Virus record (IMG/VR): IMGVR_UViG_3300033067_001661
Coordinates: 96,001-160,000 of that record
Reading direction: 5' to 3' (one strand)
Source: a virus
Lineage: Duplodnaviria; Heunggongvirae; Uroviricota; Caudoviricetes
DNA length: 64,000 nt
Part shown: positions 1 to 64,000 of the stretch, one piece after another
How the letters are laid out: each line of letters starts with the position of its first letter
Position numbering within the stretch: position 1 is the stretch's first letter
Notes under the pieces: model-generated
What the model was told of the DNA's origin: nothing
Database searches by the model: none
What the model saw: only the letters and a program-made list of their open reading frames with translations
Program-made: the position numbers and the translations under genes

Positions 1-268
1 ATTTATATTGCCAATAAATACACCGACTTGCAGCCAATCCCGGTTCAAGAGAATTCGCTTCTGAAACTCTTTTCCTTGCATAACATCCACAACTACGAGT
101 CCCGGCCAAAAGAGAAGAATGCTGTATCCATCGTTCTTGTCCACAATCACAAAAACATTTCCACTTAGTCACATAACTTTTGCCAGAAGGGAATCTTGCA
201 CTTTCATTAGAAACCAATAACTTTCCAAACCTACGACCAGAAAGGTCTTTACGTTTATTCTTTTTCAT
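1..268 (-). CDS. HNH-type homing endonuclease, N-terminal part (runs off the window start; absent from the ORF track)
   Basis: Manual translation from ATG at 268 gives MKKNKRKDLSGRRFGKLLV...WKCFCDCGQ...RSCGC. This DLxGxRFGxL/CxCDCG/SCGC pattern is typical of phage HNH/AP2-associated endonucleases. The frame is open to position 1. Confidence 0.7.
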   Translation of the reverse strand, partial: MKKNKRKDLSGRRFGKLLVSNESARFPSGKSYVTKWKCFCDCGQERWIQHSSLLAGTRSCGCYARKRVSEANSLEPGLAASRCIYWQYK

Positions 269-279
269 AATACTTTCCA

Positions 280-1029
280 TTACTTGAAAACGGTATTATG
301 TACATATCGAATATCTGTTTCAAATTCCTCCATTATTTTCTTTATCAAAAAGAAATCAATTTCGTCATCAACTTGTATAGAGGAAAGCTTATCGTTAAAA
401 TATAGAATTGGATCTTTATCAAACCTGCATTTTTCTCTTAAAAACATTGGAACTCTAAAACAATACAAACAACCGTCATCGTGATACGCCATTTCATTTA
501 TAGTTAATTCTTGTCTCATCTTTCTATTTTTAGCATCAAATAAGACATCTGTATAACCATTTTGTTGTCGGAAAAAAAATGGAGTATGAGAACTTACTGT
601 AAGTAAAGAATTCTTATCTGAATCATCTAAAATTTGAATACAATCATCTATTAGTGATATTTTTCTTATTGGAGATGTTGCCTGCAACATAACTAAATAA
701 TTGAAATCAGCATAATATGGATAATTGTCAAATAGATGACTAATAGCTTGCTCAGTCTTGCTTGTCGCAGAGCAAAGTTCTGCCGGTCTTTCAATCGCCC
801 TAAATACCTTCTCTGTATGTTCAGAAGCAAACTTGTTGAATGCTTCAAAAACCAATGGATCAATAGCTGAAACAACTATTTCATCTATGTACTTACTTTG
901 TGTTGCAGCAAGTAATGTCCACTCTAAAAGAGAGTGTTGACCAATCTTTTTGAACATCTTTCCGGGAAGACCAATAGAAGCCGTCTTGCCAGGAATGAAC
1001 GCTATTACTTTTGATTTGTCGGGGAGCAT
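280..1029 (-). CDS. Acylneuraminate (CMP-nonulosonate) cytidylyltransferase-like protein
   Basis: IAFIPGKTASIGLPGKMFKKIG (PARxGSKGxPxKN-like), RPAELCSATSKT, LQATSPIR, DDGCLY, SIQVDDEIDF: NeuA/CMAS family motifs. Confidence 0.85.
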   Translation of the reverse strand: MLPDKSKVIAFIPGKTASIGLPGKMFKKIGQHSLLEWTLLAATQSKYIDEIVVSAIDPLVFEAFNKFASEHTEKVFRAIERPAELCSATSKTEQAISHLFDNYPYYADFNYLVMLQATSPIRKISLIDDCIQILDDSDKNSLLTVSSHTPFFFRQQNGYTDVLFDAKNRKMRQELTINEMAYHDDGCLYCFRVPMFLREKCRFDKDPILYFNDKLSSIQVDDEIDFFLIKKIMEEFETDIRYVHNTVFK

Positions 1030-1463
1030 ACTTCAATCAACATATTGGGAACAAATTCAGGTAAAGGGCTAAAGCAATCTTCCAAATACTCATATGCCTT
1101 ATTTAGTCTAATCGAAGGAGGCTCTTGTGATGTAATAATTTCCAACAACTTATGAATACAAGCTTCGGCTCTATTCTCACAAACTGAACTCTTAGGCTTT
1201 TCTTTTTCCTTTTCCTTTTTAGGACAAGCTTCGGTTAGACGCCTTCTTTGCTCTTCCCAAGCCTCCTTATTCAAGGCCTCAAACTCTTTCTTCTTATCAT
1301 GTAACCTTCTCGAAAACTCTTCTGCGTCTTCGAACATTTTAGCAAACTTATCAAACTGAAGTTTGATAATCTGATCTCTCAATTTCTTTTTTGATAACTT
1401 CTTAGAATTCTTTTTTCGACTAGAAGTTTTCCTTACTGACTTTTTGTTTTGCGTCTTCTTCAT
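1005..1463 (-). CDS. Hypothetical Lys-rich protein
   Basis: 152-aa ORF overlapping both neighbours in operon fashion; no family recognised. Confidence 0.6.
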   Translation of the reverse strand: MKKTQNKKSVRKTSSRKKNSKKLSKKKLRDQIIKLQFDKFAKMFEDAEEFSRRLHDKKKEFEALNKEAWEEQRRRLTEACPKKEKEKEKPKSSVCENRAEACIHKLLEIITSQEPPSIRLNKAYEYLEDCFSPLPEFVPNMLIEVCSPTNQK

Positions 1464-2215
1464 TTCTTTCTATCTCCATATGTTTTAAGAACTTCGGACA
1501 AGCTAATTCTTGGAAAAACCTCAACAATTCCACCCGAGGCATTGAGAATTCTTCCTTGCATCAGTCTTGGGTTCATTTCAGCAAAATGACTCCAATACAA
1601 GTCGTATGCAACACAGTGATTATCGACAGGTTTATCTCTGAGCAACCCTCGATTCGGTGTTGAAAATATGCGATTATTATACTCTATAGCCTTGGGCTGA
1701 TTAGGAAACTGCCAGTAATACCTATTTCTTCCTTCAAAACAACCGTCCATGCCAAGAAGAATAATAGGATCGCATCCCATAATATAAGCAATATGCATCG
1801 CCGAAGCAGCCGACGTTCTCGCCCCCATAATGGGCTTTTCTGGATCGTCCGTCATAATGACATTCTCTTTATGATAAATCAATCCATTTGGACCCGAAGA
1901 AGCCCATCCTACATGATCATAAAATAGAACTTCTTCTGGCCTAAAAATAGACTCATGACCTTGAAGCTTTTCTCTATAAAGAAGCTTCAAACACTTACTT
2001 TGCTTAGCCGTTACTTGCCAATAGTTCCAACTACAAACGCCATTATCATCGGTTACAAAATAATCGCAGTTAGGGAACTTCAACAAACCAGAGTTAGACG
2101 TAAAAACAACATAGTCCTTTAGACTATCCGTTTCAACATGCCGCAAAGAAGGGCCTGCGCCAACGATAAAACCAAGCTTACCTTTATGTTTGTCCTTAAA
2201 GTCCCTTAGATGCAT
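1460..2215 (-). CDS. DUF115/Maf-like (MptE-like) putative nonulosonate glycosyltransferase
   Basis: FKDKHKGKLGFIVGAGPSL, TSAASAMHIAYIMGCDPIILLGMD and ILNASGG match the Maf_flag10/DUF115 pattern. Confidence 0.75.
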   Translation of the reverse strand: MHLRDFKDKHKGKLGFIVGAGPSLRHVETDSLKDYVVFTSNSGLLKFPNCDYFVTDDNGVCSWNYWQVTAKQSKCLKLLYREKLQGHESIFRPEEVLFYDHVGWASSGPNGLIYHKENVIMTDDPEKPIMGARTSAASAMHIAYIMGCDPIILLGMDGCFEGRNRYYWQFPNQPKAIEYNNRIFSTPNRGLLRDKPVDNHCVAYDLYWSHFAEMNPRLMQGRILNASGGIVEVFPRISLSEVLKTYGDRKK

Positions 2216-3196
2216 TCAAAACTCCTATTACTTCTTCTTCTCTTATAAGGCGGTTCTTCGCCATATTCAAATACTCTTGTTTGCCATCTATTCCAATGAA
2301 CTTCCGCCCATTTTGCAAGGCTATAACACCTGTCGTACCTGAACCACAGAAAATATCAAGAACCACGCTTTTGTCAACTTCATTTGTTTCGCAACTACAA
2401 GTTTTCAACCATCCGACAGTCTTTGTATCAGTTAGATGCCTTCCCGAATCCCTATTTGCAAAACCCTTCTTATCAACCTTATTGTGTATGCCAGGACGAG
2501 TTGAATAGCGAGTTTTCTGAACTTGCCTTTCATAAGGAGAGCCACACGCCCTGCAACAACCATGACCGCTAGTTGAAGCTAAAACACAAGGTTCAACCAA
2601 ACCTTGAGGAAAGACAGCAAAGTGAGCGCCCTTAAAAGACGCAACAGGAACGGTCCAAACGTCCCTTTTGATACGTCTCTTAAAAGAACCGTCCGCATTG
2701 CGTTCAACAGCATTCTCTTTTATAGACTCTTGATCATAATAATAGTTTTCAGACTTACCAAGAAGAAATAGATATTCATGCGAAGAAACTGGCCTATCCG
2801 TTACGCCTCCAGGAAGGGGATTTGGTTTGGCCCAAATTATGTCGCTTCTCAAAAACCAACCGTCTTTTCTTAAAGCAAAAGCGAGCATCCAAGGGATTCC
2901 CAAAAGGTCTCCCTTTTTATATCCTTCGCCGGAAGCTCTTGCGTAAGTATCGCCTATATTAAGCCATACAGTTCCGTCATTTCTAAGAACACGTTTAGCG
3001 GCAGAAAACACGCTAACAAGCTTAGCTATATACTCGTCAGGAGTCTTTTCAAGACCAATCTGATCTTGAAAATCATAATCTCGCAACTGATAATAAGCTA
3101 ATAGGGCGGAGAAGTCACAATAGCATGAACGCTATTGGGACTCATTCCGCCCAACACTCCTTCCGTATCACCGCATAATAATTCATAGTTTGCCAT
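2196..3196 (-). CDS. Beta-class N4/N6 DNA methyltransferase interrupted by an 8-nt insert (stop plus frameshift) in the SPPY motif; recoded gene or pseudogene
   Basis: ATG at 3196 gives MANYELLCGDTEGVLGGMSPNSVHAIVTSPPY* (TAG at 3100-3098). Another frame continues YQLRDYDFQDQIGLE...WLNIGDTY...DIIWAKPNP...HFAVFP...VLDIFCGSGTT. Removing 3093-3100 restores a 330-aa protein with SPPYYQLRDY. Confidence 0.9.
3093..3103 (-). other. Candidate translational bypass (stop-hop) site: TAT TAG CT TAT
   Basis: Matched Tyr codons at 3103-3101 and 3095-3093 flank an in-frame TAG. Landing on the second TAT restores the frame. Function is inferred. Confidence 0.45.
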
Positions 3197-3254
3197 AAAG
3201 GAGTTATCGACCATATGAAAGAAATAGTAAAATATACCGTTATACGGAGGATGT

Positions 3255-3992
3255 ATGAAGAACGAAACCTTAGCCTATCTGGCAGGAGCAATGGACTCTG
3301 ATGGTTGGTTTTCAATAAAAAAATCAGATTACAAAACAAGAGTCATCAAAGACTGTTATTATCCTACTTATCAAGCAAAAGTTGGACTAAAACAAGTAAC
3401 TCCTCAAATTCCAAATCTATTACATTCCATTTTTAGAGGTAGCCTGAGAAAAGAAAAAGGACAATCAGAAAACAGCAAAGAACTCTTTGTTTTTGAATGT
3501 AACAATCAGCAAGCTATTGCTTTCTGTAAAACCTTGTTTCCTTTTCTTGTTGTAAAGAAACAACAAGCCAAAATTATTTTAGAATTGGAAGAGACCAGAA
3601 ATCGCAAGTATCTAATGCACAGTTACTGGTTCAGTCAAAAATATCCAAACTGGAAAAATGACGAACTTCTTAGTAGCCAAGAAGTTTGTCATATTTTGGG
3701 GTACAAAAATCTAAGCTCAGTATCTCAAGCAGTAAAAAACGGCCTTTTACTTTCTGTGAAAGGAGCTTATCACTTAGCCAGTAAACCTCGTATACCTAAA
3801 AAACTTGTTGAAATAGTCTTAGAAGAGCAAAGAAAAGGGAAAGACGGGAGGGTTAGAACTTCTCCACAAGAAGTTGTAGAATGGAGGGAGAGATTATACA
3901 AACAAGTAAGAGAACTAAATAAAATAGGCATTCATGGTACGGAAGTTTATTTCCGTACAGGGTATCATACCAGAAAAGATGGGGCTATTTAA
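3255..3992 (+). mobile_element. Free-standing single-motif LAGLIDADG homing endonuclease with an inserted HTH
   Basis: TLAYLAGAMDSDGWF motif, FPFLVVKKQQAKII, HTH-like LLSSQEVCHILGYKNLSSVSQAVKNG. GGAGG RBS. Opposite strand to neighbours and AT-rich. Confidence 0.85.
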
Positions 3993-4013
3993 TTTCTTTG
4001 TCTTTGTTAATAT

Positions 4014-5978
4014 TTATCTTGCGCGGATCGTTCTTATTGTATTAGCAAGCCCTGATTCTTGAAGAAAACGGCTCTTCTTGGTTGGCTCAAAAGATATACC
4101 GCCATTCTTGAACCGTTGCATTCTTGTGTCAGCAAAAGAAACGATCAATCTCTGCTGCGCCCTTGTCATGCCAACATAACAAAGTCTTCGCTCTTCGTCA
4201 AGACCATCTCTCTCCATCAAGGCTCGCTTATGAGGAAGCTGCCCTTCCTCAAGTCCAGGCATGAATACGACAGGGAACTCAAGTCCCTTTGAAGCATGAA
4301 GAGACATTAGAGAAACAGTATTCTCTTCCGTGTCCTTATCAGAAGAACTTTGCAAAGCTATATTGTTCAAATACCCAGCAATATCATTGCCTCTCTTTTC
4401 CGTATACAGAGCACAAGCATTGATAAGTTCTTGAACGTTATCCTTCCTGTCGTCAAGTTCTTTTGTTTCATACTTAGACTCAAGATAGCGATAATAACCA
4501 AGTCGAACAACAATGTTGTCAAGAACGTCGCCTATTGACATGCCAGTTCTGTCAAACGAAAACGCTGCATGAATTTCTTCGCATCCCTGTATGACCCTTG
4601 CTTTATCATTACCAGAGGCAAACTCTCTAACCCGCTTCATGGCCTCCATAAGATTGATGCCTTGATCATTAGCAAAATTCTCAATCTTACCCAAAGATAC
4701 TTCTCCGATTCGGCGAGAAGGCTTATTGATGAAACGAGATAAAGCAGTTCCGTCAAGAGGATTGACGATAAACCGCAACATTGCAAGGCAGTCTCGGATC
4801 TCAGAACGGTCAAAGAAACTAAAGCCTCCAATAACTTGATAAGTTACGCCAACAGCCATAAGACCCTGCTCGATAGCTCTCGACATCGCATTGATTCTAT
4901 ACAGAACCGCAAAATCATGCGGCTTATAGCCTTCATTGTCAATCATATGCTTAATACGATGAGCAATCCATGCACCTTCCTGCTCTGGCGTTGGTAAGCA
5001 AATGCATTCAACAGGCTGGCCACTTTCGTTACCCGTCTTGAACTCAAGAGTTTGTTGACGATTCTTGTTGTGCTTTATAAGCGTTGAAGCAACCTTGACG
5101 ATCTCAGGCGTTGACCTGTAATTGTGAGGTAAGTTAACAACTTTAGCCTTGTTGATATTGATGAAGTCTTCTATGTTCTTGTAGCGAGCGCCACGCCAAG
5201 AGTAAATACCCTGGTCCGGGTCTCCAACTATAAGAACATTGTTGTGAGCGCCAATCAACTGAACGATTCTAAACTGCGCAAAGTTTGTATCTTGAGCTTC
5301 GTCAACCTGAACAAAATCAAAACGAGTTTGTAACTTACAGAGAACAGAACCGTCCTTCTCAAGGAGTCTAATCGTTTCAGACAACAAACCACTGAAATCT
5401 ATCTGGTTGTTCTTTCTCATACGAAGAACATACTCTCTGCAAACCTCGCCTTCGGCTTCGTGCTTGAAATGAGAAGGAAAATCGTCCTCAGAAATAAGGT
5501 TTTCTCGAAGTTCATTAGCCTTCCAAATAAGGCTCTTTATTTGCTGCGCATTCCATTCATGGCCCGCTTGTCTAGCGCACTGAGCCATTAAGCCTTCTTG
5601 ATCTTCGTCGTCAAGAATAGTGGTATTGAGTCCGTAACCAATATAAGACCCATACTTCCTGATAATTGTTGCGCAAAGAGCATGGAAAGTGCTTATGTAA
5701 ACCTCTTGGCCTTGCGTTTCGCCAAGCTGCTTACAAACTCTTTCTTTCATCTCATTCGCAGCTTTATTGGTGAATGTTATGCAAAGGATAGAGCGGGGGC
5801 TATAGCCCTTTTCTATAAGACGGATAACTCTTTCAACAATAACGCGAGTTTTACCAGAGCCAGGGCAGGCGCATACAAAACACGGTCCCATGACATGCTC
5901 AACAGCTTCTAGCTGTTCAGGGTTTAGGCTGATTTTTCTTCGAACACCCTCCGCAGGGACGCTTTGATTGCTGCTCAT
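4014..5978 (-). CDS. uvrD: UvrD/PcrA SF1 DNA helicase
   Basis: LNPEQ, ACPGSGKT, TFTNKAANEM, VDEAQD, VGDPDQGIYSWRGA, NYRST, HASKGLEF, EERRLCYVGMTRA. Confidence 0.95.
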   Translation of the reverse strand: MSSNQSVPAEGVRRKISLNPEQLEAVEHVMGPCFVCACPGSGKTRVIVERVIRLIEKGYSPRSILCITFTNKAANEMKERVCKQLGETQGQEVYISTFHALCATIIRKYGSYIGYGLNTTILDDEDQEGLMAQCARQAGHEWNAQQIKSLIWKANELRENLISEDDFPSHFKHEAEGEVCREYVLRMRKNNQIDFSGLLSETIRLLEKDGSVLCKLQTRFDFVQVDEAQDTNFAQFRIVQLIGAHNNVLIVGDPDQGIYSWRGARYKNIEDFININKAKVVNLPHNYRSTPEIVKVASTLIKHNKNRQQTLEFKTGNESGQPVECICLPTPEQEGAWIAHRIKHMIDNEGYKPHDFAVLYRINAMSRAIEQGLMAVGVTYQVIGGFSFFDRSEIRDCLAMLRFIVNPLDGTALSRFINKPSRRIGEVSLGKIENFANDQGINLMEAMKRVREFASGNDKARVIQGCEEIHAAFSFDRTGMSIGDVLDNIVVRLGYYRYLESKYETKELDDRKDNVQELINACALYTEKRGNDIAGYLNNIALQSSSDKDTEENTVSLMSLHASKGLEFPVVFMPGLEEGQLPHKRALMERDGLDEERRLCYVGMTRAQQRLIVSFADTRMQRFKNGGISFEPTKKSRFLQESGLANTIRTIRAR

Positions 5979-6321
5979 GAACGGACCTCATTACTTCTTG
6001 ATGACCTACAACCTTATTCGCAACGCTTGCGTTCATTTTGAAGAACTCTTCCAACTGTTTTGTATGCTCTCTAGCCTTCTCTATAAAAGCAATTGGACTA
6101 GTGTAACCTATATAAGTATGAAAAACCTTTCCGCTTTCAGAATATCTTGCCTGTATATGCGGAAGTTCGTCTACATTATAGGTATCGCATAATGCTTCAT
6201 TTTCAGCAGCATCAGCGTCAACATACTCATACGCAATATCATGGTACTGGAAAGCCTTGACTAGAGCTTGGCATCGCTCGCATTCTGGCGAACCAAAGAT
6301 TCGTATAGTAAATGAACTCAT
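5917..6321 (-). CDS. Glutaredoxin/thioredoxin-fold protein
   Basis: Start re-called at ATG 6321 (GAGGG upstream): IRIFGSPECERC (CxxC)...YNVDELPHI. Confidence 0.7.
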   Translation of the reverse strand: MSSFTIRIFGSPECERCQALVKAFQYHDIAYEYVDADAAENEALCDTYNVDELPHIQARYSESGKVFHTYIGYTSPIAFIEKAREHTKQLEEFFKMNASVANKVVGHQEVMRSVHEQQSKRPCGGCSKKNQPKP

Positions 6322-6322
6322 G

Positions 6323-6673
6323 TTACCCTCTTTCGACGTTTTTCTTTGAAACCCCAAAGTATTCACGAAGGCCGTCGCTAAGGCCTTGATACTCTGCAAT
6401 AGCCGCAGGCTTTGGCAGGCTAGGTTCTTCGTCTATAACAAAATTGATATCTTTACCTGTCATATCTGAACAAAACTTGTGAAGTATTTCTGTGGTTGCC
6501 TTGCCTTTGATATTAAGACAAGAAAGAAGATCTATACTAGGCCAAACGTAAGTCTGCTCTACTCCTGAATCAGCAAACTTCAAAGTCCAGCTAATAAGAT
6601 CGGCATGCTCAAGATACTTGCCTTCAATAACTTTAGCCTTCCTTGGAGGAAGCATCTTCTTTGGCTTGCTCAC
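6323..6673 (-). CDS. Hypothetical protein
   Basis: 116-aa ORF packed in the operon. Confidence 0.6.
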   Translation of the reverse strand: MSKPKKMLPPRKAKVIEGKYLEHADLISWTLKFADSGVEQTYVWPSIDLLSCLNIKGKATTEILHKFCSDMTGKDINFVIDEEPSLPKPAAIAEYQGLSDGLREYFGVSKKNVERG

Positions 6674-7394
6674 GTTTCTGCTCCTTGAACTTCTTCAACA
6701 TGCCCATCATTCTTTGAATGACTCGCTCCTTATCAATCTTAGAGCCGCCAACTCGTATTTCCGAAAGCTTATACAAATTCTCTTCGCCTAAAAGATGAAT
6801 AAGGATATGATCGTGATAGGTTCTATAAGAACCTCCGTCGTCGTCAGAAACCAAATCAGGCTTCACGCCCATTTTCATTTCTATCGACTTAAGTTCTAGC
6901 CACCAATTGTCCGTGTCTTTCTTTGTAACTTTTCTACCGTCAACAGTAGAAACAAGATTGCATTGCTCTCGAACGTCAGGATAAATGACTTTCAACCGCT
7001 CATATCTTGGCTTGAACTCTTCTTCTGGAATGATACCATAAACCCTACAGTTAAAAGGCCTTGTTTCATGTTGAGCGCACATATTCGTTTCTTTGTTCAA
7101 GAAAACGCAACCCTTATCTTCGTTTGGGTAAAGATACTTTCTCAAACATCTTTCTATCAATGATTCAAAATCGCCGTCAGAAAAAGAAGATGTTACATTC
7201 TTCCATGTATTCAGAAACTCTGAATACAAAACCTGCGGAGTCTGCATTCGGCAACACCAAGCGCCGCAACCGCCCTCTGATTCAGGCTTTCCTATATGTT
7301 CCATACAGCCTTTTGTATCTGGAATTTTACTGTATAGAACATTCAAGGAAACTCTAGCTTCCTTTTCTTTTTTAGGTGTAACCGAATACAGCAT
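6633..7394 (-). CDS. YkgJ/FliB-like Cys-cluster (Fe-S/Zn) protein
   Basis: C...CGAWCC, CVFL...CAQHETRPFNCRVY pattern. Confidence 0.85.
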   Translation of the reverse strand: MLYSVTPKKEKEARVSLNVLYSKIPDTKGCMEHIGKPESEGGCGAWCCRMQTPQVLYSEFLNTWKNVTSSFSDGDFESLIERCLRKYLYPNEDKGCVFLNKETNMCAQHETRPFNCRVYGIIPEEEFKPRYERLKVIYPDVREQCNLVSTVDGRKVTKKDTDNWWLELKSIEMKMGVKPDLVSDDDGGSYRTYHDHILIHLLGEENLYKLSEIRVGGSKIDKERVIQRMMGMLKKFKEQKREQAKEDASSKEG

Positions 7395-8002
7395 TACTGA
7401 AGCTCCCTTTTGTGATTTAGGTTGGGATCAACAAAATCAATTGCAGCCTGAACATTAATACCTTGAGTGTCAATCCCTTCGCAACAAAAATCAATGATCT
7501 TAGGTATCATATCGCCAGGATTATCCGTTAGTTCATTGAAATTCACATCAAAATTGGGCAATCCATATTCTTCTATGAGATTCTTTCTATGAAGCCTTAT
7601 AAGAGAATGTATATGCTCTATGAATTCCCTAGTTCTAAAATGACCATATTTTATGAGAGAACTCTTAATTGCGCCTTCTTCTGGCCTATCTATAGACAAA
7701 ATTCTACAGCTAGTGTACGGAAGAACATACTTATAGCAAAAAGCTATCTGATACGACTTAAGACCCCAAAGAGGACTCTTATTGCGTTCCTCAAAGTATG
7801 CTCTAAACTCATGTTCTCTCTCAATCGCATCCTCTTTACTTGCTAAAAGTTCAAAAGGAAGGTCTTCAAAATGACCTTTTGGATTAAGACGACTTGGCCC
7901 TCTGAGATTAGACCCCATGTTTATGCCAGCGGCATGAAGCGCTCCGGCTAAACAAGAGGAACCAGATCCCTGAGGGCCAATTATGAATATTGCGCGAGAC
8001 AT
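7394..8002 (-). CDS. Sulfotransferase-family P-loop protein
   Basis: IFIIGPQGSGSSCLAGAL, NPKGHFED, WGLK, FVDPNLNH. Confidence 0.75.
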   Translation of the reverse strand: MSRAIFIIGPQGSGSSCLAGALHAAGINMGSNLRGPSRLNPKGHFEDLPFELLASKEDAIEREHEFRAYFEERNKSPLWGLKSYQIAFCYKYVLPYTSCRILSIDRPEEGAIKSSLIKYGHFRTREFIEHIHSLIRLHRKNLIEEYGLPNFDVNFNELTDNPGDMIPKIIDFCCEGIDTQGINVQAAIDFVDPNLNHKRELQ

Positions 8003-8586
8003 TAGATTGTTATATTTTGAGGCGATCTAACAGCAGGAGCCGCAGGAACAACGGGAGCAACGGTTGCTTCTTCCTTGGGGAAAGAAACGCTGAGAGAAGT
8101 CTTATCTTGCTCTTTCTGAACGAAAGGAGAAGTATTATTATTCTCTAGCAACTGATCGAGAAGCTTATTCAAATCCTTCTTCTTGAACTTCCAAGAAGTT
8201 TCGGAAACCTCGTCAAACTTACCAAGGGCCTGCAAGTGGTCTCGAAGTCCTTCGTCGTCAACAATCGTCCATGTTCCCTTTGAAGAACGAACCTGAACCT
8301 TACCAACTCCAGGGAAATCTAAGGTCTTATCCTTATTGCGCTGCATACAAGTCTTGATTGCCTCTTCAAGCTTTTCAGCGTCAGACTCTTCTTTCTGAAT
8401 TTGCTCGTCAATAGCAGCGACTCTGCGTTTCTTGAGTTCTTTGAGAAACTCAATCTTCTTTGTCATATTCTGCAAAACAAGTAGAACGTTTTCTATTTCA
8501 TACTTGTCCTGAAGCTGTTCAGTACCATTGATGATACCTTCAACTTTCAAGTACGACATTCCTGGTGCTTCATCTTCATAACTCAT
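8002..8586 (-). CDS. Mu Gam-like / Gp157-like coiled-coil protein
   Basis: Long N-terminal coiled coil, then KTLDFPGVGKVQVR...KKKDL, as in Gam-like host-nuclease inhibitors. Confidence 0.55.
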   Translation of the reverse strand: MSYEDEAPGMSYLKVEGIINGTEQLQDKYEIENVLLVLQNMTKKIEFLKELKKRRVAAIDEQIQKEESDAEKLEEAIKTCMQRNKDKTLDFPGVGKVQVRSSKGTWTIVDDEGLRDHLQALGKFDEVSETSWKFKKKDLNKLLDQLLENNNTSPFVQKEQDKTSLSVSFPKEEATVAPVVPAAPAVRSPQNITI

Positions 8587-8595
8587 AAAGGCTCC

Positions 8596-8907
8596 TTATC
8601 GTGGTACAACTTTCAAAACTATAGCAGTCTTATCCCCTCCATCGAACGAAGCGCTGTCAAAAGATGGTTCAACCACAAGGTCTAGTCCCTTTTTTGCCGC
8701 TTCACCGCGAGCGATAATGATTGCCTTCCAAGCATTATTGCCAGAAGACGCTCCAACTGTCTTGAGTTTGGCATGTCCATGTTTTGATACAACAGTTAAC
8801 ACAGCGGAAGCAAGACTCTTAACATACCCTTTTCTAAGTTCATCCGAAGTAAAAGAACCTTCTCCCTTTACTTTTAGCAGGGTTATATCCGGCTCAGTAT
8901 TAGACAT
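8596..8907 (-). CDS. spoVS: Stage V sporulation protein S family (Alba-like fold)
   Basis: LLKV...KSLASAV...TVGASSGNNAWKAIIIARG...GLDLVVEPSF...DKTAIVLKV closely follows the SpoVS consensus. Confidence 0.85.
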   Translation of the reverse strand: MSNTEPDITLLKVKGEGSFTSDELRKGYVKSLASAVLTVVSKHGHAKLKTVGASSGNNAWKAIIIARGEAAKKGLDLVVEPSFDSASFDGGDKTAIVLKVVPR

Positions 8908-8917
8908 AACTAACTCC

Positions 8918-9937
8918 TCATTCTATAATACCGTAAAACTTCAGTCGCTTTTGCATTAAGTCTGGATCGCTCCAAGCTTTACTACTATGACATATCGACT
9001 GAAATTCACAATACCTACAGTCATAACTGTCCTTAGACAGCGGACGAGGAGGCGGAAGTAACTTATCCTTGGACATCTCGTTTAGCTTATAAGCCTGTTC
9101 TTTAATCTTTAGCCACATCTCTGGATTTCTCTCAACCTTGTAGATCTTGGTTGAAGAGTCATCTTTGTTCTCGTAAATCAATATTCCATAATCAAGGTCA
9201 AGAATGTTACTATAAATCACTAACTGCGTTTTATAGACCAATGAAGGGCCATTTTCAAGCTTTGATTTGAAACTGTAAGAGTTAATACTCTTCATATCCA
9301 AGACAATAGGCTTCTTGGGTAAGTCTTCTACTCTAAAAAGAACATCAACAGCATTGCCTTGCGAGAACATTGCAGGATCAAACTTAGAAAAATCAAGAAT
9401 CTGGTCGCAATGACCATAGAAATTGAGTTCCTTATCTTGAACGGTAATTTCATGATAATGGAATTTGTCATTTCCGCAAACGCACTCTTTTGGCTTAAAG
9501 CAGCCAAGCTTATTATCTAATCCATACATTCGCGGTTTGAAGTTTGCTACAACCTCAGGAACCTTAAGCCCATCTCTTTGAAGAATATCAGGATGATAAT
9601 TGCCGTCATTATCCCAAAGATGGCAGCATTCATTTGCGCATTGCCAAATGCCTCGCAAAACTCCTATTTCCGCGAAATAATGAGACCAACGAGCATGCAT
9701 GCTATGACCTGTATCAAAGATTCTTACGGTCTTTGGCTCTACGTCCCCCTTATCAGGCGTTATAAGGCCCTGGTCTGAGTATCTTTGATACTGAACCTTT
9801 CGTAAGCATCCTCCAAATGAAGAAGGATGGTACGAGGAGTATCCGCGAGGAGGACCATTGAGATTCTTCCATTTCAGGAAGGTGTTCAATACATTCATTA
9901 CATTTGTTACTTCAGGTGGTTGTGCAACAGGAGGCAT
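8918..9937 (-). CDS. Cas4/AddB-like PD-(D/E)XK exonuclease with Fe-S Cys motif and a Cys-rich insertion
   Basis: HPSSFGGCLRK, GHSMH, GHCD, VLDMKS, QLVIY, CRYCEFQSIC. Confidence 0.8.
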   Translation of the reverse strand: MPPVAQPPEVTNVMNVLNTFLKWKNLNGPPRGYSSYHPSSFGGCLRKVQYQRYSDQGLITPDKGDVEPKTVRIFDTGHSMHARWSHYFAEIGVLRGIWQCANECCHLWDNDGNYHPDILQRDGLKVPEVVANFKPRMYGLDNKLGCFKPKECVCGNDKFHYHEITVQDKELNFYGHCDQILDFSKFDPAMFSQGNAVDVLFRVEDLPKKPIVLDMKSINSYSFKSKLENGPSLVYKTQLVIYSNILDLDYGILIYENKDDSSTKIYKVERNPEMWLKIKEQAYKLNEMSKDKLLPPPRPLSKDSYDCRYCEFQSICHSSKAWSDPDLMQKRLKFYGIIE

Positions 9938-9945
9938 ACGTCTTC

Positions 9946-10722
9946 CTAATCTATCTCTAACTGAGAATGTCTATTACTAAGACCTAAACAATACTTCTTC
10001 AATCCAAGTTCTTCAACTTTTGCTTTTGCTTCTCTAAGCAACTCTAGATAATCGCTGCTCGACTCTTTCTTTAGAAACTCGTCAGGATCTTTATGTTTTG
10101 GTAGAACAACAGGAATAAATCGGATTCCCGTTGATTCAAGGCCGTACTCTCTATACATTCTTACTGAGCGACTAAGGTTCTTGAAACCTGAATCGTCAGA
10201 ATCAAAGCTAAGAAAGATATCTCTGCAATACCTAGAAATAATGCATAAATGGTAAGGGCTAAAGGCGCTTCCAAGCAATCCAACAGTAACTCCAAAACCA
10301 TATCTATGAGCGCATGCCGTATCAAACTGGCCTTCAACAACAATCGCCTTTTGATGCTTGATAATGTTAGCTTTTGCAACATTCATACCAAACAAAAAGA
10401 ACTTCTTATCAAACTGCTCATGCAAATGAGGCATCTTAGTCTTATCCTTACATCTAAAATCTCTTGATGTAAGAATGATCAACTCGTCATGCTGGTCATA
10501 TAATGGCATGATGAGCCTTCCGGCCCAATCATGCCCTTGCTTCTTCAATCTTTGAGGATAATACCCAAAGCGAAACTTCTTTATTACGTCGTCCGTAAGA
10601 CCTCGTTCAACCCTTAGATAATTAAGGGTCTCTCGAACATCCTCGGTATCCTCCGTCCATAGAACTTCTTGCGAAAGATTGACTATCGCCTTCCGCTCTA
10701 CTTCTGGAAAATAAACCTTCAT
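9946..10722 (-). CDS. dnaG: DnaG primase catalytic (TOPRIM) subunit lacking the zinc-binding domain
   Basis: YLRVERGL, FRFGY, GRLIMPL, AIVVEGQFD, SFDSDDSG, KDPDEF; no CHC2 motif. Confidence 0.9.
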   Translation of the reverse strand: MKVYFPEVERKAIVNLSQEVLWTEDTEDVRETLNYLRVERGLTDDVIKKFRFGYYPQRLKKQGHDWAGRLIMPLYDQHDELIILTSRDFRCKDKTKMPHLHEQFDKKFFLFGMNVAKANIIKHQKAIVVEGQFDTACAHRYGFGVTVGLLGSAFSPYHLCIISRYCRDIFLSFDSDDSGFKNLSRSVRMYREYGLESTGIRFIPVVLPKHKDPDEFLKKESSSDYLELLREAKAKVEELGLKKYCLGLSNRHSQLEID

Positions 10723-11957
10723 ACATCAGGATTTTCGACAACTTCTACTTCAGTTTCGCTCGATACACCGTCTTCTTCCTCAAGGATTTCACTTAGCTCG
10801 TCTTTCTTCGACTTTTGCTTCTCCGCTTTCTTCTTCGCATTTTCCAGCTTTTCTTTGTTCTGCTCAATGAATGCAATATGCTTGTCGTAGTTCAAAATTG
10901 CAGCAGGAAGAACAACATCAGCTTGCTTAGCAGCGCCCTTGATTGCGTTGATAAGTTCGCCAACCTTATTTTGAGCAACCAATTCGGCTGCAAACGCCTT
11001 CTTACCTTCGACCTTCAAGCCGCCCCAAGAAAATACTCCATTACGAACAGTGATAAGCTTGGTTTGACGACCATACTCAAAAGCACTCTCTTCAACTTGA
11101 GGAAAGTAGTTTTCATAGTATATAGGAATACGAATGCCTCCAAAATGAGGAGGAGCAAAGCGATTCTTCTGAACAAATACATTAGCAGATCCAGCGATCA
11201 TCTTTTGATTACCGTCATCGTCCTCAATGTATCTGTAACCATCCTTGGCATTAACTTTGTTCAATTTCAAAATAACAGAACAAGCATGGGCTATGGCCTT
11301 TCCACCCGGATAACCTTCCGGATCCTTAAAGGCTCCAGCGCCAGGATTGATACGAAGCTGATTGATAAAGATTACAAGAGTGTTATTAGCAGCAGCAAGA
11401 CTGCATATCTTATTAACGGTTCTGCCAAGCAATCGAGCCAAAGCAGCCATCGTTTCTTTATCAGCATCATGTTCAAGAACATATCTAGGAACAAGAGCGC
11501 CAACTGAGTCAAGAACAACAACGCCTGCGCCTTTCCTACAAGCATCCATTACGCTATCAAGAGCCGCCTCCCCGTCAAAAACCTTATCAGTGTCGTTCTT
11601 ATCGAACATTGATCTACGACCAATCTTTGCAAGATCAACACCATTGATTTTAGCTAAAGACTCGCTAAAAGAGTTCTCAACGTCAATCCAAATAGGAATC
11701 TTACCCATGCGCTGAGCGTTTCCGCAAATTGCATAAGCAAGAGACGACTTACCACCAGCTTCACCGCCGTAGATCATCATCAACTTGCCTGTTGGAATGC
11801 CTCCTGTTTTAACTGAATCTTCAGTATTAGTCAAAAGGCCACTTGCAATAACGTAATCAAGCTCAGCATGTCCTGTAGGAATAAACTCAGTTGGATTACC
11901 CTCAGAACCAAACTCAAAACCTTCAAAATTTGCTAATGCCGTACTTTTCTTTGCCAT
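10719..11957 (-). CDS. recA: RecA-family recombinase
   Basis: FIPTG, GGIPTG, YGGEAGGKS (Walker A), VVLDSVGALVP, IFINQLR, PGGKAI, KNRFAPP. Confidence 0.92.
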   Translation of the reverse strand: MAKKSTALANFEGFEFGSEGNPTEFIPTGHAELDYVIASGLLTNTEDSVKTGGIPTGKLMMIYGGEAGGKSSLAYAICGNAQRMGKIPIWIDVENSFSESLAKINGVDLAKIGRRSMFDKNDTDKVFDGEAALDSVMDACRKGAGVVVLDSVGALVPRYVLEHDADKETMAALARLLGRTVNKICSLAAANNTLVIFINQLRINPGAGAFKDPEGYPGGKAIAHACSVILKLNKVNAKDGYRYIEDDDGNQKMIAGSANVFVQKNRFAPPHFGGIRIPIYYENYFPQVEESAFEYGRQTKLITVRNGVFSWGGLKVEGKKAFAAELVAQNKVGELINAIKGAAKQADVVLPAAILNYDKHIAFIEQNKEKLENAKKKAEKQKSKKDELSEILEEEDGVSSETEVEVVENPDV

Positions 11958-12003
11958 TTTTCATCTCCGTTTCTCTGTTTGCGTACTGATAGCTTATCGT
12001 AAC

Positions 12004-12036
12004 AAAAAGGCCGTGGCCCAAGAGCAACCACGGCCT
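12004..12036 (-). terminator. Rho-independent terminator downstream of the SSB gene
   Basis: Perfect 9-bp stem AGGCCGTGG/CCACGGCCT (12008-12016 and 12028-12036) followed by a U-run on the minus strand. Confidence 0.85.
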
Positions 12037-12059
12037 GTTCATTACAGACTTATTTACAT

Positions 12060-12737
12060 TTAGAATCCAAGATCAAGCTTGCCCGAAGCAGCCTTTGCAG
12101 GAGCAGCGGTCGGGGCCGAAGCAGCTTGCGCTGGGGCCTTTGACTTGCTCGGATAAAGCTTCTCTTCGATTTCGCTCTGAGGAGTTGGAGCAAACTCCTT
12201 ACCAAGATCCCAAAGATCCTGTTCCTTCAACATCGCCTTCTCTTCATCAGTGAAAGGCGTTTGAACAACTGGAGTTGTGTTGTACTCAGTACGCTTCTTG
12301 TCGCCGCTTGCCGGAATCTTAACGGTGATTTCGAAATCTGCGCCGTTTCTATTACCGGGGTGCTGACCTGAAGCCTTTGCCCAGCGCTTGATTGCCTCAA
12401 ATACGCTAGCAGGAGCCTCCATAATCTTCAACTTGCCATCGGCACGATCAATGACATTTACCGCATAGCGAGGCTTGGCCTCAACATTGTACTTCTGACG
12501 AATAATGCAGTTCTGAGGGTCTTCTGTGATGGCCCTGTTGAACCTCTTAGGATCGTCTGGATTTGCAATGTAATAGGCGTAAAAGCCGCATGGGTCGCCA
12601 ACAGGACGGACTCTGTAAGTTGTACCCTGGATGCTTCCAGTCAACTTAAGATACTTGCTATCATTGCCTCCGCCCTTGCCACCCTTCTTACCCGTCGAAG
12701 TCGTATCAATATCATCCCAACCAATTATCTTACTCAT
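12060..12737 (-). CDS. Phage single-stranded DNA-binding protein (gp32-like)
   Basis: YLKL...RVRPVG, PRYAVNVIDRADGKLKIME, GADFEIT...TEY; Ala/Pro linker and a DLGF C-terminal tail; adjacent to recA; AAGGAG RBS. Confidence 0.75.
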   Translation of the reverse strand: MSKIIGWDDIDTTSTGKKGGKGGGNDSKYLKLTGSIQGTTYRVRPVGDPCGFYAYYIANPDDPKRFNRAITEDPQNCIIRQKYNVEAKPRYAVNVIDRADGKLKIMEAPASVFEAIKRWAKASGQHPGNRNGADFEITVKIPASGDKKRTEYNTTPVVQTPFTDEEKAMLKEQDLWDLGKEFAPTPQSEIEEKLYPSKSKAPAQAASAPTAAPAKAASGKLDLGF

Positions 12738-13014
12738 TTCAAAACTCCTTGTCTCTGATACTCTATTTGTTTGAGTTCAGCTTTTTATTCTACGTCTTCT
12801 CGAAACCCTGAAACGCTCAGAATCTCTTTTCTCTAGGTCTCTGTTTACTCTGTCTATAATAACAATAAAACATAACCTAAAACTAGCATTAACTTCTAAC
12901 AATTTCAATATGATTTACTTGCATTTGTCGGTTACATCTCCTTTCTCTAATCTCTAGAACTCTAAAACTCTAAAACTCGGATACTCTTAATTCGACTAAA
13001 TTCAACAAATTCCT
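12738..13014 (-). promoter_or_regulatory. Long GAG-repeat-rich untranslated leader of the SSB gene
   Basis: Largest non-coding gap in the window (277 nt). About 16 GAG triplets on the minus strand, including tandem GAGTTTTA GAGTTTTA GAGTTCTA GAGATTA GAG. Confidence 0.5.
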
Positions 13015-14193
13015 TTAGTCATCCAACCAACTTATTTTCCCTGTCTTTCCTGGACCACTCATCGACGTTTTTGCTGCCGAAGATTGAGCTTTCACAGCCT
13101 CTTGAACCTCTAATCTGTCAAAGCCTTCTGCTGCAATTTCTGGCGAAACAGCGGAACGAGTAGAAACGTTCTCAACAACCTTCTTAGCCTTATCAGACAA
13201 GTTTACATAGTTCTTTTCATGACTATCCGTAATGTTTTGCTGCTTAAGCAACTCAAGCGTTATACTAATCTTGCGACTAAGAATTTCTTTTGACTCAAGC
13301 AAATTGTGGTAAACGTCTTTAGCTGCTTGCTCAAGAGCCTCAACATCGCAAGCGTACATTTCAATGTCTTTCATATGATCATGAATAACACCATCTTGAC
13401 GAGCCGCTGGCTTTTCGTAAGTAACTTTTGCAAGAACACCCCTCAATAGCTCAACACCTCTTTTAGAAGCAGAACACTGTCCTGTTGCTTGAATCTTAAT
13501 CTGAACAACTCTATCAAGAAAGGATTGTATCTTGTTAAACTTATCAGCCATGCCCTCTAAATCCATTAGCTCTGTACTTGCGCTAACATGACATGACCTA
13601 AGCTCGTTCATAAGCTTATCAACAGGAATTGGCTTTCCACCCCTTGTGAGCGATTTGATAAAGTTCTGCTTTTCCGAATAGAAATGAGCAAACATTGGCG
13701 ACGGAGGAACAAGAGTCCAGCCATCTTCGTCTGCCTTACTCGCAACCGAAGGAGTCGTTACGGACTCCTCCTTTGTCTCCTCAGCTTCTTCTCCAGCGTC
13801 TGTATCTTCATTATGAGTGGTTTGTTTTTGCGCCACGGGTTTAGTCTCCTCGCTGACAGGCTTTCCAGGGAGAACTGACTGCTTGAGTATCTTCTCAAAC
13901 GAGTTCTTGCTGGGTTCTGCGATTGTGATTGGTTGCTGAACGACTGGTTCTTGTTTGGTCTTCGCTTCATTGCCTTGCTCCTTTGCAACGTAAGTAACCT
14001 CAATCGGCGGAGCATCTTTTGCTAAGACTTCGTTCAGCTTTTTTGACTTCTGCTCAAAACCCTCAGCGCCACTGGCCTTTATGACCTCAGCGTAAGAAGT
14101 TTCTTGGCTTTCGTCGTCTTCTTCTCTGATATTCGATCCATCTTTGGGAATACCAAAAATGTCATCTAAAAGCTGTTCATTTATCGACGGCAT
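13015..14193 (-). CDS. Hypothetical protein with acidic disordered N-terminus and helical C-terminal domain (possible recombination mediator)
   Basis: 392-aa ORF. The function guess rests only on the coiled-coil pattern and the position beside ssb/recA. Confidence 0.55.
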   Translation of the reverse strand: MPSINEQLLDDIFGIPKDGSNIREEDDESQETSYAEVIKASGAEGFEQKSKKLNEVLAKDAPPIEVTYVAKEQGNEAKTKQEPVVQQPITIAEPSKNSFEKILKQSVLPGKPVSEETKPVAQKQTTHNEDTDAGEEAEETKEESVTTPSVASKADEDGWTLVPPSPMFAHFYSEKQNFIKSLTRGGKPIPVDKLMNELRSCHVSASTELMDLEGMADKFNKIQSFLDRVVQIKIQATGQCSASKRGVELLRGVLAKVTYEKPAARQDGVIHDHMKDIEMYACDVEALEQAAKDVYHNLLESKEILSRKISITLELLKQQNITDSHEKNYVNLSDKAKKVVENVSTRSAVSPEIAAEGFDRLEVQEAVKAQSSAAKTSMSGPGKTGKISWLDD

Positions 14194-14212
14194 TTATTGT
14201 CTTCCTTTAACT

Positions 14213-14524
14213 TCAATCAAGAGCGTCAAAATCTTTCTTTTCTTCTTCAGTTAGACCACGTTTATTATTGGTTGTAGAAGATACAATTGCGGAGAATCCA
14301 TTGAGATTCAATTCCTCAAAAACCCTCTTCTGGGTATTCTCGAAATCCTCTCTCACAAGAGTTGTGATACCGTCGCTTTTGGCTCGCAACATATCAATGT
14401 TTTCCCATTCAACCTCAATCTGATGCTCCACAATAACATCCATTGTCTCAAACTTTGCAGTATTATACTTTCTGATAATAGCTTTGCGTACAATGGACTT
14501 TCTCATATTTTGATCTTGTGACAT
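14213..14524 (-). CDS. Hypothetical protein
   Basis: Start re-called at ATG 14524 behind GGAG. Confidence 0.6.
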   Translation of the reverse strand: MSQDQNMRKSIVRKAIIRKYNTAKFETMDVIVEHQIEVEWENIDMLRAKSDGITTLVREDFENTQKRVFEELNLNGFSAIVSSTTNNKRGLTEEEKKDFDALD

Positions 14525-14575
14525 ATTTTTCTCCAAATAGTAATTCGTCTACTCTATATCGCTATTGCGCTTATT

Positions 14576-16552
14576 TCACCCAAAAATATTACCAACAATG
14601 ACGCCCTTCTTCTTCGCCCTCTTTAGGTCTTCTCTAATAACCTCAAAAGTCTTAAGAACTTCCTCTCTATTTGCGCTTCGACCGCCGCCCTTAGCAGGCT
14701 TGAAGAATCCAGCGTTCAACAAAGACTCAAACGATTTCGCATCGACCATCTTCGTGTCAGTCTTTTCCGCAAACTCTTGAAGGCTAGCATAAGGTTGATG
14801 CTCTACGATATTGTTCGCAGCATTATGACTCAAGCCTTTGCACTTTATAGAAGGCATGATTTGCGACCTTGGAACGCCATTAGCAGGGTCCGCCTTCTTG
14901 ACAATGAAATACTCAAGCTTACACTGATTGATTTGCCTTGGCAAAATCTCCACGTTCATTTCTTTAGCCATCTTCTCAAGAGCGTCAACTTTATCATAGT
15001 TTGAACGGTTGATTTCAACATTAAGATAAGCTGTAAGGAACTCTTCTGGGAAGTTTGCCTTCAAATAAGCAGTAACATAAGAGTTATAAGCATAGCAGCA
15101 AGCGTGCGCCTTATTGAAACCGTAATCAGCAAACGGCATGATTACCTTGTCCCAATAGTCTTGAGCAATCTTCTCTTCTACGTTATTCTCTTTTGCGCCA
15201 GAAATAAACCTAGCCCTATACTTCGCCAAAAGCTCTGGTTTCTTTTTACCGATTGCCTTAATAACAACATAACCCTCAGGGATAGAAAAGCCTGCAATCG
15301 AGTTACAGATCTGCATGACTTGCTCTTGATATACAAGCAATCCATAGGTCTTCTTGAGATAAGGTTCAACGTACTTCTTTAGAGAAGGATGGAAATAGTT
15401 GATAGATTCCGAACCATGCTTGCGGGCGCAATAAGTCGGAATCGAGTCCATCGGACCAGGACGATACAAGGCGATACCTGCCATGATGTCGTCAAGGGAG
15501 TCAACTCCCATGTTAATCATGGTCTTCTGCATTCCAGTCTCTTCGCACTGGAATACGCCCGTTAGCTTACCGCTCTTGTACAAATCAAAAGTCTTCTTGT
15601 CTTCAAGAGGTAAGTCATAAATGTTGATCTTCAAGCCATAGTTTTGCTCAACAAGCTTACAGCATCGGCCAATAACCGAAAGTGTGCTAAGAGCAAGAAT
15701 ATCGAACTTGATTAGTCCAAGAAACTCTAAATCATTGTACTCAAACTGAGTTGCAAAAGCATATTTAACTTCGCCGTCTTCGGCTGTGTCTGTAATCTTG
15801 CTTTGCTTAAGCGGAGCTATGCGTCCAAGAGGCTCATTCGATATAACAATACCGGCAGCATGCACTCCGAATATAGATAAAAGTCCCTCAATACTCCTAG
15901 AGTGTTCAAGTATAGCAGGGTATTTCTCCATATAATATGCAAACTTAGAACACCATTTATTAGCATCTTGGACGGTCTTGATTGGATGTTCATTTCCTTG
16001 ATCATCTGTTACTTTCAAAAAAGCGCCATACTGAGGCGGAAGAGCATTCAATATCTCATCGCCAAGTTCGTTGGTCTTTGTTTTCCACTCGTCATAACCC
16101 TTGAAAAAGGTATTCTCTGGATCTATAGCCTTGACCGCTCGGCGAACAAACGATTTCATCTTAAGACCAGAATACGTTCCGATGTTACCGACATGCTCTC
16201 TTCCGTAGGTATCAATGATGTATTTATACATCTCGTCTCTACGTTCGTAGTCAAAGTCGGAGTCAATATCGGGAAAACCTTTACGAGCAAATGCGCGACG
16301 CTTTGGCAAAAACTCCGAACCTTCGTCAGGCTTCTTATCAGTCATTCCAAGCGCATATGCCGTCCAAGAATTGATATCATTACGATGACCAACCTTACCA
16401 TGAGAATGCTTCCAAATGGAATGAAACTTTTGTAGAACAGGCTTTTCGTCCAAGCCCTCTATCTGCTCCATTAGAGCTATCTCTTTTTCAATCAAAGGCA
16501 AAAGGGACTTGTCCTTAACTGCCTCCAAGATTTCTTGCTTCATATCCGCCAT
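14576..16552 (-). CDS. dnaE: DNA polymerase III alpha (DnaE), C-terminal half (catalytic palm, thumb, fingers, HhH; no OB fold)
   Basis: FPDIDSDF, GVHAAGIVI, GLIKFDILAL, GVFQCE, ALYRPGPM, VYQEQVMQ, YGFNKAH, AYLKANFP; ends ...GNIFG. Confidence 0.93.
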   Translation of the reverse strand: MADMKQEILEAVKDKSLLPLIEKEIALMEQIEGLDEKPVLQKFHSIWKHSHGKVGHRNDINSWTAYALGMTDKKPDEGSEFLPKRRAFARKGFPDIDSDFDYERRDEMYKYIIDTYGREHVGNIGTYSGLKMKSFVRRAVKAIDPENTFFKGYDEWKTKTNELGDEILNALPPQYGAFLKVTDDQGNEHPIKTVQDANKWCSKFAYYMEKYPAILEHSRSIEGLLSIFGVHAAGIVISNEPLGRIAPLKQSKITDTAEDGEVKYAFATQFEYNDLEFLGLIKFDILALSTLSVIGRCCKLVEQNYGLKINIYDLPLEDKKTFDLYKSGKLTGVFQCEETGMQKTMINMGVDSLDDIMAGIALYRPGPMDSIPTYCARKHGSESINYFHPSLKKYVEPYLKKTYGLLVYQEQVMQICNSIAGFSIPEGYVVIKAIGKKKPELLAKYRARFISGAKENNVEEKIAQDYWDKVIMPFADYGFNKAHACCYAYNSYVTAYLKANFPEEFLTAYLNVEINRSNYDKVDALEKMAKEMNVEILPRQINQCKLEYFIVKKADPANGVPRSQIMPSIKCKGLSHNAANNIVEHQPYASLQEFAEKTDTKMVDAKSFESLLNAGFFKPAKGGGRSANREEVLKTFEVIREDLKRAKKKGVIVGNIFG

Positions 16553-16575
16553 TTATCGTCTCCAATTGCAAAAAC

Positions 16576-17424
16576 TCACGGAAAACACATTGGCAATTTT
16601 TCTTTATCTTGAGCATAAGAGCTTTTCTTGACAACCAAAACTTCTACAGCCGTATCTTTTTTATCAGAAGTTTGCATATGCTTTACGACACTCTTCTCAT
16701 AAAAAGAGTAACCTTTACTTTCTGGATAAAGCTGCCTTATAAAGGGACTATCGTAATAGGATATTGCAACAGAACCCTTTATGCTGTCAATGTATTTAGC
16801 CATGTCTTTATGGTTGAAACCATCAGTCATGTTGACATGATAGAACATCTTCTCAACATTTTCATAAGGAGGGTCCAGGTAAAATAAAGCCTCTGGACAG
16901 TCCCACTTCTTAATACATTCCTTGTAATCAAGATTTTCTATGTAAACGTCTTTGAAGAACTTAGCGCATTTAGCAACAAAAGGCGGCAAGGTCGCCCAAG
17001 AAAGACAAATATTCTCTCCTGTTCTTGAAACGCACCATGTTCCGTCTTCCTTTCCAAACATAGACTGTCTATTGTAGATAAGATAGTTTCTTGCCCACTC
17101 AACAGGATCTTCTTTTACAAAGTCCCTCTTCGATTCGATATACTCAACCGCTTTCTCAAACTCTTCTCTAGAATATGGAGTTAATTCAAGCTTCTCAAGA
17201 AAAACATCTTTGTAATCTCTAAGAACTCTAAATAAGTTCCATACATGACTATCTAAATCATTGTAAACCAAACGATACTCGCCGTCTGGCTTTGGCAATA
17301 CAAAACCAACGGCAAAGCTACCGCCAAAAGGTTCGCAATACAGCGTATGCTTTGGAAATAGCTTTTTGATCCAATCTCTAAGCTTGACTTTGCCGCCAAC
17401 TCTTTTTATGATTGTATCTGCCAT
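16576..17424 (-). CDS. Dam/D12-class DNA adenine methyltransferase
   Basis: RVGGK, YCEPFGGS, VYNDLD, FYLDPPY. Confidence 0.9.
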   Translation of the reverse strand: MADTIIKRVGGKVKLRDWIKKLFPKHTLYCEPFGGSFAVGFVLPKPDGEYRLVYNDLDSHVWNLFRVLRDYKDVFLEKLELTPYSREEFEKAVEYIESKRDFVKEDPVEWARNYLIYNRQSMFGKEDGTWCVSRTGENICLSWATLPPFVAKCAKFFKDVYIENLDYKECIKKWDCPEALFYLDPPYENVEKMFYHVNMTDGFNHKDMAKYIDSIKGSVAISYYDSPFIRQLYPESKGYSFYEKSVVKHMQTSDKKDTAVEVLVVKKSSYAQDKEKLPMCFP

Positions 17425-17918
17425 TTGCCATTTCTCTTAATAAGAAGCACGCCCTGCTCTTTTAGTATATTTCTGAACTTACCAGTACCATATTTAGTAG
17501 GCTTTTCAATAATCGGAGCATTCTCGAAAACTTCCTTGCTAACCACAAACGCACCTTGTAGATCAATAGACACAATAACTAAATAGTTTGTTCTAGATTG
17601 CCGAGGATTATGAGTTATACTCTTTCTGTTAGGAAATGAAAAGCCTTCCGATTCAACCCTCTTGGGTAAGCTCTCAGCGCTCTTCCAGAATTCTTTCACT
17701 TCAACGTCAAAATAAACCGCATCCTTCTTACTATTAACTCCCCTAACATCCCAAAAAGTTAGATCACCGTCTTTCATTTCATTTTCGCGAAGAAAAATAT
17801 CCGTATAAAAGCCTGAAGCCTCTAGTATTTCCTTTAGAGTCTTCTTCCCAACAAGGTCATACTTGTCATTAAGTTCCTTATCAAAGGGTTTTTGATCATC
17901 AAGAAAATGCATAATCAA
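17406..17918 (-). CDS. Putative PD-(D/E)XK nuclease
   Basis: WDV...YFDVEVK fits a D-Xn-(D/E)xK catalytic signature. Overlaps the dnaE-N stop and the MTase start. Confidence 0.55.
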   Translation of the reverse strand: MIMHFLDDQKPFDKELNDKYDLVGKKTLKEILEASGFYTDIFLRENEMKDGDLTFWDVRGVNSKKDAVYFDVEVKEFWKSAESLPKRVESEGFSFPNRKSITHNPRQSRTNYLVIVSIDLQGAFVVSKEVFENAPIIEKPTKYGTGKFRNILKEQGVLLIKRNGKWQIQS

Positions 17919-19309
17919 TACCTATCTACGCCACCGGCGTCTTCTGTTACATCCCTATCTTCAAACAACTCTTCGCTGACAGGCTTCTCTTCGACCTTTG
18001 TAACAACCTCTCCGAAGAAGTCCTGGTCTTGAACAAAATACTTGTCGTCGAAGCCAAGGAATCGCTCCCAAATCAAATCATACTTCAATGGGTCTGGACC
18101 GTAAGCAATACCAAGCACTCTAAGAAGAACGCTTGCATAACCAGAACCTCGACCGCAACCAGTAAGGATAGACTTGTTAGTAGCCTCTTGAATGTAATCT
18201 CGAACAATAAGGAAGTAAGTTGCAAAATCGTATTTGTTATTCTCCCATGCAACTCTAACATCTTCAAGCTCTCTCTTGAGCCTTTCCTTATGAGGCTCGC
18301 TACGATCCCATCCAAGTTTCTTCATACCTTCCCATGCAATATGAGAAAGATAATCAAACGGAGAGGCAAAGCCTTCTGGAATCTTGTACCTAGGCAACCT
18401 CATGCCAGAAGTCATGTTCTCAAAAATATCCTTAGCATCTATCTTATCAGCAACCATGACTGTATTGAGAAGAAACTCTGGATGAGATCCAAACATTACA
18501 GACATCTCAAGAGCAGACTTGAGATAGAATTCATGGTACGGAAAATGCAATCTCTTTGGATCGTTAAGACAACGACTCGTACTCATGCACATGAGTATTT
18601 CTTGTGAAGAACCATGCTCTTTCTTACAATAGTGACAGTCATTTGTGGCAATGATTGGAACATTCATTTCATTGCCAAGCTTTATGATATCAGGAATAAT
18701 TGCCGCTTCCGCTTCAATTCCATGATACATAACCTCTAGATGGAAGTCTTCCTTGAAAATATCCTTGAAAAGAGCAACAGACTTCTTAGCCTGGTCATAA
18801 CGGTCATGAAGCAAGTTAGCGTTGATAACGCTGCTAAGACAAGCTGAATTACAAATCAAACCTTCGCTATGTTCAGCCAAAAGGTTGATATCAATTCTTG
18901 GGTCAATATAAACCCCTTCGGTCCATGACTTTTGAGATAAAGAGCAAAGGTTCTGCCAACCTTTCCAGTTCTTTGCAATAAGAACCAAGTGGCGATTACC
19001 TTTTCTTCCGTCAGGTTGACCCTTCACAATCTTATTGCCGTCTTTCTTTTCACCTCTCAAGTGACGGTCTTTAGACAAGTAGAATTCGCAACCAATAATA
19101 GGCTTTATACCCTCTTTATTGCATTCTTGAGTAAACTTGACCGCTCCGCCCATATTGCCGTGGTCAGTCAACGCTAAGGCCTTAAACCCCATTTCCTTAG
19201 CAGCCTTAGGAAATTGAGATATCTTATTCAAGCCGTCAAAAGACGAATACTCGGAATGATTGTGCAAATGCACAAAATCGCTATTGCTTATGATTTTTGC
19301 CATAGTCAT
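17915..19309 (-). CDS. dnaE: DNA polymerase III alpha (DnaE), N-terminal half (PHP domain plus palm segment to WERFL)
   Basis: FVHLHNHSEYSSFDG, ALTDHG, PIIGCE, HLVLIAKN, SACL, TNDCHY, YLKS, GRGSG, DPLKYDLIWERFL, then an acidic tail and a stop. Confidence 0.93.
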   Translation of the reverse strand: MTMAKIISNSDFVHLHNHSEYSSFDGLNKISQFPKAAKEMGFKALALTDHGNMGGAVKFTQECNKEGIKPIIGCEFYLSKDRHLRGEKKDGNKIVKGQPDGRKGNRHLVLIAKNWKGWQNLCSLSQKSWTEGVYIDPRIDINLLAEHSEGLICNSACLSSVINANLLHDRYDQAKKSVALFKDIFKEDFHLEVMYHGIEAEAAIIPDIIKLGNEMNVPIIATNDCHYCKKEHGSSQEILMCMSTSRCLNDPKRLHFPYHEFYLKSALEMSVMFGSHPEFLLNTVMVADKIDAKDIFENMTSGMRLPRYKIPEGFASPFDYLSHIAWEGMKKLGWDRSEPHKERLKRELEDVRVAWENNKYDFATYFLIVRDYIQEATNKSILTGCGRGSGYASVLLRVLGIAYGPDPLKYDLIWERFLGFDDKYFVQDQDFFGEVVTKVEEKPVSEELFEDRDVTEDAGGVDRY

Positions 19310-19346
19310 GTATCGACGCTACAGGACTCGGATTTAGAGTAAAACA

Positions 19347-19625
19347 CTAACCATGTTTCTTGGGGTCAAATCGCTCTCGAATGCCCTTTTCTTTATCATG
19401 AATCCACTTAGGTCGTGTTTTCCTAATATGATCACGAACATCCGAGCATCTGTCCCAAGCTGGTTTGCCGTCTCTAATGGCTGGCGCGCAAATAGCCCTA
19501 CGGATTGGCTTGCCGCTTTCAGGATCAACAGTAAGAGCGTCGTCTTTCATGCTTTGAAAGATCTCAATAGTCTCACCTGTTGGCTCGCCCTCTTTACTCA
19601 GTATCTGGTATATGTAGGTTGGAAT
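19347..19625 (-). CDS. FmdB-family putative regulatory protein (Cys-less variant), probable AUU start
   Basis: (I/M)PTYIYQ...EIFQSMKDDALTVDPESGKPIRRAICAPAI. AAGGAG at 19638-19633 lies 7 nt before ATT at 19625. An alternative ATG at 19652 has no RBS. Confidence 0.7.
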   Translation of the reverse strand: MPTYIYQILSKEGEPTGETIEIFQSMKDDALTVDPESGKPIRRAICAPAIRDGKPAWDRCSDVRDHIRKTRPKWIHDKEKGIRERFDPKKHG

Positions 19626-19674
19626 TTTTGATCTCCTTGAAGGAATTTTCATGCCGCATAACTAATATAAATGT

Positions 19675-20445
19675 ATGAAAAAGATAATCATATCAAAGCG
19701 TGAATTAGAAAAAACGATAAATAGTAGTAACTCTAGAAAAGAAATTTTAGACAAACTTCAAATATCTCAATCTACATTTTACAGCATATGCTCTTCATAT
19801 AAAATATCGGCAATAAAACCTAAATTTAACGAAAACTATTTCGAGAATATAGATTCAGAAAGAAAAGCTTATTGGCTTGGTTTTATTTTTGCAGATGGAT
19901 GTGTTTCGGAAATAAAGGGTTGTTCAAAATTCTTGTCCATTTGCCTATCAAGAAAAGACAGAGAACATCTTGAACTATTTAGTAAAGATATAAAATCTTC
20001 TATCAAAATACATGATTATCATAATAAGCACGATTTTTCTTATATTCGTTTGTATTCAGATAAGATAAGTAATGATTTAATCAAACTTGGATGCACTCCG
20101 AGAAAATCACTAACACTCCAATACCCAATCCTAAATAAGAATATGGATAGACACTTTATAAGAGGATATTTCGACGGAGATGGATGCGTTTCACATCATA
20201 ATAATGGAGCAAGGGGAGGGCCAAGATTATCTATTATAGGAAGTGAAATATTTTTAGATGAAATGCAAAACAAATTACATGAACATTTAGGAATAAAAAA
20301 GAGACCAAAACTATTTAGATCAGGAAGTGCCTACAAATATGATAGTACCGCATACAGTTCTGTAAAAACAATAATGGATTGGCTATACAAAGATTCCAAT
20401 GTCTTCCTGAGCAGAAAAAGAAATTCTTATTTATCTGCTATTTAA
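19675..20445 (+). mobile_element. Free-standing two-motif LAGLIDADG homing endonuclease
   Basis: AYWLGFIFADGCV and RHFIRGYFDGDGCV, plus FNENYFENIDS, GCTPRKSL and FLSRK. AT-rich, opposite strand. Confidence 0.9.
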
Positions 20446-20678
20446 TTTACGTTGGCATTGTCTTTACTATGTCCTGCGCATTGAACAACAATGGATGTTA
20501 CAAAGTTCTTTTTGTATACCTTCCATTCAACCTGTCTTCCAAAGACAGTTATCTTTACAGGCTCAATGGGATTAGAACAATCCACTGTTTCGCAATCATT
20601 GCATAAAGGGGAAACAACTCCAAGAGGCCCAACAGGAAGCCTTTCAAGAGGAACAAGTTTGCACTTATACTGGCTCAC
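20442..20678 (-). CDS. Small Cys-rich hypothetical protein
   Basis: CxC, CNDCETVDC and QC; overlaps its neighbours. Confidence 0.55.
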   Translation of the reverse strand: MSQYKCKLVPLERLPVGPLGVVSPLCNDCETVDCSNPIEPVKITVFGRQVEWKVYKKNFVTSIVVQCAGHSKDNANVN

Positions 20679-21283
20679 TCGTCGTCATCTCTCTTCTTAA
20701 TCTTCTTCGCTGAGGTTTGCGCTCTCTTAAGAGCAGCTTGTCTTTCTTGCAAGATATTTTTTGCTTCTTCTTCAGGAAGATCGGTTTGCTCAGCCGCTGC
20801 TGACAAAGATACTGTTGGAGTAGCACCATCAATTGCATTTTGAATCTCATGCAACCTTGCTTGTTCTTGACGAATCTGTTCTCTGACTGCCTCAGGATAC
20901 TCAGATAAATCGTCTCCACCGTCTTGCTCTAAGTCAACAATAGTTGGTCCGCTAGACGAAGTTTTAGGCTTAGATATTGGTCTTGAAGAAACCAATCTTG
21001 GCTTAGGTAATGAAGAAGGTTTTTGGGAGACAGTCTTCTGTACCGGCAAAGAAGCCGAAACAGTTCGCCTACCCTCAAGAACCCCTTGAGCAATCAAGAA
21101 CTCAGTTATCTCGGCAAACATTCCGACAGGGAAGCTAATAGCAATTTCCCCATTTTCGTCCAGAACGCCAATAGACATACCGCAATCAGCGGACTCATAA
21201 AGTCTTAGCCAAATGGAGAAAACAGCATCTCCATTAACGTATTCGTATTCGAAATCTATCTTCTTATTTGACTTGATTGCCAT
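20675..21283 (-). CDS. Hypothetical protein
   Basis: 202-aa ORF in the operon. Confidence 0.65.
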   Translation of the reverse strand: MAIKSNKKIDFEYEYVNGDAVFSIWLRLYESADCGMSIGVLDENGEIAISFPVGMFAEITEFLIAQGVLEGRRTVSASLPVQKTVSQKPSSLPKPRLVSSRPISKPKTSSSGPTIVDLEQDGGDDLSEYPEAVREQIRQEQARLHEIQNAIDGATPTVSLSAAAEQTDLPEEEAKNILQERQAALKRAQTSAKKIKKRDDDE

Positions 21284-21479
21284 TGCTATCTCCTAAAATC
21301 TTCTTCCTTAAAAACTGCCTTATCTGCTGTTGTTGCTGCGTCAATCGCTTCTTCATTTCCTTGTATATAGGGGCTGGAACTTCATTTTGTATAAACGTTC
21401 CGCATTTAGAGCATACCGTTCCATATACATTCGATCTTGCCCCCAAACTTGAAAAACAATGAGGACAAACAAAACTCAT
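21264..21479 (-). CDS. Small zinc-ribbon protein
   Basis: CPHC...CSKC. Confidence 0.6.
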   Translation of the reverse strand: MSFVCPHCFSSLGARSNVYGTVCSKCGTFIQNEVPAPIYKEMKKRLTQQQQQIRQFLRKKILGDSNGNQVK

Positions 21480-21958
21480 TGCTCATCCTCGTCTAAAACA
21501 ATATCGTCATTTTCGTCTTCGTCATCGTCTTTGCTAAATAGTATCTCTTTCCTATAGCCATACTTTTTGTCAAGATATTCTGAATCAACAATGTAAGTTT
21601 CCCATTCTGACTTCCAGAAAGCCGGCCATGAATCAACAACATGAGGCAATGGCTCAGGAGTTTTCCAGCCAAACTCATTACACCAATAAGTCAAACTCTT
21701 TATATCCGCATTATGAGCGTCTTTACTTGACGGAAGATATTCAGCTACATAAACCTTGCCTGTATTGTAAAAATGACAAATGAGAATCGCAAAACCAAAA
21801 GGACTCATAACAGTAACCTTTGAGCGGACCATCCACTCACCCTTATGGCTTGCAACACCAGACTCCTCAGCATCAGCAGCCATGATTTTACAAACCTTAT
21901 CATAGTTGCCATTTGCCTCAAGCAATGTTACATCTGAAAATTGAATCTCAAATTCCAT
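21476..21958 (-). CDS. Hypothetical protein with acidic tail
   Basis: 160-aa ORF abutting the MTase gene. Confidence 0.6.
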   Translation of the reverse strand: MEFEIQFSDVTLLEANGNYDKVCKIMAADAEESGVASHKGEWMVRSKVTVMSPFGFAILICHFYNTGKVYVAEYLPSSKDAHNADIKSLTYWCNEFGWKTPEPLPHVVDSWPAFWKSEWETYIVDSEYLDKKYGYRKEILFSKDDDEDENDDIVLDEDEQ

Positions 21959-22807
21959 TTAACTAATCCTGTTTTCCTCAACAGTATTTACTGTCTTTTT
22001 ATTTTCCTCAATTCTCTTGGATCTTGGAATATAATCGTCAAATATATTAGAAACGGCAGATATCCTTTGTCTTGCGTAATTAACATCGGATTCAGAATTA
22101 TCTATACCAATGTAATTTCTGCCAAGAACTTTAGCCATCAAACCTGTAGTGCCAGTTCCCATAAACGGATCAACAACTGTATTCCCTCTGTAAGAAAATA
22201 GCTTAATGACCCTTCTTGCTAACTCTTCAGGGAATGGCGCTGGATGACCATTTAGATTCTGAGTTTCTGGTTGAATAAACCATGTTGAAAAAGTCCAGTT
22301 TTGGAACTCTTCATTTGTCATATCAGAAAGCTCAGGGTCTCCTTCGAGTTTCCAACTACCCTTAGACCAAACCATAATATACTCATGATTTCGTCTAATA
22401 GCAGGATTAGAGCAAGACATATAAGAACCAAAAGCAGTTGCCCTGCCTGACCAGTTCTGCTTATACCAGCAAATTTCGGTTCTATATTTAAGACCTACCT
22501 CTCTACCTACATTGATAAGGTCACCCGCGATAGGTCTCATATATTCGTCGTCGTCTTGCCTATTTCTAACAGAATCAATATTGATTACAAGTCGGCCTCC
22601 GTCAACAAGTATTCTCTTGCATTCAATAAATATCTTCTTTAGCCAATCAACATATACCTTATATGGATCGTCGTCATTACGATTACGATACCCTTCAAGC
22701 TGAATATTATAAGGCGGAGAAGATAAAACAAGATGAACACTCTCGTCAGGTATCTTTTTGAGACCGTCCAAAACATCGTCCAAAATAATTGTGTTCAACA
22801 AGCTCAT
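21959..22807 (-). CDS. Beta-class N4/N6 DNA methyltransferase
   Basis: SVHLVLSSPPYN, HPAPFPEEL, VVDPFMGTGTT. Confidence 0.92.
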   Translation of the reverse strand: MSLLNTIILDDVLDGLKKIPDESVHLVLSSPPYNIQLEGYRNRNDDDPYKVYVDWLKKIFIECKRILVDGGRLVINIDSVRNRQDDDEYMRPIAGDLINVGREVGLKYRTEICWYKQNWSGRATAFGSYMSCSNPAIRRNHEYIMVWSKGSWKLEGDPELSDMTNEEFQNWTFSTWFIQPETQNLNGHPAPFPEELARRVIKLFSYRGNTVVDPFMGTGTTGLMAKVLGRNYIGIDNSESDVNYARQRISAVSNIFDDYIPRSKRIEENKKTVNTVEENRIS

Positions 22808-22809
22808 GA

Positions 22810-23568
22810 TTACTCCGAGAATATATCTTTTACTACATCTAGTCTTTGCTTTGCTAAAGCAATCGCTTTAGGGTTCTTATCGCTTCCAACAGGGAATCTT
22901 TTAGCCGCTAACGCTGCTTCTAAAAAACTACCGCTACCGCAAAATGGGTCCAAAACTCTATCCCCAGGATTGCTCCATATAGTAACTACTCTCTCCATGA
23001 GTTTAAGAGGCTTTTGAGTGGCATACCCGTTCTTTTCCGGTTCGTTCCTGCATATTGCAGGAATATCAACCCACCAATCCTCAAGAAGCTTACCTCTCTG
23101 TTCATAATGTTCCCAAGGAATTTTTTCTTTCGACCAAGCAGCAGCCCCTCCGACATTCATCTTGGTTTTATATGGAACCCTGGGTTGGTTAAATACATAC
23201 TCTCCGAGTCCATACCATAGGATCGTATGATGCTTCCTAGGGAGCCATCTCTTAGCGCTTGCAGGATTACTAAAGCCCCATATAATTTCGTTCCTGAAGC
23301 TATCCCTTCCAAAAATCTTATCCATTGAAACTTTGACATAATGTATCGCCTTGTAATCCATATGAACTACAATATTCGAATCTTTCTTCATGAGCTTTTT
23401 GATGGCGCTTAGCCTATCAGCCATATAAGAAACAAACTCGTCAAAAGACGAACCAACTCCATAGTATTCATCTTCAGATTCACAACTATAAGGCGGATCT
23501 AGATACACTAAATCAACAGGCTCCGTTACCAGCCCAAGACAGTCAGTATTATGAAGTTCATATTTCAT
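22810..23568 (-). CDS. Beta-class N6-adenine DNA methyltransferase
   Basis: VDLVYLDPPY, FRNEIIW, YATQKP, VLDPFCGSGS. Confidence 0.92.
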   Translation of the reverse strand: MKYELHNTDCLGLVTEPVDLVYLDPPYSCESEDEYYGVGSSFDEFVSYMADRLSAIKKLMKKDSNIVVHMDYKAIHYVKVSMDKIFGRDSFRNEIIWGFSNPASAKRWLPRKHHTILWYGLGEYVFNQPRVPYKTKMNVGGAAAWSKEKIPWEHYEQRGKLLEDWWVDIPAICRNEPEKNGYATQKPLKLMERVVTIWSNPGDRVLDPFCGSGSFLEAALAAKRFPVGSDKNPKAIALAKQRLDVVKDIFSE

Positions 23569-24193
23569 TCTTCTTGGGGCCTCTAAGTCTGTCTATCTCT
23601 TCTTGTTTCTTTTCAGCCATGTAAATCTCATACCTTGATTTTGTTCTCGCAGGAAGAGCCTTTACAAGCTTCTCTAGATCGTCTACTCTTTCAACAAGAA
23701 TATAGGAATCCACAACCTTGTAGACCTTTTCCGCTATTTCTAGGTCTTGGGCATTGAAACCAACCTTTGACAGGAAGTTGTACATATGATTACTGACAAA
23801 TAGATCGGCAGCAATAATTGATTCTGTTTTATCAGTTTTACCTCCGCTTTCTGAGTATATAACAAGTTCTCTAACAATAGAGTCAACAATATCGTCTAGA
23901 CTTATATTTAATCCTGACGATAACTTTTCTATGCTTTCTCTAAGAGTTATCTGCTCATAAGCAGAAACCAACTGTATGATATTACCAGCGCTTTTACATC
24001 CAAAGCAGTAATAGTCCTGTCCATTTGGCTTGTCAAATACGAAGAACGAGGGCGTGTTATCATTGGCATGCGTAGGCAGAGGGCAGCGATACTTATACCT
24101 CTCAGCGTCATGACTTTGCCATTGTATACCCTTAAGAGCAAGATAATCAGTTATCTTGACTGATTTTGAAATTGTATCAAGTATCGCATTCAT
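23558..24193 (-). CDS. Stand-alone primase CHC2 zinc-binding domain protein
   Basis: CPLPTHANDNTPSF...YYCFGCKSAGNII; no TOPRIM domain. Confidence 0.88.
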   Translation of the reverse strand: MNAILDTISKSVKITDYLALKGIQWQSHDAERYKYRCPLPTHANDNTPSFFVFDKPNGQDYYCFGCKSAGNIIQLVSAYEQITLRESIEKLSSGLNISLDDIVDSIVRELVIYSESGGKTDKTESIIAADLFVSNHMYNFLSKVGFNAQDLEIAEKVYKVVDSYILVERVDDLEKLVKALPARTKSRYEIYMAEKKQEEIDRLRGPKKNEI

Positions 24194-24194
24194 A

Positions 24195-25814
24195 TTAACT
24201 AAAATCCAAATTTGCTACACTATTCAAAACACCCTTTGTTGCGCTCTTTGCGGGATTCTTTACTTCGCCCCTACTGAGCATGGGTTGAGGCGCTTCTGGC
24301 TCAAAGGAAAGGTCAAGGTCAGGATTCTTGATTACAGCATCTTCCGCTTTCTTAATCAAACCTGAAGCCTCTGGATCTCCAAAGTCAAACGTAGCCTCAA
24401 CAGTTGAATAGATCTTGCCAATATGGGGATTAACTTCAAGATCCGCCTTTGATTTGTCTTTGTATTGGCCGAACATCGTTGAACCGTAACGAGACTTTAC
24501 GCATACAAGATAAAGCTTCTCTTTTGGCCTATCAGGATGAGGAAACTGAACAAAAATATTATCAGCGTCTGCTGAGAAATCATGGGAGCCTCTAAGAGCG
24601 TCTGAGCCAACAGTTTGCTTACCGTCCTTTTGATTGCGAAGAGACTTGATAGCCTCTCGATTCAACTGTACAGCAGACAAAACAGAGAAACCCATCTTCC
24701 TACCAAGCTGCCTGAGGTCTTTGCACATCTGACCATACCAGCTATGCTCGGCAAGTCTCTGATACCAAGGCTCAGGGCTAAGAATGGAAATGTAGTCAAT
24801 TACAACAAGTCTTGGCCTAAAGAAATGCTTGCGCTTCTCAAGTTCCGCTCTAATCTTCGATACGGTCATTCTCTCTTGAGCGTCAAGAATAGCAAACTTA
24901 GAACTTATCTTCTTGAACTCTTCATTAGCCTTCTTGAGCCTTTCCTTTTCTGGCGGCGAAAGAAGACTAGGCTTGCCAATTTTCTCAGAATGAACATTGG
25001 CCTCTCTAGCCATAATTCTCTGCATCAATCTGGCTTTAGGCATTTCAAGCGAAACATAAAGAACATCTTCCTGAGAATCTCTACAGACATTTAACGCAAT
25101 ATTGATCATTGTTGCGGACTTAAATCCGCCAACGTCAGCAACAATAAGAGTAAGCGCGCCGATATCCAAGCCCATCGGCATTGTCTCGTCAAAAGGCTTT
25201 ATTCCAGTTTGCAGAACCTTCTTTGGATTCGTTATCTCGTTCTCTAATTCCGCATACCAATCGTCTCCGTATTCAGCAACGGTATCCCAAGAGGCAGTCT
25301 TGCCATCAATTGAGTTCGAGGTTAGTATGGTAAGCTCTTCTGTAAGAGAAGAAAGCGAACCCATCCAATCTTGACCTTTGTTGTCGCTAAACTTCTCTAT
25401 AAGCTTGACAGACTTTTGACGAATGAAGCTTTCTCTAACTCTCCTGCACATAAGAGGAAAGTCAGCCGAATCAGTCTTCTCAAAATTCTTTATGCCAGTA
25501 TATATGTCCTTTTCATTACCAACTGCAATTTTTTGACTCGAAACCTCGCTGCCAGTCCACTTATTGTAATCACCGTTTGCAACAGATTTCGATATAAAAT
25601 CGCTGTAATACTCTTCAGTAAACGCTTGAGAGTCTTGATAAGATTGTTCTATGCCTCTAACAAAGGGTCTGTATTTCGTGTCAAAGTATTCAGTACCAAT
25701 TTGTTCAGATAGAAAATCAGGTATAAACTCTTGTTTATTAACCACTATGTTGAGTAATTTTTGCTGAGCTTCTGCGTCTATAATCATCCTTGTCCCCCAA
25801 CCTTTATCAGCCAT
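24195..25814 (-). CDS. dnaB: DnaB-like replicative helicase
   Basis: TGIKPFD, ADVGGFKS (Walker A), VSLEMP, VVIDYI, AVQLNR, LRGS...DAD, KSRYG. Confidence 0.9.
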   Translation of the reverse strand: MADKGWGTRMIIDAEAQQKLLNIVVNKQEFIPDFLSEQIGTEYFDTKYRPFVRGIEQSYQDSQAFTEEYYSDFISKSVANGDYNKWTGSEVSSQKIAVGNEKDIYTGIKNFEKTDSADFPLMCRRVRESFIRQKSVKLIEKFSDNKGQDWMGSLSSLTEELTILTSNSIDGKTASWDTVAEYGDDWYAELENEITNPKKVLQTGIKPFDETMPMGLDIGALTLIVADVGGFKSATMINIALNVCRDSQEDVLYVSLEMPKARLMQRIMAREANVHSEKIGKPSLLSPPEKERLKKANEEFKKISSKFAILDAQERMTVSKIRAELEKRKHFFRPRLVVIDYISILSPEPWYQRLAEHSWYGQMCKDLRQLGRKMGFSVLSAVQLNREAIKSLRNQKDGKQTVGSDALRGSHDFSADADNIFVQFPHPDRPKEKLYLVCVKSRYGSTMFGQYKDKSKADLEVNPHIGKIYSTVEATFDFGDPEASGLIKKAEDAVIKNPDLDLSFEPEAPQPMLSRGEVKNPAKSATKGVLNSVANLDFS

Positions 25815-26644
25815 GTATTATTCGCAGAAATGATTTTCTGAAATGCATAACCCATGAACTTGCTATAGTCCTGGGACTCAACATCAAAATCGCAAATCAG
25901 AATGGTTGGTAACTTATTCTCAAGTCTTGTTATCAAGAAACTTTCGAATAAAGCAACAAAGGACTGATAGTTGAAATCAAGCTCATTCGCAGGCAAAGTT
26001 ATATCGTCGATAACAAGCCAATCGCATTCTTTCAAATCATTGGCTTTATCTGTCTTTTGCTTTAGATCTTGCTTGAGGGTATGAAACGATACCATCGAAT
26101 ATGTATCTGCTCGATTAGAAGCGTAAAGCCTTCTCCATATAGCTTCTTTTATGATAAGGCTTGCAATGAGCGTCTTACCAGCAGGTAAGGAACGAGAAGA
26201 AGCCCCAAGCTTCAAACGAATAGCGTCTCCGTGAATAACGACATTATCGCCGTCATTAAAACGGGTATCCATCTTAGAAGCTTTATTCATAGCCTCTCTG
26301 GTTGAGAGCCTAGCTATTTCTTCACCGTCAAACAGATACTTACGAAGATCGTTTTGTATCCTAACTCGGTCCTCGTTACTCCAAACGGATTGAAGGTTCT
26401 TGTTTTTATCAACAACCATTCCGGTTAGATTTTGGATGCTTAATTCTCTGTATTGCTCGGGTATCGTATACTCAATATTGCCTTTGATTTCTGCGAGTTT
26501 TCTACAAAGACAACCGTTAGGTCTACTACACTGGTCCGCTCCGATATAGTTCTTGCAAAAAGAAGGATTACCATTTGAATCTTCCCCTGCGGTTTGATAC
26601 AAATAGAACCTGTACTTGCGTATGATTGCAGTTAAATCAGACAT
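25784..26644 (-). CDS. DnaC/IstB-like AAA+ helicase loader
   Basis: N-terminal Cys cluster, IPEQY, AGKTLIAS, DWLVIDD, RLENKLPTI; adjacent to dnaB. Confidence 0.7.
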   Translation of the reverse strand: MSDLTAIIRKYRFYLYQTAGEDSNGNPSFCKNYIGADQCSRPNGCLCRKLAEIKGNIEYTIPEQYRELSIQNLTGMVVDKNKNLQSVWSNEDRVRIQNDLRKYLFDGEEIARLSTREAMNKASKMDTRFNDGDNVVIHGDAIRLKLGASSRSLPAGKTLIASLIIKEAIWRRLYASNRADTYSMVSFHTLKQDLKQKTDKANDLKECDWLVIDDITLPANELDFNYQSFVALFESFLITRLENKLPTILICDFDVESQDYSKFMGYAFQKIISANNTWLIKVGGQG

Positions 26645-26690
26645 ATGTTATTCTCGACAAAAGCAACCTAGCGATTGCAGGAAATCACAA

Positions 26691-28019
26691 TCAGCAGGCG
26701 CAGAGAATGTTGTTCAAAAATATACCGCAACTATCGTCGCACGTTATTGTAAACGTTTTTTCTATTGAAGTATCTTCTACGCCACAAACTTTGATTCCAA
26801 CAACAGAAGATTCAACAAGTTTTGATAGAGAAGAGCGCTTGCTCTTTTTCTTGATATACTTGTTCAAATCCGCAGCCATATCATGATTCATAACAACATT
26901 ATCTTGTTCAAAGAGGGCAAGCTTTTCATACTTCTCAGCAGCCATGCCAACGTCTGTCTTGATACTTGAAAGGGACTTGCCAAACTTATAACCTAGCAAA
27001 TCAACGGCAGGAATAGGCTTATCTACAAGCTCTGTCATGTAATCATCAACCTTAATGACAAGAGACTTAATCAAGTAAGGTATAGAGCTAAAGAATGTTT
27101 CAATATGACCGCTATCAATAATTATGTAAGAAGAACGAGACATGAAAGGTACTATGCCAAATATAAGCAAGCACTTGCAAAGCCTGTCAGAAGATATTTC
27201 GCCGCCTCGATGAAGAGAAACGCATGGCTTAAGTTTTGCCTTATCAACAAAGCCAAAGGCATTACTTGCATGAAAGTATCCCGCAAGATAGTTTAGTACA
27301 ATTTCTTCATTCTGAGAAGCGACTTCTTTCAAGAAAGAGTCAATCAATGTAGCAACAACTTTGTTTTGAACCCTAACCAAATCTCCATTAATCTCTGGTT
27401 CAACAAGAAAGCATGAAGATATAGCATGAGCAAATATACTATTCACAACCTTGTCGTTAGCGCTGAAAAGAATGTCGCCAGTTTCAAGATTATAAGTTCC
27501 TTTGCAATCAATAAGGCCAGCAGCAAAAGCCAATCCCATCAAGAAACTAATAGACATAGAAGCGTCTGCTTGATGGATCTTGCCTCCAACTCTTTGCTTT
27601 ATAAGCGAACCCTTCTTATTGGGAAAGACATTTTCGATCTGAAAGTTGTTCTCTCGAAAAGAAAGAGACTTTGGCATCAAAAGCAAATCACCACCAACAA
27701 GCTCGCCAACAGAAGCCTTATTCAATTCTCCATTTTCATTAATGTAGACCATGCAATCATGCTGCAATTCTAGAAAAGAACCGCAACTCTGTATTCTCGC
27801 CAGCTTAGAAGGCGATGCTTCGACGCATGACTGAATTCGAACAACCTTTGATTGCCAGGTATCCTGGTCAAAACCCATTACCTGCAAACTTCCTTTTTTA
27901 AGGACATTTGGCAACTCGGAAACTCGATAGCTGTTTCCATAAAGATCATGCAGGAAAGAATTCCCGCCAACACCTTTGATACTAGAACTTATCTTGACTT
28001 GACCTTTCGACATGAACAT
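26691..28019 (-). CDS. Stand-alone degenerate intein-like protein (Hint plus LAGLIDADG-like), no exteins
   Basis: Block A-like GVGGNSFL, block B-like LELQHDCMVY...ASVGELVGGDLLLMP, endonuclease helices FLMGLAFAAG and YLAGYFHAS, block F/G-like KVCGVEDTSIEKTFTITCDDSCGIFLNNILCAC-stop. Confidence 0.72.
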   Translation of the reverse strand: MFMSKGQVKISSSIKGVGGNSFLHDLYGNSYRVSELPNVLKKGSLQVMGFDQDTWQSKVVRIQSCVEASPSKLARIQSCGSFLELQHDCMVYINENGELNKASVGELVGGDLLLMPKSLSFRENNFQIENVFPNKKGSLIKQRVGGKIHQADASMSISFLMGLAFAAGLIDCKGTYNLETGDILFSANDKVVNSIFAHAISSCFLVEPEINGDLVRVQNKVVATLIDSFLKEVASQNEEIVLNYLAGYFHASNAFGFVDKAKLKPCVSLHRGGEISSDRLCKCLLIFGIVPFMSRSSYIIIDSGHIETFFSSIPYLIKSLVIKVDDYMTELVDKPIPAVDLLGYKFGKSLSSIKTDVGMAAEKYEKLALFEQDNVVMNHDMAADLNKYIKKKSKRSSLSKLVESSVVGIKVCGVEDTSIEKTFTITCDDSCGIFLNNILCAC

Positions 28020-28518
28020 GCTCTCTTAGTGGTTTGAGTATTACGAAAACGATGTTGTCTGTAACCCTTAATTCGTCCCATTTTGCAACATCTCCGAGGT
28101 CGGACACCGCCTTGTTGAGAAGTTCTTTCGCATTCGAAACGAACGCTCTTTCTCTTCCCTTTAGTTCGATTCCAAACTTAACAAGGCACTTCTTTTCAAG
28201 CATGCCTCTAATCTTCGTCTTTTTCACCTGAATGTCGTGTTCTCCTGTCTTCAAGTGAAACATCATTTCTTTTGTTTCGGTAGGTTTGCTACTGTTTTTC
28301 TTTTTTGAAGCTTCAAACTTAAGCTTGCCAGCGTCTGCAAACTTACAAATAGGAACACCCTTGTCATTCTTCGAAACCTGAACAAGGTCAAAACCTCGTT
28401 CCCTCGCTTGGGAGATTGCAAGTTTCCTGTTAGTCTCTCCCTTGCTGACCCCATTCTCGTCAATTACGATTACGGAGTAACCATAAATCTCTTCATTCGC
28501 CAAAATCCTGCCAGTCAC
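27982..28518 (-). CDS. infC: Translation initiation factor IF-3
   Basis: ANEEI, VIDENG, ARERGFDLVQV, PICKFADAGK, KEMMF...GEHDIQVK, KGRE. Start re-called at GTG 28518, 6 nt after AAGGAG. Confidence 0.9.
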   Translation of the reverse strand: MTGRILANEEIYGYSVIVIDENGVSKGETNRKLAISQARERGFDLVQVSKNDKGVPICKFADAGKLKFEASKKKNSSKPTETKEMMFHLKTGEHDIQVKKTKIRGMLEKKCLVKFGIELKGRERAFVSNAKELLNKAVSDLGDVAKWDELRVTDNIVFVILKPLREHVHVERSSQDKF

Positions 28519-28528
28519 AATAAGCTCC

Positions 28529-29422
28529 TTAATTCCTCGAAACAAAAGATATCTCGTTTATCGCTAAACTCTTGAGTAACGCATCTAATTGCGGGTCATA
28601 ATGTTTCTCTGTATACGGAGACATCTTCTTTGTTATTTCTTTGATTCTCTCAATAAACGCCGGTCCTGATTTCGTTGCGTCCTGATAAAAGCTCTGTATC
28701 ACTTCTCTGCTCTCTTTAGGAGACAAGCCCCTATTCGAAAGCAACCATGAAAAACAAACAACAATCCCATAGTTCATAAGAAATGCGACACCGCCAGAGT
28801 TGTAATACTCTTCAATCTTCGATAGATCAATTCTGTTTCCAAGCGCAACGCCTTGAACTTCCTTATGCTTATTGAGACTTACAAACTTCTGAGAAGCCCT
28901 ACGGGAACAGAAGTCATACAAATCAAAAGCCTCAACATTTAGCTCCTCTTCAATAAACCATTCTATGTAGGTCTTTACTATTGAATTTGATGGCGGAGCG
29001 GATAGCCTTCTTTCAAGTTCCTCTTTGATTCGCTTTGTAAAACGAGCATGAATCGCAGGACCAATTGTAACGGCAATTTTATCTCCGAGGCGCTTGTCTT
29101 TCTTTATACAGAGATAGCGAAGATAATTGAACATCGCTTTATCAGTCCAAAGATCTGGATGAATAGTATTAAAGCCCTTTGAGGTCTTTATATCTTTCCA
29201 TTTACAAACGCCAGTCTTCTGGCCGCTAGCCTTCTTAGTAGTTGGTCCGTCTACAATTTCAAGCTCGTCTTCTCCAATGATATCGAGAAGGCTATTCTTC
29301 TTCTTAGCTTTAGGACTAATCCCCTTACTGGTGTCCTTTTGACTTTGCGCAAGAATATCACCCATAAAGTCTTTTGTTTCTGTCTGCATTTTCTTACCTC
29401 TTTTGGGCATCGCTTTGACCAA
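28529..29422 (-). CDS. Hypothetical protein
   Basis: 297-aa ORF; no family recognised. Confidence 0.65.
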   Translation of the reverse strand: MVKAMPKRGKKMQTETKDFMGDILAQSQKDTSKGISPKAKKKNSLLDIIGEDELEIVDGPTTKKASGQKTGVCKWKDIKTSKGFNTIHPDLWTDKAMFNYLRYLCIKKDKRLGDKIAVTIGPAIHARFTKRIKEELERRLSAPPSNSIVKTYIEWFIEEELNVEAFDLYDFCSRRASQKFVSLNKHKEVQGVALGNRIDLSKIEEYYNSGGVAFLMNYGIVVCFSWLLSNRGLSPKESREVIQSFYQDATKSGPAFIERIKEITKKMSPYTEKHYDPQLDALLKSLAINEISFVSRN

Positions 29423-30518
29423 TAATCAAATATTCTACACCTGACGAGTTTTCGGCTGAACGATACTTGTAATCGTACTGCATTGTCTTAACTATTACGT
29501 TCTTCCTAAACTCGCTTACCAACTCTTTAATCGTCTCAATTTTGGCCCAGCTACTATCATTGTAACTAATTGCCAAAGTTGCATTTGAATCCAAACTATC
29601 TAGTAACTTTCGGAAATGATCCTCATAAGTTTTAGCTTTCGAAAAAGACTTCGAAGCTGTCTTTAGATATTCAATATCTTGGAAAGATTTCCTAGCCAAG
29701 TATTCTTCTAAAAACTGATACATAAAAGCGTAATCGCTTTGCTGTCCACCATATGGAGGATCAATGTAAATTAGATCAAAGCTACGACCACTACCAACCG
29801 AATTACAAAAATCAAAGACATCATTATTGAAGAACATCGACGGAGGCCCTTCGCAAGGAAAATAGAAAGGCTTCATTGTCTTGAAATTCATTTCACTGTT
29901 ATCGTTTCTCTGATGCTGTAAACGATGTTCAAGAGATGCAATAATCTGTCCGCTATTAAGCCTACCGCCTACAAAGCAATGAGACATAATGAACTGCATC
30001 ATTGTCGAATGAGCAATACAGGCTCTAACATGATCATTTACAAATCGCTCTTCTACGTTTGCGAAGTAATTGTCAATAAAAACAGCTTCCGCACTAGTTA
30101 AACGAGAACCTGCGTGAGTCTTTTCCATAAAGGAATCAGACTTCGAATTCTTATTAGATAAGAGGAATTCCCAATCTTCGTCGGAAATCTTACTATTCCA
30201 ACCCTGCGTCAAAGAAACGCCATTCATATAAGAAGAACGAAGCAACTCATTCGAATAAACTTCTTTGCCGAACTTCTTAAAGAAAGCTCCAACAACAGCA
30301 GAGCCAGCAAACAAATCAAGTACCGAGCTAAAAGAATCAAAAGAAACTTCGCTATTTAGCTCAATAGCAATATCTGCCAAAATTTTGCGTTTGTTACCGA
30401 CATATGGATTACTCAAACTATTGAAATCAGCTTGAGTATTCAAAGCCTTTTCAATAAAAAGCTCTTCTTTGGTTTCGGCAAACAAGTTACCAAACTGTTC
30501 TCGATTTTTACGAGCCAT
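29394..30518 (-). CDS. D12-class (alpha) DNA adenine methyltransferase
   Basis: NPYVGNKRK, VLDLFAGS, LIYIDPPY, ISYN. Confidence 0.88.
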   Translation of the reverse strand: MARKNREQFGNLFAETKEELFIEKALNTQADFNSLSNPYVGNKRKILADIAIELNSEVSFDSFSSVLDLFAGSAVVGAFFKKFGKEVYSNELLRSSYMNGVSLTQGWNSKISDEDWEFLLSNKNSKSDSFMEKTHAGSRLTSAEAVFIDNYFANVEERFVNDHVRACIAHSTMMQFIMSHCFVGGRLNSGQIIASLEHRLQHQRNDNSEMNFKTMKPFYFPCEGPPSMFFNNDVFDFCNSVGSGRSFDLIYIDPPYGGQQSDYAFMYQFLEEYLARKSFQDIEYLKTASKSFSKAKTYEDHFRKLLDSLDSNATLAISYNDSSWAKIETIKELVSEFRKNVIVKTMQYDYKYRSAENSSGVEYLIIGQSDAQKR

Positions 30519-32054
30519 TTAGGTTGTACCCTTGAAATCTTTGATTACGAATTCTGGTTCAGTTTCGTAGATTCTTCGACGCGCTCTACTATGAGCAAGC
30601 ATGTACTTCATATTATCGTGAAAATCGACAATGTAAGCATCCTTTTTCACGAAGCCAGAAGTAGGATCTTCAAAAGTTCTGATTACACGCCCAATTCTTT
30701 GCAAAGCTCTGGTTTGAGATTTTCCAGAACCCGCAAGAATAAGACCATCAAGAGGTTTAACATCAACGCCTTCGTCAAAGATTGATGTTGCGATAGTAAC
30801 AGGAACCTTCTTCAATCTCATATCATCAATATGAGTTTGACGAACCTTATGACCCTTGCTACCATGAACAAAGAAACTATCAGGAATCATTGACTCCAAA
30901 AGCTCGCCATGCTCAATATGACGAACGAGAATCAAAACGTGTCTACCTTCTTTAACCATATTCTGCGCAATGTTCCCGATTAACAGGTTGCGCTCTTCAT
31001 TCTGAACAATACCTTCTTTATAGGCTGTTGCATAGTTGATATCTTCGTCCATAGACTTTCGAGTATGAACAAAGTAAATAGTTGGCTTAACTAAGATTCC
31101 CTTACGAATAAGAAACGACGCATTGATCTCATGAATAAGCTTGCCAAAGCAAGAATCAATGAGCAAGTCATCGCCCATGTCTCGCCAAGGTGTCGCCGAG
31201 AGTCCAAAACGGAATCTAGCATTAACAGAATGGTCAGCTAAGATCTGGCAAGTTTCAGCAGCCCAGTGCTGAACTTCGTCGCAAATGATTCCCTTCGCAT
31301 TATGAATGAGAGACGCTATTGCTTCTCTCTTCTGCTGAAGCTCTTCCGAAATATCTTCTACCTCGTCTTCCTCGTCAAACTTATGGTACTTTTCCCCAAC
31401 CGCTCTAATAGCCGTTTGAACAGTAAGAACATTTACGTCCTTGATATCAAACTTACCACCGCCAATACTACCAACCTTGAGGGGACTTCCATTTTGGAGC
31501 AAGAACTTTTCTAGTTCGTCTTTTGCCTGCCTAAGCAAATCATTGGAAGTTACATAGAAGATAAAAGGAGCAGCGCTTAGCTTCTGGATAATACCAGCAC
31601 CAATAGCTGTCTTTCCGCCTCCAGTAGCAACTTTAATAATGCCTCGTTGTTGATTGACGGCTTTATCAATAACCTCCTGCTGATAATCTCTAACTTGAAA
31701 AGAAGGGCTAGGGGTTAAAACGATATTGTTTGTCTTCGCTTCTGTTCGCTCGTCAACAGTTGTAACATCAACGCCATAAGCCCTAAAAAACTCAAGCGCT
31801 CTACTATACAAGCCTGTTGGAAAATGAACGCCGTCTTTCTTGAGAGAACACTTACAGTATGTCTTATTGAAGCATACGGTTGTAACATATCCGTCCCAGT
31901 TTTTAGCGTTCTTGCCTCGCCAAATTGCATTTGGATCTTTATAGCCAAGAGTTTTCTTGAACTCCTGATAAAGCTCTTTGGTCATTTTGCCAACGACAAA
32001 CGTTGAAGAGTCCTGAACTCTTAGCGTAATATACGATCCAATTGATGAACTCAT
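30519..32054 (-). CDS. SF2 (UvsW/ResIII-like) DNA helicase
   Basis: VRDYQ, ATGGGKT, CDEVQH, GLSATP, FDEGVD, QRIGRVIR. Confidence 0.9.
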   Translation of the reverse strand: MSSSIGSYITLRVQDSSTFVVGKMTKELYQEFKKTLGYKDPNAIWRGKNAKNWDGYVTTVCFNKTYCKCSLKKDGVHFPTGLYSRALEFFRAYGVDVTTVDERTEAKTNNIVLTPSPSFQVRDYQQEVIDKAVNQQRGIIKVATGGGKTAIGAGIIQKLSAAPFIFYVTSNDLLRQAKDELEKFLLQNGSPLKVGSIGGGKFDIKDVNVLTVQTAIRAVGEKYHKFDEEDEVEDISEELQQKREAIASLIHNAKGIICDEVQHWAAETCQILADHSVNARFRFGLSATPWRDMGDDLLIDSCFGKLIHEINASFLIRKGILVKPTIYFVHTRKSMDEDINYATAYKEGIVQNEERNLLIGNIAQNMVKEGRHVLILVRHIEHGELLESMIPDSFFVHGSKGHKVRQTHIDDMRLKKVPVTIATSIFDEGVDVKPLDGLILAGSGKSQTRALQRIGRVIRTFEDPTSGFVKKDAYIVDFHDNMKYMLAHSRARRRIYETEPEFVIKDFKGTT

Positions 32055-32275
32055 AACATTCCTGATTCGTTCGGTTTTGCGTCAGGCGTATCTACGCCAA
32101 GTTGGTAAATCTTACTCGAAGGAAGTCTGTTCTTTCTCTTTAACTTATCTTCGATACGGTCAGGCTTGTCAAAAAGAGAAGATTGCCCAGAATCATTCTC
32201 TCCTGGGAAGGAACCTGGCTGTCTCTTAAGATCAGACGACAACTTTTGAAAGCTATTTGTTTGGATTACTTTCAA
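32051..32275 (-). CDS. Small hypothetical protein
   Basis: 74-aa ORF overlapping both neighbours. Confidence 0.5.
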   Translation of the reverse strand: MKVIQTNSFQKLSSDLKRQPGSFPGENDSGQSSLFDKPDRIEDKLKRKNRLPSSKIYQLGVDTPDAKPNESGML

Positions 32276-32504
32276 CGTTGTTACCTTTCGCCATCAAATA
32301 TTGCAATCGCTCTCCTGCGACTGTCCAAAGGTTATTGATGCTCTCTTTTGTTCCTGTAATCCTATAAAAAGCATCAATAAAATGGCCGTTCCTCATCAAA
32401 GGCAAAGTATTCTCAAGATTTGAGTTTTGCTTCTGCATAGTAGCTACAACCTTCTTAAGGAACTCTATCTCTGACAAATCATTGTAATTCATCTCTTCTG
32501 GCAT
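32253..32504 (-). CDS. Small hypothetical protein
   Basis: 83-aa ORF with GGAG upstream. Confidence 0.55.
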   Translation of the reverse strand: MPEEMNYNDLSEIEFLKKVVATMQKQNSNLENTLPLMRNGHFIDAFYRITGTKESINNLWTVAGERLQYLMAKGNNVESNPNK

Positions 32505-32516
32505 ATTTCTTCTCCA

Positions 32517-33572
32517 TTACCAAACTCTAGTCTTTGACAAAAGCTGTTGCAGCGTCAAGTTGGGAGACGTAACAAGTTCCTTACTCTGTACTCTAAGCAA
32601 AAGCTCAAAAGGAAGTTCGGACATTCCCCTCGCTCTTCTTTCAGATTCCACCTTCTCCCAGAGATCTTTGCTAAAATCCTTCAAAGTTTCTGTAGTGGAC
32701 CAATCTGGCCCTCTTACAGAGTCAATCATTTTCTCGGTCAATCCCAAGAACCACCAGTTACCTGCATATGGATTAGCCGCAGCCGAAGATTGCGCTGTTT
32801 TCAACTTGTCCATTTTTCTTAAGCCAAGCGAAGCCTCTTCCAAGTCCTTTGACTGGCAAATAAGAGACAAAACCGCCAAGAAATTCGCAACTTCTTCGTC
32901 TTCGCCAAAAGCAAGACCCAAGAAATCCGTTATTCGTTCTCTCATAAAGAAATTCGAAAACATTTCTCGAATCAAAGCTTCAGGAGAATCTCCTGGCTTC
33001 ATCATAATTCGTAAAGCTTCAACCAACAGGAAAGCAGAACGAACTGAGCTTTTCTCTATATCAAGATTGACAAACAAATAAGGTTCGCCATTATTATCAG
33101 CTTGGACAACTACATCTAGCTCCTGCGATTTCTTAGCGACAATCCTTATGTTTTGTAACTTCAATCCTTTATACGGACAAAAGACATTCTTTATTAGCAT
33201 CCAAACGGCATGAAACTGATCGAGCTTCATGTTGATTACTTCGTTGTCATCGTCCTCATGAGATTTCCCATATTGGGTTTTGAAATCTGCAAGCATTGAA
33301 ATAAAGTATCGCATTAGAGTATAGCGAGCGTCCATGCTACCTATATTTCTACCAGAAACCGAACCAAGAGCATTTATGTAGACCGAATATATAGACGCCA
33401 TAGTGTCTAAAACAGATTTGCTTTTAGGAAGAACAATTTGTCCGTCCCTCAAAGAGGGAGAATCAATTTCTTCGAAAACAACGGGCAAATCGACAAAATC
33501 ACAGTCAAGCCTCTTGCATAAGATTTGCAAGGCCTTAGTTACAAGCAAATAATTACTGATTCTTAGTGCCAT
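32517..33572 (-). CDS. Hypothetical protein
   Basis: 351-aa ORF; no family recognised. Confidence 0.65.
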   Translation of the reverse strand: MALRISNYLLVTKALQILCKRLDCDFVDLPVVFEEIDSPSLRDGQIVLPKSKSVLDTMASIYSVYINALGSVSGRNIGSMDARYTLMRYFISMLADFKTQYGKSHEDDDNEVINMKLDQFHAVWMLIKNVFCPYKGLKLQNIRIVAKKSQELDVVVQADNNGEPYLFVNLDIEKSSVRSAFLLVEALRIMMKPGDSPEALIREMFSNFFMRERITDFLGLAFGEDEEVANFLAVLSLICQSKDLEEASLGLRKMDKLKTAQSSAAANPYAGNWWFLGLTEKMIDSVRGPDWSTTETLKDFSKDLWEKVESERRARGMSELPFELLLRVQSKELVTSPNLTLQQLLSKTRVW

Positions 33573-33605
33573 GTCTATATATTCGAACTTTTATGAAAAA
33601 TCCCT

Positions 33606-34802
33606 TCACGATCTATCATGCTGTAGGTTGATATTGTAGGTCCAAGTTATACCTCTCTTAGGATGGATTCCAAAGAGCTTTTGCTCTGGCTTGTTGCCTG
33701 GCATATTATTGCTCAAAGAATAAACATCAGAACCGACAAAAGAGCCGTTCATAAGAGCTTTACCGCCATGCGTAGTAAACTCAGAACAGTTGTGAAAATG
33801 TCCACAAAGAGTATAATCGGGATTAACTCCAATCATAGCTCCCATCTTCCTCTCAACTTCCAACAGAGAAGTAACAGGAGGATTTTTGGCCTTTACGTCG
33901 TCTCCATGCATCATTAAAAACTTATGGTTTTGAATAGACTTCAACATCCACCAGCTTTTCGTTGTATGGAACTTTATTCTAGGTTCATCCTTGAACTCTT
34001 TCTGTATAAGCTCATAACATAGCAAATCAAAGTTGTTATACTTTTTCTCTGCACCATTTGGGGCTATTCGTCCATGATTTCCGTATATAGCATAGAACTC
34101 AACTTCCTCAAATAGAGTTAGCATGTAATAGAGGAAATCAGATATAGCCTTTTCGCCAATCATAATCTGGTCAAATATTGGAGAGTCAATCCAAACATGA
34201 GACCAAGCGCCTGCCGTATTTGCTCCTTCAACAATATCTCCTAGAGAGAAAATATGAAGCTTCTTAATAGGATACAGATTTGAATGAAGTTCATGAATAT
34301 CGGTAATGGCAAGCTTTAGATTTTCAAGTCTTTGCAAGAAAATGTCTATGTTATATTCAGATAAACCGCCAGTCTCCTCAATCGTATGTTCGTGACCTAT
34401 ATGAAGATCGCTTAGAATAAGACCAATATCTTCTGGCGTCCTATCAGTCTTTGGCGTTTTCGTATAAACAGGAGGAGGCGCAGGAGGGAGCTTTCTCATA
34501 GCATTATACAACTTGTCTGCTATGATATCAGCCTGAAGCCTATATTTCTCAAGATTCTTCTTGACGCTAATATCTCTATTCACCAAGCCCTGCTCTATCT
34601 CGGCATTCCTCTTCTCTTCAAGTTCAGGCTCATAAAAGTCATAACTTGTCCAGTCGGTATCCTTGTTGTACTTTGTTTCAAGAGCCTTTGGCGTGCGATT
34701 TAGCATCGCAGATAAAACCTTGTATGGAGTACCTTTCATTCTTTCCGTATAAAGAATTTTCAGGTCTTCTTCAGTCCATTTTCTAGCTTCAAAGTTTGAC
34801 AT
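33606..34802 (-). CDS. Calcineurin-like metallophosphoesterase with N-terminal HTH
   Basis: SDLHIG, LGDIVEG, GNHGR, MHGD, CGHFH; N-terminal WTEEDL...LNRT helix-turn-helix. Confidence 0.85.
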   Translation of the reverse strand: MSNFEARKWTEEDLKILYTERMKGTPYKVLSAMLNRTPKALETKYNKDTDWTSYDFYEPELEEKRNAEIEQGLVNRDISVKKNLEKYRLQADIIADKLYNAMRKLPPAPPPVYTKTPKTDRTPEDIGLILSDLHIGHEHTIEETGGLSEYNIDIFLQRLENLKLAITDIHELHSNLYPIKKLHIFSLGDIVEGANTAGAWSHVWIDSPIFDQIMIGEKAISDFLYYMLTLFEEVEFYAIYGNHGRIAPNGAEKKYNNFDLLCYELIQKEFKDEPRIKFHTTKSWWMLKSIQNHKFLMMHGDDVKAKNPPVTSLLEVERKMGAMIGVNPDYTLCGHFHNCSEFTTHGGKALMNGSFVGSDVYSLSNNMPGNKPEQKLFGIHPKRGITWTYNINLQHDRS

Positions 34803-35514
34803 TTTTCATCCTTTTCTTAAGGGCAAATATTACAGCATTATGATCAGCTAGCTGCATTGCTCCGTTTTTCCTAGTCATACCGCTTGGATTTACTCTGTAT
34901 TTGATTAGGTAATCTTGTAAGTTTGCAAATTTCTTACCATACAGAATCGCTCTACACCAAAAATCTAAGTCATGCGCATACCTAATCTTGTTATCAGGAG
35001 AATAACCTCCAACCTCCCTATAGCCTGATAGCCTATACATGGAAGCTGGATTGATAATCGGACATTTTGATTGAGACACAAGCATTCTCACGATTTCTTT
35101 GTGAGAAGCCGGGGGAAAATCCCAATCTCCAATAAAATTTCCCGCCAAATCAATCTTTTTAGCCCTACCTCCAACGCAAAAAATATCGGGATTCTCCTCA
35201 AGATAGTTAAACTGTAACTCAAGACGATTTGACATGCTCACATCGTCAGCGTCATGAATGGCAATATAGTCCGTCACGGCTAAATCTATCGCCTCTTTAG
35301 ACCTAGCTAAAACCCCTCTATTTTCCTGGTAATCAACAAAGCGTATTCTTGGATCAGTAAAAGACTTGATTACTTCTGATGTTCCGTCTGTTGAACCGTC
35401 ATTGATAATGATGAACTCAAAATCCGAAAACGATTGCCCCAAAATAGACAAGATAGACTCTTTTACAAGTCTTTCGCAGTTGTAAGCTGGAGTTATAACG
35501 CTTATCCTAGCCAT
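34789..35514 (-). CDS. Glycosyltransferase family 2
   Basis: ISVITPAYN, INDGSTD, HDADD. Confidence 0.92.
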   Translation of the reverse strand: MARISVITPAYNCERLVKESILSILGQSFSDFEFIIINDGSTDGTSEVIKSFTDPRIRFVDYQENRGVLARSKEAIDLAVTDYIAIHDADDVSMSNRLELQFNYLEENPDIFCVGGRAKKIDLAGNFIGDWDFPPASHKEIVRMLVSQSKCPIINPASMYRLSGYREVGGYSPDNKIRYAHDLDFWCRAILYGKKFANLQDYLIKYRVNPSGMTRKNGAMQLADHNAVIFALKKRMKNVKL

Positions 35515-36629
35515 GCCTTCTTTGAGTTGAAAAAGTCGCTATACCTTTCTTTTATCTCGTCCCAATTATAATCGGCAAGAACTTCTTGATATCCGTCTTC
35601 TCCTAGGGAATCTACAAGAGACTTGTCAGAAAGAAGCTCATCTATATGTTTCTCAAAAGCCAAAGAAACAGCAGCGTCAAACTTCTTCATCTCTCTCGGT
35701 CCCGTTACTGAATCAACACAGAAACCGCCCTTCAAATCAGCAACATGACCAACGTTCAAAGCAATCCACGGCTTCTTAGCAGCCATTGCCTCTAAAAGAA
35801 CTATCGGCCCGCATTCTTGCTGAGACGGAAAAACAAAAGCATCGCTTGCAAAATAAGACTGAACAACATGAGACCTTGGAATGTCATTCAAAAACTTCAC
35901 AGGAAGGCCTCGGCATTGATTTGTAATCATCTCCCTCAATCTATTGCCGGGCTGGAAAGCAAGGGTTGAAGATATAAAGACGAATGTAAAGTCCTTACGT
36001 TTTCTACTCAACCTGGCTATGATTGGCGTCAAAAACTCTTGACCCTTCCCAGGGAAGAAGTTAGAAACACAGAGCAGCATCTTTTCTGTGTTTATGCCGT
36101 AATGCAATTTGAAATCAAAATCAGACTTAACAAACTCGCTCATGTCAACCGAATTGTGAATTATTCTAACAGGGATACCCCAGTCTTTACAAGTCTTAAC
36201 GTCAATATAAGACTCGGCATGAGCTAGAACCTTGAATTGTTGATGGTTTCGCCTAAAAAGCTCAGCAATGGCCTTATTTTGAGGTATTTCGGACCTCATT
36301 CTATTCATGCCAACAAGAGCAATGCTTTTATCAGAATTGATTTTCTCAAGATTCTTCAGCATGGCTGGCCACATAAAGAACCAGTCGCTGTAAACCATAA
36401 TATGATCAGCACCTTCAGAAACAAGAAGTTCTATGAACTGTTGCTCATTCAAAAAGCCAACAGGAACAACTTTTACTCCGTTATGATATACAGAATGAGT
36501 GCCATGCTGACAGAAAACCGTACATAAGTTACCTTTAGAAACGATATGTTCAGTTATTTGCTGAACTATCCGCTCGGCTCCACCCGTATGAAAAGGTTGG
36601 GCAAAATTTGTGCAAACAATAAGCTTCAT
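35502..36629 (-). CDS. Glycosyltransferase family 4 (GT-B)
   Basis: GGAER, KGQ, FVFPSQQECGPIVLLEAMA. Confidence 0.9.
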   Translation of the reverse strand: MKLIVCTNFAQPFHTGGAERIVQQITEHIVSKGNLCTVFCQHGTHSVYHNGVKVVPVGFLNEQQFIELLVSEGADHIMVYSDWFFMWPAMLKNLEKINSDKSIALVGMNRMRSEIPQNKAIAELFRRNHQQFKVLAHAESYIDVKTCKDWGIPVRIIHNSVDMSEFVKSDFDFKLHYGINTEKMLLCVSNFFPGKGQEFLTPIIARLSRKRKDFTFVFISSTLAFQPGNRLREMITNQCRGLPVKFLNDIPRSHVVQSYFASDAFVFPSQQECGPIVLLEAMAAKKPWIALNVGHVADLKGGFCVDSVTGPREMKKFDAAVSLAFEKHIDELLSDKSLVDSLGEDGYQEVLADYNWDEIKERYSDFFNSKKAWLG

Positions 36630-36630
36630 A

Positions 36631-37341
36631 TTATCTCATTGGCAAAAACGTCTTACCAGACCATTTCTTCTTAAACTTATCGTAACTCTGCGTGAAAAAC
36701 TTCATCCTATCCTTATCTTTACCTAGGGTCTGATGCGGTAAGTGATCTATCTTCGCTAGGCTATTCCAGCCTATTTTGAAACCAGCCTCTCTTGCCCTAA
36801 AGTTGAAATCAGGATCTTCAAAATAAGCGGGATTGAACTGCTCATCAAAAAGTCCTAGCTTATCAACAACCTCTTTCTTTACCATCATTCCGCCGCAACC
36901 GACATAGGTATATGGATCGCCTTTCTTCTTGCAGTTATGTCTTGGCATGAAACTCGAATCCATAAGCCAAGCATCCGCTCCAACTAAATCGTAATTACCG
37001 CTCTCCATAAACTCATGATATTGCTCAAGCCATCCCGCTCGAACAAACTGATCATTATCAAGAAAACACAAAAGTTCTGTTGGGTCAGATTGATAAAGAG
37101 CATAACCCATGTTACGCCCGCCAATAACCCCAAGATTTCTGTCGTTGATAACGAGAGTATGGTTCTTAAACATTGAAAGAGCATCTGTCAAATACTCTTT
37201 CGTTCCGTCTATAGAACCATTGTCAATCATAATAAGATTGAAAACTGAAGGTTCTGTATATTTGAAAAGTAGTTCTATGAATTTCTCCGTTACAGCTTTG
37301 CCATTATAGGAGAGAACTACTATAGTTGTTTGCTTCGTCAT
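36631..37341 (-). CDS. Glycosyltransferase family 2
   Basis: IVVLSYN, IDNGSIDGT, GRNMG, FLDND, AYFEDPDF. Confidence 0.9.
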   Translation of the reverse strand: MTKQTTIVVLSYNGKAVTEKFIELLFKYTEPSVFNLIMIDNGSIDGTKEYLTDALSMFKNHTLVINDRNLGVIGGRNMGYALYQSDPTELLCFLDNDQFVRAGWLEQYHEFMESGNYDLVGADAWLMDSSFMPRHNCKKKGDPYTYVGCGGMMVKKEVVDKLGLFDEQFNPAYFEDPDFNFRAREAGFKIGWNSLAKIDHLPHQTLGKDKDRMKFFTQSYDKFKKKWSGKTFLPMR

Positions 37342-37342
37342 T

Positions 37343-37552
37343 TTACATTCGGTTTACTTTGTCAAGCTTCAAAAGATCAGCATCAGAAATCTCACCTGTC
37401 TGGCAAAACTTCTTTATTTTGTCCAAAGAAACACCAGACAGTTGCGATATCATTTCGCAATCATTACCCATAAATGACAATTCTTCTCTCATTGCCTCTT
37501 TAGATTGCAATAACTTGGATTTCTTCTTCACGGCTTTCTTCTTCATTGCCAT
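37343..37552 (-). CDS. Small HTH-like protein
   Basis: MISQLSGVSLDKIKKF resembles an HTH; fills the gap between two genes. Confidence 0.5.
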   Translation of the reverse strand: MAMKKKAVKKKSKLLQSKEAMREELSFMGNDCEMISQLSGVSLDKIKKFCQTGEISDADLLKLDKVNRM

Positions 37553-37558
37553 ATTTCC

Positions 37559-40500
37559 TTACACTATTTCAACGGTATTCGATTGGGTTGCCGTACCTAC
37601 GCTAATACCGTCAAACGGAATTACTTCGGCTTTCCATCTCTGTCCAGAAGCGGTATTCACAGCCGGAACAATTCGGACATTCTGTAGAGATGGAACCTCT
37701 TCAAAGGTTGAAGAGCCGCTCAAGGCCCTAAACCATCTAATCGAACTCTGGTCGTTCTGAGTGCTTCCTTGCTGCTGAGATTCAGCGTCAACATAGGTAT
37801 ATGTCAACTGCAAAGCAGACGCAGAAGAGGCCGTTGGGCTAGGCGATACAGTTACATTCCTAACCGTAGGAGGATCATTTTCTACGGAAACGGCAGCGCT
37901 TGTTACTGGATTTCCAATGATATTCTGAGAAGCAGGAAGTATTGTAACCTCTAGAACATTACCAATGGCAATACCAACAATGTTATTCTTGACTTCACCA
38001 GGTATGATTTCATTATTGGATATTCCACCAACAGTAACCCCAAGATCTCCTCTCTTGAACTCAATTCCATTGACATACCAAATTATCTGAGAGCTAGTAT
38101 TACCGTCGCCGTCTTGGAAGTAAGCAAAATCAGCAAACGCTCTTGTTGTTGTTGTTACTGTATCCTGTAGCGTTCCGTCATTCTTCTTACCCTTGATTGT
38201 TATAGCCGTTATAAATGGAGGAGCCTCTATTGCGGTAACGGAAGGAGAACGAACAATGTCGCTAAACAAGATTCCATCACTGGCCTTAATTGTTGCGTAA
38301 ACAACATCGTCAACCTTCAATATGCTTTCTCCCTTTTCTCTTGCATATTGCTCATAGCTTGTTCCTGCGGGAACATTTTCAGGTCTAAATGACAAAGCGT
38401 AAACCCATATTGGGTCATTAATGTCATTGATGTTATTCCAGATTCTTAGATTACGCAAGTATTCTATTTCAACTCCATTGATATACCAGCGTATAACAGT
38501 TTGATCTGTATCCTCGCTTCTCTGATTGATGTCAAAATACTTGTAAGACAAACTAATCGTCTGATAAATCGTCAATGTACTTGGAACAACTCTAAAGTCA
38601 GTAATAGTCGGCGGTCTCTGCGACAATGGAGGCGGCAAGAAAACATTAGTGTTGTACATATACGCAACACCATCTATTTCAACAGGATTGTAAGAATCCA
38701 TATTGAGGATTCTAACTCCAAGTCTTAGATTTCCTGCGTTCTCTATCGAAACAGAGAATGGTCCAAGCTGCTTAGAAGAAAATACAACAAGTCCCTCTTT
38801 AGGATAAAGTTCATATCCATCAGAGGCAACAGTCTCTCCGTCCTTATCAAGAATGGTTACTCTTGAAGTAACGTCCCACTTGCCATATCTAGCCTTCCAC
38901 ATAAAACCATTAACATTGTCAAGAGGTTCATTAAGAGTTGCGTCCTGCTCTTGATTGTAACGAATAGGTATGAATATCTTTCCATACCTATCCGAAGCAG
39001 GCTGAGCGCCACTATAGTAGTCAGACCAGTTATAAGACAAACTTGTTGTTGCGCCAACCTGTATGGTACTAAGATCTGGTTTATTTGCAGACACCGCAAC
39101 AGCTATTTGCTGAGGGCTAAAATCGGTTGTCTCTGGCTTCAAGTATATAAAGCTTTCAGTTGGTACACTATACTTAATGTTGATGGCAGTTAGAGCAGGA
39201 ACGCCAGGCGTTGGGATAAGATCATACTCGTTCTCTATATAAGAACTCAATCCGCTCAAAAGCGTGACCTTGAACTTGATATATCTAGCATTGACATTTA
39301 CAAGCGATATTTCTGTATTAGGATTGAATGAATCGCTGTAATCTGAATAGTTGAAACCATCTTCACTTGTCGCCATCCTCCAATTACCATCTGTATTTGG
39401 GTATAACTCATAGTCAAGAGATACGGTATTGATAATACTGTTCTTGCTCAAATCAATAACACACTCATACAACCCCCAACCAATTGAGCCTTCTACTCGA
39501 CCCAATGAGTTGTTCAATATCTCGTCAATATAAGCTGCGTCTAGAATGGTCTGGCTTTGTCCGCCAGTCTGATTAGCAATAGTGTCTAGAGAATCTGTAT
39601 CTGTTCGACTTACCAAGGCTGACAAAGTAACTGGGAAAACAACAGAGAAGTTATTGATAACAACAGGAACCTTACCAAAACCGTCGATTGCCTGAACGTC
39701 TTGTATTGCGGTATCAAGCGTATTAATTGAAAGATTCTCTTCATTATCAGTATTGACATAAATAACCTTGGCATATGGATCAAGGTCTTCGTCAAGCATG
39801 ATTACTGCATTTTTAACAAGAGCATCATAGAGAGGCGAAGCTCCAAAAGGAATTTCATTTCTAAGCCTTGTTAAGCCCTTAGCCATGTCCTCAAACTCTC
39901 CATTCTCGACATGAACAATGATTTGAGGTATCCATTCAATATCACTAAAATACTGTACCTCAGGACTTTCTAGCTGAGGAGTCTGCGGCGGATTGAGATC
40001 GAAAACTGGATTATCGCTTTCCTTTAGAGATTGGTCAATGGTTTGATTGTTTTCAGAATCTCTTCCTGGGTCATAGTTGTTTTGGTTGGAGCTTTGCTCG
40101 ACAGCTTGACTTCCTTCAACGCTTCGGCATCCTTCGAATTCTGTAATGTCTCCGCTGGAAGATCCTGAGGAGCCTCCCGAACCACCAGTGTTTGAGCCTG
40201 GCGTGTCTGAGCCTGCCGAACCATCTGTTGTATTATTCGTTGTTGTGGAGTCTTCATTGTCTTTGATATCTATTACTGTTTGACCATAATAAAACTCATC
40301 AAGAACCGTTATACGAACCTTAATGGTATAAGGATTCCTAACCTCGCCTTCTTTGATAAGGAGAGTATTGTTACCTTCGTTTCCGCCTTCACCAGCAACA
40401 GAATCTTGTATACCAAGCTTCTCTTTAATTTCAGATATCTTCTTCAAAATGTCATCGGCTCTTGGAAGCATAATGGTAGATGCTACACCGTCGTAGATAT

Positions 40501-43500
40501 AGAAATCGTTTGAGCTAAAAACAACAGGATAAACAAGTGCGTCTCTAAGCGCTTGATTGTCAGATTGTTGCTGCGATTGATCTCCACCAGCGGTTTGATC
40601 GTTTCCTGCTTGCGAATTTGGGAACAAGAGTATACCTTGAACCAAAACTCTCACTTCCTTCGTAGGATGTTCGCCTACGTCATTAAGCAACTCAATAGAA
40701 ACAGTTGCAGACTGCTTACCGTCAAGACGAATAGAAGACGGGCTAACTCTTGCTTTGATTTGCAAGAATCCGGCTGGGCGACCGCTTGTAAGACCGCCGC
40801 AAGAATAGACATATCTCCAGTTATCACTAGAACAACCAAAAGCTGTCTTAGCCGTAGGCATTCTTTTGCCTTCAGCATATGAATAAACAGGAGAGCCTTC
40901 GGTAATAATATCAAGAAGATTAAGAACTTGAGACTTATCGCTTGTTCCGCCTAAGAAATAATGCTGGTCTAGAATGCTAACACAAGTACCTCTATACCTA
41001 GGAGAAGGAATCTGCCTATAGATATAGTCGTCAAGCGTAATTTCAAGCGTATCCAAATCTATTTCAAATGCATCTGTAACAAACAACAAAGGCTGTTCGC
41101 CTGTCTCTTCATTTCTCTCTCCTGGTATCGCTCCGCCAACAACATGAATCTTTGTTTGATTTGCTTCTACAAACGCAAACGGAGAAACTCTATTATAGAG
41201 AGCTAATTCTTCATCAACAAACTGATTACTCCAACTCCATGTTAAAGTCTCAAAATCAAATACAAGAATTCTGTCATTAACAGCATCAATGCTGCCTCTT
41301 GTTCCAATCTTTCTTATACCACCAATAATGTATGCTTTACCATTTGAAACAACGCAAGCGCCCAAAGCGACTCCATATGTATTCTGGTCAAATACAGGCA
41401 TTGGAGCAAGCTCTTCCCATGTATCATTAGCGATATCATATCTTTCAACCGAACTAGAGATTACAAGTTCCGTTCCATTAGCTGTTATACCGCCAAAGAC
41501 ATATACATAGCCATAGTCCTGAACCGCCATGTGATAGAATCTTGGCGTATTCATTGACTTCTTAATGTACCACTTATCCTCGCCGATATCATACATCTCA
41601 TTATAAGACAAGATAGACTTACCGTTGAGGCCTCCTATCGCAAACAATCTTTCACCATAGGCGTCAAAATCCCAACTTGTCGTCAAGCAACCTCTTGGAT
41701 AGTTCATGGAGGCTTTTACTGCCCATTCATTAGTATAGGTGTCATAAACGTCAAGAGCAGCACTAAAGACATTGCTAACTTCGCCTTCCGGTCTATCCTC
41801 AGGGCCTTCTTCTTTAGGTTGAGAAGGATCGTACTTAATAGTAACGCAGCAAGTCATACTGCGCTCAACGTCGCCTCTCTTGTCATAGTTTGTTTCTGCT
41901 TGAACTTGAGCTTCAAAAGCAGATTCAGGACCAAAAGGAGCAACAAAGAACGAGGCAAAACTTCTAACATTGCCATCAGGATTCAATATTGGATCATTAA
42001 GTTTTTCCGTAAAGATCGTATCATTTTGTAATATGATTTTTTCTGGATTCTTACCGCCAATAGTCAAGAAAACAGGAGTTCCATTAGGAACAGGACGGCC
42101 CTTGAATGTTACTTCAAGAACAAACTCATGAACAGCAACTCCGTCGCAAAGAAGCTTTTCAACAGACTGACCGCTCCTTCTTATGTCAACAATAGATATA
42201 TCAAGAGGCTCTTTCAAATCAATAGTTGTTGGAGGGATACCAGTCTTTAGATCTCCTCCGCCGCGAAGATATCTTGTTTCTCCATTGAAGTTGACGGTTG
42301 TTCTACCATCAATAACAGACAATCCTTTTTTCTTAGCCAAACCTGGTGGAACTTCTATGCAATCGCATGAATTTGAAGATTGGCCAGAATCGCCATTATC
42401 ATCTCCTGCACCCGAATCAGGCTGCGGTCTTCCTATAAACTTGTTTATTCTCAAATAGAAAGTCGTTGTTCCGCCAGTTTGCGCAAGAGGAATCTGAGCA
42501 AAACCTTCGGACTGATTTGCCTCATTAACAACATACTCTTCTATGTCTTCGTCATAGACAACTTCCAAGTTATCGCCATATAGTATTTCAAAGCTGTCAC
42601 CAGACTCTATTTCAACTATTTGTCCATTATCAAGAACAAAGATTGGTCTGCTTGCGTTCTCTGCGCATTGTCTGAAACATTCAGCAGAAGAACCTCCAGT
42701 TACATTTGGATCATGATAAACAGTGCAACGAACAAGGCTATATCCGTCAGCATAAAGCGTGTTTACATACTGAGGCATATCCATAAGGAATCTTGAGCCA
42801 AAGCCTCTTCCTCCAAAATTAGGAGGATATATGATAGCCGGTCTTTCTTCAAAAGCGCTAAGACCGTCATAAACAACTGAAGCCTTAATAGCATAAAGTT
42901 CAGGAAGATAAATAACGTTACCTGGACATGGTACATAAAGCTCCCATGTAACTCCGCAAGCGGGGCCGAAGAAGATCCTTCTTGCCATACCGCCTCTCGT
43001 ATAAGAGAATACGCCTGGTCCTGCTGGAACATTATCTGTTGAATAGAATGGTCTATCCTTGGCGTTTCTTCCTTTTCTTAGATTCCAACGAACAACCTGC
43101 TGATCCGTGACAGGAATCTTTCTTGGCCTATCAATATTTGGGCTATCCGGATCAATGAGATAGATATTCGCCATCTGCTCAGAAACGTCAATACAATTTG
43201 ACTCTGGCGGTTCTATCGTTGTTTCAACTCTCAGTATGTTCTCAAAGACAATATACAACTTCTTACGAGCGTAGTAACCATTGAAACCAACTTTTGTAAA
43301 GAGCATTACCGCCTGAGGTGTTCTTGGGGCGCGAAGGGGAATGTCTGTATATGTAACTTGTCTTGTTGTTCCGTCGCTCAACCTCTGCAATCCAATTCTA
43401 AGAGGAATGGAAGTTGCAGGAGGTTGGACTGAACGACTTCTTCTCGTTGAGAATGTTGGAACAAACGGTCTTCTTTCGCTTGAACCGTCTGTTTGAGAAC

Positions 43501-46500
43501 ATGGATTGCTTCCCGATGCCTCGTCAGGATCGCATTGAGGATCAGAAGCTTCAAAGACAGCGGCGTTACAATTTCCGCCGTCAGGCAAAGCCTGTCCTCT
43601 ATAAGTAACAACAACTCTAGCCATGAACGGTCTTGAACGACGAACCCAACAGCCATCAAACTCCGCAAACTTATCAGGATCAAAAAGAAGACCACCAGAA
43701 GATATAAACTCTTGATCGTCAAGAGGAACGGTTTGCTTACATAGTATCTTTACCATGTCGCCACCGCTAGATGATTGATTATCTGGCAATGGATCGTTTG
43801 TTGAGCCACCAGCAGACCTTCTTCTCTTAGACTTCTTTCGAGTACCAGAACTTGTTATGGTTCCAAAATTTGCCGCATTGTCGCCTATATTGACAAGCTC
43901 CATTGCAAATGGATTTCTCATCTCTATAGTTACAGGCAGCGATTCAAACTGGAAAACATTCTCAGAAGGATTATCTCTATTAGGAATTTCATACGAAACG
44001 GTTATCTGAGCAGAAAGCGAGTTTATAGCAGAAAGAGTATCAAGATCAGGCGTCATCCTAAATACGCCTCTTATAAAGCCGCTTCCAATAACCGTAGAAG
44101 AAAGTATATAGCAATCCTCTGCCTCTGGGGTCAAAGTAGTAGTATTGATAACTTCGCCAAATACATCTTCCGCAAGTTGCGCAGAACCAACAGTAGCCTT
44201 AGCAGTGAACTTAATCCTGCTTGCGTCAGAAATAGGAGCGCCATACTCGTCTGTTATCTCAGCGTATAAAGCGACCCGTTGATCAAACCATGCTTCAATT
44301 TCTTTCTGGAATTTAACAGGAGCATTCCAACCCAAACTTATTGCGTTCTCGTTAACAACTTCGTATCTAAACTGCTTAACTTCAAGAAGCGGAATTCCAT
44401 CTTCATCTGCGTCGTCAAGAGGAATCGTCGAAACGTAAACAGGAGCAGACAAGTTGCCATATCTATCTGCGGCAACAACTGCATAATAGTTTACAATCTC
44501 ATTTTCAAGATTTCTGTCAACAAACTCTACTTGGCTTGGATTGCCGCTAAAAACTAGCAACGCAGAAAAGCTAACGCCGTCGTCATTGTTTATGATCGGC
44601 GGACCCGTATCAGACCAATATACAAAAATCTGCTCAACAGTATCGTTATTAATTGCATTCCATGTCAAATATGTCTTATGATTGCCTGCCCTGATTTGAA
44701 CATTTTCAACAGGCTCAATAAAAGGCGTCGTTATAGCCTTGTTCCTATCGTCTCTACTCTTGAAGGCAGGAATCTTAATAGACAAAATTGGAGAATCAGA
44801 ATCTAAGCTAAAGTTCCCTATAGCATTTTGCGAATAGATACGGAAGTTGTAAATTCTATCATGAACATAATCAAAAGGAAGGGTTACAACAAAATCGCCC
44901 GGTCCTGAATCTGCCTCATAAACCAAATCTCCGTCTTCTTCATTTGAGGGCTTTTCTCCAAAACCCTCAAACACAAGAACAGGTTCGGCGGGGGTTCCAT
45001 TGCTACTTACGGGTGTTTGATAAGAAAATACACCAGCACCAGCCTCTGCTTTTCTTATGATACGGACTTTACCGCCTTCAAAGTTATAATCGTCAGGAAC
45101 AGAGTATCTAACAGCAACAATTCTATCTCCATTATCCAATACTTTTTCAGAAACTCTTTCATAACGAACTGCGGCAGACGCAATATAGTTTACAGATCGA
45201 ATAGTATCATGAACGCTTATCTCAGTAAGCTTACCAAAGAAATGAGAAGCTTTTCCGCCAAGGTATATATGCATTGGCTCTTGACTATAGTAACCCAAAG
45301 CTGTCAAAGAACCGCTACCAGCCTCAACGCCATTAACATAGAACGTAGCCGTAAGAGCCAGGAAATCTACAGTAACAGCAACATGGCTCCAAGCATTAGC
45401 TGTCAAAGCAATATTAGAAGAAGCGAATGTCAAGTCGTCAAAGGTAAAGAACAAGGTTCCGTCCGTATTTGTTCCAAACCTAAATGACATCTTATCTAGA
45501 GAAATAGTCTCTCTAGATATAATGCTTCTCTTGGCTGCAAAATTAAACGGGTAAGCCCAAGCCATGAAAGTGTATTTTGTCTTAATAAACTTACCGTCTT
45601 CGTCGTATCCTAAAAGCTTAGTATCAGTTCCGTTAAACCTAATACCGCTGATGCCGCTTGGAACATCATTATTATTGAGCCAAACTACATCTTCGCTTGA
45701 AGACAAAAGCACAGGATTATCGCTAAAGTCATACGCAAACGTTCCTGTTGATTCATTAAGATGCCAAAGTCCAATAGTATTAGAGTCTCTTTTAACACCT
45801 GAACCTGCAATTGTTCTGTAAGTAAAACCGCCAACTCCACGAGGATAGATCTTGACTCTAGGAGAAGCCTTCAAAAATCTGCCGTTACTGAAAATGCCAT
45901 TTGAATCAAAGGTATATGCGGCATAGTAATATTGTTCGTTTTCTTCAAGCTCGTCGTCAAATGCTCTTTCAACAAAACCTTCTGTAACTATATCTCCGTC
46001 AAGAGGGCCTGTAGGATAAGCTCCAAGCTTTCTAATGATTCGAACACCAGCATATCCGCTTTCTTGATCGGCGAAGAAAGCAGAAGCAACGTCTGCTATA
46101 TTGTTTGTATTTACCTGATCTGTCTCTACAACCGCAAAGAAATTCAGCTTGATAGGAGTAGACCCAAGGCTTAGAAGATTATACTTCACTTCGCCGGGAT
46201 AAGTCGCTTCAAGCCTATCAATCATTCGTCTTGTTATTTCGTGCCTTAGCCCGCCGCTATCGTTCCAGCTAAGAGAACCGCTTTGGTCCATAACAACAGA
46301 AACCAACCTATCAGGAAGATTCAAGGCAACCTTATTCGTAGTTGAATCAATATCAACTATTTTGGTTTGCAAAAATACAGGCTCTAAGTCGTCTATATCA
46401 AACTTCTGAACAACCTTTGTCGCAATAGCCGACGCCGGAACAATCAGTTTACAAGCATTCTCATTTATAGAATCTCTAAACGAGTAAAATCTAATAGCAT

Positions 46501-47353
46501 AGTTTCGAGTACAATCAAGATTCCAAACTCTTAGAGATGAGTCATAAGATAGAGCGCAAGAAACGCTGTAAGGATCAAAGACTGGCTCTTCATTTTCAGC
46601 ATAATCCCAAATAAGGTACAAGTTATCGCTTGATCCAGAAACAAACAAAGCCGCTGCGTAATGCAATGTAAAGCTTATGGAAGAATTTCCAGGCAAAGGG
46701 TCCAAAGCAAAATTGTACCAATTATCGTCTTTGATTTCTTCTATTGTTGTCTTGTAGCTATATATTGGTATCGCGTCGCCGGGAGATATGTTATCATTGA
46801 CTTCGTACATTCTAAAATGCAAAGTCAAAAACTTGCTCTGATACTCTATAGAATCAAGCATTGTTTCAGAAGAACTTATAATCACAGAGTCTATGTAAGA
46901 CTTCTGTGTTTTAGGCTTTATAGATAGCTCAAACTTCTTATTATCTTTGATAACAATTGTTGCAGAAACCCAAGACCATGAGCCTGGAGTTACTGTAGCG
47001 GTATTTTCGGAACTTGAAAAACCGTCAACGAGTAGTTCATAAGAAAACTGAGAAACATCTGTTTGAGTTCTCACTCTAATAAAGACATTATACTTTCCAG
47101 CCTTCGCTGCCGTAACAGGGTAAGACAAGACAGGATAGGAAGGGGTTCCAATGGCCTGAGAAATAGCCATAGAACCTGAGCCGTAAGAACCGTCCACAAC
47201 AACGTCAAATACCGCCGATGGATCGCCTTGCTCAAGCCTTGAAAAATTAGAAGCGTCAAACGCAGCGAAACCGTCTTCCGGCACTAAGAAAGAAGCCGAA
47301 GAATCGGTCTTGCCAACGGTTCGAATAAAAACAGAAGCTTTAGTGAGTATCAT
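37559..47353 (-). CDS. Giant (3264 aa) multidomain virion/adhesion protein: split vWA, LamG, FN3-like, Kelch propeller, Ig-like repeats
   Basis: MIDAS DQSGS (~46280), LamG GLWHLNE...WSHVAVT...FYVNG (~45780-45180), Kelch GG/YD/W repeats (~41750-40790), vWA remainder GASPLYDAL/VNTD/IANQTGG (~39850-39560), C-terminal Ig-like repeats with IRWY. Confidence 0.8.
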   Translation of the reverse strand: MILTKASVFIRTVGKTDSSASFLVPEDGFAAFDASNFSRLEQGDPSAVFDVVVDGSYGSGSMAISQAIGTPSYPVLSYPVTAAKAGKYNVFIRVRTQTDVSQFSYELLVDGFSSSENTATVTPGSWSWVSATIVIKDNKKFELSIKPKTQKSYIDSVIISSSETMLDSIEYQSKFLTLHFRMYEVNDNISPGDAIPIYSYKTTIEEIKDDNWYNFALDPLPGNSSISFTLHYAAALFVSGSSDNLYLIWDYAENEEPVFDPYSVSCALSYDSSLRVWNLDCTRNYAIRFYSFRDSINENACKLIVPASAIATKVVQKFDIDDLEPVFLQTKIVDIDSTTNKVALNLPDRLVSVVMDQSGSLSWNDSGGLRHEITRRMIDRLEATYPGEVKYNLLSLGSTPIKLNFFAVVETDQVNTNNIADVASAFFADQESGYAGVRIIRKLGAYPTGPLDGDIVTEGFVERAFDDELEENEQYYYAAYTFDSNGIFSNGRFLKASPRVKIYPRGVGGFTYRTIAGSGVKRDSNTIGLWHLNESTGTFAYDFSDNPVLLSSSEDVVWLNNNDVPSGISGIRFNGTDTKLLGYDEDGKFIKTKYTFMAWAYPFNFAAKRSIISRETISLDKMSFRFGTNTDGTLFFTFDDLTFASSNIALTANAWSHVAVTVDFLALTATFYVNGVEAGSGSLTALGYYSQEPMHIYLGGKASHFFGKLTEISVHDTIRSVNYIASAAVRYERVSEKVLDNGDRIVAVRYSVPDDYNFEGGKVRIIRKAEAGAGVFSYQTPVSSNGTPAEPVLVFEGFGEKPSNEEDGDLVYEADSGPGDFVVTLPFDYVHDRIYNFRIYSQNAIGNFSLDSDSPILSIKIPAFKSRDDRNKAITTPFIEPVENVQIRAGNHKTYLTWNAINNDTVEQIFVYWSDTGPPIINNDDGVSFSALLVFSGNPSQVEFVDRNLENEIVNYYAVVAADRYGNLSAPVYVSTIPLDDADEDGIPLLEVKQFRYEVVNENAISLGWNAPVKFQKEIEAWFDQRVALYAEITDEYGAPISDASRIKFTAKATVGSAQLAEDVFGEVINTTTLTPEAEDCYILSSTVIGSGFIRGVFRMTPDLDTLSAINSLSAQITVSYEIPNRDNPSENVFQFESLPVTIEMRNPFAMELVNIGDNAANFGTITSSGTRKKSKRRRSAGGSTNDPLPDNQSSSGGDMVKILCKQTVPLDDQEFISSGGLLFDPDKFAEFDGCWVRRSRPFMARVVVTYRGQALPDGGNCNAAVFEASDPQCDPDEASGSNPCSQTDGSSERRPFVPTFSTRRSRSVQPPATSIPLRIGLQRLSDGTTRQVTYTDIPLRAPRTPQAVMLFTKVGFNGYYARKKLYIVFENILRVETTIEPPESNCIDVSEQMANIYLIDPDSPNIDRPRKIPVTDQQVVRWNLRKGRNAKDRPFYSTDNVPAGPGVFSYTRGGMARRIFFGPACGVTWELYVPCPGNVIYLPELYAIKASVVYDGLSAFEERPAIIYPPNFGGRGFGSRFLMDMPQYVNTLYADGYSLVRCTVYHDPNVTGGSSAECFRQCAENASRPIFVLDNGQIVEIESGDSFEILYGDNLEVVYDEDIEEYVVNEANQSEGFAQIPLAQTGGTTTFYLRINKFIGRPQPDSGAGDDNGDSGQSSNSCDCIEVPPGLAKKKGLSVIDGRTTVNFNGETRYLRGGGDLKTGIPPTTIDLKEPLDISIVDIRRSGQSVEKLLCDGVAVHEFVLEVTFKGRPVPNGTPVFLTIGGKNPEKIILQNDTIFTEKLNDPILNPDGNVRSFASFFVAPFGPESAFEAQVQAETNYDKRGDVERSMTCCVTIKYDPSQPKEEGPEDRPEGEVSNVFSAALDVYDTYTNEWAVKASMNYPRGCLTTSWDFDAYGERLFAIGGLNGKSILSYNEMYDIGEDKWYIKKSMNTPRFYHMAVQDYGYVYVFGGITANGTELVISSSVERYDIANDTWEELAPMPVFDQNTYGVALGACVVSNGKAYIIGGIRKIGTRGSIDAVNDRILVFDFETLTWSWSNQFVDEELALYNRVSPFAFVEANQTKIHVVGGAIPGERNEETGEQPLLFVTDAFEIDLDTLEITLDDYIYRQIPSPRYRGTCVSILDQHYFLGGTSDKSQVLNLLDIITEGSPVYSYAEGKRMPTAKTAFGCSSDNWRYVYSCGGLTSGRPAGFLQIKARVSPSSIRLDGKQSATVSIELLNDVGEHPTKEVRVLVQGILLFPNSQAGNDQTAGGDQSQQQSDNQALRDALVYPVVFSSNDFYIYDGVASTIMLPRADDILKKISEIKEKLGIQDSVAGEGGNEGNNTLLIKEGEVRNPYTIKVRITVLDEFYYGQTVIDIKDNEDSTTTNNTTDGSAGSDTPGSNTGGSGGSSGSSSGDITEFEGCRSVEGSQAVEQSSNQNNYDPGRDSENNQTIDQSLKESDNPVFDLNPPQTPQLESPEVQYFSDIEWIPQIIVHVENGEFEDMAKGLTRLRNEIPFGASPLYDALVKNAVIMLDEDLDPYAKVIYVNTDNEENLSINTLDTAIQDVQAIDGFGKVPVVINNFSVVFPVTLSALVSRTDTDSLDTIANQTGGQSQTILDAAYIDEILNNSLGRVEGSIGWGLYECVIDLSKNSIINTVSLDYELYPNTDGNWRMATSEDGFNYSDYSDSFNPNTEISLVNVNARYIKFKVTLLSGLSSYIENEYDLIPTPGVPALTAINIKYSVPTESFIYLKPETTDFSPQQIAVAVSANKPDLSTIQVGATTSLSYNWSDYYSGAQPASDRYGKIFIPIRYNQEQDATLNEPLDNVNGFMWKARYGKWDVTSRVTILDKDGETVASDGYELYPKEGLVVFSSKQLGPFSVSIENAGNLRLGVRILNMDSYNPVEIDGVAYMYNTNVFLPPPLSQRPPTITDFRVVPSTLTIYQTISLSYKYFDINQRSEDTDQTVIRWYINGVEIEYLRNLRIWNNINDINDPIWVYALSFRPENVPAGTSYEQYAREKGESILKVDDVVYATIKASDGILFSDIVRSPSVTAIEAPPFITAITIKGKKNDGTLQDTVTTTTRAFADFAYFQDGDGNTSSQIIWYVNGIEFKRGDLGVTVGGISNNEIIPGEVKNNIVGIAIGNVLEVTILPASQNIIGNPVTSAAVSVENDPPTVRNVTVSPSPTASSASALQLTYTYVDAESQQQGSTQNDQSSIRWFRALSGSSTFEEVPSLQNVRIVPAVNTASGQRWKAEVIPFDGISVGTATQSNTVEIV

Positions 47354-49077
47354 GTATATATACTTATTTGTTTCTTAAAGACATTATCGTACCAATCTTT
47401 GACTTCAATCAGTACGTCACTCCAGAACGATGTTGTAGGAGTATCCCAAGCCCCTTCCCAAACGCCAAAATTCCTAATGCCTATTGATATTGCATACTTA
47501 ATAGTTTCGACCCAAACCTTTCTAAACTGTACTGTATTTGTATCGTTTGAATTGTAGGGAGAGGAAACCGAACTCTGTACGGAACCGTCATTTCGGACGT
47601 TCCAAGCCGAGAACCAAGGACACATCGGGTTATCCAAACCTCCTGCAACAACACCATTATAGAGTCCCCTTCTCATATGCTGCATTCTAAACCAATTCCA
47701 GTCTGAAAAATCAGCAGGATAATAGTTGGAAAAATCATAAGTCATGTAATTTCTAAAAGTTGACAATCTTGGATCTATTGCCGAAAAACCTTGATTAAAG
47801 AAATTGTTAAGGTCTTCTGAAACATACAGAGAGAAATCAGACTGATCAAAACAATACATACTAGCAGATTGCATCCAGTTAGTAAACGTAGGCATTGTGT
47901 CAAAAATGGCATAACCATTCATCGCTCTTAGACTTGTATTCTGAACGCCAATTCTTGTTGTTTTATGATATTTTGTATACAGGCTTTGTTGCGCGTTTGA
48001 AAAAACCATATTTGGAAAATGCTGCAAAGCAGGCTCACAAGATGCCTTCCATATGCAATAATCTCTAGAAGTAGTATACAAAACAGCAGCCCTCCAAAAA
48101 CCTTCAAAAGCCTTTGGCGTTCTTACATATCCATCGGTAGCAAAATCAAGACAAGGCCAAGAACCTCCGTCTCTATGATTCGCCTGACTCCAAAACTGCT
48201 GAAAAGTTCTTTGCCCATCAACTAAAAAATCCGTATCTGATGAACGCGAATCTTGTAAACAACAACTTATGTATCCAATATCATTAAGACCAAATTGATC
48301 TACACAAGCAAACTGAGCGTGAGTTCCTGATATTGGATAAACCGCAACTCCTGGATAAAAATCCAATCCGGTTGATTCAACATTGAAATTGCAAAAATAT
48401 GGATCTTTGTAACCTATATTAGTAAGACCAAGTTTGAGTTTTGTCCAAAACTCCGTATCCCAACTACTGTTATTATCTATACCGTTCTTTGACCACATAC
48501 CATAATTCAATCCATTCAATATGGAAGGTCTCTCTTCCGGTCTATTCATGAATAGAAAAGTATTAGGCCCATCTGGAGTGCCATTAAGATCAGGAGGAAA
48601 ACCAGGCGGATATCCCCAAGTAAAGTTTCTAATTGAATACTCAAAATCAGTCCTTCCGACAGACTGCATTTGAGAGTTCATATAAGGAATAATCTCTTGA
48701 CAAATTTGATTAACAAAATAGTCAACATTCCTTACAACAAGTCCTGAATCTCTCGGGTTGTACCTGATATGAGGCATAACCCAAGGATGACTCCATAAAG
48801 ATTGATTCTGAACATCTGGTCCTTGCAAACTTCCAGTGAATACACTTTTCTGAAAAGCTTGCTCAAAAAGGAAATAGGGTTCTCTATCAAATTGAGGACG
48901 ACCAATCGGCAAACTTAAATCAGGAACAAAATCTGGAAGTTCTGGCCAATTTCTTTTTGACTGAAAACCAGAACCAACCCTAACTATCTGCCCTTTTCCG
49001 CTAGATTTTCTTCCTATATATTCCATGTTTGACTCTTTAGTTACTCTGTAATACCAGGGATCTCCACAGCCATTCAT
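47350..49077 (-). CDS. Aromatic-rich hypothetical protein (possible carbohydrate-active barrel)
   Basis: 575 aa, W/F/Y-rich, ending PWFSAW...GIRNFGVW; family not recognised. Confidence 0.55.
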   Translation of the reverse strand: MNGCGDPWYYRVTKESNMEYIGRKSSGKGQIVRVGSGFQSKRNWPELPDFVPDLSLPIGRPQFDREPYFLFEQAFQKSVFTGSLQGPDVQNQSLWSHPWVMPHIRYNPRDSGLVVRNVDYFVNQICQEIIPYMNSQMQSVGRTDFEYSIRNFTWGYPPGFPPDLNGTPDGPNTFLFMNRPEERPSILNGLNYGMWSKNGIDNNSSWDTEFWTKLKLGLTNIGYKDPYFCNFNVESTGLDFYPGVAVYPISGTHAQFACVDQFGLNDIGYISCCLQDSRSSDTDFLVDGQRTFQQFWSQANHRDGGSWPCLDFATDGYVRTPKAFEGFWRAAVLYTTSRDYCIWKASCEPALQHFPNMVFSNAQQSLYTKYHKTTRIGVQNTSLRAMNGYAIFDTMPTFTNWMQSASMYCFDQSDFSLYVSEDLNNFFNQGFSAIDPRLSTFRNYMTYDFSNYYPADFSDWNWFRMQHMRRGLYNGVVAGGLDNPMCPWFSAWNVRNDGSVQSSVSSPYNSNDTNTVQFRKVWVETIKYAISIGIRNFGVWEGAWDTPTTSFWSDVLIEVKDWYDNVFKKQISIYT

Positions 49078-49089
49078 TTTACTCCCCTA

Positions 49090-52000
49090 TTAGTTTATTG
49101 TTGAGCCTGTAGCAAGTTTTCTAATGAAGCTCTCGGAGGCAAGTTTGAAGTAGGCATTTCCGAAGAGCCATATGTCTGAATTCACTATCAAAACCTTATG
49201 TATAGTTGGAAGTTTTGAAGTTGTATGAACTACAAAATCATCGGCATAAACAACATAACGACCGTCAGATAGTCCTATTAGCGACTTGGTAAAATCAGAA
49301 TCTATGTCATTAACACCAATAGCAGCAGAGTCTTCAATATCTCCAAGAATATCAAGAAGCTGTAACGAAAGATTTCCGCTATAGAAAGAACCTCCATCTT
49401 GGAAAAGCCCCTTCGTTGTTCCGAACAGCATTTGAGAACGGTGTTTTTGAAGCTTATTGACAATTTGATTGTTTAGAACACCAACCCTATTCCAGTTAAA
49501 TCCATCAGTTGAATAATAACTCTCTCCGCTATCAGAAACAGCCATTGCAGCGTCAGGAGAGGACATAACATTAACAGGTAAAGAAGTTGAAACAACCTTG
49601 GTCCAAGTTGACGAAGAATTCTTCCTTGCGTAAACTCCGTCTTCTGCGCCAATAACAAGATTACTTCCAAATATACTTACAAAACTATGTAATTTCTTTG
49701 GTAAACCAGAGGCCGTATCTTTAGTTATCTTCTGAGTATTTACGTCAAAGAAGTATAACTTAGATTCGTCAAGAATGTAGACAGTATTTTGATATTTTCT
49801 GATATCCTTAACCAAAAGGGTTCTATCAGATTTGAAAGATAGTCTATTTACTTCTTTTGTTACTGTGTTTATTGTTAGAACTCCTCCATAGCCTCCAACA
49901 AAAACATAACCAAGCTCAGGAACGTTTAGTACCGCATTGGCGCATGGAAGAGACAAATTCCTATTGCCAAGGTCCGTAAAGACTTCATAATCAACAGTTG
50001 AGTTTTCCTTATCATACCAATCAGAATTGCATGGAATGCAATATTTAGCTTGATACGGCGGAGCAACAGAATCTTGCAGACCTGGACTAATTCTCTCGCC
50101 AGCAAGACCTCCAGACAGTATGTTGGAATGATGTACTTGGCTCAAATGAGACGGAGCGCCAGAGTTTACCCATTCAAAAGTATCTTCTATCGTCCAATGC
50201 GGCATTCCAACATTCACCAAAGAAGGGTTAACTATATCAAGCTCAACTCTATTATACTTAGCAAGAGCCTTAGGGAGTTCAATGATTCCATCAATAGAAT
50301 TTGCTACTGCAACAATTTCAAAACCTGAATAGTCTTCTGGAAACTGATCGCCAACGCCACCAGAAGGAACGTTCTTATATCTCTGAACACCAAACCCTTC
50401 TATCTGATCTCTCTTTTCGATTCCTCCTAAAGATACAATACCATACTTACCGTACTTCGCAATGAAAGAAGAACTACCTGAAAGGTCGCCTCCAACACCA
50501 AACGATATTGGCGGCGGCGGGTCAACGTCTATGTTGTATGTAAAGTTCCTTTGTTCTATAAACCTTGAAACAGGATACCAATTTTGTTGCATATCTCCCG
50601 TTGTTGCTACAGCATCATTATGAGTATAAACAGTTGCCCACCAGATGGCTCCCTGGCATCCGCTCATGTATAATGATCTGTATGTAAAGTCCGATATGTT
50701 TGGATTTGTATATCCACTTGCTCGAAGATATCCATTCCATATGAAAGGATAAAGAGGCTTATTAGCTATTCTTGCAATATCATGAAAATTCCTAAGAGAC
50801 ATTAAGTAAAAGATTCTTTGCTGTATAGGATCTGCTTGCTTTCTGCCTGTTTGAGAATAATACAAGTTAGCATCGTAATTGGCTGTCCTATCCCAAAGAT
50901 ACATTGCTGGCGAAATGAAATCAAACGCCTGCATCCATTCCTTCCAGTAATAAACTTCCAAATCTCTTAGAGAATTTGTTGCATCAGGATTCTGAGAACC
51001 AAAATCCAAACCGTCTATAGACCATATGCCACGAGTTGGAACTGCTCCAAAAAAGCCTATCTTTTGAACATTCGGTCTTAATTGTCTAATAACATCATTT
51101 AGCTCATTTATCCAAACAATCCAACGTTCAGCCCATTTCTTCTGCAAATAATCGTCTTGTTGTTCAAGAGTCTTACCTGAAGACCATCCTGGCTCCGACT
51201 GATCAACAGCCCATATCCACCAATCTCTCAAAGTTCTTGCAGCCAAGCCAGAAGACGGTGAAGAGCGAATAAGAGTCGGGCTTGCGTATTGACTCATCAT
51301 AATAAGACCGTTTCCAACTTGGACGGCAACTTGATTATTTGAAGTATTGTAAGCTCTTAATTCAAAGTTATGGAAGATACTTCCCGTAAAAGTAGCTGGT
51401 ATATACGGAATTCCACCAGACCTACCAAAGCCAGTTATATTCTGATATAGAGTTGCTTTTGCTTTATCAAGTTTATCTTGTTGAAACAACCAAAGCAAAG
51501 AGTCACCAGATCCTGAAACAAAATCATTTGTAATACCAGAAACAGGAACCCAAGAATGCTGACTTCCGCTTGGTAAAGTCCAATCATAATAAGCATCAAA
51601 CTGATACAACCCTATCATTTCCTGTATATCTGGAACATTTGAACTGTAGGTTATATGAATATCTTTTGGTAAGCAAACTTTTCTACCACCAAGCAATGCG
51701 TCTCCAACTTGACATATCGAAGACCCTCCGCCAAGAGCAAATATGGAAGAATACGTCACAAACGATTCTTTCCAACTTAGCTTATTAGGAAGAAGACATT
51801 CTCTTCTAACAATATAATCAATCGTTACAGGAACCGCCTGATGTACGCTTTCTATATATTGAACATAGTCCTCATATGCTGTGTTTGTTGTTGAAGACGG
51901 TCCATAATCGGCATACCAAGAAGCGATTGGCATGTATACCCAAGGGTCCAAACCAGAAAGCAACAAATCAAGGAACCAATCTCTTCCGCCTTTAGAATAG

Positions 52001-53484
52001 TCTTTGGTTAAAAACTCTGACCTATCAACATATCCAGGAGCAACATAAAGGTATAATGAGTTTTCATTTCTTGCACCAGAAGCCATAGAAACAGAAGGAT
52101 AAGAAGCCCTCCATCCTTGAACATACTGTGTAACATAAGAACTCGTAATATTCTCTGGCAAACCAAGAAGAGATAATCCGCTAGCAGACCTCAAGCCGCC
52201 CTCAAAGAAGTTATCAGTTTCAAACTGATCATGAAGAACTTCGTCTTCTTGGAAATCAACTGCTGGCTCAGTAAAATCACCAAGATTAACCTTGCTCAAT
52301 GTATTATCTGCGGCAAAAATAACTCTAAACTGGTTTTCTTCTTCCCATTCCTTAATTTCAACAAGAGAGTTTCTTAGAGACTGAGGAAGATTAGTAAAGA
52401 ACGCAGGATTCTCTCCTCGGTCATTATTTCCCCAACCGGCAATATTCAAAAACATGACAGCTTGATAGCCATATGTTTTAAGCAAAGAAACATCAACCGT
52501 TGAGTCAAGAAGCTCTCTCCATCCGCTTACTGTTTGAGGATTGACATATTCTTGTCCAGGCAGAGGAAGACGACCTTGCAAACTTTGCTTATCTTGCGTA
52601 CTAAAAAGGTAATATCTTCTCTGATTGTCTCTTGCGGTAAAATATGCCTTCGGAGCATTAGGCCCTGCAAGATTAATACCATATATCCTACCGCTAATTC
52701 TTGGTCCAACATTGGCATCTGAATGGTTAGCCCAGAACCAAACAAAGTAAGGCTCATAAGATCTCAGAGCGGCAGTCCTTCTATAAGAAGCGCTGCCATT
52801 ATATGAAGTGAAAGAGTTGTACTCTTCATATCTTAGCCAAACTTTCCAGGTTCTAGTTTCACCCGCCTGAAACTTATCAACAATACCTTTATCCGTATTG
52901 ACATTTCCCTCTATTCGGAAATAAGCCTTAAGAGTTGAAGCGTCAAAATCTCCATAAATCTTGAATGGATACGAATAGTTAGTCGAAACGCTTGTCATCT
53001 GGCAAGCGGCGCTTGCTAAACCTGTTTTCCAGTTTTCAATAGCCAAGCAAGGAGCAAACCAATTAACGCCATATATAGCGTTTGGATTTCCAAACTTGTC
53101 TGTTGATGGATTCTTGACTGCCGGATAAGCAACAGCCTCAGGTCTCATACCGTATGAATCATGATTCATATGATTGAGAACGTGTCTGTAAAAAGAATTA
53201 GCTCCAGCGCCAACCCAATTGGGATGATACATCCCTGAATTAATACGAACAAATGGAGCAGATTGCTGCACCTGTGTCTTGTTCTTGACTGTAATAGTTA
53301 GATTTACGCCTCTTGATTCAACAAGCTCCCTATTGACAGTTACTTCCCAAGTCGCTCCATTATTTACAAGCGGAGTACCATTGGAACTATCTCTTACAAT
53401 AGAAGAATCATAATCATTTGGGTCAAACCATACGAGTTTCTGGCTATTAGGGCTACCAGCTTCTCTTGGCGAAAATAGTGACAT
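49090..53484 (-). CDS. Large virion-associated protein with a GH56 (hyaluronidase)-like barrel and C-terminal beta-propeller
   Basis: FTGSIFHNFE, IRQLRPN...IGFFG, FISPAMYL, PLYPFIW, GCQGAIWW; C-terminal YYSTDGFNW and other propeller-type repeats. Confidence 0.6.
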   Translation of the reverse strand: MSLFSPREAGSPNSQKLVWFDPNDYDSSIVRDSSNGTPLVNNGATWEVTVNRELVESRGVNLTITVKNKTQVQQSAPFVRINSGMYHPNWVGAGANSFYRHVLNHMNHDSYGMRPEAVAYPAVKNPSTDKFGNPNAIYGVNWFAPCLAIENWKTGLASAACQMTSVSTNYSYPFKIYGDFDASTLKAYFRIEGNVNTDKGIVDKFQAGETRTWKVWLRYEEYNSFTSYNGSASYRRTAALRSYEPYFVWFWANHSDANVGPRISGRIYGINLAGPNAPKAYFTARDNQRRYYLFSTQDKQSLQGRLPLPGQEYVNPQTVSGWRELLDSTVDVSLLKTYGYQAVMFLNIAGWGNNDRGENPAFFTNLPQSLRNSLVEIKEWEEENQFRVIFAADNTLSKVNLGDFTEPAVDFQEDEVLHDQFETDNFFEGGLRSASGLSLLGLPENITSSYVTQYVQGWRASYPSVSMASGARNENSLYLYVAPGYVDRSEFLTKDYSKGGRDWFLDLLLSGLDPWVYMPIASWYADYGPSSTTNTAYEDYVQYIESVHQAVPVTIDYIVRRECLLPNKLSWKESFVTYSSIFALGGGSSICQVGDALLGGRKVCLPKDIHITYSSNVPDIQEMIGLYQFDAYYDWTLPSGSQHSWVPVSGITNDFVSGSGDSLLWLFQQDKLDKAKATLYQNITGFGRSGGIPYIPATFTGSIFHNFELRAYNTSNNQVAVQVGNGLIMMSQYASPTLIRSSPSSGLAARTLRDWWIWAVDQSEPGWSSGKTLEQQDDYLQKKWAERWIVWINELNDVIRQLRPNVQKIGFFGAVPTRGIWSIDGLDFGSQNPDATNSLRDLEVYYWKEWMQAFDFISPAMYLWDRTANYDANLYYSQTGRKQADPIQQRIFYLMSLRNFHDIARIANKPLYPFIWNGYLRASGYTNPNISDFTYRSLYMSGCQGAIWWATVYTHNDAVATTGDMQQNWYPVSRFIEQRNFTYNIDVDPPPPISFGVGGDLSGSSSFIAKYGKYGIVSLGGIEKRDQIEGFGVQRYKNVPSGGVGDQFPEDYSGFEIVAVANSIDGIIELPKALAKYNRVELDIVNPSLVNVGMPHWTIEDTFEWVNSGAPSHLSQVHHSNILSGGLAGERISPGLQDSVAPPYQAKYCIPCNSDWYDKENSTVDYEVFTDLGNRNLSLPCANAVLNVPELGYVFVGGYGGVLTINTVTKEVNRLSFKSDRTLLVKDIRKYQNTVYILDESKLYFFDVNTQKITKDTASGLPKKLHSFVSIFGSNLVIGAEDGVYARKNSSSTWTKVVSTSLPVNVMSSPDAAMAVSDSGESYYSTDGFNWNRVGVLNNQIVNKLQKHRSQMLFGTTKGLFQDGGSFYSGNLSLQLLDILGDIEDSAAIGVNDIDSDFTKSLIGLSDGRYVVYADDFVVHTTSKLPTIHKVLIVNSDIWLFGNAYFKLASESFIRKLATGSTIN

Positions 53485-53486
53485 GC

Positions 53487-56400
53487 TTAGCCTCCGCCCT
53501 CATTATTTCTTATTCCCGAATTAGTACCCGAACCTGTCCCTGAACCCGAATTCGTCCCCGAATTGGTCCCTGAACTTGAGTCGGCTCCTGAAGTAGTATC
53601 GTCGTTAGACACAGAAGATCCACCACCAATCGAACCTCCGCCTCCATTAGAGCCAAGAGATCCTGAGCTTCCAATAAGAGACTCTGGCAAGATACCGTCC
53701 GTGTTTAGCTCGCTACCAAAAGAACCAATGTTTGAAGACGTAGAGTTATCTGCGTCTCTTGCCCAATCCTTATAAGAACCAAAGCTACCAAAAACAGCCT
53801 TGTTAACCAACTCGGTTGGATTCAAAAGGATAACCCTAAAAGCAGGAACAGTAAACGGCTGCTCGCTCGTTGTGCCGTCAGCATTCGTCACCTGAACAAC
53901 TCTTGCGCCCTCATAAATCTGGGACAAAAATCTCTCTATACCATACAAGGTTGAAACAACATTATCCTTTGAAAAGCCCGTAAGAGCAGTTATCTGCCCG
54001 TCTGAATTTCTTTCAACCGCAAGCAATTTTGTTCTACTATCTTCAAACTTAGCCTTAGCCAAATCCGCTCCAACCTTATGAGCATTTCTGTCATTATATG
54101 TTGGCAAAACAAGAGAAGCTATGGCAACTGCTGGTTTCTCCGAAACACTCATCTTGTTCATTCTCTTACCGTCAATGAAAAGAGAAACAGCAGATATGTA
54201 GTTTGTATCAGCCCAACCGCCATACTTTGCCTTATACTTTTTGTATTGATTTGCAACAGTAATAACTGAGTTAAGCTTTTGCTTAACATCAAAGCACACA
54301 AACTTCCTGAGCCTATCTTGGCTCGTACTAAATCTATATCCTATAAACTGTTTTTCACCATTTACATAAACTGTTGGTATGACTTCACTTTCGTTTTCCC
54401 AATGCAAAGACAACCTACCAGGTCTATCTGATATGAAAAGCTTATCCTCAGAACCAACAAAAAGCTTATTATCTATAACATCAAGAGATGTTGCTGGTAA
54501 TATCTCATCATTTACTTTAAGTTGAGAAAAAGCTTGTTCAAAAGTAACAGTGAGGTCTGCATAAATGTCACTATCAGAAATGGTTGCCATCAAACCAGAA
54601 TCAGTTGTTATGTAAATTCTGTCATTCCATATAACCATCTTCCTTGATATCGAAGCGTTTTCCATAACGCCAATACGTTCAAAGAACTGAGAGCTAGGAG
54701 ACTTTCTCCATAGCATATAATCCGTTATAGCAAAGAGATAACCATTCGAAGCAACAAGAGCAAATATAGGTCTCTGCTCCGTAAATTCGTCGCTAAAAGT
54801 CCAAGCAACACCACTATTGTAGGTTTCGAAAATACCAAGCTCATTGCTAACAACGATTCTTGATCTATCTTCGTCCCTAAGCATAGCGTATGCTTCAGTG
54901 CTTCTTGGGCCAAAAATAGGGGTCTGCTGGAAAAAGAATGAACCTTGTCCAATATCCCTTCTTAGCTTATACACACCTAAATCGCTACTGCAAAAAACAT
55001 TTCCGTCTTCGTCTTCGCAAATGTCTCGAATAATCTTCGCATTTTCTGCGCCAGCAACTTCAGTCCATATACTAAAATCACCAGCCTGACCGCCACGACC
55101 AAACAAAATACCTCTGTTTGTTGCCGCAAAATACGTCTGATACTTCTCCGAGTAGAAAAACCTAAGAACAGGAGTTATTGTTTCAAATCTTCTATCCCAA
55201 GAAACACCAAAATCTTCGCTTGTATAAATGCCGTCGCTTGTACCTGCTATTAAAACATCAGAATCGCCATGAGCTTGCATAATACAATAGAAAACGATTC
55301 CGTCTCCAAGGTCTTCTTCTCCATCAACAGGAGCGTAGCGATAACCGTCGTCAACAGTTAGAGTGCTTATTTGAACAGGCTCAAGTCTTTCCTTAATTCT
55401 TCCACCATGATTTATAGAAGGAATCTGAACTTTCTCAAATACTCCCACACCAACCTGCTGAGCGCTGACCCCGTTTATCCTACTCTTAGGCAGAATGTTC
55501 TGAACTTCTTCAAGATTTGAAAACCTAACCTCAACAGTTGGAGGTTCAGAAAAAGGAAAGGTCTGTTCTGTTAACTCAAAACCTGTCGCAGCAAGACGAA
55601 TCTCAAAATTTAAAGACCCCTCAACCTTGTTGAGAGAAAACAAAACGCCATAGCTTGAAGCTTCTTCTCCATTTAGATACACCGAATATATCGTTGTTTC
55701 TGAGATATCAGTTTGGGTCGTATAGGTTTGATTATCAGAAGTTTCCCAATCAGAAACAGTAATAACATCGCTAAGGTTTATTCTTCTATCGTTTTCTTCG
55801 TCTATATATTCATGCTTATGAACTGCAAGTCTATTTACTGTTTCTGTTCTTACAGGATCTTCTAGTTTAGCTATGTTTCTAACACTAGAAAGATCAAACT
55901 CTGAAACGCCATTTTTGGTTATAACCTTACCAAGCAAAATCGCATTACTAACTTGTATATTGCTTTCTGTAACAAACAAGTCAGCTTCATTTCTAAACTT
56001 ACGAACAATGTAATACGCTTTACCAGTTTTTGTTAGAGCATTGGCGTCAACATAATAAGTTACAGCAGGCAAAACTGTAGCTATAAGCTGGAAAGAAAAC
56101 TTGTTACCTATAGATCTGTATATCTCATAACCGTCAAATTGTCCTGCTGTTGGTTGCCAAGTTAGTTGAACATTTTGTCCATTCAAAGAATAAGACAAAG
56201 CCGCTGGAGGGTTCAGCGTTGTTGAAGACGTTGGCCTCAAGGTTATAAGAGCGTAATTGATATAACTATCATCAATTGGATTCAAAGATTCTTGACCAAA
56301 CAAATCAACTGTTGTTACAAAGTAGATATAGGTTGTTTCATTTTCAACCTCATAATCCGTATAAGAAAATGTTGTTGCAGAAACGGTCTCAATCAAAGAA

Positions 56401-58157
56401 AAATCACCAGGCTCAATCGAGACGGTATCGAGCGCTCTATAAACTCGATAGCCCGCAACCGCTTCAGTTGGAGCAGCGCTCCATTGAATTGTATTTTGCC
56501 TATCCGCAGCGAAACCTATCTGTTGTCTTGGAGGAGGCGGTTTAGGAAGATCAACAAAATCGGCAAAGTCAAACGAAATTGTCCTTGTCTGGCTTTGATT
56601 ACCAAACTCGTCAACGCAGTATATATCAAAACGATACCTGCTATTTGCTACTGCATAAGACGAACTCAAACTATAAATAGTAGAACGACCAACATTAAGT
56701 TGATCAATCAAGACCGTATCGGTAAGAGTTCCTAGATCTGTTCTTGTTATAGAAAGAACATTATAGCTAAATATTGACTTAGAATTCTCCCATCTCAAAA
56801 TAAGTGTTCTGTCAGGCTTATCTGTTACAGAAAGAGACTGAACGGCTTCTGGCTCTTGAAAAGTTCTAGTAAAATGCCGAACTCTTTTACCTAAACTCTT
56901 AAGACCATCAGCGTCAACGTTTCTAACTGTTATGTAATACAACGTTCTAGGTTCTATGGACTTGTAAAATGTTTGACCATTATTCTTGTAAGGAAAGACC
57001 TCAATAGAACGATACGGAACACCCACAAGCGTTGGAATCCAATCCGAAGTTACAACCGTTCCGTCCGATCTATACTCTTCTATCAATATTTCAGCAGCGC
57101 CGGTGAAGTTTAGATATGGATCGGTATAAGAAATCCAAGATATATTGATACCATTCGTTGAAGCTCCTGAATCAGAAGCATAATCAACTATTTCAACCTG
57201 AACAACGTCAGGAGGACCATCTATCTCAACAGGCAAACCAAGTCTCGTAACTCCTTCAGATTCAATATCCCAACGAGTAACCGTTTTCAAAACGATTAGA
57301 TACCTTTGACCATTCTCAAGACCGTCAATACTAATATCAGCTTTAGAAGAATCAACTTCATATACAGACTGGTCTCCTATTGGTATTCTTTCTTCATTAA
57401 CAGGAGTCATGTAAACTCTGTATGCAAAAACGTTTCCATAAGGAGCGGAATTCCATGAAATATGCAAAACATTACTTGAGTTACCAATTCTAACATTACT
57501 TGGATTAGCAGGAACACTCAAGTCCTTTTCAGTTATCACAAGAACAGCGGATGAAAGCGGACTTGCATTCCCGCTAAAATCATATGCTTTCACCTTGTAA
57601 TAGTATATTGAGTTTTCTTCTAAATCCGTATCGCTAAATTCATTTGAGGACGTTTCTGAAATAAGAGAATAAGAGATGTTATCTCTACTCCTATATATCT
57701 CATAAACATCAAAATCAACATCTGAACTAGCTGTCCAACTTATTGTTGCAGAATCAATAGACTTTGTAACAATATAAAGCCCTGATGGTTGAGCAGGAGG
57801 AGTTGAGTCAACATAATCAATTGAAAGGAAATTGGAAAAGGCGCTAATCTGCCCAATTACGCCAGGCCTCATTCTCATCCATACATATACTGTACTATTA
57901 TCAAGCAATGATTTCTTGTAGTCTCCAAACGTTCTAATAATGTATCTGTCAATCATTCCCCAACCGCTCGAAACATTCAGAGTCAAAGATGACGGAGTTG
58001 ACAATTCCCAGCCTTCTATGACACCAGGGCCAATAAGGTCTGAAATAAAAGCCATATGCGAATCTATACTCATAAACCTACGAGTATCTACAATTTCAGA
58101 GTAGATATCGCCAGTTATGAATGCTTCAAGTCCAAAATGTGGTGTTCTAACAGGCAT
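53487..58157 (-). CDS. Large virion protein with FN3 repeats and BNR/Asp-box propeller
   Basis: PPAQPSGL...ISW...YEIYRS...YYYKVKAYD FN3 repeats, YTSEDFGVSW and TYNSGVAW Asp-boxes, Gly/Ser-rich C-terminus. Confidence 0.78.
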   Translation of the reverse strand: MPVRTPHFGLEAFITGDIYSEIVDTRRFMSIDSHMAFISDLIGPGVIEGWELSTPSSLTLNVSSGWGMIDRYIIRTFGDYKKSLLDNSTVYVWMRMRPGVIGQISAFSNFLSIDYVDSTPPAQPSGLYIVTKSIDSATISWTASSDVDFDVYEIYRSRDNISYSLISETSSNEFSDTDLEENSIYYYKVKAYDFSGNASPLSSAVLVITEKDLSVPANPSNVRIGNSSNVLHISWNSAPYGNVFAYRVYMTPVNEERIPIGDQSVYEVDSSKADISIDGLENGQRYLIVLKTVTRWDIESEGVTRLGLPVEIDGPPDVVQVEIVDYASDSGASTNGINISWISYTDPYLNFTGAAEILIEEYRSDGTVVTSDWIPTLVGVPYRSIEVFPYKNNGQTFYKSIEPRTLYYITVRNVDADGLKSLGKRVRHFTRTFQEPEAVQSLSVTDKPDRTLILRWENSKSIFSYNVLSITRTDLGTLTDTVLIDQLNVGRSTIYSLSSSYAVANSRYRFDIYCVDEFGNQSQTRTISFDFADFVDLPKPPPPRQQIGFAADRQNTIQWSAAPTEAVAGYRVYRALDTVSIEPGDFSLIETVSATTFSYTDYEVENETTYIYFVTTVDLFGQESLNPIDDSYINYALITLRPTSSTTLNPPAALSYSLNGQNVQLTWQPTAGQFDGYEIYRSIGNKFSFQLIATVLPAVTYYVDANALTKTGKAYYIVRKFRNEADLFVTESNIQVSNAILLGKVITKNGVSEFDLSSVRNIAKLEDPVRTETVNRLAVHKHEYIDEENDRRINLSDVITVSDWETSDNQTYTTQTDISETTIYSVYLNGEEASSYGVLFSLNKVEGSLNFEIRLAATGFELTEQTFPFSEPPTVEVRFSNLEEVQNILPKSRINGVSAQQVGVGVFEKVQIPSINHGGRIKERLEPVQISTLTVDDGYRYAPVDGEEDLGDGIVFYCIMQAHGDSDVLIAGTSDGIYTSEDFGVSWDRRFETITPVLRFFYSEKYQTYFAATNRGILFGRGGQAGDFSIWTEVAGAENAKIIRDICEDEDGNVFCSSDLGVYKLRRDIGQGSFFFQQTPIFGPRSTEAYAMLRDEDRSRIVVSNELGIFETYNSGVAWTFSDEFTEQRPIFALVASNGYLFAITDYMLWRKSPSSQFFERIGVMENASISRKMVIWNDRIYITTDSGLMATISDSDIYADLTVTFEQAFSQLKVNDEILPATSLDVIDNKLFVGSEDKLFISDRPGRLSLHWENESEVIPTVYVNGEKQFIGYRFSTSQDRLRKFVCFDVKQKLNSVITVANQYKKYKAKYGGWADTNYISAVSLFIDGKRMNKMSVSEKPAVAIASLVLPTYNDRNAHKVGADLAKAKFEDSRTKLLAVERNSDGQITALTGFSKDNVVSTLYGIERFLSQIYEGARVVQVTNADGTTSEQPFTVPAFRVILLNPTELVNKAVFGSFGSYKDWARDADNSTSSNIGSFGSELNTDGILPESLIGSSGSLGSNGGGGSIGGGSSVSNDDTTSGADSSSGTNSGTNSGSGTGSGTNSGIRNNEGGG
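53500..53680 (-). repeat. Low-complexity Gly/Ser/Thr/Asn coding repeat
   Basis: GTNSGTNSGSGTGSGTNSG, with repeated cccgaa/ccctgaa units on the plus strand. Confidence 0.6.
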
Positions 58158-61100
58158 TTAGATCTTAACTCTCATGCTGACAAATTCATTATTCTCAAGC
58201 TCAAACATAATTGAGAAGTTCTTTACTACAGGAACATCGGAATACGAACCGCAATAGACCTGAGAAGTAGCGTCATTGGCCTTGAATGTAAACGAGTTAC
58301 TGTTGTTTTCAAATACTTCTCCATTGAAAACGTCTATAGACAAGTAATAAGTTTTAGCGGCATCAATATTTGAAAGTAAAGGCGTATAGTTTATCGTCGC
58401 TGTTTGTCCAGGATTTAACGTCTTACCAGAAACTGGCAAAGCGAATTCGTCTGCGAACCAATTAGCGATATCATTTCCGCTAAATGCCGTATGTTTAAGA
58501 TCCGTTCTTTCAGGGTCATTGTAGAACCTTACTCTAAAATGATAAGTCTCAATGTTGGCTGTTGTATTGGTGAAATCAAAGCTTATTGTATCAACATAAG
58601 TTGTTCCGCATGACTGAGTAAATGAGTAGTTGTCATAAACCGTCAAGGTTTCAACCTCATTCGTCATTTCTACTTTGACATAGTAGTATGTATTGCATCG
58701 AAGAGGAGTGTTTCCTATTGGAGTAAAGGACATTGCTGTAGTATTGTTTGGTGGAAGGACTACTCCGCCAGTTGGGAATATGTCTCCATCAGAACTAAAT
58801 CCAACATAAGAATCGCTACTATCAGCATAGTAAACAAGATTCGTTAGCCCTGGGTCTTCGTAGAAGCTAACCTTGAAATTACAAGTTCTTTCAAGATTAT
58901 CCTCGTTCTTGAATGACCACTCGACAGCATTTAACAAAAGAGGCAACCCATACGGGCTATACTCTTCAGGAACAAGGCCAGAAGCTTCAGCCTTTGTTGG
59001 AGTAATAAGTCTTACACCAACCCTAAGGCCACTACCAACTTGAGAATCATCAGTTGTAAAGATTCTATTCTCATCAACTATCTGATACTCTGCAAAATCA
59101 GTAGAGTTATTCGTATTGATACCAAAAACAACGTCAGCGGAAACGGGAAGCAACTTGGTCGAAGTTACTATTCCGCTCTTAACTCTGCTTGGAAGCACAA
59201 AGTTCGTAGTAAAGAAGTGCGTCGAATCGCTAGAAATGCTCTTGATTATAACATTTCTCAAAGACGGACTCAAACCTCTAACTCTACTCTTCATGACTAC
59301 CTTGAACTGTATAAACTGACCAGTCAAGAATGATATATCAGAACTCTGATCTTTACCGTCAACAGAGAATTCAAAAGCTTTATCAAGCAACTCGTCCTTT
59401 GTTGCGGCTGTCTTAACATAAATAGTAACACTTGTATTATCTGGTATGGTTGCGTCCCAAGATATCTTATCCCAAGCAACAAGATTATTTGTTCCATTGA
59501 AGATTTCGCTGAAGTATTCTCCACTCTCCTCTTCAACTATATCAGCCGAGTAGAACCTATCGTTTCCTTCTCTTATTGCAACCGCATTTCCGAATTCGTC
59601 TATTTTGAGAACTCTGTTGCGATTAATAAACGATGCAAGATCAGATATGGAAATTTCGTCAAAGAGATTCTCATTAAGCGTTGATTGCGCATCGTCAGTG
59701 TAAAGATTGGTTTCATTACCAGCCCTATCAATGAGTTTCAAATAAACTCTCTTGACATTTTCAGCCCTTCCAATCTTATAGATGTAAGAGTCAGAAACAA
59801 ACCAAACCGCATTGTCAAGACCGCCAATAACATCTCTAACTTGCTCATTATGAGTGTATTTTGCATTCCATACATTATCTAATGCATAAACTGTATTACC
59901 TATAGCGGCATAAAGCTTATCAGAAATAGTTCTGATAGAATGGACTGCTGAAGGAACAGTCTTGAATGAATGAACAAATGGAGAATCAGGAACCTTAGAC
60001 CTCTTAATCTGTCCATTTGCTGACATTCCCGCAAATATGTATCCTTGTCCGTTTACAGTTGCCTTGCCAATACTCAAGACATTCCTATCAGCATTAACGT
60101 CAACAATCTGTTGAGTACGATTCTTTGGATCAAGCTTGTATATACGACCCTCATATCCTGTTGCCGCATAAAGCTCTCTATCAGATTCAACAAGGGAATA
60201 TATAGCTCCGCTTATGTTTCTGAAAACTTCAGTTGTTGTTGTACCGTCAAAGGAATACAAAGCACCATATCCACCGCCACCGCCGCCAAAGTAAAGAACC
60301 TCGTCAAAGACAACGGCGCAGTAAGCATGAGTATTGGAAGGAAGAGTTCGAAGCAAATCAAACTTCATAGTTGACGAGTTCATAACCCATAACTTTCCAG
60401 AACCGTTAGGGCTACCTGTTCCAGCGTATATTCTACCCTGATACTCAATAAGGAACTCAACAGAAGCGCTTGGATTTGCAACACCGCCAACAACATCCAA
60501 AGTATCTATAAGATCCCATGTCTGGTCAACACCGTTGTAACGATAGACATTGGCTGGCTCGGCTGTGCCTGCCATCATTGCTTGATTTCCGCCAATAGGC
60601 TGATAGCTTAGAAGCCTACGACCCTTGCCGCTCTCAAAAGTAAACTGCCTACTTACGCTATCAAATATCTCTCCAACGTTATGAAGCAAGAATCTTGTAA
60701 AGACAATAGGCTCTAACGGAGTTTCTCCGTCTGAAGTAAAGTTAGTGAAATTGGAAACAATCATCTTGTCAATGCCCGAAACGTCGTCAAAGACTCCTTC
60801 TACATCATCCTCAAGAGGCGATACATTAACCTCAAAAATACTTCTTTCTCTTCTTGTTCCAAGAGTAATCTTTCCTCTTGGTGGAGTTCTGTCAAGAATG
60901 ATCTTATCAAACGGAAGATCGCTAACAGAGTCATTTATCTGAAGAGTGTTTATGTCTCCGCCGGTCGAGGCAAAGATACTTCCATTCGCCGATACAAGCC
61001 TTTCAAGTCTTGTTGCCTTATTGCCAAGAGCAATTTGCTGAGCTTTATTCTGAGCAAAAGTTCCAATCTTCTCAATATCAAAACGAACATTAACTTTGAT

Positions 61101-64000
61101 AATATCTGTTTCAGAAAGAGGATAGCTAAATCTCAATAACTTATCGCTAGGAGAGAACGAGTACCCTCTTGTTATCTTATTACCATTCAAGATAACTTCA
61201 TATACCGTATTCTTGGAAATTACTCTGTTGTCAAGACCAACAACTCGGAATGTCTGTAGGTCATCATTCCTCTTTGGCAAAACAGCGTTAAGCGTAAAGT
61301 CCGAACTTCTAAACTTGGTTATCTCTGTTCTTTCCGTTGTAAAAGACTCTTCTGTAAAAGTTATCTGGAACAAATTATAACCCGAAGCAATCCATAGAAT
61401 ATTGGGATTTCTCCACCTAATGGCTTTTGCATTTACAAAGATTGGAAGGTTTACGTCGCCAACCCCAACCTGAGTTGCAGCAGCAGGAGGAGCATTGGTG
61501 TTATCAAAATTCAACGGAGAAATTCCAACACCAATCATCTTATTGACGCCTGCTGTTGTGGCTATATACCTAATAGCTGTATTACGAATTGCTATATCGT
61601 TAATCTTGTTAGAGTTAAGACCGTTTGCTGTTGTAAAGACAGAAATCTCTCCGCCGCTATAACGAATAAGACCTTCTTCGGAACCAATCCAGGCAACATT
61701 TGAAGCATCAACCTTTACGGTCGTAATCTTATTAGTTGGCAATCCAGAATTCTGGTCAATCTTGATTATATCGTCGTCAGCAACCGCAATAGTCCTTACT
61801 GTTGTTGCATTTTCTTTTGTCAAAACAAGACTTGAATATATGTTGTTTAGACTAACAATGTACAGTCCCTCGCTAGAAGCAATGTACAAGTTATTAAGTC
61901 CGTCAATATCAACACAAACAGGTTTTGCTGGTAAGTTTCCAGAAAGCTTGAAGAAGTATGAATGGTCAGAGCTTGCGTAAATGCCACTAGAGGTTGACAA
62001 GAACATATTAGCTTTCTTGTCAAAAGAAATTGAGTTTACAGAAAGACCTTTGATGTTGTAATTATCAGAATCAAGCAAATAAGCCTTACTCGTATCTCTG
62101 TCATAGTACATCAAACCAATTGATGTTCCAAACCAAGAATCTCCATTGTTATTGCTTGCAACAGCCAAAACTTCAGTCTTTGGCATATTTGTTGTTGCCG
62201 AAGAAACAAGACTTATATTGAATGGATTCACAGCGTCCGATAGGTAGTATCTAAGATTTCCAATAACAAATCTAGAAGCTAAATTATCTGAGAAATCTCC
62301 AAACCTAAGCTCTTTTCTATTCAAATCGCCGTCAAGTCTTCGTTCGCCAAATAAAGTCGTTTCATGATCAGAAACATTATAATCAGGAACAAAGCTAAAA
62401 TCATAAATCAAGTCTCTTACTTGACCAAAAATGTCATTATTATACAGTATCTCTCTTGGGCTTGAAACTTGTAAGTTCTCAAAAAGTATATGCAAGTTAC
62501 CACTAAACTTAGAAGGTATATTAGGCCTAAAAACTTCCTTAGGTAGTCCGAAATCAAAATCAACATCAAATGAAGCTGTATAAGAAGAAGGCTTGTCCTG
62601 ATTACTGCTATACCAAACCTGAGAAGAAGCGTCCCACTTCAACATTGCAATAGACGGGCTTTTCAAACTAACGTCACTTGCTCTTGCTACATATGGGTCA
62701 TAAGGCGAAACAATTTTCTCTTGTTGTTTTTCGAATACTACAAAAATATCGCCTGTTGACGAGTTGAGTCCAGCCTTAGGATGAGTAGAGTCATAGTCGC
62801 CTGTTGTAAGCTGCAAAACAGACTTTGCGAAAACCAATCTAGGATTGATTTGCCTTCCAAAAAGCTGTATGTTGTTATCAACAGTATCTTGCCAAACAAC
62901 AAAGACTTGACCTTTCAAATCAATACAAATGGTAGAGTTATCTGCTCGTACAGACCCTGTACCAGAAACAGAAAAGTCAAAGCCTCCTTGAGCCGCAGAA
63001 TTCCACTTCTTTTGTCCGTCGTCATAAACAGCCATCTTAATTGACGAAGAACCGTTTCTCTCAAAAGCTGTCCAAGACATATATAAAGAAGTGTTGTTAG
63101 AAATAATAGCAGGTCTCTTTGCTCCAACAGCTTCGTTTGTGACCTGAATATCCTGCTTACCAAATGCATTACTCTCCCATTGTCCGTTTGACGCATTTCT
63201 GCGACAGTAGAAAATCTGAGGCTGAGACGCTCTATGATCTTCCCAAACAACGTGAGCATTATTCTTGCTATCAATAGCAATCTTTGGAGCAAACGAATCA
63301 TAAAGATTTGACGTAAGCAAATATGGCTCAGACCATCCATTCACATTCTTTGTTATAACCGCAATATCTGTATAATCAGATCTTGTTGTTTCATAAACAA
63401 CGTAGATATTTCCATAACTATCAACGGCTATACTAGGATTGGATGAACTAAAATCGTCAGATACAATAAGCTCCGGCTCTGACCATTCAGTGTTAGCATC
63501 ATAGTAGCTATAATAGAGTTGTCTTCTATTGATACCCTTACCGTCGTCATGCCATACCGCATGAGTCTTTCCTGTAGAATCACAGAACACAGAAGGTCTA
63601 GCCGCATTTCCTTGATTAGTTGCGGCAAGCTTTATCGTTGTTTCAGCAATCAGCTTGTAAGACTGATCGCTTGCTTTCTTTCCATAGAGTTTGATTCTTG
63701 TCTTCTTTCCAACAAGTCTATAATCAGTCAACTCAGTTGTATCATACAAGAATGATCTTTCTGCGCCTTCAAAGATAATCTCTTGAGGCAAGAACCATAT
63801 GTTTTCGCTACACAAACCATCATTAACATATATACCCGTTCCTTTTGGCTTACCTGTATTAGACGGAGTATCGCTATCCTCAAAATCATCTATTCTAAGG
63901 CTAAAGTCGATTGTCCATCCGCGAGAATTATCAACTCTTTCAAACCAAGGCGTGCCCTTCTTCCTATGACAGTAAAACCATTTACCTGTAGAGTATGTTC
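58158..64000 (-). CDS. Giant beta-propeller-rich virion protein, 5'-truncated by the window end
   Basis: Frame stays open from 63815 to the window end (TYSTGKWFYCHRKKGTPW...). Repeated PxIAxDxxGxxxVVW blades, Reg_prop-like GLPTNKI and GLNSNKI, duplicated C-terminal FxVxFYxDP domains. Confidence 0.8.
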   Translation of the reverse strand, partial: TYSTGKWFYCHRKKGTPWFERVDNSRGWTIDFSLRIDDFEDSDTPSNTGKPKGTGIYVNDGLCSENIWFLPQEIIFEGAERSFLYDTTELTDYRLVGKKTRIKLYGKKASDQSYKLIAETTIKLAATNQGNAARPSVFCDSTGKTHAVWHDDGKGINRRQLYYSYYDANTEWSEPELIVSDDFSSSNPSIAVDSYGNIYVVYETTRSDYTDIAVITKNVNGWSEPYLLTSNLYDSFAPKIAIDSKNNAHVVWEDHRASQPQIFYCRRNASNGQWESNAFGKQDIQVTNEAVGAKRPAIISNNTSLYMSWTAFERNGSSSIKMAVYDDGQKKWNSAAQGGFDFSVSGTGSVRADNSTICIDLKGQVFVVWQDTVDNNIQLFGRQINPRLVFAKSVLQLTTGDYDSTHPKAGLNSSTGDIFVVFEKQQEKIVSPYDPYVARASDVSLKSPSIAMLKWDASSQVWYSSNQDKPSSYTASFDVDFDFGLPKEVFRPNIPSKFSGNLHILFENLQVSSPREILYNNDIFGQVRDLIYDFSFVPDYNVSDHETTLFGERRLDGDLNRKELRFGDFSDNLASRFVIGNLRYYLSDAVNPFNISLVSSATTNMPKTEVLAVASNNNGDSWFGTSIGLMYYDRDTSKAYLLDSDNYNIKGLSVNSISFDKKANMFLSTSSGIYASSDHSYFFKLSGNLPAKPVCVDIDGLNNLYIASSEGLYIVSLNNIYSSLVLTKENATTVRTIAVADDDIIKIDQNSGLPTNKITTVKVDASNVAWIGSEEGLIRYSGGEISVFTTANGLNSNKINDIAIRNTAIRYIATTAGVNKMIGVGISPLNFDNTNAPPAAATQVGVGDVNLPIFVNAKAIRWRNPNILWIASGYNLFQITFTEESFTTERTEITKFRSSDFTLNAVLPKRNDDLQTFRVVGLDNRVISKNTVYEVILNGNKITRGYSFSPSDKLLRFSYPLSETDIIKVNVRFDIEKIGTFAQNKAQQIALGNKATRLERLVSANGSIFASTGGDINTLQINDSVSDLPFDKIILDRTPPRGKITLGTRRERSIFEVNVSPLEDDVEGVFDDVSGIDKMIVSNFTNFTSDGETPLEPIVFTRFLLHNVGEIFDSVSRQFTFESGKGRRLLSYQPIGGNQAMMAGTAEPANVYRYNGVDQTWDLIDTLDVVGGVANPSASVEFLIEYQGRIYAGTGSPNGSGKLWVMNSSTMKFDLLRTLPSNTHAYCAVVFDEVLYFGGGGGGYGALYSFDGTTTTEVFRNISGAIYSLVESDRELYAATGYEGRIYKLDPKNRTQQIVDVNADRNVLSIGKATVNGQGYIFAGMSANGQIKRSKVPDSPFVHSFKTVPSAVHSIRTISDKLYAAIGNTVYALDNVWNAKYTHNEQVRDVIGGLDNAVWFVSDSYIYKIGRAENVKRVYLKLIDRAGNETNLYTDDAQSTLNENLFDEISISDLASFINRNRVLKIDEFGNAVAIREGNDRFYSADIVEEESGEYFSEIFNGTNNLVAWDKISWDATIPDNTSVTIYVKTAATKDELLDKAFEFSVDGKDQSSDISFLTGQFIQFKVVMKSRVRGLSPSLRNVIIKSISSDSTHFFTTNFVLPSRVKSGIVTSTKLLPVSADVVFGINTNNSTDFAEYQIVDENRIFTTDDSQVGSGLRVGVRLITPTKAEASGLVPEEYSPYGLPLLLNAVEWSFKNEDNLERTCNFKVSFYEDPGLTNLVYYADSSDSYVGFSSDGDIFPTGGVVLPPNNTTAMSFTPIGNTPLRCNTYYYVKVEMTNEVETLTVYDNYSFTQSCGTTYVDTISFDFTNTTANIETYHFRVRFYNDPERTDLKHTAFSGNDIANWFADEFALPVSGKTLNPGQTATINYTPLLSNIDAAKTYYLSIDVFNGEVFENNSNSFTFKANDATSQVYCGSYSDVPVVKNFSIMFELENNEFVSMRVKI

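Follow-up and report, generated by a model that had tools for sequence, protein, structure and literature searches.

A stop-led 8-nt insert in the catalytic codons of a phage DNA methyltransferase gene, and related inserts beside homing endonuclease genes

A gene that is stopped within its catalytic motif, resumes in an intact frame a few nucleotides later and lies beside a homing endonuclease gene raises the question of whether a complete enzyme is still made from it, and what the nuclease has to do with the interruption. Such a locus lies in the window analyzed here, the 64,000 nt at positions 96,001 to 160,000 of the IMG/VR record IMGVR_UViG_3300033067_001661. The source is a single contig of 333,623 bp with 45 predicted tRNA genes, most likely the genome of a jumbo phage, and near-identical DNA is present in sequencing runs from wastewater, sludge and river.

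The interrupted gene and its neighboring nuclease

On the minus strand from position 3112, the methyltransferase (MTase) gene reads TCT CCG CCC TAT TAG CT TAT TAT CAG TTG CGA GAT TAT. Its 5′ part (3101–3196, minus strand), of the β-class amino-MTase type, comprises 32 codons from the ATG at 3196 to the catalytic SPPY and ends TSPPY-stop. The last sense codon, TAT for the Tyr of SPPY (3101–3103, minus strand), is the putative take-off codon. It is followed by the 8-nt insert (3093–3100, minus strand), which consists of the stop TAG (3100–3098, next base C), the dinucleotide CT and the putative landing codon TAT (3095–3093); a 5-nt direct repeat, TATTA, leaves the register of the insert ambiguous. 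The 3′ part (2196–3092, minus strand) runs for 298 codons from YQLRDY to the stop at 2196, matches Pfam N6_N4_Mtase and is intact through the SAM-binding motif. Both hallmarks of a β-class N6/N4 DNA methyltransferase, the N-terminal (D/S)PPY and the C-terminal FxGxG, are thus present. The earliest in-frame ATG of the 3′ part lies 68 codons downstream, and none of the first four TAY triplets that follow the stop falls outside the resume frame.

The nuclease gene (3255–3992, plus strand) is free-standing and encodes a single-motif LAGLIDADG protein of 245 aa. The divergent spacer (3197–3254) separates its ATG at 3255 from the MTase ATG at 3196 by 58 nt and holds a GTCGATA box common to related phages. 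The first-pass annotation had described the TAT-TAG-CT-TAT insert in the SPPY codons and a divergent LAGLIDADG gene 58 nt from the MTase ATG, and both descriptions hold with all their coordinates. It had also called for a check that the 8 nt are real. At the contig level they are recovered in the independent IMG/VR contig L001 and in contigs of runs X4, X10 and X13, the last of which carries 32 other differences across the stretch, yet no gap at the insert. An assembly error as the source of the 8 nt is ruled out by this identity among independent assemblies.

Upstream of the MTase ATG in the window no Shine-Dalgarno sequence was found, and the RNA fold suggests that the ATG may be sequestered. 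In five relatives (L002–L005 and L083) the GTCGATA box is followed by a hairpin hiding a Shine-Dalgarno sequence; the window (3197–3215) lacks the Shine-Dalgarno arm, and codons 11–13 offer the 5′ arm an alternative pairing partner. A scan for σ70 promoters and an Rfam search gave no result above chance. Cytidylyltransferase and MptE-like genes come after the methylase both in the window (280–2215) and in these five relatives, which additionally carry NeuB and a HAD phosphatase in a nonulosonic-acid pathway-like cluster. Two more amino-methyltransferase genes stand in tandem on the minus strand at ∼22040–23100 of the window (genome 118040–119100), and the one with SSPPY is intact.

The match of the nuclease to Pfam LAGLIDADG_1 is weak. 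Some ∼80 full-length homologues at 36%–54% identity share an invariant YLAG..D.DG, including D14, D16 and G17, and the structure model (pLDDT 93) finds its best fold matches in I-CreI, I-MsoI and I-CvuI. Model and fold search together give the motif helix with its catalytic acidic residue and the α-β-β-α-β-β-α fold. As modeled, the protein is a single-motif LAGLIDADG domain, I-CreI-like over residues ∼1–115, with a helical C-terminal extension. It resembles I-CreI, I-MsoI and I-CvuI in fold and motif, and differs in being free-standing and phage-borne, in its ∼18%–21% identity to them and in the extra C-terminal 130 residues. Its dN/dS against L081 is 0.04. The closest relative, L203 (54%), has no adjoining methylase, and the tree of nuclease domains is mostly unresolved, with the insert types described below scattered across it. 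Gordonia phages were considered as a cultured example and rejected, the LAGLIDADG there being distant and lying inside a C5-type methylase at a different site; in Ailee and Inspectinfecti (L252:2098–3972 and L253) the LAGLIDADG gene occupies an overlapping frame within an open C5-methylase frame.

A mobile cassette and a family of inserts

The nearest intact methylase, L083, reads SPPYYQLRDY and lies directly after UvrD with no nuclease gene; four more distant relatives (L002–L005) are likewise intact and empty. Between L083 and the window, amino-acid identity is 95% over the 3′ part and 45% over the first 31 residues, and this step at SPPY marks a sharp conversion boundary. Alignment to L083, together with a contig joint, delimits a mobile cassette (3093–4013) made up of the nuclease, the spacer, a new methylase start and the insert, which stands in for ∼135 nt running from the UvrD stop to the SPPY codons (the spacer and the former 5′ end of the MTase). 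The joint, from 3095 to 4013, was found in two wastewater runs, X4 and X6, at ∼2× the depth of the form with the nuclease, which means that the two alleles coexist there. In the comparison of the window with L001, dS is 0.05 for the nuclease and 0.29 for the 3′ part, and the 5′ coding part is identical, which indicates that one cassette recently entered two backgrounds. Present and absent alleles, a sharp conversion boundary and a conserved site are as found for free-standing homing endonuclease cassettes.

At no fewer than 10 loci the old gene start survives beyond the nuclease, its sequence ending abruptly within TSPP(Y). The exchange point therefore lies in those codons, and the element carries its own replacement start. 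In-frame fusion joins the old methylase start to an HNH nuclease in L222 (8460–9206), L224 and L225 (minus strand) and to a LAGLIDADG nuclease in L180 (2917–3366); in the fusions of L222–L225 and L180 the nuclease uses the start of the host gene, and the new methylase start comes after.

A test for co-occurrence of SPPY-site inserts with LAGLIDADG genes had been proposed, and its outcome is positive. Loci were fetched via the nuclease, regardless of the methylase, and the adjacent SPPY site was then read (the insert-blind set); control methylases (53 distinct) were fetched via the MTase 3′ part, regardless of any nuclease. An insert at SPPY was present in 24 of 31 distinct nuclease-adjacent SPPY-type methylases versus 2 of 53 controls (Fisher p 1e-12, a value that, like the other p values here, overstates independence because the alleles are related). 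The 24 inserts measure 1, 4, 5, 6, 7, 8 or 9 nt. All 20 multi-base inserts open with an in-frame stop that immediately follows a codon for Pro, Tyr or Trp; in the four 1-nt cases a C or T is added to TAC TTT, which makes a typical +1 site. Scans for the pattern, which select for a stop and so were left out of these counts, enlarged the set to 44 distinct alleles with inserts of 1–10 nt. What had been framed as a single site is therefore one member of a family, with dozens of unrelated contigs sharing this layout at the SPPY motif and with +1-shift sites and HNH-linked or nuclease-free cases among them. All three stops are used, TGA most commonly (25/38). Termination is weak in E. coli when C follows the stop, and C is the base after the stop in 9 of the 15 inserts of at least 7 nt.

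Insert alleles also stand behind HNH nucleases (L196, L198, L213 and L222), and others have no nuclease nearby (L069, L075, L193–L195, L197, L201, L212, L214–L216 and L230); most of the latter have an intact 3′ frame, and several have kept the hairpin described below. An insert is not the only route, as eight SPPY-type methylases adjoining a nuclease are intact without one. In five of these eight, the residue before SPP is Cys, Ser or Leu rather than Thr, a substitution found in none of 54 intact methylases without a nuclease and none of the 24 insert alleles of the insert-blind set. To judge from these alignments, the insert and the Thr substitution may be alternative escapes from the same nuclease.

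Some further matches lie at the edge of the family. In L168 (2871, minus strand), a methylase of another subfamily has a 4-nt TAAC insert after SPPY and resumes with YNAKLEY; it adjoins a full-length nuclease homologue and was left out of the counts. Bacterial genome matches to the stop pattern (L234–L251) failed the methylase filter. When phage collections were searched with the MTase 5′ region, each of the best 60 matches aligned in one piece.

Matched codons, hairpins and a proposed bypass

If ribosomes cross the inserts, the triplet on which they land should bear a relation to the codon that they leave. The landing triplet, which would occupy the P site after the hop, was fixed by the downstream G-L-R anchor and not by eye. 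It tracks the take-off codon across the 44 alleles, with TAT, AAC and AAT after Tyr, TGG, TGA, TGC and AGG after Trp, and CCN and ACG after Pro. In 23 of the 24 inserts of at least 5 nt, two or three bases of the landing triplet would pair with the take-off tRNA, against a random expectation with a mean of 4.8 and a maximum of 14 in 20,000; when landing triplets were permuted among loci, the observed score was never reached.

The first-pass annotation had regarded the site as minimal, with two matched codons only. This is not so, since a 5′ mRNA hairpin of 49 nt (3104–3152, minus strand; basal helix GGGCGGA with UCCGCCC) ends one base before the take-off codon, and the 8-nt gap itself is unpaired in the RNA fold. 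The hairpin has z scores of −4.2 against dinucleotide shuffles and −5.8 against synonymous shuffles, compared with −0.2 and −0.7 for the empty allele. Mean z is −2.2 in the 44 insert alleles and −0.15 in 61 intact ones (p 5e-8), and the excess persists after thinning to 17 insert and 21 intact distant alleles (p 1e-3), where z falls below −2 in 60% and 3%, respectively. Seven intact alleles adjoining a nuclease have no hairpin, and in the left-behind old 5′ ends it is weak or absent. The 3′ edge of the hairpin is displaced by one codon at each step through the Pro, Tyr and Trp take-off classes, and in two strong +1 cases it lies 4–5 nt further back, so that in each class at least ∼5 nt would separate the hairpin from the final P site. 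In six Trp-class alleles, 5 of 17 hairpin pairs are changed on both sides, a count that leans in favor of the structure because it was scored on that of one member. In the genome of the window, a codon, a stop and the same codon again precede a long resume frame at 28 sites, among which the SPPY site has the strongest upstream hairpin; this rank and the recurrence of the layout in unrelated contigs speak against a chance arrangement. No convincing further hop site was found elsewhere in the 334 kb. A 3′ hairpin (3046–3072, minus strand; 12 pairs, ∼20 nt after the landing codon) gained no support as an element-specific signal, being identical in the empty allele L083, and the family has no general excess of 3′ structure (p 0.14).

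The best reading of these observations, and one that we consider probable, is a programmed short bypass that breaks the nuclease target while keeping the enzyme. The LAGLIDADG nuclease would cut the DNA of relatives, most likely in the conserved T-S-P-P-Y codons, and repair would copy the cassette into the cut relative. Because the replacement start must rebuild the catalytic SPPY codons, it would recreate the target, which the 8-nt insert would then break. In translation, the ribosome would stall when UAG enters the A site, with peptidyl-tRNA-Tyr paired to UAU; Pro-Pro just before a stop might slow termination. The base of the 5′ hairpin would still be inside the ribosome, in the mRNA exit path, and could close only on forward movement. 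The tRNA would release, slide 8 nt and re-pair on the next UAU, and decoding would restart on the UAU after that, so that the product is the normal enzyme of 330 aa containing SPPYYQLRDY. In this account we infer the cut site, the protection by the insert, the hop and the push of the hairpin. The earlier suggestion of an insert and nuclease paired as in T4 thus gains comparative support from co-occurrence, TSPP(Y) breakpoints and codon covariation, with its minimal form set aside.

A wider proposal, which we hold a little short of evenly balanced, is that a natural, widespread and efficient short-range recoding module (5′ hairpin, stop and matched codon, from a +1 shift to a 10-nt hop) lets at least two families of homing endonucleases enter phage genes at their catalytic codons without recourse to introns or inteins, works on the ribosomes of many hosts and outlasts loss of the nuclease. 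If true, homing endonucleases would have, in addition to introns and inteins, a third means of residing in active-site codons, and many phage methylases annotated as truncated or as pseudogenes would be functional.

The closest known counterpart is T4 gene 60, with its 50-nt bypass, UAG after the take-off codon, matched codons, 5′ stem-loop and MobA with the HomR segment (10.1101/2022.08.31.505936); from what is reported there of Bonocora et al. 2011 (PNAS 108:16351), the insert is thought to give immunity. The window likewise joins an endonuclease to a replacement stretch of the host gene (HomR in T4) and has a stop-led insert, matched TAT/TAT codons, TAG directly after take-off and, as predicted and supported by covariation, a stem-loop upstream of it. 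It differs in several respects. The gap is 8 nt (1–10 in the family) rather than 50 (shortest 20) and too short for a take-off stem-loop, which is missing, as is the mini Shine-Dalgarno; take-off is on Tyr, Trp or Pro rather than Gly; the nuclease is LAGLIDADG and not HNH; a methylase catalytic motif is interrupted rather than a topoisomerase; and the whole N terminus is replaced, without splitting of the gene into two subunits. There is no sequence relation. The system of the window thus works like the MobA element and is not a member of it, as it has no HNH nuclease in a topoisomerase large subunit. A 5′ stem-loop has been proposed to propel gene 60 bypassing (10.1101/2022.08.31.505936; 10.1101/2024.12.09.627546), and a hairpin upstream has been found to promote +1 shifting by 70S ribosomes (PMC6321510). 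With dozens of family members that differ naturally in the length of the gap, the take-off codon, the match at landing and the distance of the hairpin, the long-standing idea that a refolding 5′ stem-loop drives the ribosome forward can be tested directly, without the other signals of gene 60.

So far, programmed bypassing in bacteria has been described for T4 gene 60 with its relatives and, on partial evidence, for the terminase of Streptomyces phage Hau3, where experiments back a short natural bypass (PMC10732093). The Hau3 site is similar in its ∼10-nt gap and proposed 5′ stem-loop, and differs in being triggered by a hungry UUA codon, in its regulatory role and in the lack of a nuclease. 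Synthetic E. coli “stop hops” (Weiss et al. 1987, as summarized in PMC5009743) share the short gap and the matched codons flanking a stop; as summarized there they are low level and artificial, whereas the sites here are natural, variable in length and accompanied by a conserved hairpin. The same 2016 review knew of no natural in-frame stop hop (PMC5009743). The Magnusiomyces mitochondrial byps (Lang et al. 2014, as outlined in 10.1101/2022.08.31.505936) are also mobile inserts neutralized by matched-codon bypassing; in that outline they are 27–55 nt long, have an unused sense codon instead of a stop, act on a mitochondrial ribosome and have no linked nuclease. Phage DNA methylase genes are repeatedly invaded in actinophages as well (the ShiLan domain, inteins and a lone LAGLIDADG), those elements being large in-frame insertions without a stop and with no bypass described (PMC11855218). 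Our literature search, with subscription journals mostly outside it, found no report of such an SPPY insert with a nuclease.

Other readings of the insert

The main rival to the bypass, which we judge unlikely, is that the insert is a scar that protects by destroying a dispensable methylase, with the matched codons arising as duplications in repair of a staggered cut and no full-length protein being made. The 4-nt inserts, which form the commonest class, are still compatible with such an origin; their landing triplet is mismatched at position 1, and 3 of 14 are exact 4-nt duplications that create their own stop. The window insert is itself a 6/8 tandem match. Over the family, the landing triplet matches the preceding sequence at 81% and the other insert bases at 13%, so that the inserts are not tandem duplications, and duplication as the whole story is ruled out for inserts of at least 6 nt. 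The landing triplets of non-duplicated inserts track tRNA identity, the stop always adjoins the take-off codon and the hairpin moves with that codon, none of which a scar explains, although a strong hairpin is missing in ∼40% of insert alleles and the lack of a Shine-Dalgarno sequence at the window ATG also suits a gene no longer in use.

The state of the two gene parts bears on the same question. Among related elements the cassette-borne 5′ segments have dN/dS values of 0.05, 0.08 and 0.13 at dS 0.7–0.9 (25 codons each, with two of the pairs also the closest by nuclease identity); these comparisons indicate that the cassette-borne gene start is under purifying selection, and a scar accounts neither for that nor for why the element brings a new gene start. 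The 3′ frame has dN/dS 0.03–0.05, which was rejected as proof of function: homing is recent and the 3′ divergence predates it, so the low ratio is silent on the interrupted gene, and an intact 3′ frame proves little against a scar. The proposed dN/dS check on both fragments therefore speaks for constraint on the 5′ part and is uninformative for the 3′ part. The 3′ frame is unbroken in 33 of 37 complete insert alleles and broken or truncated in four (L104, L109, L170 and L214), compared with at most 1 of 57 intact alleles. The enzyme is thus dispensable in some lineages, in keeping with a scar, as is the presence of other amino-MTases in the genome.

In L104, L109 and L170 the 3′ part stops after 7–66 codons and unrelated genes come next, and the cassette may there have landed in, or left, a deleted gene. 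A second LAGLIDADG-like domain forms a large in-frame insertion in the insert-bearing methylase of L106 (2152–2478), and L117, L174 and L210 also have large in-frame insertions; the 3′ frames of these four reach 500–720 codons, and the insertions are probably inteins.

The remaining readings, namely split-gene complementation, micro-splicing and suppression, fit poorly. That the 32-residue peptide assembles with a separately initiated 3′ product, with no hop, seems very improbable to us. Aeh1 NrdA, split by MobE, is a precedent for a gene in pieces; an in-frame TTG (3086) lies 11 nt after the stop, and such an arrangement would also give selection on the 5′ segment. Only 12 of 44 insert alleles, however, contain a start codon between −4 and +5 codons relative to the resume point, there are no extensions like those of the MobE or MobA splits, and the matched landing codons are left unexplained.

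No more credible is removal at the RNA level, with the insert a micro-intron excised by an endonuclease and a ligase that recognize the hairpin. A conserved structure does abut the insert, and the phage encodes tRNAs with odd loop insertions. Against this, inserts of 1–10 nt have no conserved ends, their features follow reading frame and tRNA identity, and the 8 nt, with no Rfam intron match and no bulge-helix-bulge in the fold, resemble neither a group I/II nor a BHB intron. No contig of two RNA runs lacked exactly these 8 nt, which weighs little as contigs drop rare forms and the runs may be DNA.

Read-through of the stop with a frameshift, for example by amber suppression and with extra residues, or rare DNA slippage at the TATTA repeat yielding a few intact genomes, can be largely discounted: just 9 of 192 long ORFs end in TAG, a CUA-anticodon tRNA is called by ARAGORN and the 5-nt repeat is at the site, but suppression alone would not restore the frame, every stop codon occurs in the family with TGA the most frequent, homologues never carry extra residues there and long repeats are missing from most family inserts. 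The CUA tRNA, called as tRNA-Pyl, was rejected as a suppressor on account of its abnormal anticodon loop and the frame that would still be shifted. It lies outside the window (G000, genome 12932–13011) and has a short palindrome in its 14-nt anticodon loop; several more tRNAs of this genome have loops enlarged by extra bases or by predicted introns.

Follow-up and report, generated by a model that had tools for sequence, protein, structure and literature searches.

A phage DnaE-type DNA polymerase divided between two intein-free genes, with a probable second copy of a palm segment

To our knowledge, replicative DNA polymerases are almost always single catalytic chains, and the split DnaE of cyanobacteria is rejoined by an intein. 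The phage locus described here raises the question of how a polymerase divided between two genes inside its active-site domain can work, and how such a division arose. Because the cut falls within that domain and no intein accompanies it, catalysis should depend on a protein–protein interface.

The locus lies on the minus strand of the window (the whole 64,000-nucleotide stretch analysed here, part of a 333-kb record) and consists of an N-half (19309..17915, 464 aa) and a C-half (16552..14576, 658 aa); for both, the ORF list agrees with the coordinates and gene content given in the initial annotation. The two dnaE ORFs have separate starts, are 1.36 kb apart and belong to one tightly packed same-strand block, with a small nuclease-like ORF and a Dam-type methylase between them. 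Together they encode the components of the DnaE type, namely an N-terminal PHP domain, thumb, fingers and HhH, and a palm with the GS loop and three carboxylates, except that these do not reside on a single polypeptide. This split DnaE, of the bacterial Pol III alpha type, is the phage's only recognisable DNA polymerase: it is the single DnaE locus in the record, and neither PolA nor PolB was found in these 333 kb, although the record is only ~66% complete and the missing part could hold another polymerase. The features of the locus are listed below.

14576..16552, minus strand: dnaE C-half gene (658 aa), with the putative palm copy 2 (head), catalytic palm, thumb, fingers and HhH (ORF, Pfam, AF2)
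15701..15709, minus strand: K282-F-D284, third catalytic carboxylate (aligns to Taq LLKMDFLGL)
16253..16273, minus strand: P94-D-I-D-S-D-F100, strand with the two catalytic aspartates (aligns to Taq PDIDTDF)
16274..16552, minus strand: C-head (aa 1-93), putative remote, conserved palm copy 2, with the GS motif replaced by G55-x-x-N58-x-x-N61-S62 (hhalign, conservation)
16576..17424, minus strand: D12-class (Dam-like) N6-adenine DNA methyltransferase (PF02086 1.6e-24, PHROG 56 4.6e-59)
17406..17912, minus strand: ORF170/168, small putative PD-(D/E)xK nuclease (weak Atlas cluster lead)
17915..19309, minus strand: dnaE N-half gene (464 aa), with PHP, first palm segment and acidic tail (ORF, Pfam, AF2)
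17918..18016, minus strand: acidic linker ending GGVDRY-COOH (aa 432-464; pLDDT <50)
18017..18028, minus strand: D428-Q-D430-F431, remnant of the catalytic DxDF strand, closing copy 1 (family alignment)
18017..18298, minus strand: palm unit copy 1 (aa 338-431; hhalign to the canonical segment E 1.6e-32)
18143..18154, minus strand: G386-R-G-S389, nucleotidyltransferase GS (NTP-binding) motif (family alignment)
18722..19270, minus strand: PHP domain core (aa 14-196; Pfam and family alignment)

The N-half matches the PHP family (PF02811, 1.6e-46) at aa 14-196 and positions 2-97 of PF07733 at aa 320-421. Residues 7..425 of its AF2 model (pLDDT 84) align to Taq alpha 5..461, E. coli 1..395-399 and Mtb 7..419, with Z scores of 36-39. 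Nine PHP positions (H16, H18, D25, H50, E75, H107, C157, D224 and H226) are invariant in the family; we take these to be all nine of the usual PHP metal-ligand positions, and the domain may act as an exonuclease. Palm copy 1 runs through helix RLKRELEDV, helix YFLIVRDYI, a strand with the GRGS loop, a further helix, the WERFL helix and the remnant strand. With a dN of 0.08-0.12, the lowest in the N-half gene, it is the slowest-evolving part of the locus, and its GRGS motif (as GRGSGY) is invariant across 58 aligned N-halves, down to 55% identity. The remnant strand is retained to varying degrees: D430 is present in 119/119 N-halves, F431 in 113/119 and an acidic residue at 428 in 92/119. The chain terminates 1-5 aa past this strand in 25/119 sequences, and a GG[VT]DRY end motif is found in 81/119. 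The end of the N-half, initially placed just after WERFL, actually lies 46 aa further on.

The C-half matches positions 69-260 of PF07733 at aa 61-287, followed by the fingers at aa 290-457 and HhH at aa 534-620; it also matches PF17657 (2.8e-51) and PF14579 (6.5e-09). By Pfam, it stops after HhH, lacking the OB and tau-binding C-terminal domains. In its AF2 model (pLDDT 86), residues 89..655 align to Taq 458..983 and 91..644 to E. coli 397..910 (Z 22-27). The gene has its own ribosome-binding site, GGAG, 8 nt upstream of the ATG. P94, D95, D97 and D99, as well as K282 and D284, are invariant in family alignments.

The palm motifs are therefore divided by chain, as had been proposed: GRGS (aa 386-389) is exclusive to the N-half, where the C-half equivalent reads G55-H-R-N58, while PDIDSDF (aa 94-100) and K282-F-D284, which supply the carboxylates D97, D99 and D284, occur only in the C-half, and all of these are invariant. 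The cut separates the nucleotide-binding loop from the catalytic aspartates, the first of which follows the junction by 2-6 residues. Structurally, the two models tile a solved Pol III alpha without overlap (N-half 7..425 on Taq 5..461, C-half 89..655 on Taq 458..983), leaving the head with no canonical counterpart. At the sequence level, by contrast, the halves overlap each other on every full-length model tried: on PF07733 positions 69-97, on NCBIfam PRK05673 positions 372-394 and TIGR00594 positions 367-391, and on M. tuberculosis DnaE1 residues 384-414.

The overlap involves the first ~90 residues of the C-half, which the initial annotation had regarded as a decayed second copy of the palm region ending the N-half. 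When the head (aa 1-93, catalytic motif excluded) was compared with a profile of the canonical 97-aa palm segment built from 17 contiguous phage DnaEs, hhalign gave a probability of 89.7% and an E value of 1.8e-6, with C 15-77 lying on canonical 17-81 in a collinear, almost gap-free register of 62 columns. The score of 37.2 stands ~9.7 SD over those of 150 column shuffles (11.6 ± 2.6, maximum 21.5), and the reversed control scored 11.8. In the C-half, exactly 33 residues separate the S-x-x-A-Y helix from PDID, just as in Taq, and the helix/strand order of the head in the AF2 model is that of the canonical segment; pLDDT is 82-92 over aa 1-80, although placement from an isolated chain is weak evidence. 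The comparison of the head with the N-half's own copy gave the expected collinear register but was not significant (hhalign E 0.14-0.15), and thus the term 'duplication' rests on both copies matching a third, canonical profile. In these comparisons, the resemblance exceeds chance only at the profile–profile level, at which it supports homology between the C-half N-terminus and the palm segment ending the N-half. A remote palm copy is thus upheld, whereas decay is not: N58, N61, S62, A65, P75 and R85/86/90 are invariant or nearly so, the head is found family-wide, and both copies are under purifying selection (dN/dS ~0.1 where dS is measurable).

The split is common to a diverse clade of huge aquatic phages (160-550 kb), and the relatives share the same breakpoint. 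Among the best 120 matches of the search, 118 N-half homologues of 425-505 aa could be aligned, with 54-94% identity to that of the window. The head profile found 74 representatives at the 50% identity level, with the head N-terminal in at least 68 and clearly internal, in fused proteins, in 3. Most relatives also carry dnaE as two ORFs. In L016, L019, L030 and L033, a set that takes in two of the deepest in-group branches, no other gene separates the halves, which either overlap or lie 3-14 nt apart. In rare relatives the gene has been re-fused, and some of these keep the extra copy while others lack it, although the tree-based test of 're-fusion' gave a borderline result (p-AU 0.048, for a group named after the tree had been seen). 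The head is retained in the re-fused proteins L025, L028, P0200 and P0209. L031 (998 aa) and L032 (932 aa) are contiguous ORFs in which an N-type GRGS segment is joined straight to a C-type FARPGFPDIDTDF strand without the head, and the PF07733 match of L032 runs unbroken from position 1 to 260. The elements that we propose below to pair in the heterodimer thus occur together as a working single chain.

The two genes between the halves are cargo and no part of the polymerase. ORF170/168, whose likely start is the ATG at 17912, has no Pfam, PHROG or NCBIfam match; among named Atlas clusters, those of PDDEXK come nearest (0.91-0.93), which amounts to a lead only. The slot of this ORF is taken by other ORFs in relatives and co-occurring strains. 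Only the window's own subclade (L010-L015, L036) has the methylase between the halves; other relatives lack it at this position. Since the halves are adjacent in several relatives and the intervening genes vary from lineage to lineage, the nuclease/methylase pair appears to be later cargo in a pre-existing gap.

We consider it probable that the locus encodes an obligate two-subunit C-family polymerase with a composite active site, derived from a partial duplication. We infer that the halves form a heterodimer in which the N-half would supply the PHP domain and the first palm segment, whose strand-GRGS-helix would hold the triphosphate of the incoming dNTP, and the C-half would supply the two-aspartate strand, the third carboxylate, the thumb, the fingers and the HhH DNA-binding module. 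As the motifs lie on separate chains, the active site would be complete only upon non-covalent association. The starting event may have been a tandem copy of a ~95-aa unit running from helix A to the DxDF strand, or a whole-gene duplicate trimmed by one deletion, either of which would leave two overlapping fragments. Complementary degeneration could then have followed, copy 1 retaining GRGS and losing the strict DxD, and copy 2 retaining DxD and losing GRGS. The leftover remnant strand of the N-half and the head of the C-half might fold together into a pseudo-unit and so clamp the subunits through reciprocal strand swapping, and the gap between the genes would later have become a landing place for cargo, here the nuclease-like ORF and the Dam-type methylase. 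Because the head keeps its invariant G..N..NS and survives in re-fused proteins, its role may go beyond holding two chains together.

A more specific version of this model, which we put forward tentatively and regard as somewhat doubtful, is that the reciprocal strand swap locks together two paralogous nucleotidyltransferase units. The catalytic unit would combine the N-half strand-GRGS-helix with the C-half DxD strand in an inter-subunit beta-sheet, and the pseudo-unit would combine the C-half head with the terminal [E/D]xDF strand of the N-half. The active site would then have been created by duplication and complementary degeneration, and the clade, with its re-fused and 'healed' descendants, would record both the fission and its reversal.

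The C-half might instead be self-sufficient, the head being its own modified nucleotide-binding segment (G..N..NS for GRGS) and the N-half an accessory protein, such as a PHP proofreading exonuclease with an idle palm stub. The canonical helix/strand order, high pLDDT and palm homology of the head agree with this, as do its strong conservation, GS-loop-equivalent positions included, and its retention in fused forms. We nevertheless judge it unlikely: without its GS motif a Pol-beta-type nucleotidyltransferase should be crippled, the N-half GRGSGY is invariant within the slowest-evolving unit of the locus, the head was not superposed on any solved DnaE or PolC, no structural alignment placing it at the canonical site, and the contiguous L031 and L032 dropped the head and kept the N-type segment. 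Less probable still is that the head is an unrelated helical docking domain that resembles the palm by convergence or chance, the gene having been split without duplication. The direct N-to-C comparison (E 0.14-0.15) is compatible with that, and the head alone matches nothing in Pfam or the PDB, as sequence or HMM, nor is it significantly similar to contiguous DnaEs by pairwise BLAST; however, it leaves unexplained a profile–profile E of 1.8e-6, far over the 150 shuffles and the reversed control, together with the near-gapless 62 columns, the Taq-like spacing of 33 residues and the agreement in secondary-structure order.

That the two frames are joined into one canonical protein, through a group I/II intron, protein trans-splicing or ribosomal bypass, seems very improbable, even though inteins and split-intein 'fractured' breaks are known at other sites in this gene family (among the relatives, in L007 and L032) and endonuclease-interrupted dnaE genes occur in cultured phages. 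The locus is intein-free, as initially annotated: no Hint/intein domain (Hint_2, Intein_splicing) was found in either half at E<=0.01 by a profile search that does detect such domains at other sites in relatives, and inspection by eye showed neither a Cys or Ser junction in the N-tail nor HN-C/S/T in the head. Of the described intron types in Rfam, none was found at E<=1 within 14000-20600, and the halves that lie 3-14 nt apart in relatives are too close for an intron to fit between them. The C-half has its own ribosome-binding site and ATG, and a canonical product would require the N-tail and the head to be discarded, yet both are conserved at the amino-acid level. Contigs from three RNA libraries bridge both gene junctions and none links the N-half to the C-half, although such contigs could miss a rare spliced RNA.

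If the two-subunit reading is correct, this family offers a rare readable record of the splitting of an essential gene without a dead intermediate, in which a duplication-made overlap would have been followed by complementary motif loss and then fission; some relatives have joined the gene again or shed the extra copy. A natural two-piece C-family polymerase might be of use in studies of palm assembly and in split-polymerase engineering. For annotators, the ~460-aa 'PHP plus palm stub' and ~660-aa 'DnaE fragment' genes of huge phages are probably not pseudogenes.

Among known systems, the split DnaE of cyanobacteria, reportedly described by Wu, Hu and Liu in 1998, resembles the present locus in having dnaE in two genes. 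The same applies to the metagenomic 'fractured genes', dnaE among them, whose halves lie on either side of a free-standing endonuclease gene (Dassa et al. 2009, PMC2677866, which also mentions Aeh1 nrdA). In both, however, the halves carry split-intein parts at their ends, are ligated into one chain and are broken at other sites, whereas the present halves lack an intein, cover overlapping regions of homology and show no sign of ligation. An intein-split, trans-spliced DnaE was rejected because the Hint/intein N- and C-parts are absent at the break, and an intron-interrupted dnaE was rejected on the Rfam and RNA-contig results given above. In T4-like phages, NrdA of Aeh1, split by mobE, and the split gp43 of some Aeromonas phages are assembled non-covalently from fragments, the split being attributed to an inserted homing-endonuclease gene. 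They share with the present case an essential nucleic-acid enzyme in pieces with mobile genes between the fragments, and Aeh1 NrdA had been invoked as its precedent. That analogy fails for the origin of the split, since no gene lies between the halves in the four relatives with adjacent halves and the intervening genes vary elsewhere; in the present locus the gap is older than the cargo it now holds, and the two fragments overlap through a duplicated unit.

The split 'minimal' Pol III alpha of group 2.2 jumbo phages comprises an N-terminal NTP-binding and a C-terminal Mg2+-/template-binding stand-alone protein, predicted to come together as a single enzyme (Iyer, Anantharaman, Krishnan, Burroughs, Aravind 2021, Viruses 13:63, PMC7824862). 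It is likewise an intein-free C-family catalytic module divided into two stand-alone proteins, at what is conceptually the same cut. That version is described as lacking PHP and other Pol III domains, with genes far apart and a family B polymerase alongside, and the accessible part of PMC7824862 reports no overlapping duplicated unit; here, the full PHP-palm-thumb-fingers-HhH set is present, the split enzyme is the only polymerase found, the genes are adjacent or nearly so, and the halves overlap by ~90 aa. On this description, we rejected assignment to the minimal type, as PHP is present, the genes are neighbours and there is no PolB in the record.

The family B polymerase of Methanothermobacter is likewise an intein-free replicative enzyme with its catalytic core over two polypeptides, but its polymerase family and fold are unrelated, and we know of no duplicated overlap in it. 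The contiguous DnaE1-type Pol III alpha of phages and bacteria (for example PDB 2hpi, 5lew, 2hnh) is one chain without a second palm unit, whereas the split enzyme lacks the OB and tau-binding domains; the two nevertheless share all domains from PHP to HhH and the catalytic motifs, and the two half models jointly superpose on the whole canonical DnaE up to the HhH module.

The split dnaE locus, at 19309..14576 on the minus strand, is filled by four tightly packed same-strand genes:

19309..17915(-), N-half, 464 aa, PHP domain plus the opening 97 positions of PF07733 (Pol III alpha palm model)
17406..17912(-), ORF170, 168/170 aa, no family
16576..17424(-), adenine methylase, 282 aa, D12 (Dam-type)
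16552..14576(-), C-half, 658 aa, PF07733 positions 69-260, fingers domain and HhH module

The start codon of ORF170 is most likely the ATG at 17912, two bases past the N-half stop, and the ATG of the C-half is preceded at eight bases by its own GGAG. A promoter/terminator scan gave signal at chance level. The parent of the window, a 333.6-kb IMG/VR phage record with an estimated completeness of 66%, contains a single DnaE locus, and PolA, PolB and beta-clamp were not matched in it. A DnaQ-like RNase_T exonuclease ORF of 188 aa (G000:C1:295446-295955, L064) is located outside the window, far from dnaE; the PHP domain therefore need not be the sole proofreader. In addition, a free-standing LAGLIDADG endonuclease gene (19675-20445(+), PF14528/PHROG 4645) lies on the opposite strand, approximately 370 bases upstream of the N-half, with a small 101-aa gene between them.

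The partition of the catalytic motifs described in the initial annotation was borne out by the family alignments. GRGS (aa 386-389) is present only in the N-half and is invariant across 58 aligned relatives, and PDIDSDF (aa 94-100) and K282-F-D284 are present only in the C-half and are invariant across 52. AlphaFold2 models of each half built from family alignments (pLDDT 84 for the N-half and 86 for the C-half) were superposed on solved structures. Residues 7..425 of the N-half model superpose on Taq 5..461, E. coli 1..395-399 and Mtb 7..419 (Z 36-39), and the C-half model superposes with residues 89..655 on Taq 458..983 and with residues 91..644 on E. coli 397..910 (Z 22-27). Together, the two models tile the canonical alpha subunit; thus, the cut lies 2-6 residues ahead of the first catalytic aspartate. 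In the Pol-beta-like fold, this position separates the strand-GS-helix element from the DxD strand. In the nucleotidyltransferase superfamily, the GS loop holds the phosphates of the incoming nucleotide.

All full-length models assign one shared stretch to both halves, and in tblastn searches of contiguous phage DnaEs, the matches to the N-half (up to residues 431-463) and to the C-half (from residues 47-55) share DNA. Because such overlaps could arise from alignment over-extension, the first 93 residues of the C-half (hereafter, C-head) were tested on their own. Neither the C-head sequence (phmmer against Pfam and PDB) nor an 18-sequence HMM (against PDB) matched a DnaE, and pairwise tblastn against two contiguous DnaEs yielded nothing. 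A profile of 52 sequences (aa 1-93, catalytic motif excluded) matched a canonical profile, the 97-aa palm segment of 17 contiguous phage DnaEs, in the expected register over 62 columns (hhalign probability 89.7%, E 1.8e-6). The aligned landmarks are the E-L helix, the I-W helix, the strand Gly and S-x-x-A-Y-x-L-G-x-T-x-x-x-P. The observed value of 37.2 compares with 11.6 +/- 2.6 for column shuffles (maximum 21.5, n=150) and 11.8 for the reversed alignment. The N-half palm segment matched the same canonical profile with an E of 1.6e-32. Direct hhalign comparison of the N-half copy with the C-head was collinear over 80-87 columns and not significant (E 0.14-0.15), and it was rejected as stand-alone proof of paralogy; such a result is expected if each copy diverged on its own from a canonical ancestor. 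The C-head is predicted to contain the helices and the strand in canonical order (pLDDT 82-92), and the stretch between the S-x-x-A-Y helix and PDID aligns with Taq without gaps. When the C-half model was aligned in full with VIA-align, C-head aa 1-84 remained unaligned, which implies neither a new fold nor a misplacement.

The start of the C-half had initially been read as a decayed second copy of the palm segment. The second copy is upheld by the profile match, but decay is not, as both copies are highly conserved, with a dN/dS of approximately 0.07-0.11 where dS is unsaturated; these values are rough, because most pairwise comparisons have a saturated dS. The overlap is also wider than first recognized. 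The N-half retains a remnant of the 'FPD...DxDF' strand (L418-G-F-D421...F425...[E/D]428-x-D430-F431), in which D430 is found in 119 of 119 sequences, and approximately one-fifth of N-halves stop 1-5 residues past D430-F431. With this strand, the unit spans N 338-431 and C about 15-100, a length of about 95 aa, and its two copies meet at the gene boundary. GRGS is retained in copy 1, where the first 'catalytic' position is acidic in just 77% of sequences; in copy 2, DxD is retained and G55-x-x-N58-x-x-N61-S62 replaces GRGSxxGS. Judged from these residues, the pattern is one of complementary degeneration of the two palm copies.

The break itself is intein-free, in agreement with the initial reading: neither half matched Hint/intein, and the same search detected inteins at other sites in relatives. 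True inteins (Hint plus LAGLIDADG) lie within PHP at approximately aa 72 in L004 and aa 224 in L007, and split-intein-like pieces occur in L007 (C-half, approximately aa 265) and in L032 (after the fingers). The 'fractured gene' breaks in these related viral loci consist of an intein N-piece, a free-standing ORF and a C-piece (intein and fractured-gene loci, L004:4037-6574, L007:2035-4644, L007:6024-9293 and L032:6992-11635). These hits contrast with the intein-free break between the N- and C-halves. No Rfam family, intron or other, was detected in 14000-20600 at E<=1. Three wastewater metatranscriptome libraries and one DNA run provided contigs over the locus, and library contigs span the N-half/ORF170 and methylase/C-half junctions. 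No joint of the N- to the C-half was present in these contigs, which is weak evidence, since the RNA-library data are contigs only, prove no transcription and leave rare spliced forms possible.

One library contig joins 17426 to 17889 via other sequence, and two further runs have loose contig ends at both positions. This interval (17426-17889), the ORF170 slot, is a swap site between the N-half and the methylase. In a 98% identical relative (L003), the slot holds a different ORF of 174 aa, and the ORFs of 173-205 aa found there in other relatives have no tblastn match to ORF170. The sole joint seen in the contigs replaces this slot and therefore reflects strain polymorphism. ORF170 matched no Pfam, PHROG or NCBIfam family; its assignment as a PD-(D/E)xK nuclease is a lead only.

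Megablast found no near-identical relative in the deposited phage collection, where the best tblastn identities were 32% (C-half) and 42% (N-half); the best matches examined, L062 and L063, are contiguous DnaEs. The same breakpoint is shared by relatives. The best 120 N-half matches yielded 118 aligned homologues (425-505 aa, 54-94% identical), which came from contigs of up to 500 kb and from marine (Tara), freshwater and wastewater samples. Among 1.84 billion proteins, the C-head profile found 74 representatives at the 50% identity level. In at least 68 of these, the C-head lies at the N-terminus; three others, fused proteins of 1098-1426 aa, clearly carry it internally.

Four states were read from 52 related viral loci: split halves with 1-4 genes between them; split halves directly adjacent (L016, L019, L030 and L033); both copies in one ORF (L025 and L028/L029); and a single, canonically joined ORF lacking the C-head (L031 and L032). 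The Dam methylase lies between the halves only in the subclade of the window, and other or unknown genes are found elsewhere. Single-chain DnaEs of approximately 1100 aa carry both palm copies in tandem (L025:6971-10282, L028:6986-10270 and the fused homologues P0200 and P0209), and these natural fusions are ready stand-ins for heterodimer prediction. In quick trees of conserved cores, rooted on contiguous actinophage-type DnaEs, the split forms L035, L019 and L033 are basal, and both contiguous kinds are nested inside one clade of split forms (SH-aLRT 96-97). Constraining all split forms together was 36 log-likelihood units worse on the quick tree (p-AU 0.048), a borderline value for a group picked post hoc. 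Because the C-head is homologous in all split forms, one early overlap and fission is the simplest origin. The simplest full history thus has fission once early, many insertions of cargo into the gap, at least one re-fusion and one further deletion restoring the canonical junction.

We consider that the polymerase is probably an obligate heterodimer of the two halves, with a composite active site. The leftovers, namely the N-tail strand and the C-head, would add up to a circularly rearranged palm unit; they may fold together in trans, so that two reciprocal strand exchanges would hold the chains. The N-half ends in an acidic disordered linker (aa 432-464, 17918-18016) terminating in GGVDRY-COOH. 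This end, GG[VT]DRY in 81 of 119 N-halves (approximately two-thirds) and absent from short and fused forms, looks like a terminal docking peptide. The main alternative is that the C-half suffices on its own, with a modified nucleotide loop; the invariant GRGS of the N-half, the structural tiling of alpha by both halves and the 'healed' relatives L031 and L032 make this less likely. These relatives retain a GRGS segment of the N type and a DxD strand of the C type, and provide the best available evidence that these two elements are the ones cooperating in the proposed heterodimer.

Among known systems, the cyanobacterial intein-split DnaE and fractured genes (PMC2677866) are ligated and have other break sites, unlike the intein-free break here. 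In two cultured phages, Bacillus phage vB_BauM_KLEB27-3 (gp166/165/164, L065) and Alicyclobacillus phage MMB025 (L066), dnaE is annotated as two CDSs with an HNH or other endonuclease gene between them; their break sites differ from that of the window. The consulted surveys of viral replicases and of marine jumbo phages (PMC3201878, PMC9123017) refer to C-family polymerases or PF07733 without describing this split. The literature covered, which is incomplete and does not prove absence, contains no full-length DnaE that is split at this position without an intein and carries an overlapping, duplicated palm unit. A divided C-family active site has already been predicted: Iyer et al. (2021) describe a split 'minimal' Pol III alpha with NTP-binding and Mg-binding parts in other jumbo phages (PMC7824862). 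It is the closest earlier example of a composite C-family active site. PHP is missing from it, its genes are distant from each other and it accompanies a PolB, whereas in our case no PolB was matched, PHP is present and the halves are neighbours.

Follow-up and report, generated by a model that had tools for sequence, protein, structure and literature searches.

A LAGLIDADG endonuclease cassette inserted into the first codons of an FmdB-like phage gene, with AUU as the probable start of the rebuilt gene

The Seg and Mob families of phage T4 are free-standing endonucleases that spread by intron-less homing and are for the most part GIY-YIG or HNH enzymes of intergenic regions. The locus described here resembles them in its stand-alone ORF between or within conserved genes, with neither intron nor intein, in its presence or absence among close relatives and in its presumed spread by double-strand-break repair with co-conversion of the flanks. 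It differs from them in that the endonuclease is a LAGLIDADG protein, is encoded on the strand opposite to the host gene, lies inside the first codons of that gene and brings a Shine-Dalgarno sequence and a start with it. At the T4 mobA / gene 60 locus, the insert is tolerated by translation and confers protection against MobA (bioRxiv 10.1101/2022.08.31.505936; Bonocora et al. 2011 PNAS 108:16351, as cited there). T4 shares with our locus a free-standing endonuclease that travels with an adjacent, translationally tolerated alteration of the host gene, whose function is kept after the coding insertion, but in T4 the endonuclease is a nickase of the HNH type, the topoisomerase gene is split and ribosomes bypass 50 nt. 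At the present locus we find instead a LAGLIDADG protein, an 11-nt duplication that rebuilds the 5' end and a proposed non-AUG start with no bypassing; a protective role, shown in T4, is conceivable here.

In E. coli, pcnB has an AUU start. The gene of IF3, infC, also starts at AUU, and in an E. coli reporter the expression obtained from AUU was 6-8 times below that from AUG (PMC3592434). Like infC and pcnB, the gene studied here is conserved and has its candidate AUU behind a Shine-Dalgarno sequence near the end of the upstream cistron, with an output that would be below that of AUG. The AUU of infC is fixed, with a role in the autoregulation of IF3; here, by contrast, some close relatives have ATG and others ATT, and the phage carries an IF3 homologue of its own. 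We know of no published description of such a start-rebuilding arrangement. What sets it apart from these systems is the preservation of the host gene by means of an 11-nt duplication, a new Shine-Dalgarno sequence and a non-AUG start, all carried on a LAGLIDADG cassette.

The DNA analyzed (hereafter the window) spans 64 kb, from base 96001 to base 160000 of an IMG/VR virus record of 333.6 kb. The completeness of this record was judged to be 66%, which makes this uncultured phage a giant of roughly 500 kb. The features of the locus are collected in Table 1. A minus-strand ORF, 19347-19652, runs from ATG 19652 over 101 codons to a stop at 19347-19349; the FmdB-like gene that it contains sits directly upstream of the N-terminal half of dnaE. 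Nine codons into this ORF we observed ATT-CCA-ACC-TAC (I-P-T-Y). A search of 5.8 billion proteins recovered 13 protein clusters of homologues, nearly all of them 92 aa long, which start with M-P-x-Y-x-Y at the position of the window's I-P-T-Y. Of the loci scored on viral and metagenome contigs, 82 of 86 have ATG as the codon aligned with ATT, as do all 80 loci from genomes of Phycisphaerales and other Planctomycetota. In the window's own 90% cluster, 10 full-length variants of 92 aa begin with Met, as against three variants of 101 aa that share the same 9-residue cassette leader (P0014, P0018 and P0021). P0026 is otherwise identical to the window protein and begins with Met. The longer calls P0005, P0008 and P0009 look like gene-caller extensions; a genuine N-terminal extension was seen in no relative, and the conserved ATG was present at the ATT position wherever DNA was available. 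Two calls are irregular in other ways, P0008 having Leu at position 1 and P0024 being shortened. The original prediction had placed an ATT at the conserved Met of a family beginning with MPTY, 7 nt behind AAGGAG; this was confirmed in the sequence, and the M-P-x-Y-x-Y start of the family was borne out by the clusters and loci above.

Table 1. Position of the features discussed, in window coordinates.
Feature	Position	Strand	Details
FmdB-like gene without Cys	19347..19625	-	Read from ATT; 92 codons and stop; from ORF and homologue alignment
Right copy of the 11-nt imperfect direct repeat, ATTCCAACCTA	19615..19625	-	Rebuilt functional 5' end
Proposed AUU start codon (ATT at the conserved initiator position of the family)	19623..19625	-	From alignment
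Insert	19626..20447	.	822 nt; absent from L011, present in L001; from BLAST
Shine-Dalgarno sequence AAGGAG	19633..19638	-	Supplied by the insert; 7-nt spacer (19632-19626) before ATT
Alternative in-frame ATG	19650..19652	-	Nine codons upstream; without Shine-Dalgarno sequence; would give a 9-residue N-terminal extension
LAGLIDADG homing endonuclease gene	19675..20445	+	256 aa, 771 nt; Pfam LAGLIDADG_3
Upstream 78-aa gene	20442..20678	-	Tail now ends in the relic
Left copy of the 11-nt repeat, ATGCCAACGTA	20448..20458	-	Relic of the old start; now part of the upstream gene's 3' end
IF3 homologue	27982..28518	-	GTG start behind AAGGAG; Pfam IF3_N 4e-15 and IF3_C 7.6e-14, above threshold

The FmdB label given earlier to the gene holds in part. 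Zn_ribbon_8 (PF09723) was matched at E <= 0.1 by 9 of 14 relatives (best 9.6e-6), all below the curated threshold, and a Planctomycetota homologue gave an E-value of 2.8e-6 and 27.7 bits, for a cut-off of 34.4. The window protein itself had no Pfam match at E <= 1, and the gathering threshold for PF09723 was reached neither by it nor by its relatives. The phage-type family resembles FmdB in its N-terminal M-P-x-Y-x-Y and in a predicted beta-hairpin core. It differs in having a conserved C-terminal half of its own and no zinc cysteines: in the alignments, the four zinc-ligand cysteines (CxxC...CxxC) are missing from the phage and Planctomycetota forms; the first pair is present in the canonical L002 and L003, as C-x-x-x-x-C in the residues shown. 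On these similarities the window's family would be only loosely FmdB. The AlphaFold model of the protein (pLDDT 78) has an N-terminal beta-hairpin core, and a Foldseek search of this model against the PDB gave no significant match. No PDB sequence was matched by the FmdB-like family or by the endonuclease, tblastn of the FmdB-like protein against GenBank phages found no match, and blastn with 5 kb found a sole match of 71 nt in a crAss-like record. At least 10 contigs carry the FmdB-like ORF in intact form. The gene is under purifying selection, since it differs from the L011 allele by 18 synonymous and 3 non-synonymous codons.

L011, located on a 165-kb ENA metagenome contig, is the one close endonuclease-free allele that was compared as DNA. 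Its protein is 97% identical to that of the window, it has no endonuclease and it is continuous across the insertion site. When L011 was aligned to the window by BLAST, both flanks matched and exactly 19626-20447 remained unmatched; the insertion point lies 11 nt into the FmdB-like coding sequence. On the minus strand, the left junction consists of ATGCCAACGTA, the 11 nt with which the L011 gene begins, followed by the 3' end of the endonuclease gene, and the right junction consists of AAGGAG, 7 nt and ATTCCAACCTA, followed by the rest of the FmdB-like gene. The two copies of the 11-mer differ by two changes, ATG to ATT and ACG to ACC. Besides the endonuclease ORF, the insert contains 49 nt that include the new Shine-Dalgarno sequence, and 2 more nt. 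An identical arrangement was observed in L001, a 101-kb IMG/VR contig, so that the insert is present in the window and L001 and absent from L011 at the same nucleotide. A search of the viral contigs with an exact DNA pattern for the empty site gave no occurrence. A duplication longer than 11 nt was considered and rejected, the further similarity of the left junction to the gene being indistinguishable from chance. The direct repeat AAAATTCC noted earlier at 19621-19628 and 19642-19649 does exist, although alone it is not beyond chance, because 8-mers repeated at a gap of 10-16 nt occur at about 20 loci of the 64-kb window.

The insertion also affects the upstream gene. In L011 the ATG of the FmdB-like gene lies inside the end of the upstream 78-aa gene, and in endonuclease-free relatives the upstream gene either overlaps the FmdB-like start or is adjacent to it, an arrangement that implies coupled translation. 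The tail of the upstream gene after a conserved Gly-His is 13 residues long, and 8 residues long with the insert.

The plus-strand LAGLIDADG gene proposed in the original prediction was recovered as an ORF that matches Pfam LAGLIDADG_3 (E 1.7e-12) and lies head-to-head with the minus-strand ORF from ATG 19652, at a distance of 22 nt. LAGLIDADG motif-like segments ending in D-G are found at about residues 66-77 and 159-171 of the translation. The protein is a putative two-motif, single-chain LAGLIDADG enzyme, because the LAGLIDADG_3 match covers two stretches. The endonuclease is present as a single copy in the genome and is 99% identical in L001/L091; its other relatives are only 33-40% identical and uninformative on the ends of the cassette. 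No Rfam match was found in the 822-nt insert at E <= 1. With this result, only 51 nt outside the ORF and an endonuclease on the opposite strand, a group I or group II intron was rejected, and on the same three grounds the element is a free-standing homing-endonuclease cassette, neither intron nor intein. The mirror cassette that had been reported at 3.1-4.0 kb also exists, as a LAGLIDADG-like ORF (3255-3992) head-to-head with a methyltransferase whose frame is broken after SPPY; the endonucleases of 3255-3992 and 19675-20445 are unrelated in sequence.

ATT was also observed at the conserved start in two endonuclease-free relatives, L005 and L015. In L005, a 170-kb IMG/VR contig, a stop is followed by GAGAGG, 5 nt and ATT, and there is no in-frame ATG, GTG or TTG from the upstream stop to codon 23; it is the only ORF in the 170-kb record with such a signature. 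At the stop-start overlap, where its relatives have TAATG, L015 has TAATT, and GGGAG stands 7 nt before it. L015 has an in-frame GTG at codon 5, and on a contig of just 1.6 kb a single-base error is possible. In a maximum-likelihood tree, the three ATT lineages are placed apart from one another, each with ATG alleles as sisters: the window, L001 and P0021 fall among P0026, L011 and P0019, L005 beside P0004, and L015 beside L014. It had been predicted that the start would be ATG when the endonuclease is absent. This held for L011 and failed for L005 and L015, in which ATT occurs regardless of the endonuclease.

A general habit of ATT starts in this phage clade was rejected by a survey of 408 reciprocal-best orthologue pairs, in which this genome was compared with a 494-kb relative (G003) and with the 170-kb L005 record (G001). 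Across these pairs, the FmdB-like gene alone had the conserved ATG aligned to a non-canonical codon with no canonical start within a codon or two, and ATT is therefore specific to the FmdB-like gene. These distributions suggest that AUU is a tolerated or favoured low-output start of this gene, one that does not depend on the endonuclease. IF3 discriminates against AUU starts, as at infC, and the phage IF3 homologue could be a possible regulatory link to an IF3-sensitive start. As a requirement for ATT, phage IF3 was rejected: homologues are present in G002-G005, including ATG relatives, and none was found in the ATT-bearing G001 fragment.

Two codons compete as the start of the window gene. 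The calculated energy of the duplex with the anti-Shine-Dalgarno sequence was -8.5 kcal/mol before ATT and +1.0 kcal/mol before ATG 19652, and the AGGAG-to-start spacing peaks at 6-7 nt genome-wide. The energies of the three ATT lineages (-8.5, -9.7 and -8.4 kcal/mol) were all below those of the ATG alleles, which ranged from -6.1 to +0.4 kcal/mol over six loci from five independent lineages (exact one-sided probability 1/84, six ATG values). From these energies and the alignments we propose that AUU is probably the main or co-main start in this window; AUU initiation would be more likely for L005 than for the window. Initiation at AUU still inserts Met, and the product would thus equal that of the ATG alleles. 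Rather doubtful in our view is the alternative in which the canonical ATG 19652 is the start, ATT an internal Ile codon of a 101-aa protein and AAGGAG merely coding sequence. That ATG is in frame, no stop lies between it and ATT, and gene callers chose it for all three 101-aa forms; the chance of such an open in-frame ATG by accident is estimated at roughly 10%, which argues for its use, now or in the past. A Shine-Dalgarno core is missing from about half of the genes in this genome, so initiation without one is possible. However, this reading has to accept an unfavourable energy at 19652 when a 6-nt site stands at the optimal 7 nt before ATT, an extension that is real in no relative, a conserved ATG at the position of ATT, and an ATT in L005 with no upstream alternative start at all. 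The leader showed no significant RNA structure (fold z = +0.79), which leaves a hairpin masking the Shine-Dalgarno site unsupported, and a sigma-70 promoter scan remained at shuffle level. That the gene is inactivated in endonuclease-bearing genomes, with ATT as the mark of a pseudogene, would fit the loss of both the ATG and the coupling to the upstream gene, but the intact ORF in 10 or more contigs, the excess of synonymous differences from L011 and the new optimal Shine-Dalgarno site make it highly improbable.

Given AUU as the probable start, we considered why ATT accompanies the endonuclease. Since ATT belongs to the duplicated 11 nt at the insert's right edge and would be copied along with the cassette, physical linkage alone explains the association in this lineage. 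The original prediction paired the endonuclease with an immunity change in the neighbouring gene; the pairing stands in so far as endonuclease and ATT form one physical unit, and it breaks down in the two endonuclease-free lineages with ATT. Because of the 11-nt duplication, the right junction is a near-copy of the presumed target, and with its ATT and ACC changes a role in self-immunity is conceivable: the two substitutions would spare the target recreated at the right junction, and AUU initiation would fit with this. Between the right junction and L011 there are only 3 differences in the 22 nt centred on the insertion point, two of them being these changes, ATG has no synonymous alternative, and the T4 mobA / gene 60 cassette offers a precedent (bioRxiv 10.1101/2022.08.31.505936, citing Bonocora 2011). 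We nevertheless regard this as unlikely, as ATT recurs without the endonuclease in L005 and L015, the insertion itself splits the target and replaces everything upstream of -11, so that recognition may already be abolished, and GTG or TTG would break the same triplet at a lower cost for translation; moreover, the substitutions next to the junction (5 in 44 nt) are close to the flank average of about 8%. Linkage could extend further, if the Shine-Dalgarno sequences and ATT starts of the endonuclease-free relatives were scars of lost cassettes and ATT always derived from an endonuclease. L005 does have an extra stop, Shine-Dalgarno sequence and ATT, a 17-nt insertion, exactly at the window's cassette junction. 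Yet this insertion has no similarity to the ends of the window cassette, L015 is one base away from its TAATG relatives with no insertion, and neither the L005 nor the L015 lineage yielded a relative with an endonuclease, which makes such an origin improbable. The leaders of L005 and the window are not repeated elements in three genomes, and they were rejected as repeated mini-cassettes on this ground. It is likewise improbable that the first codons of conserved phage genes are recurrent landing sites of homing endonucleases that must restore the start of the gene they enter, with a strong Shine-Dalgarno sequence and AUU as a signature that stays behind as a scar once the endonuclease is lost. 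If this were true, the L005-type allele would be a fossil left by a previous invasion, and the rare AUU starts of phages would for the most part mark past endonuclease occupancy.

Taken together, the joint explanation that we favour, with moderate confidence, is that a cassette inserted 11 nt into the FmdB-like gene and rebuilt its 5' end, that AUU is the likely start, and that the cassette spread by homing. A LAGLIDADG cassette of 822 nt has entered the first codons of the FmdB-like gene, and the original ATG and 8 nt are left behind as a dead remnant that closes the upstream gene. The cassette brings a replacement initiation region consisting of AAGGAG, 7 nt, ATT and the first 3 2/3 codons; the host gene thereby stays whole, though its former coupling to the upstream gene is lost. 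Translation would most likely begin at AUU with initiator tRNA and yield the protein of the ATG alleles at a lower, Shine-Dalgarno-dependent output. The cassette would spread by double-strand-break repair, ATT being copied along.

The locus presents a problem for annotation, as gene callers extend the gene (to 101 aa) or, in L005, would truncate it. Near-identical alleles with and without the insert, together with independent ATT alleles, form a natural test set in which AUU behind a strong Shine-Dalgarno sequence may be compared with a coupled AUG, and the same alleles could show whether changes of the start codon protect against the endonuclease. For the phage endonucleases, the arrangement would represent a route into coding sequence that uses neither intron nor intein, in which the element duplicates the first 11 nt of its host gene and supplies a ribosome-binding site and a start.

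As presented in the table below, a second LAGLIDADG-like ORF was observed near the start of the window, arranged head-to-head with a DNA methyltransferase gene. The methyltransferase frame is open past the SPPY motif, then meets a TAG codon and resumes in a different frame as ORF 2196-3086. We found no sequence relatedness between this LAGLIDADG-like ORF and the endonuclease at 19675.

Two further matches to the family were detected in the giant-phage genome. The weaker one, flanked by ORF 36631-37341 and a 3264-aa gene, may be a decayed endonuclease remnant. The best match of the genome is embedded in an open frame of 1015 aa, a placement suggestive of an endonuclease carried by an intein.

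Features in and around the window
Feature	Position	Strand	Details
DNA methyltransferase gene	window 2196-3196	-	start at about 3196; frame broken
LAGLIDADG-like ORF	window 3255-3992	+	LAGLIDADG_1, E 0.004
IF3 homologue, phage-encoded	window 27982-28518	-	both Pfam domains above threshold
LAGLIDADG_3 match, weak	window 37270-37443 (G000:133270-133443)	-	E 0.0017; 3 in-frame stops
LAGLIDADG_3 match, genome's best	G000:C1:263905-264153, outside window	-	E 1.7e-15
Extra 120-aa ORF	L005:4279-4641		between FmdB-like gene and dnaE N-half; no assigned function

Between the two dnaE halves, the window and L001, the contig carrying the same endonuclease cassette, were only about 80% identical at 16583-17426, compared to 97% otherwise, and positions 17427-18014 could not be aligned. 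Judging from this alignment, segment 16583-18015 is a variable cassette. The extra ORF of L005, the endonuclease-free relative with an ATT start, is absent from the window.

The gene for the homologue of IF3, the factor discriminating against AUU starts, itself begins with GTG, 6 nt after an AAGGAG motif. Its product is conserved at 58-75% in four related giant-phage records, and no IF3 was found in the 170-kb fragment G001, including at the syntenic place.

Among the protein-level relatives of the FmdB-like gene, P0008 has a leucine at the conserved initiator position, preceded by a called extension of 19 residues, and P0024 is a 67-aa call from an internal methionine on a 7.3-kb contig. Either of these, available as protein only, could represent an additional non-ATG start allele. 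All 80 cellular homologues of the N-terminal half (L139-L218, genome contigs) were located in Planctomycetota MAGs, mostly Phycisphaerales, with a best identity of 72% over 50 residues. This distribution of the cellular homologues is a possible clue to the phage host or to the origin of the FmdB-like gene.
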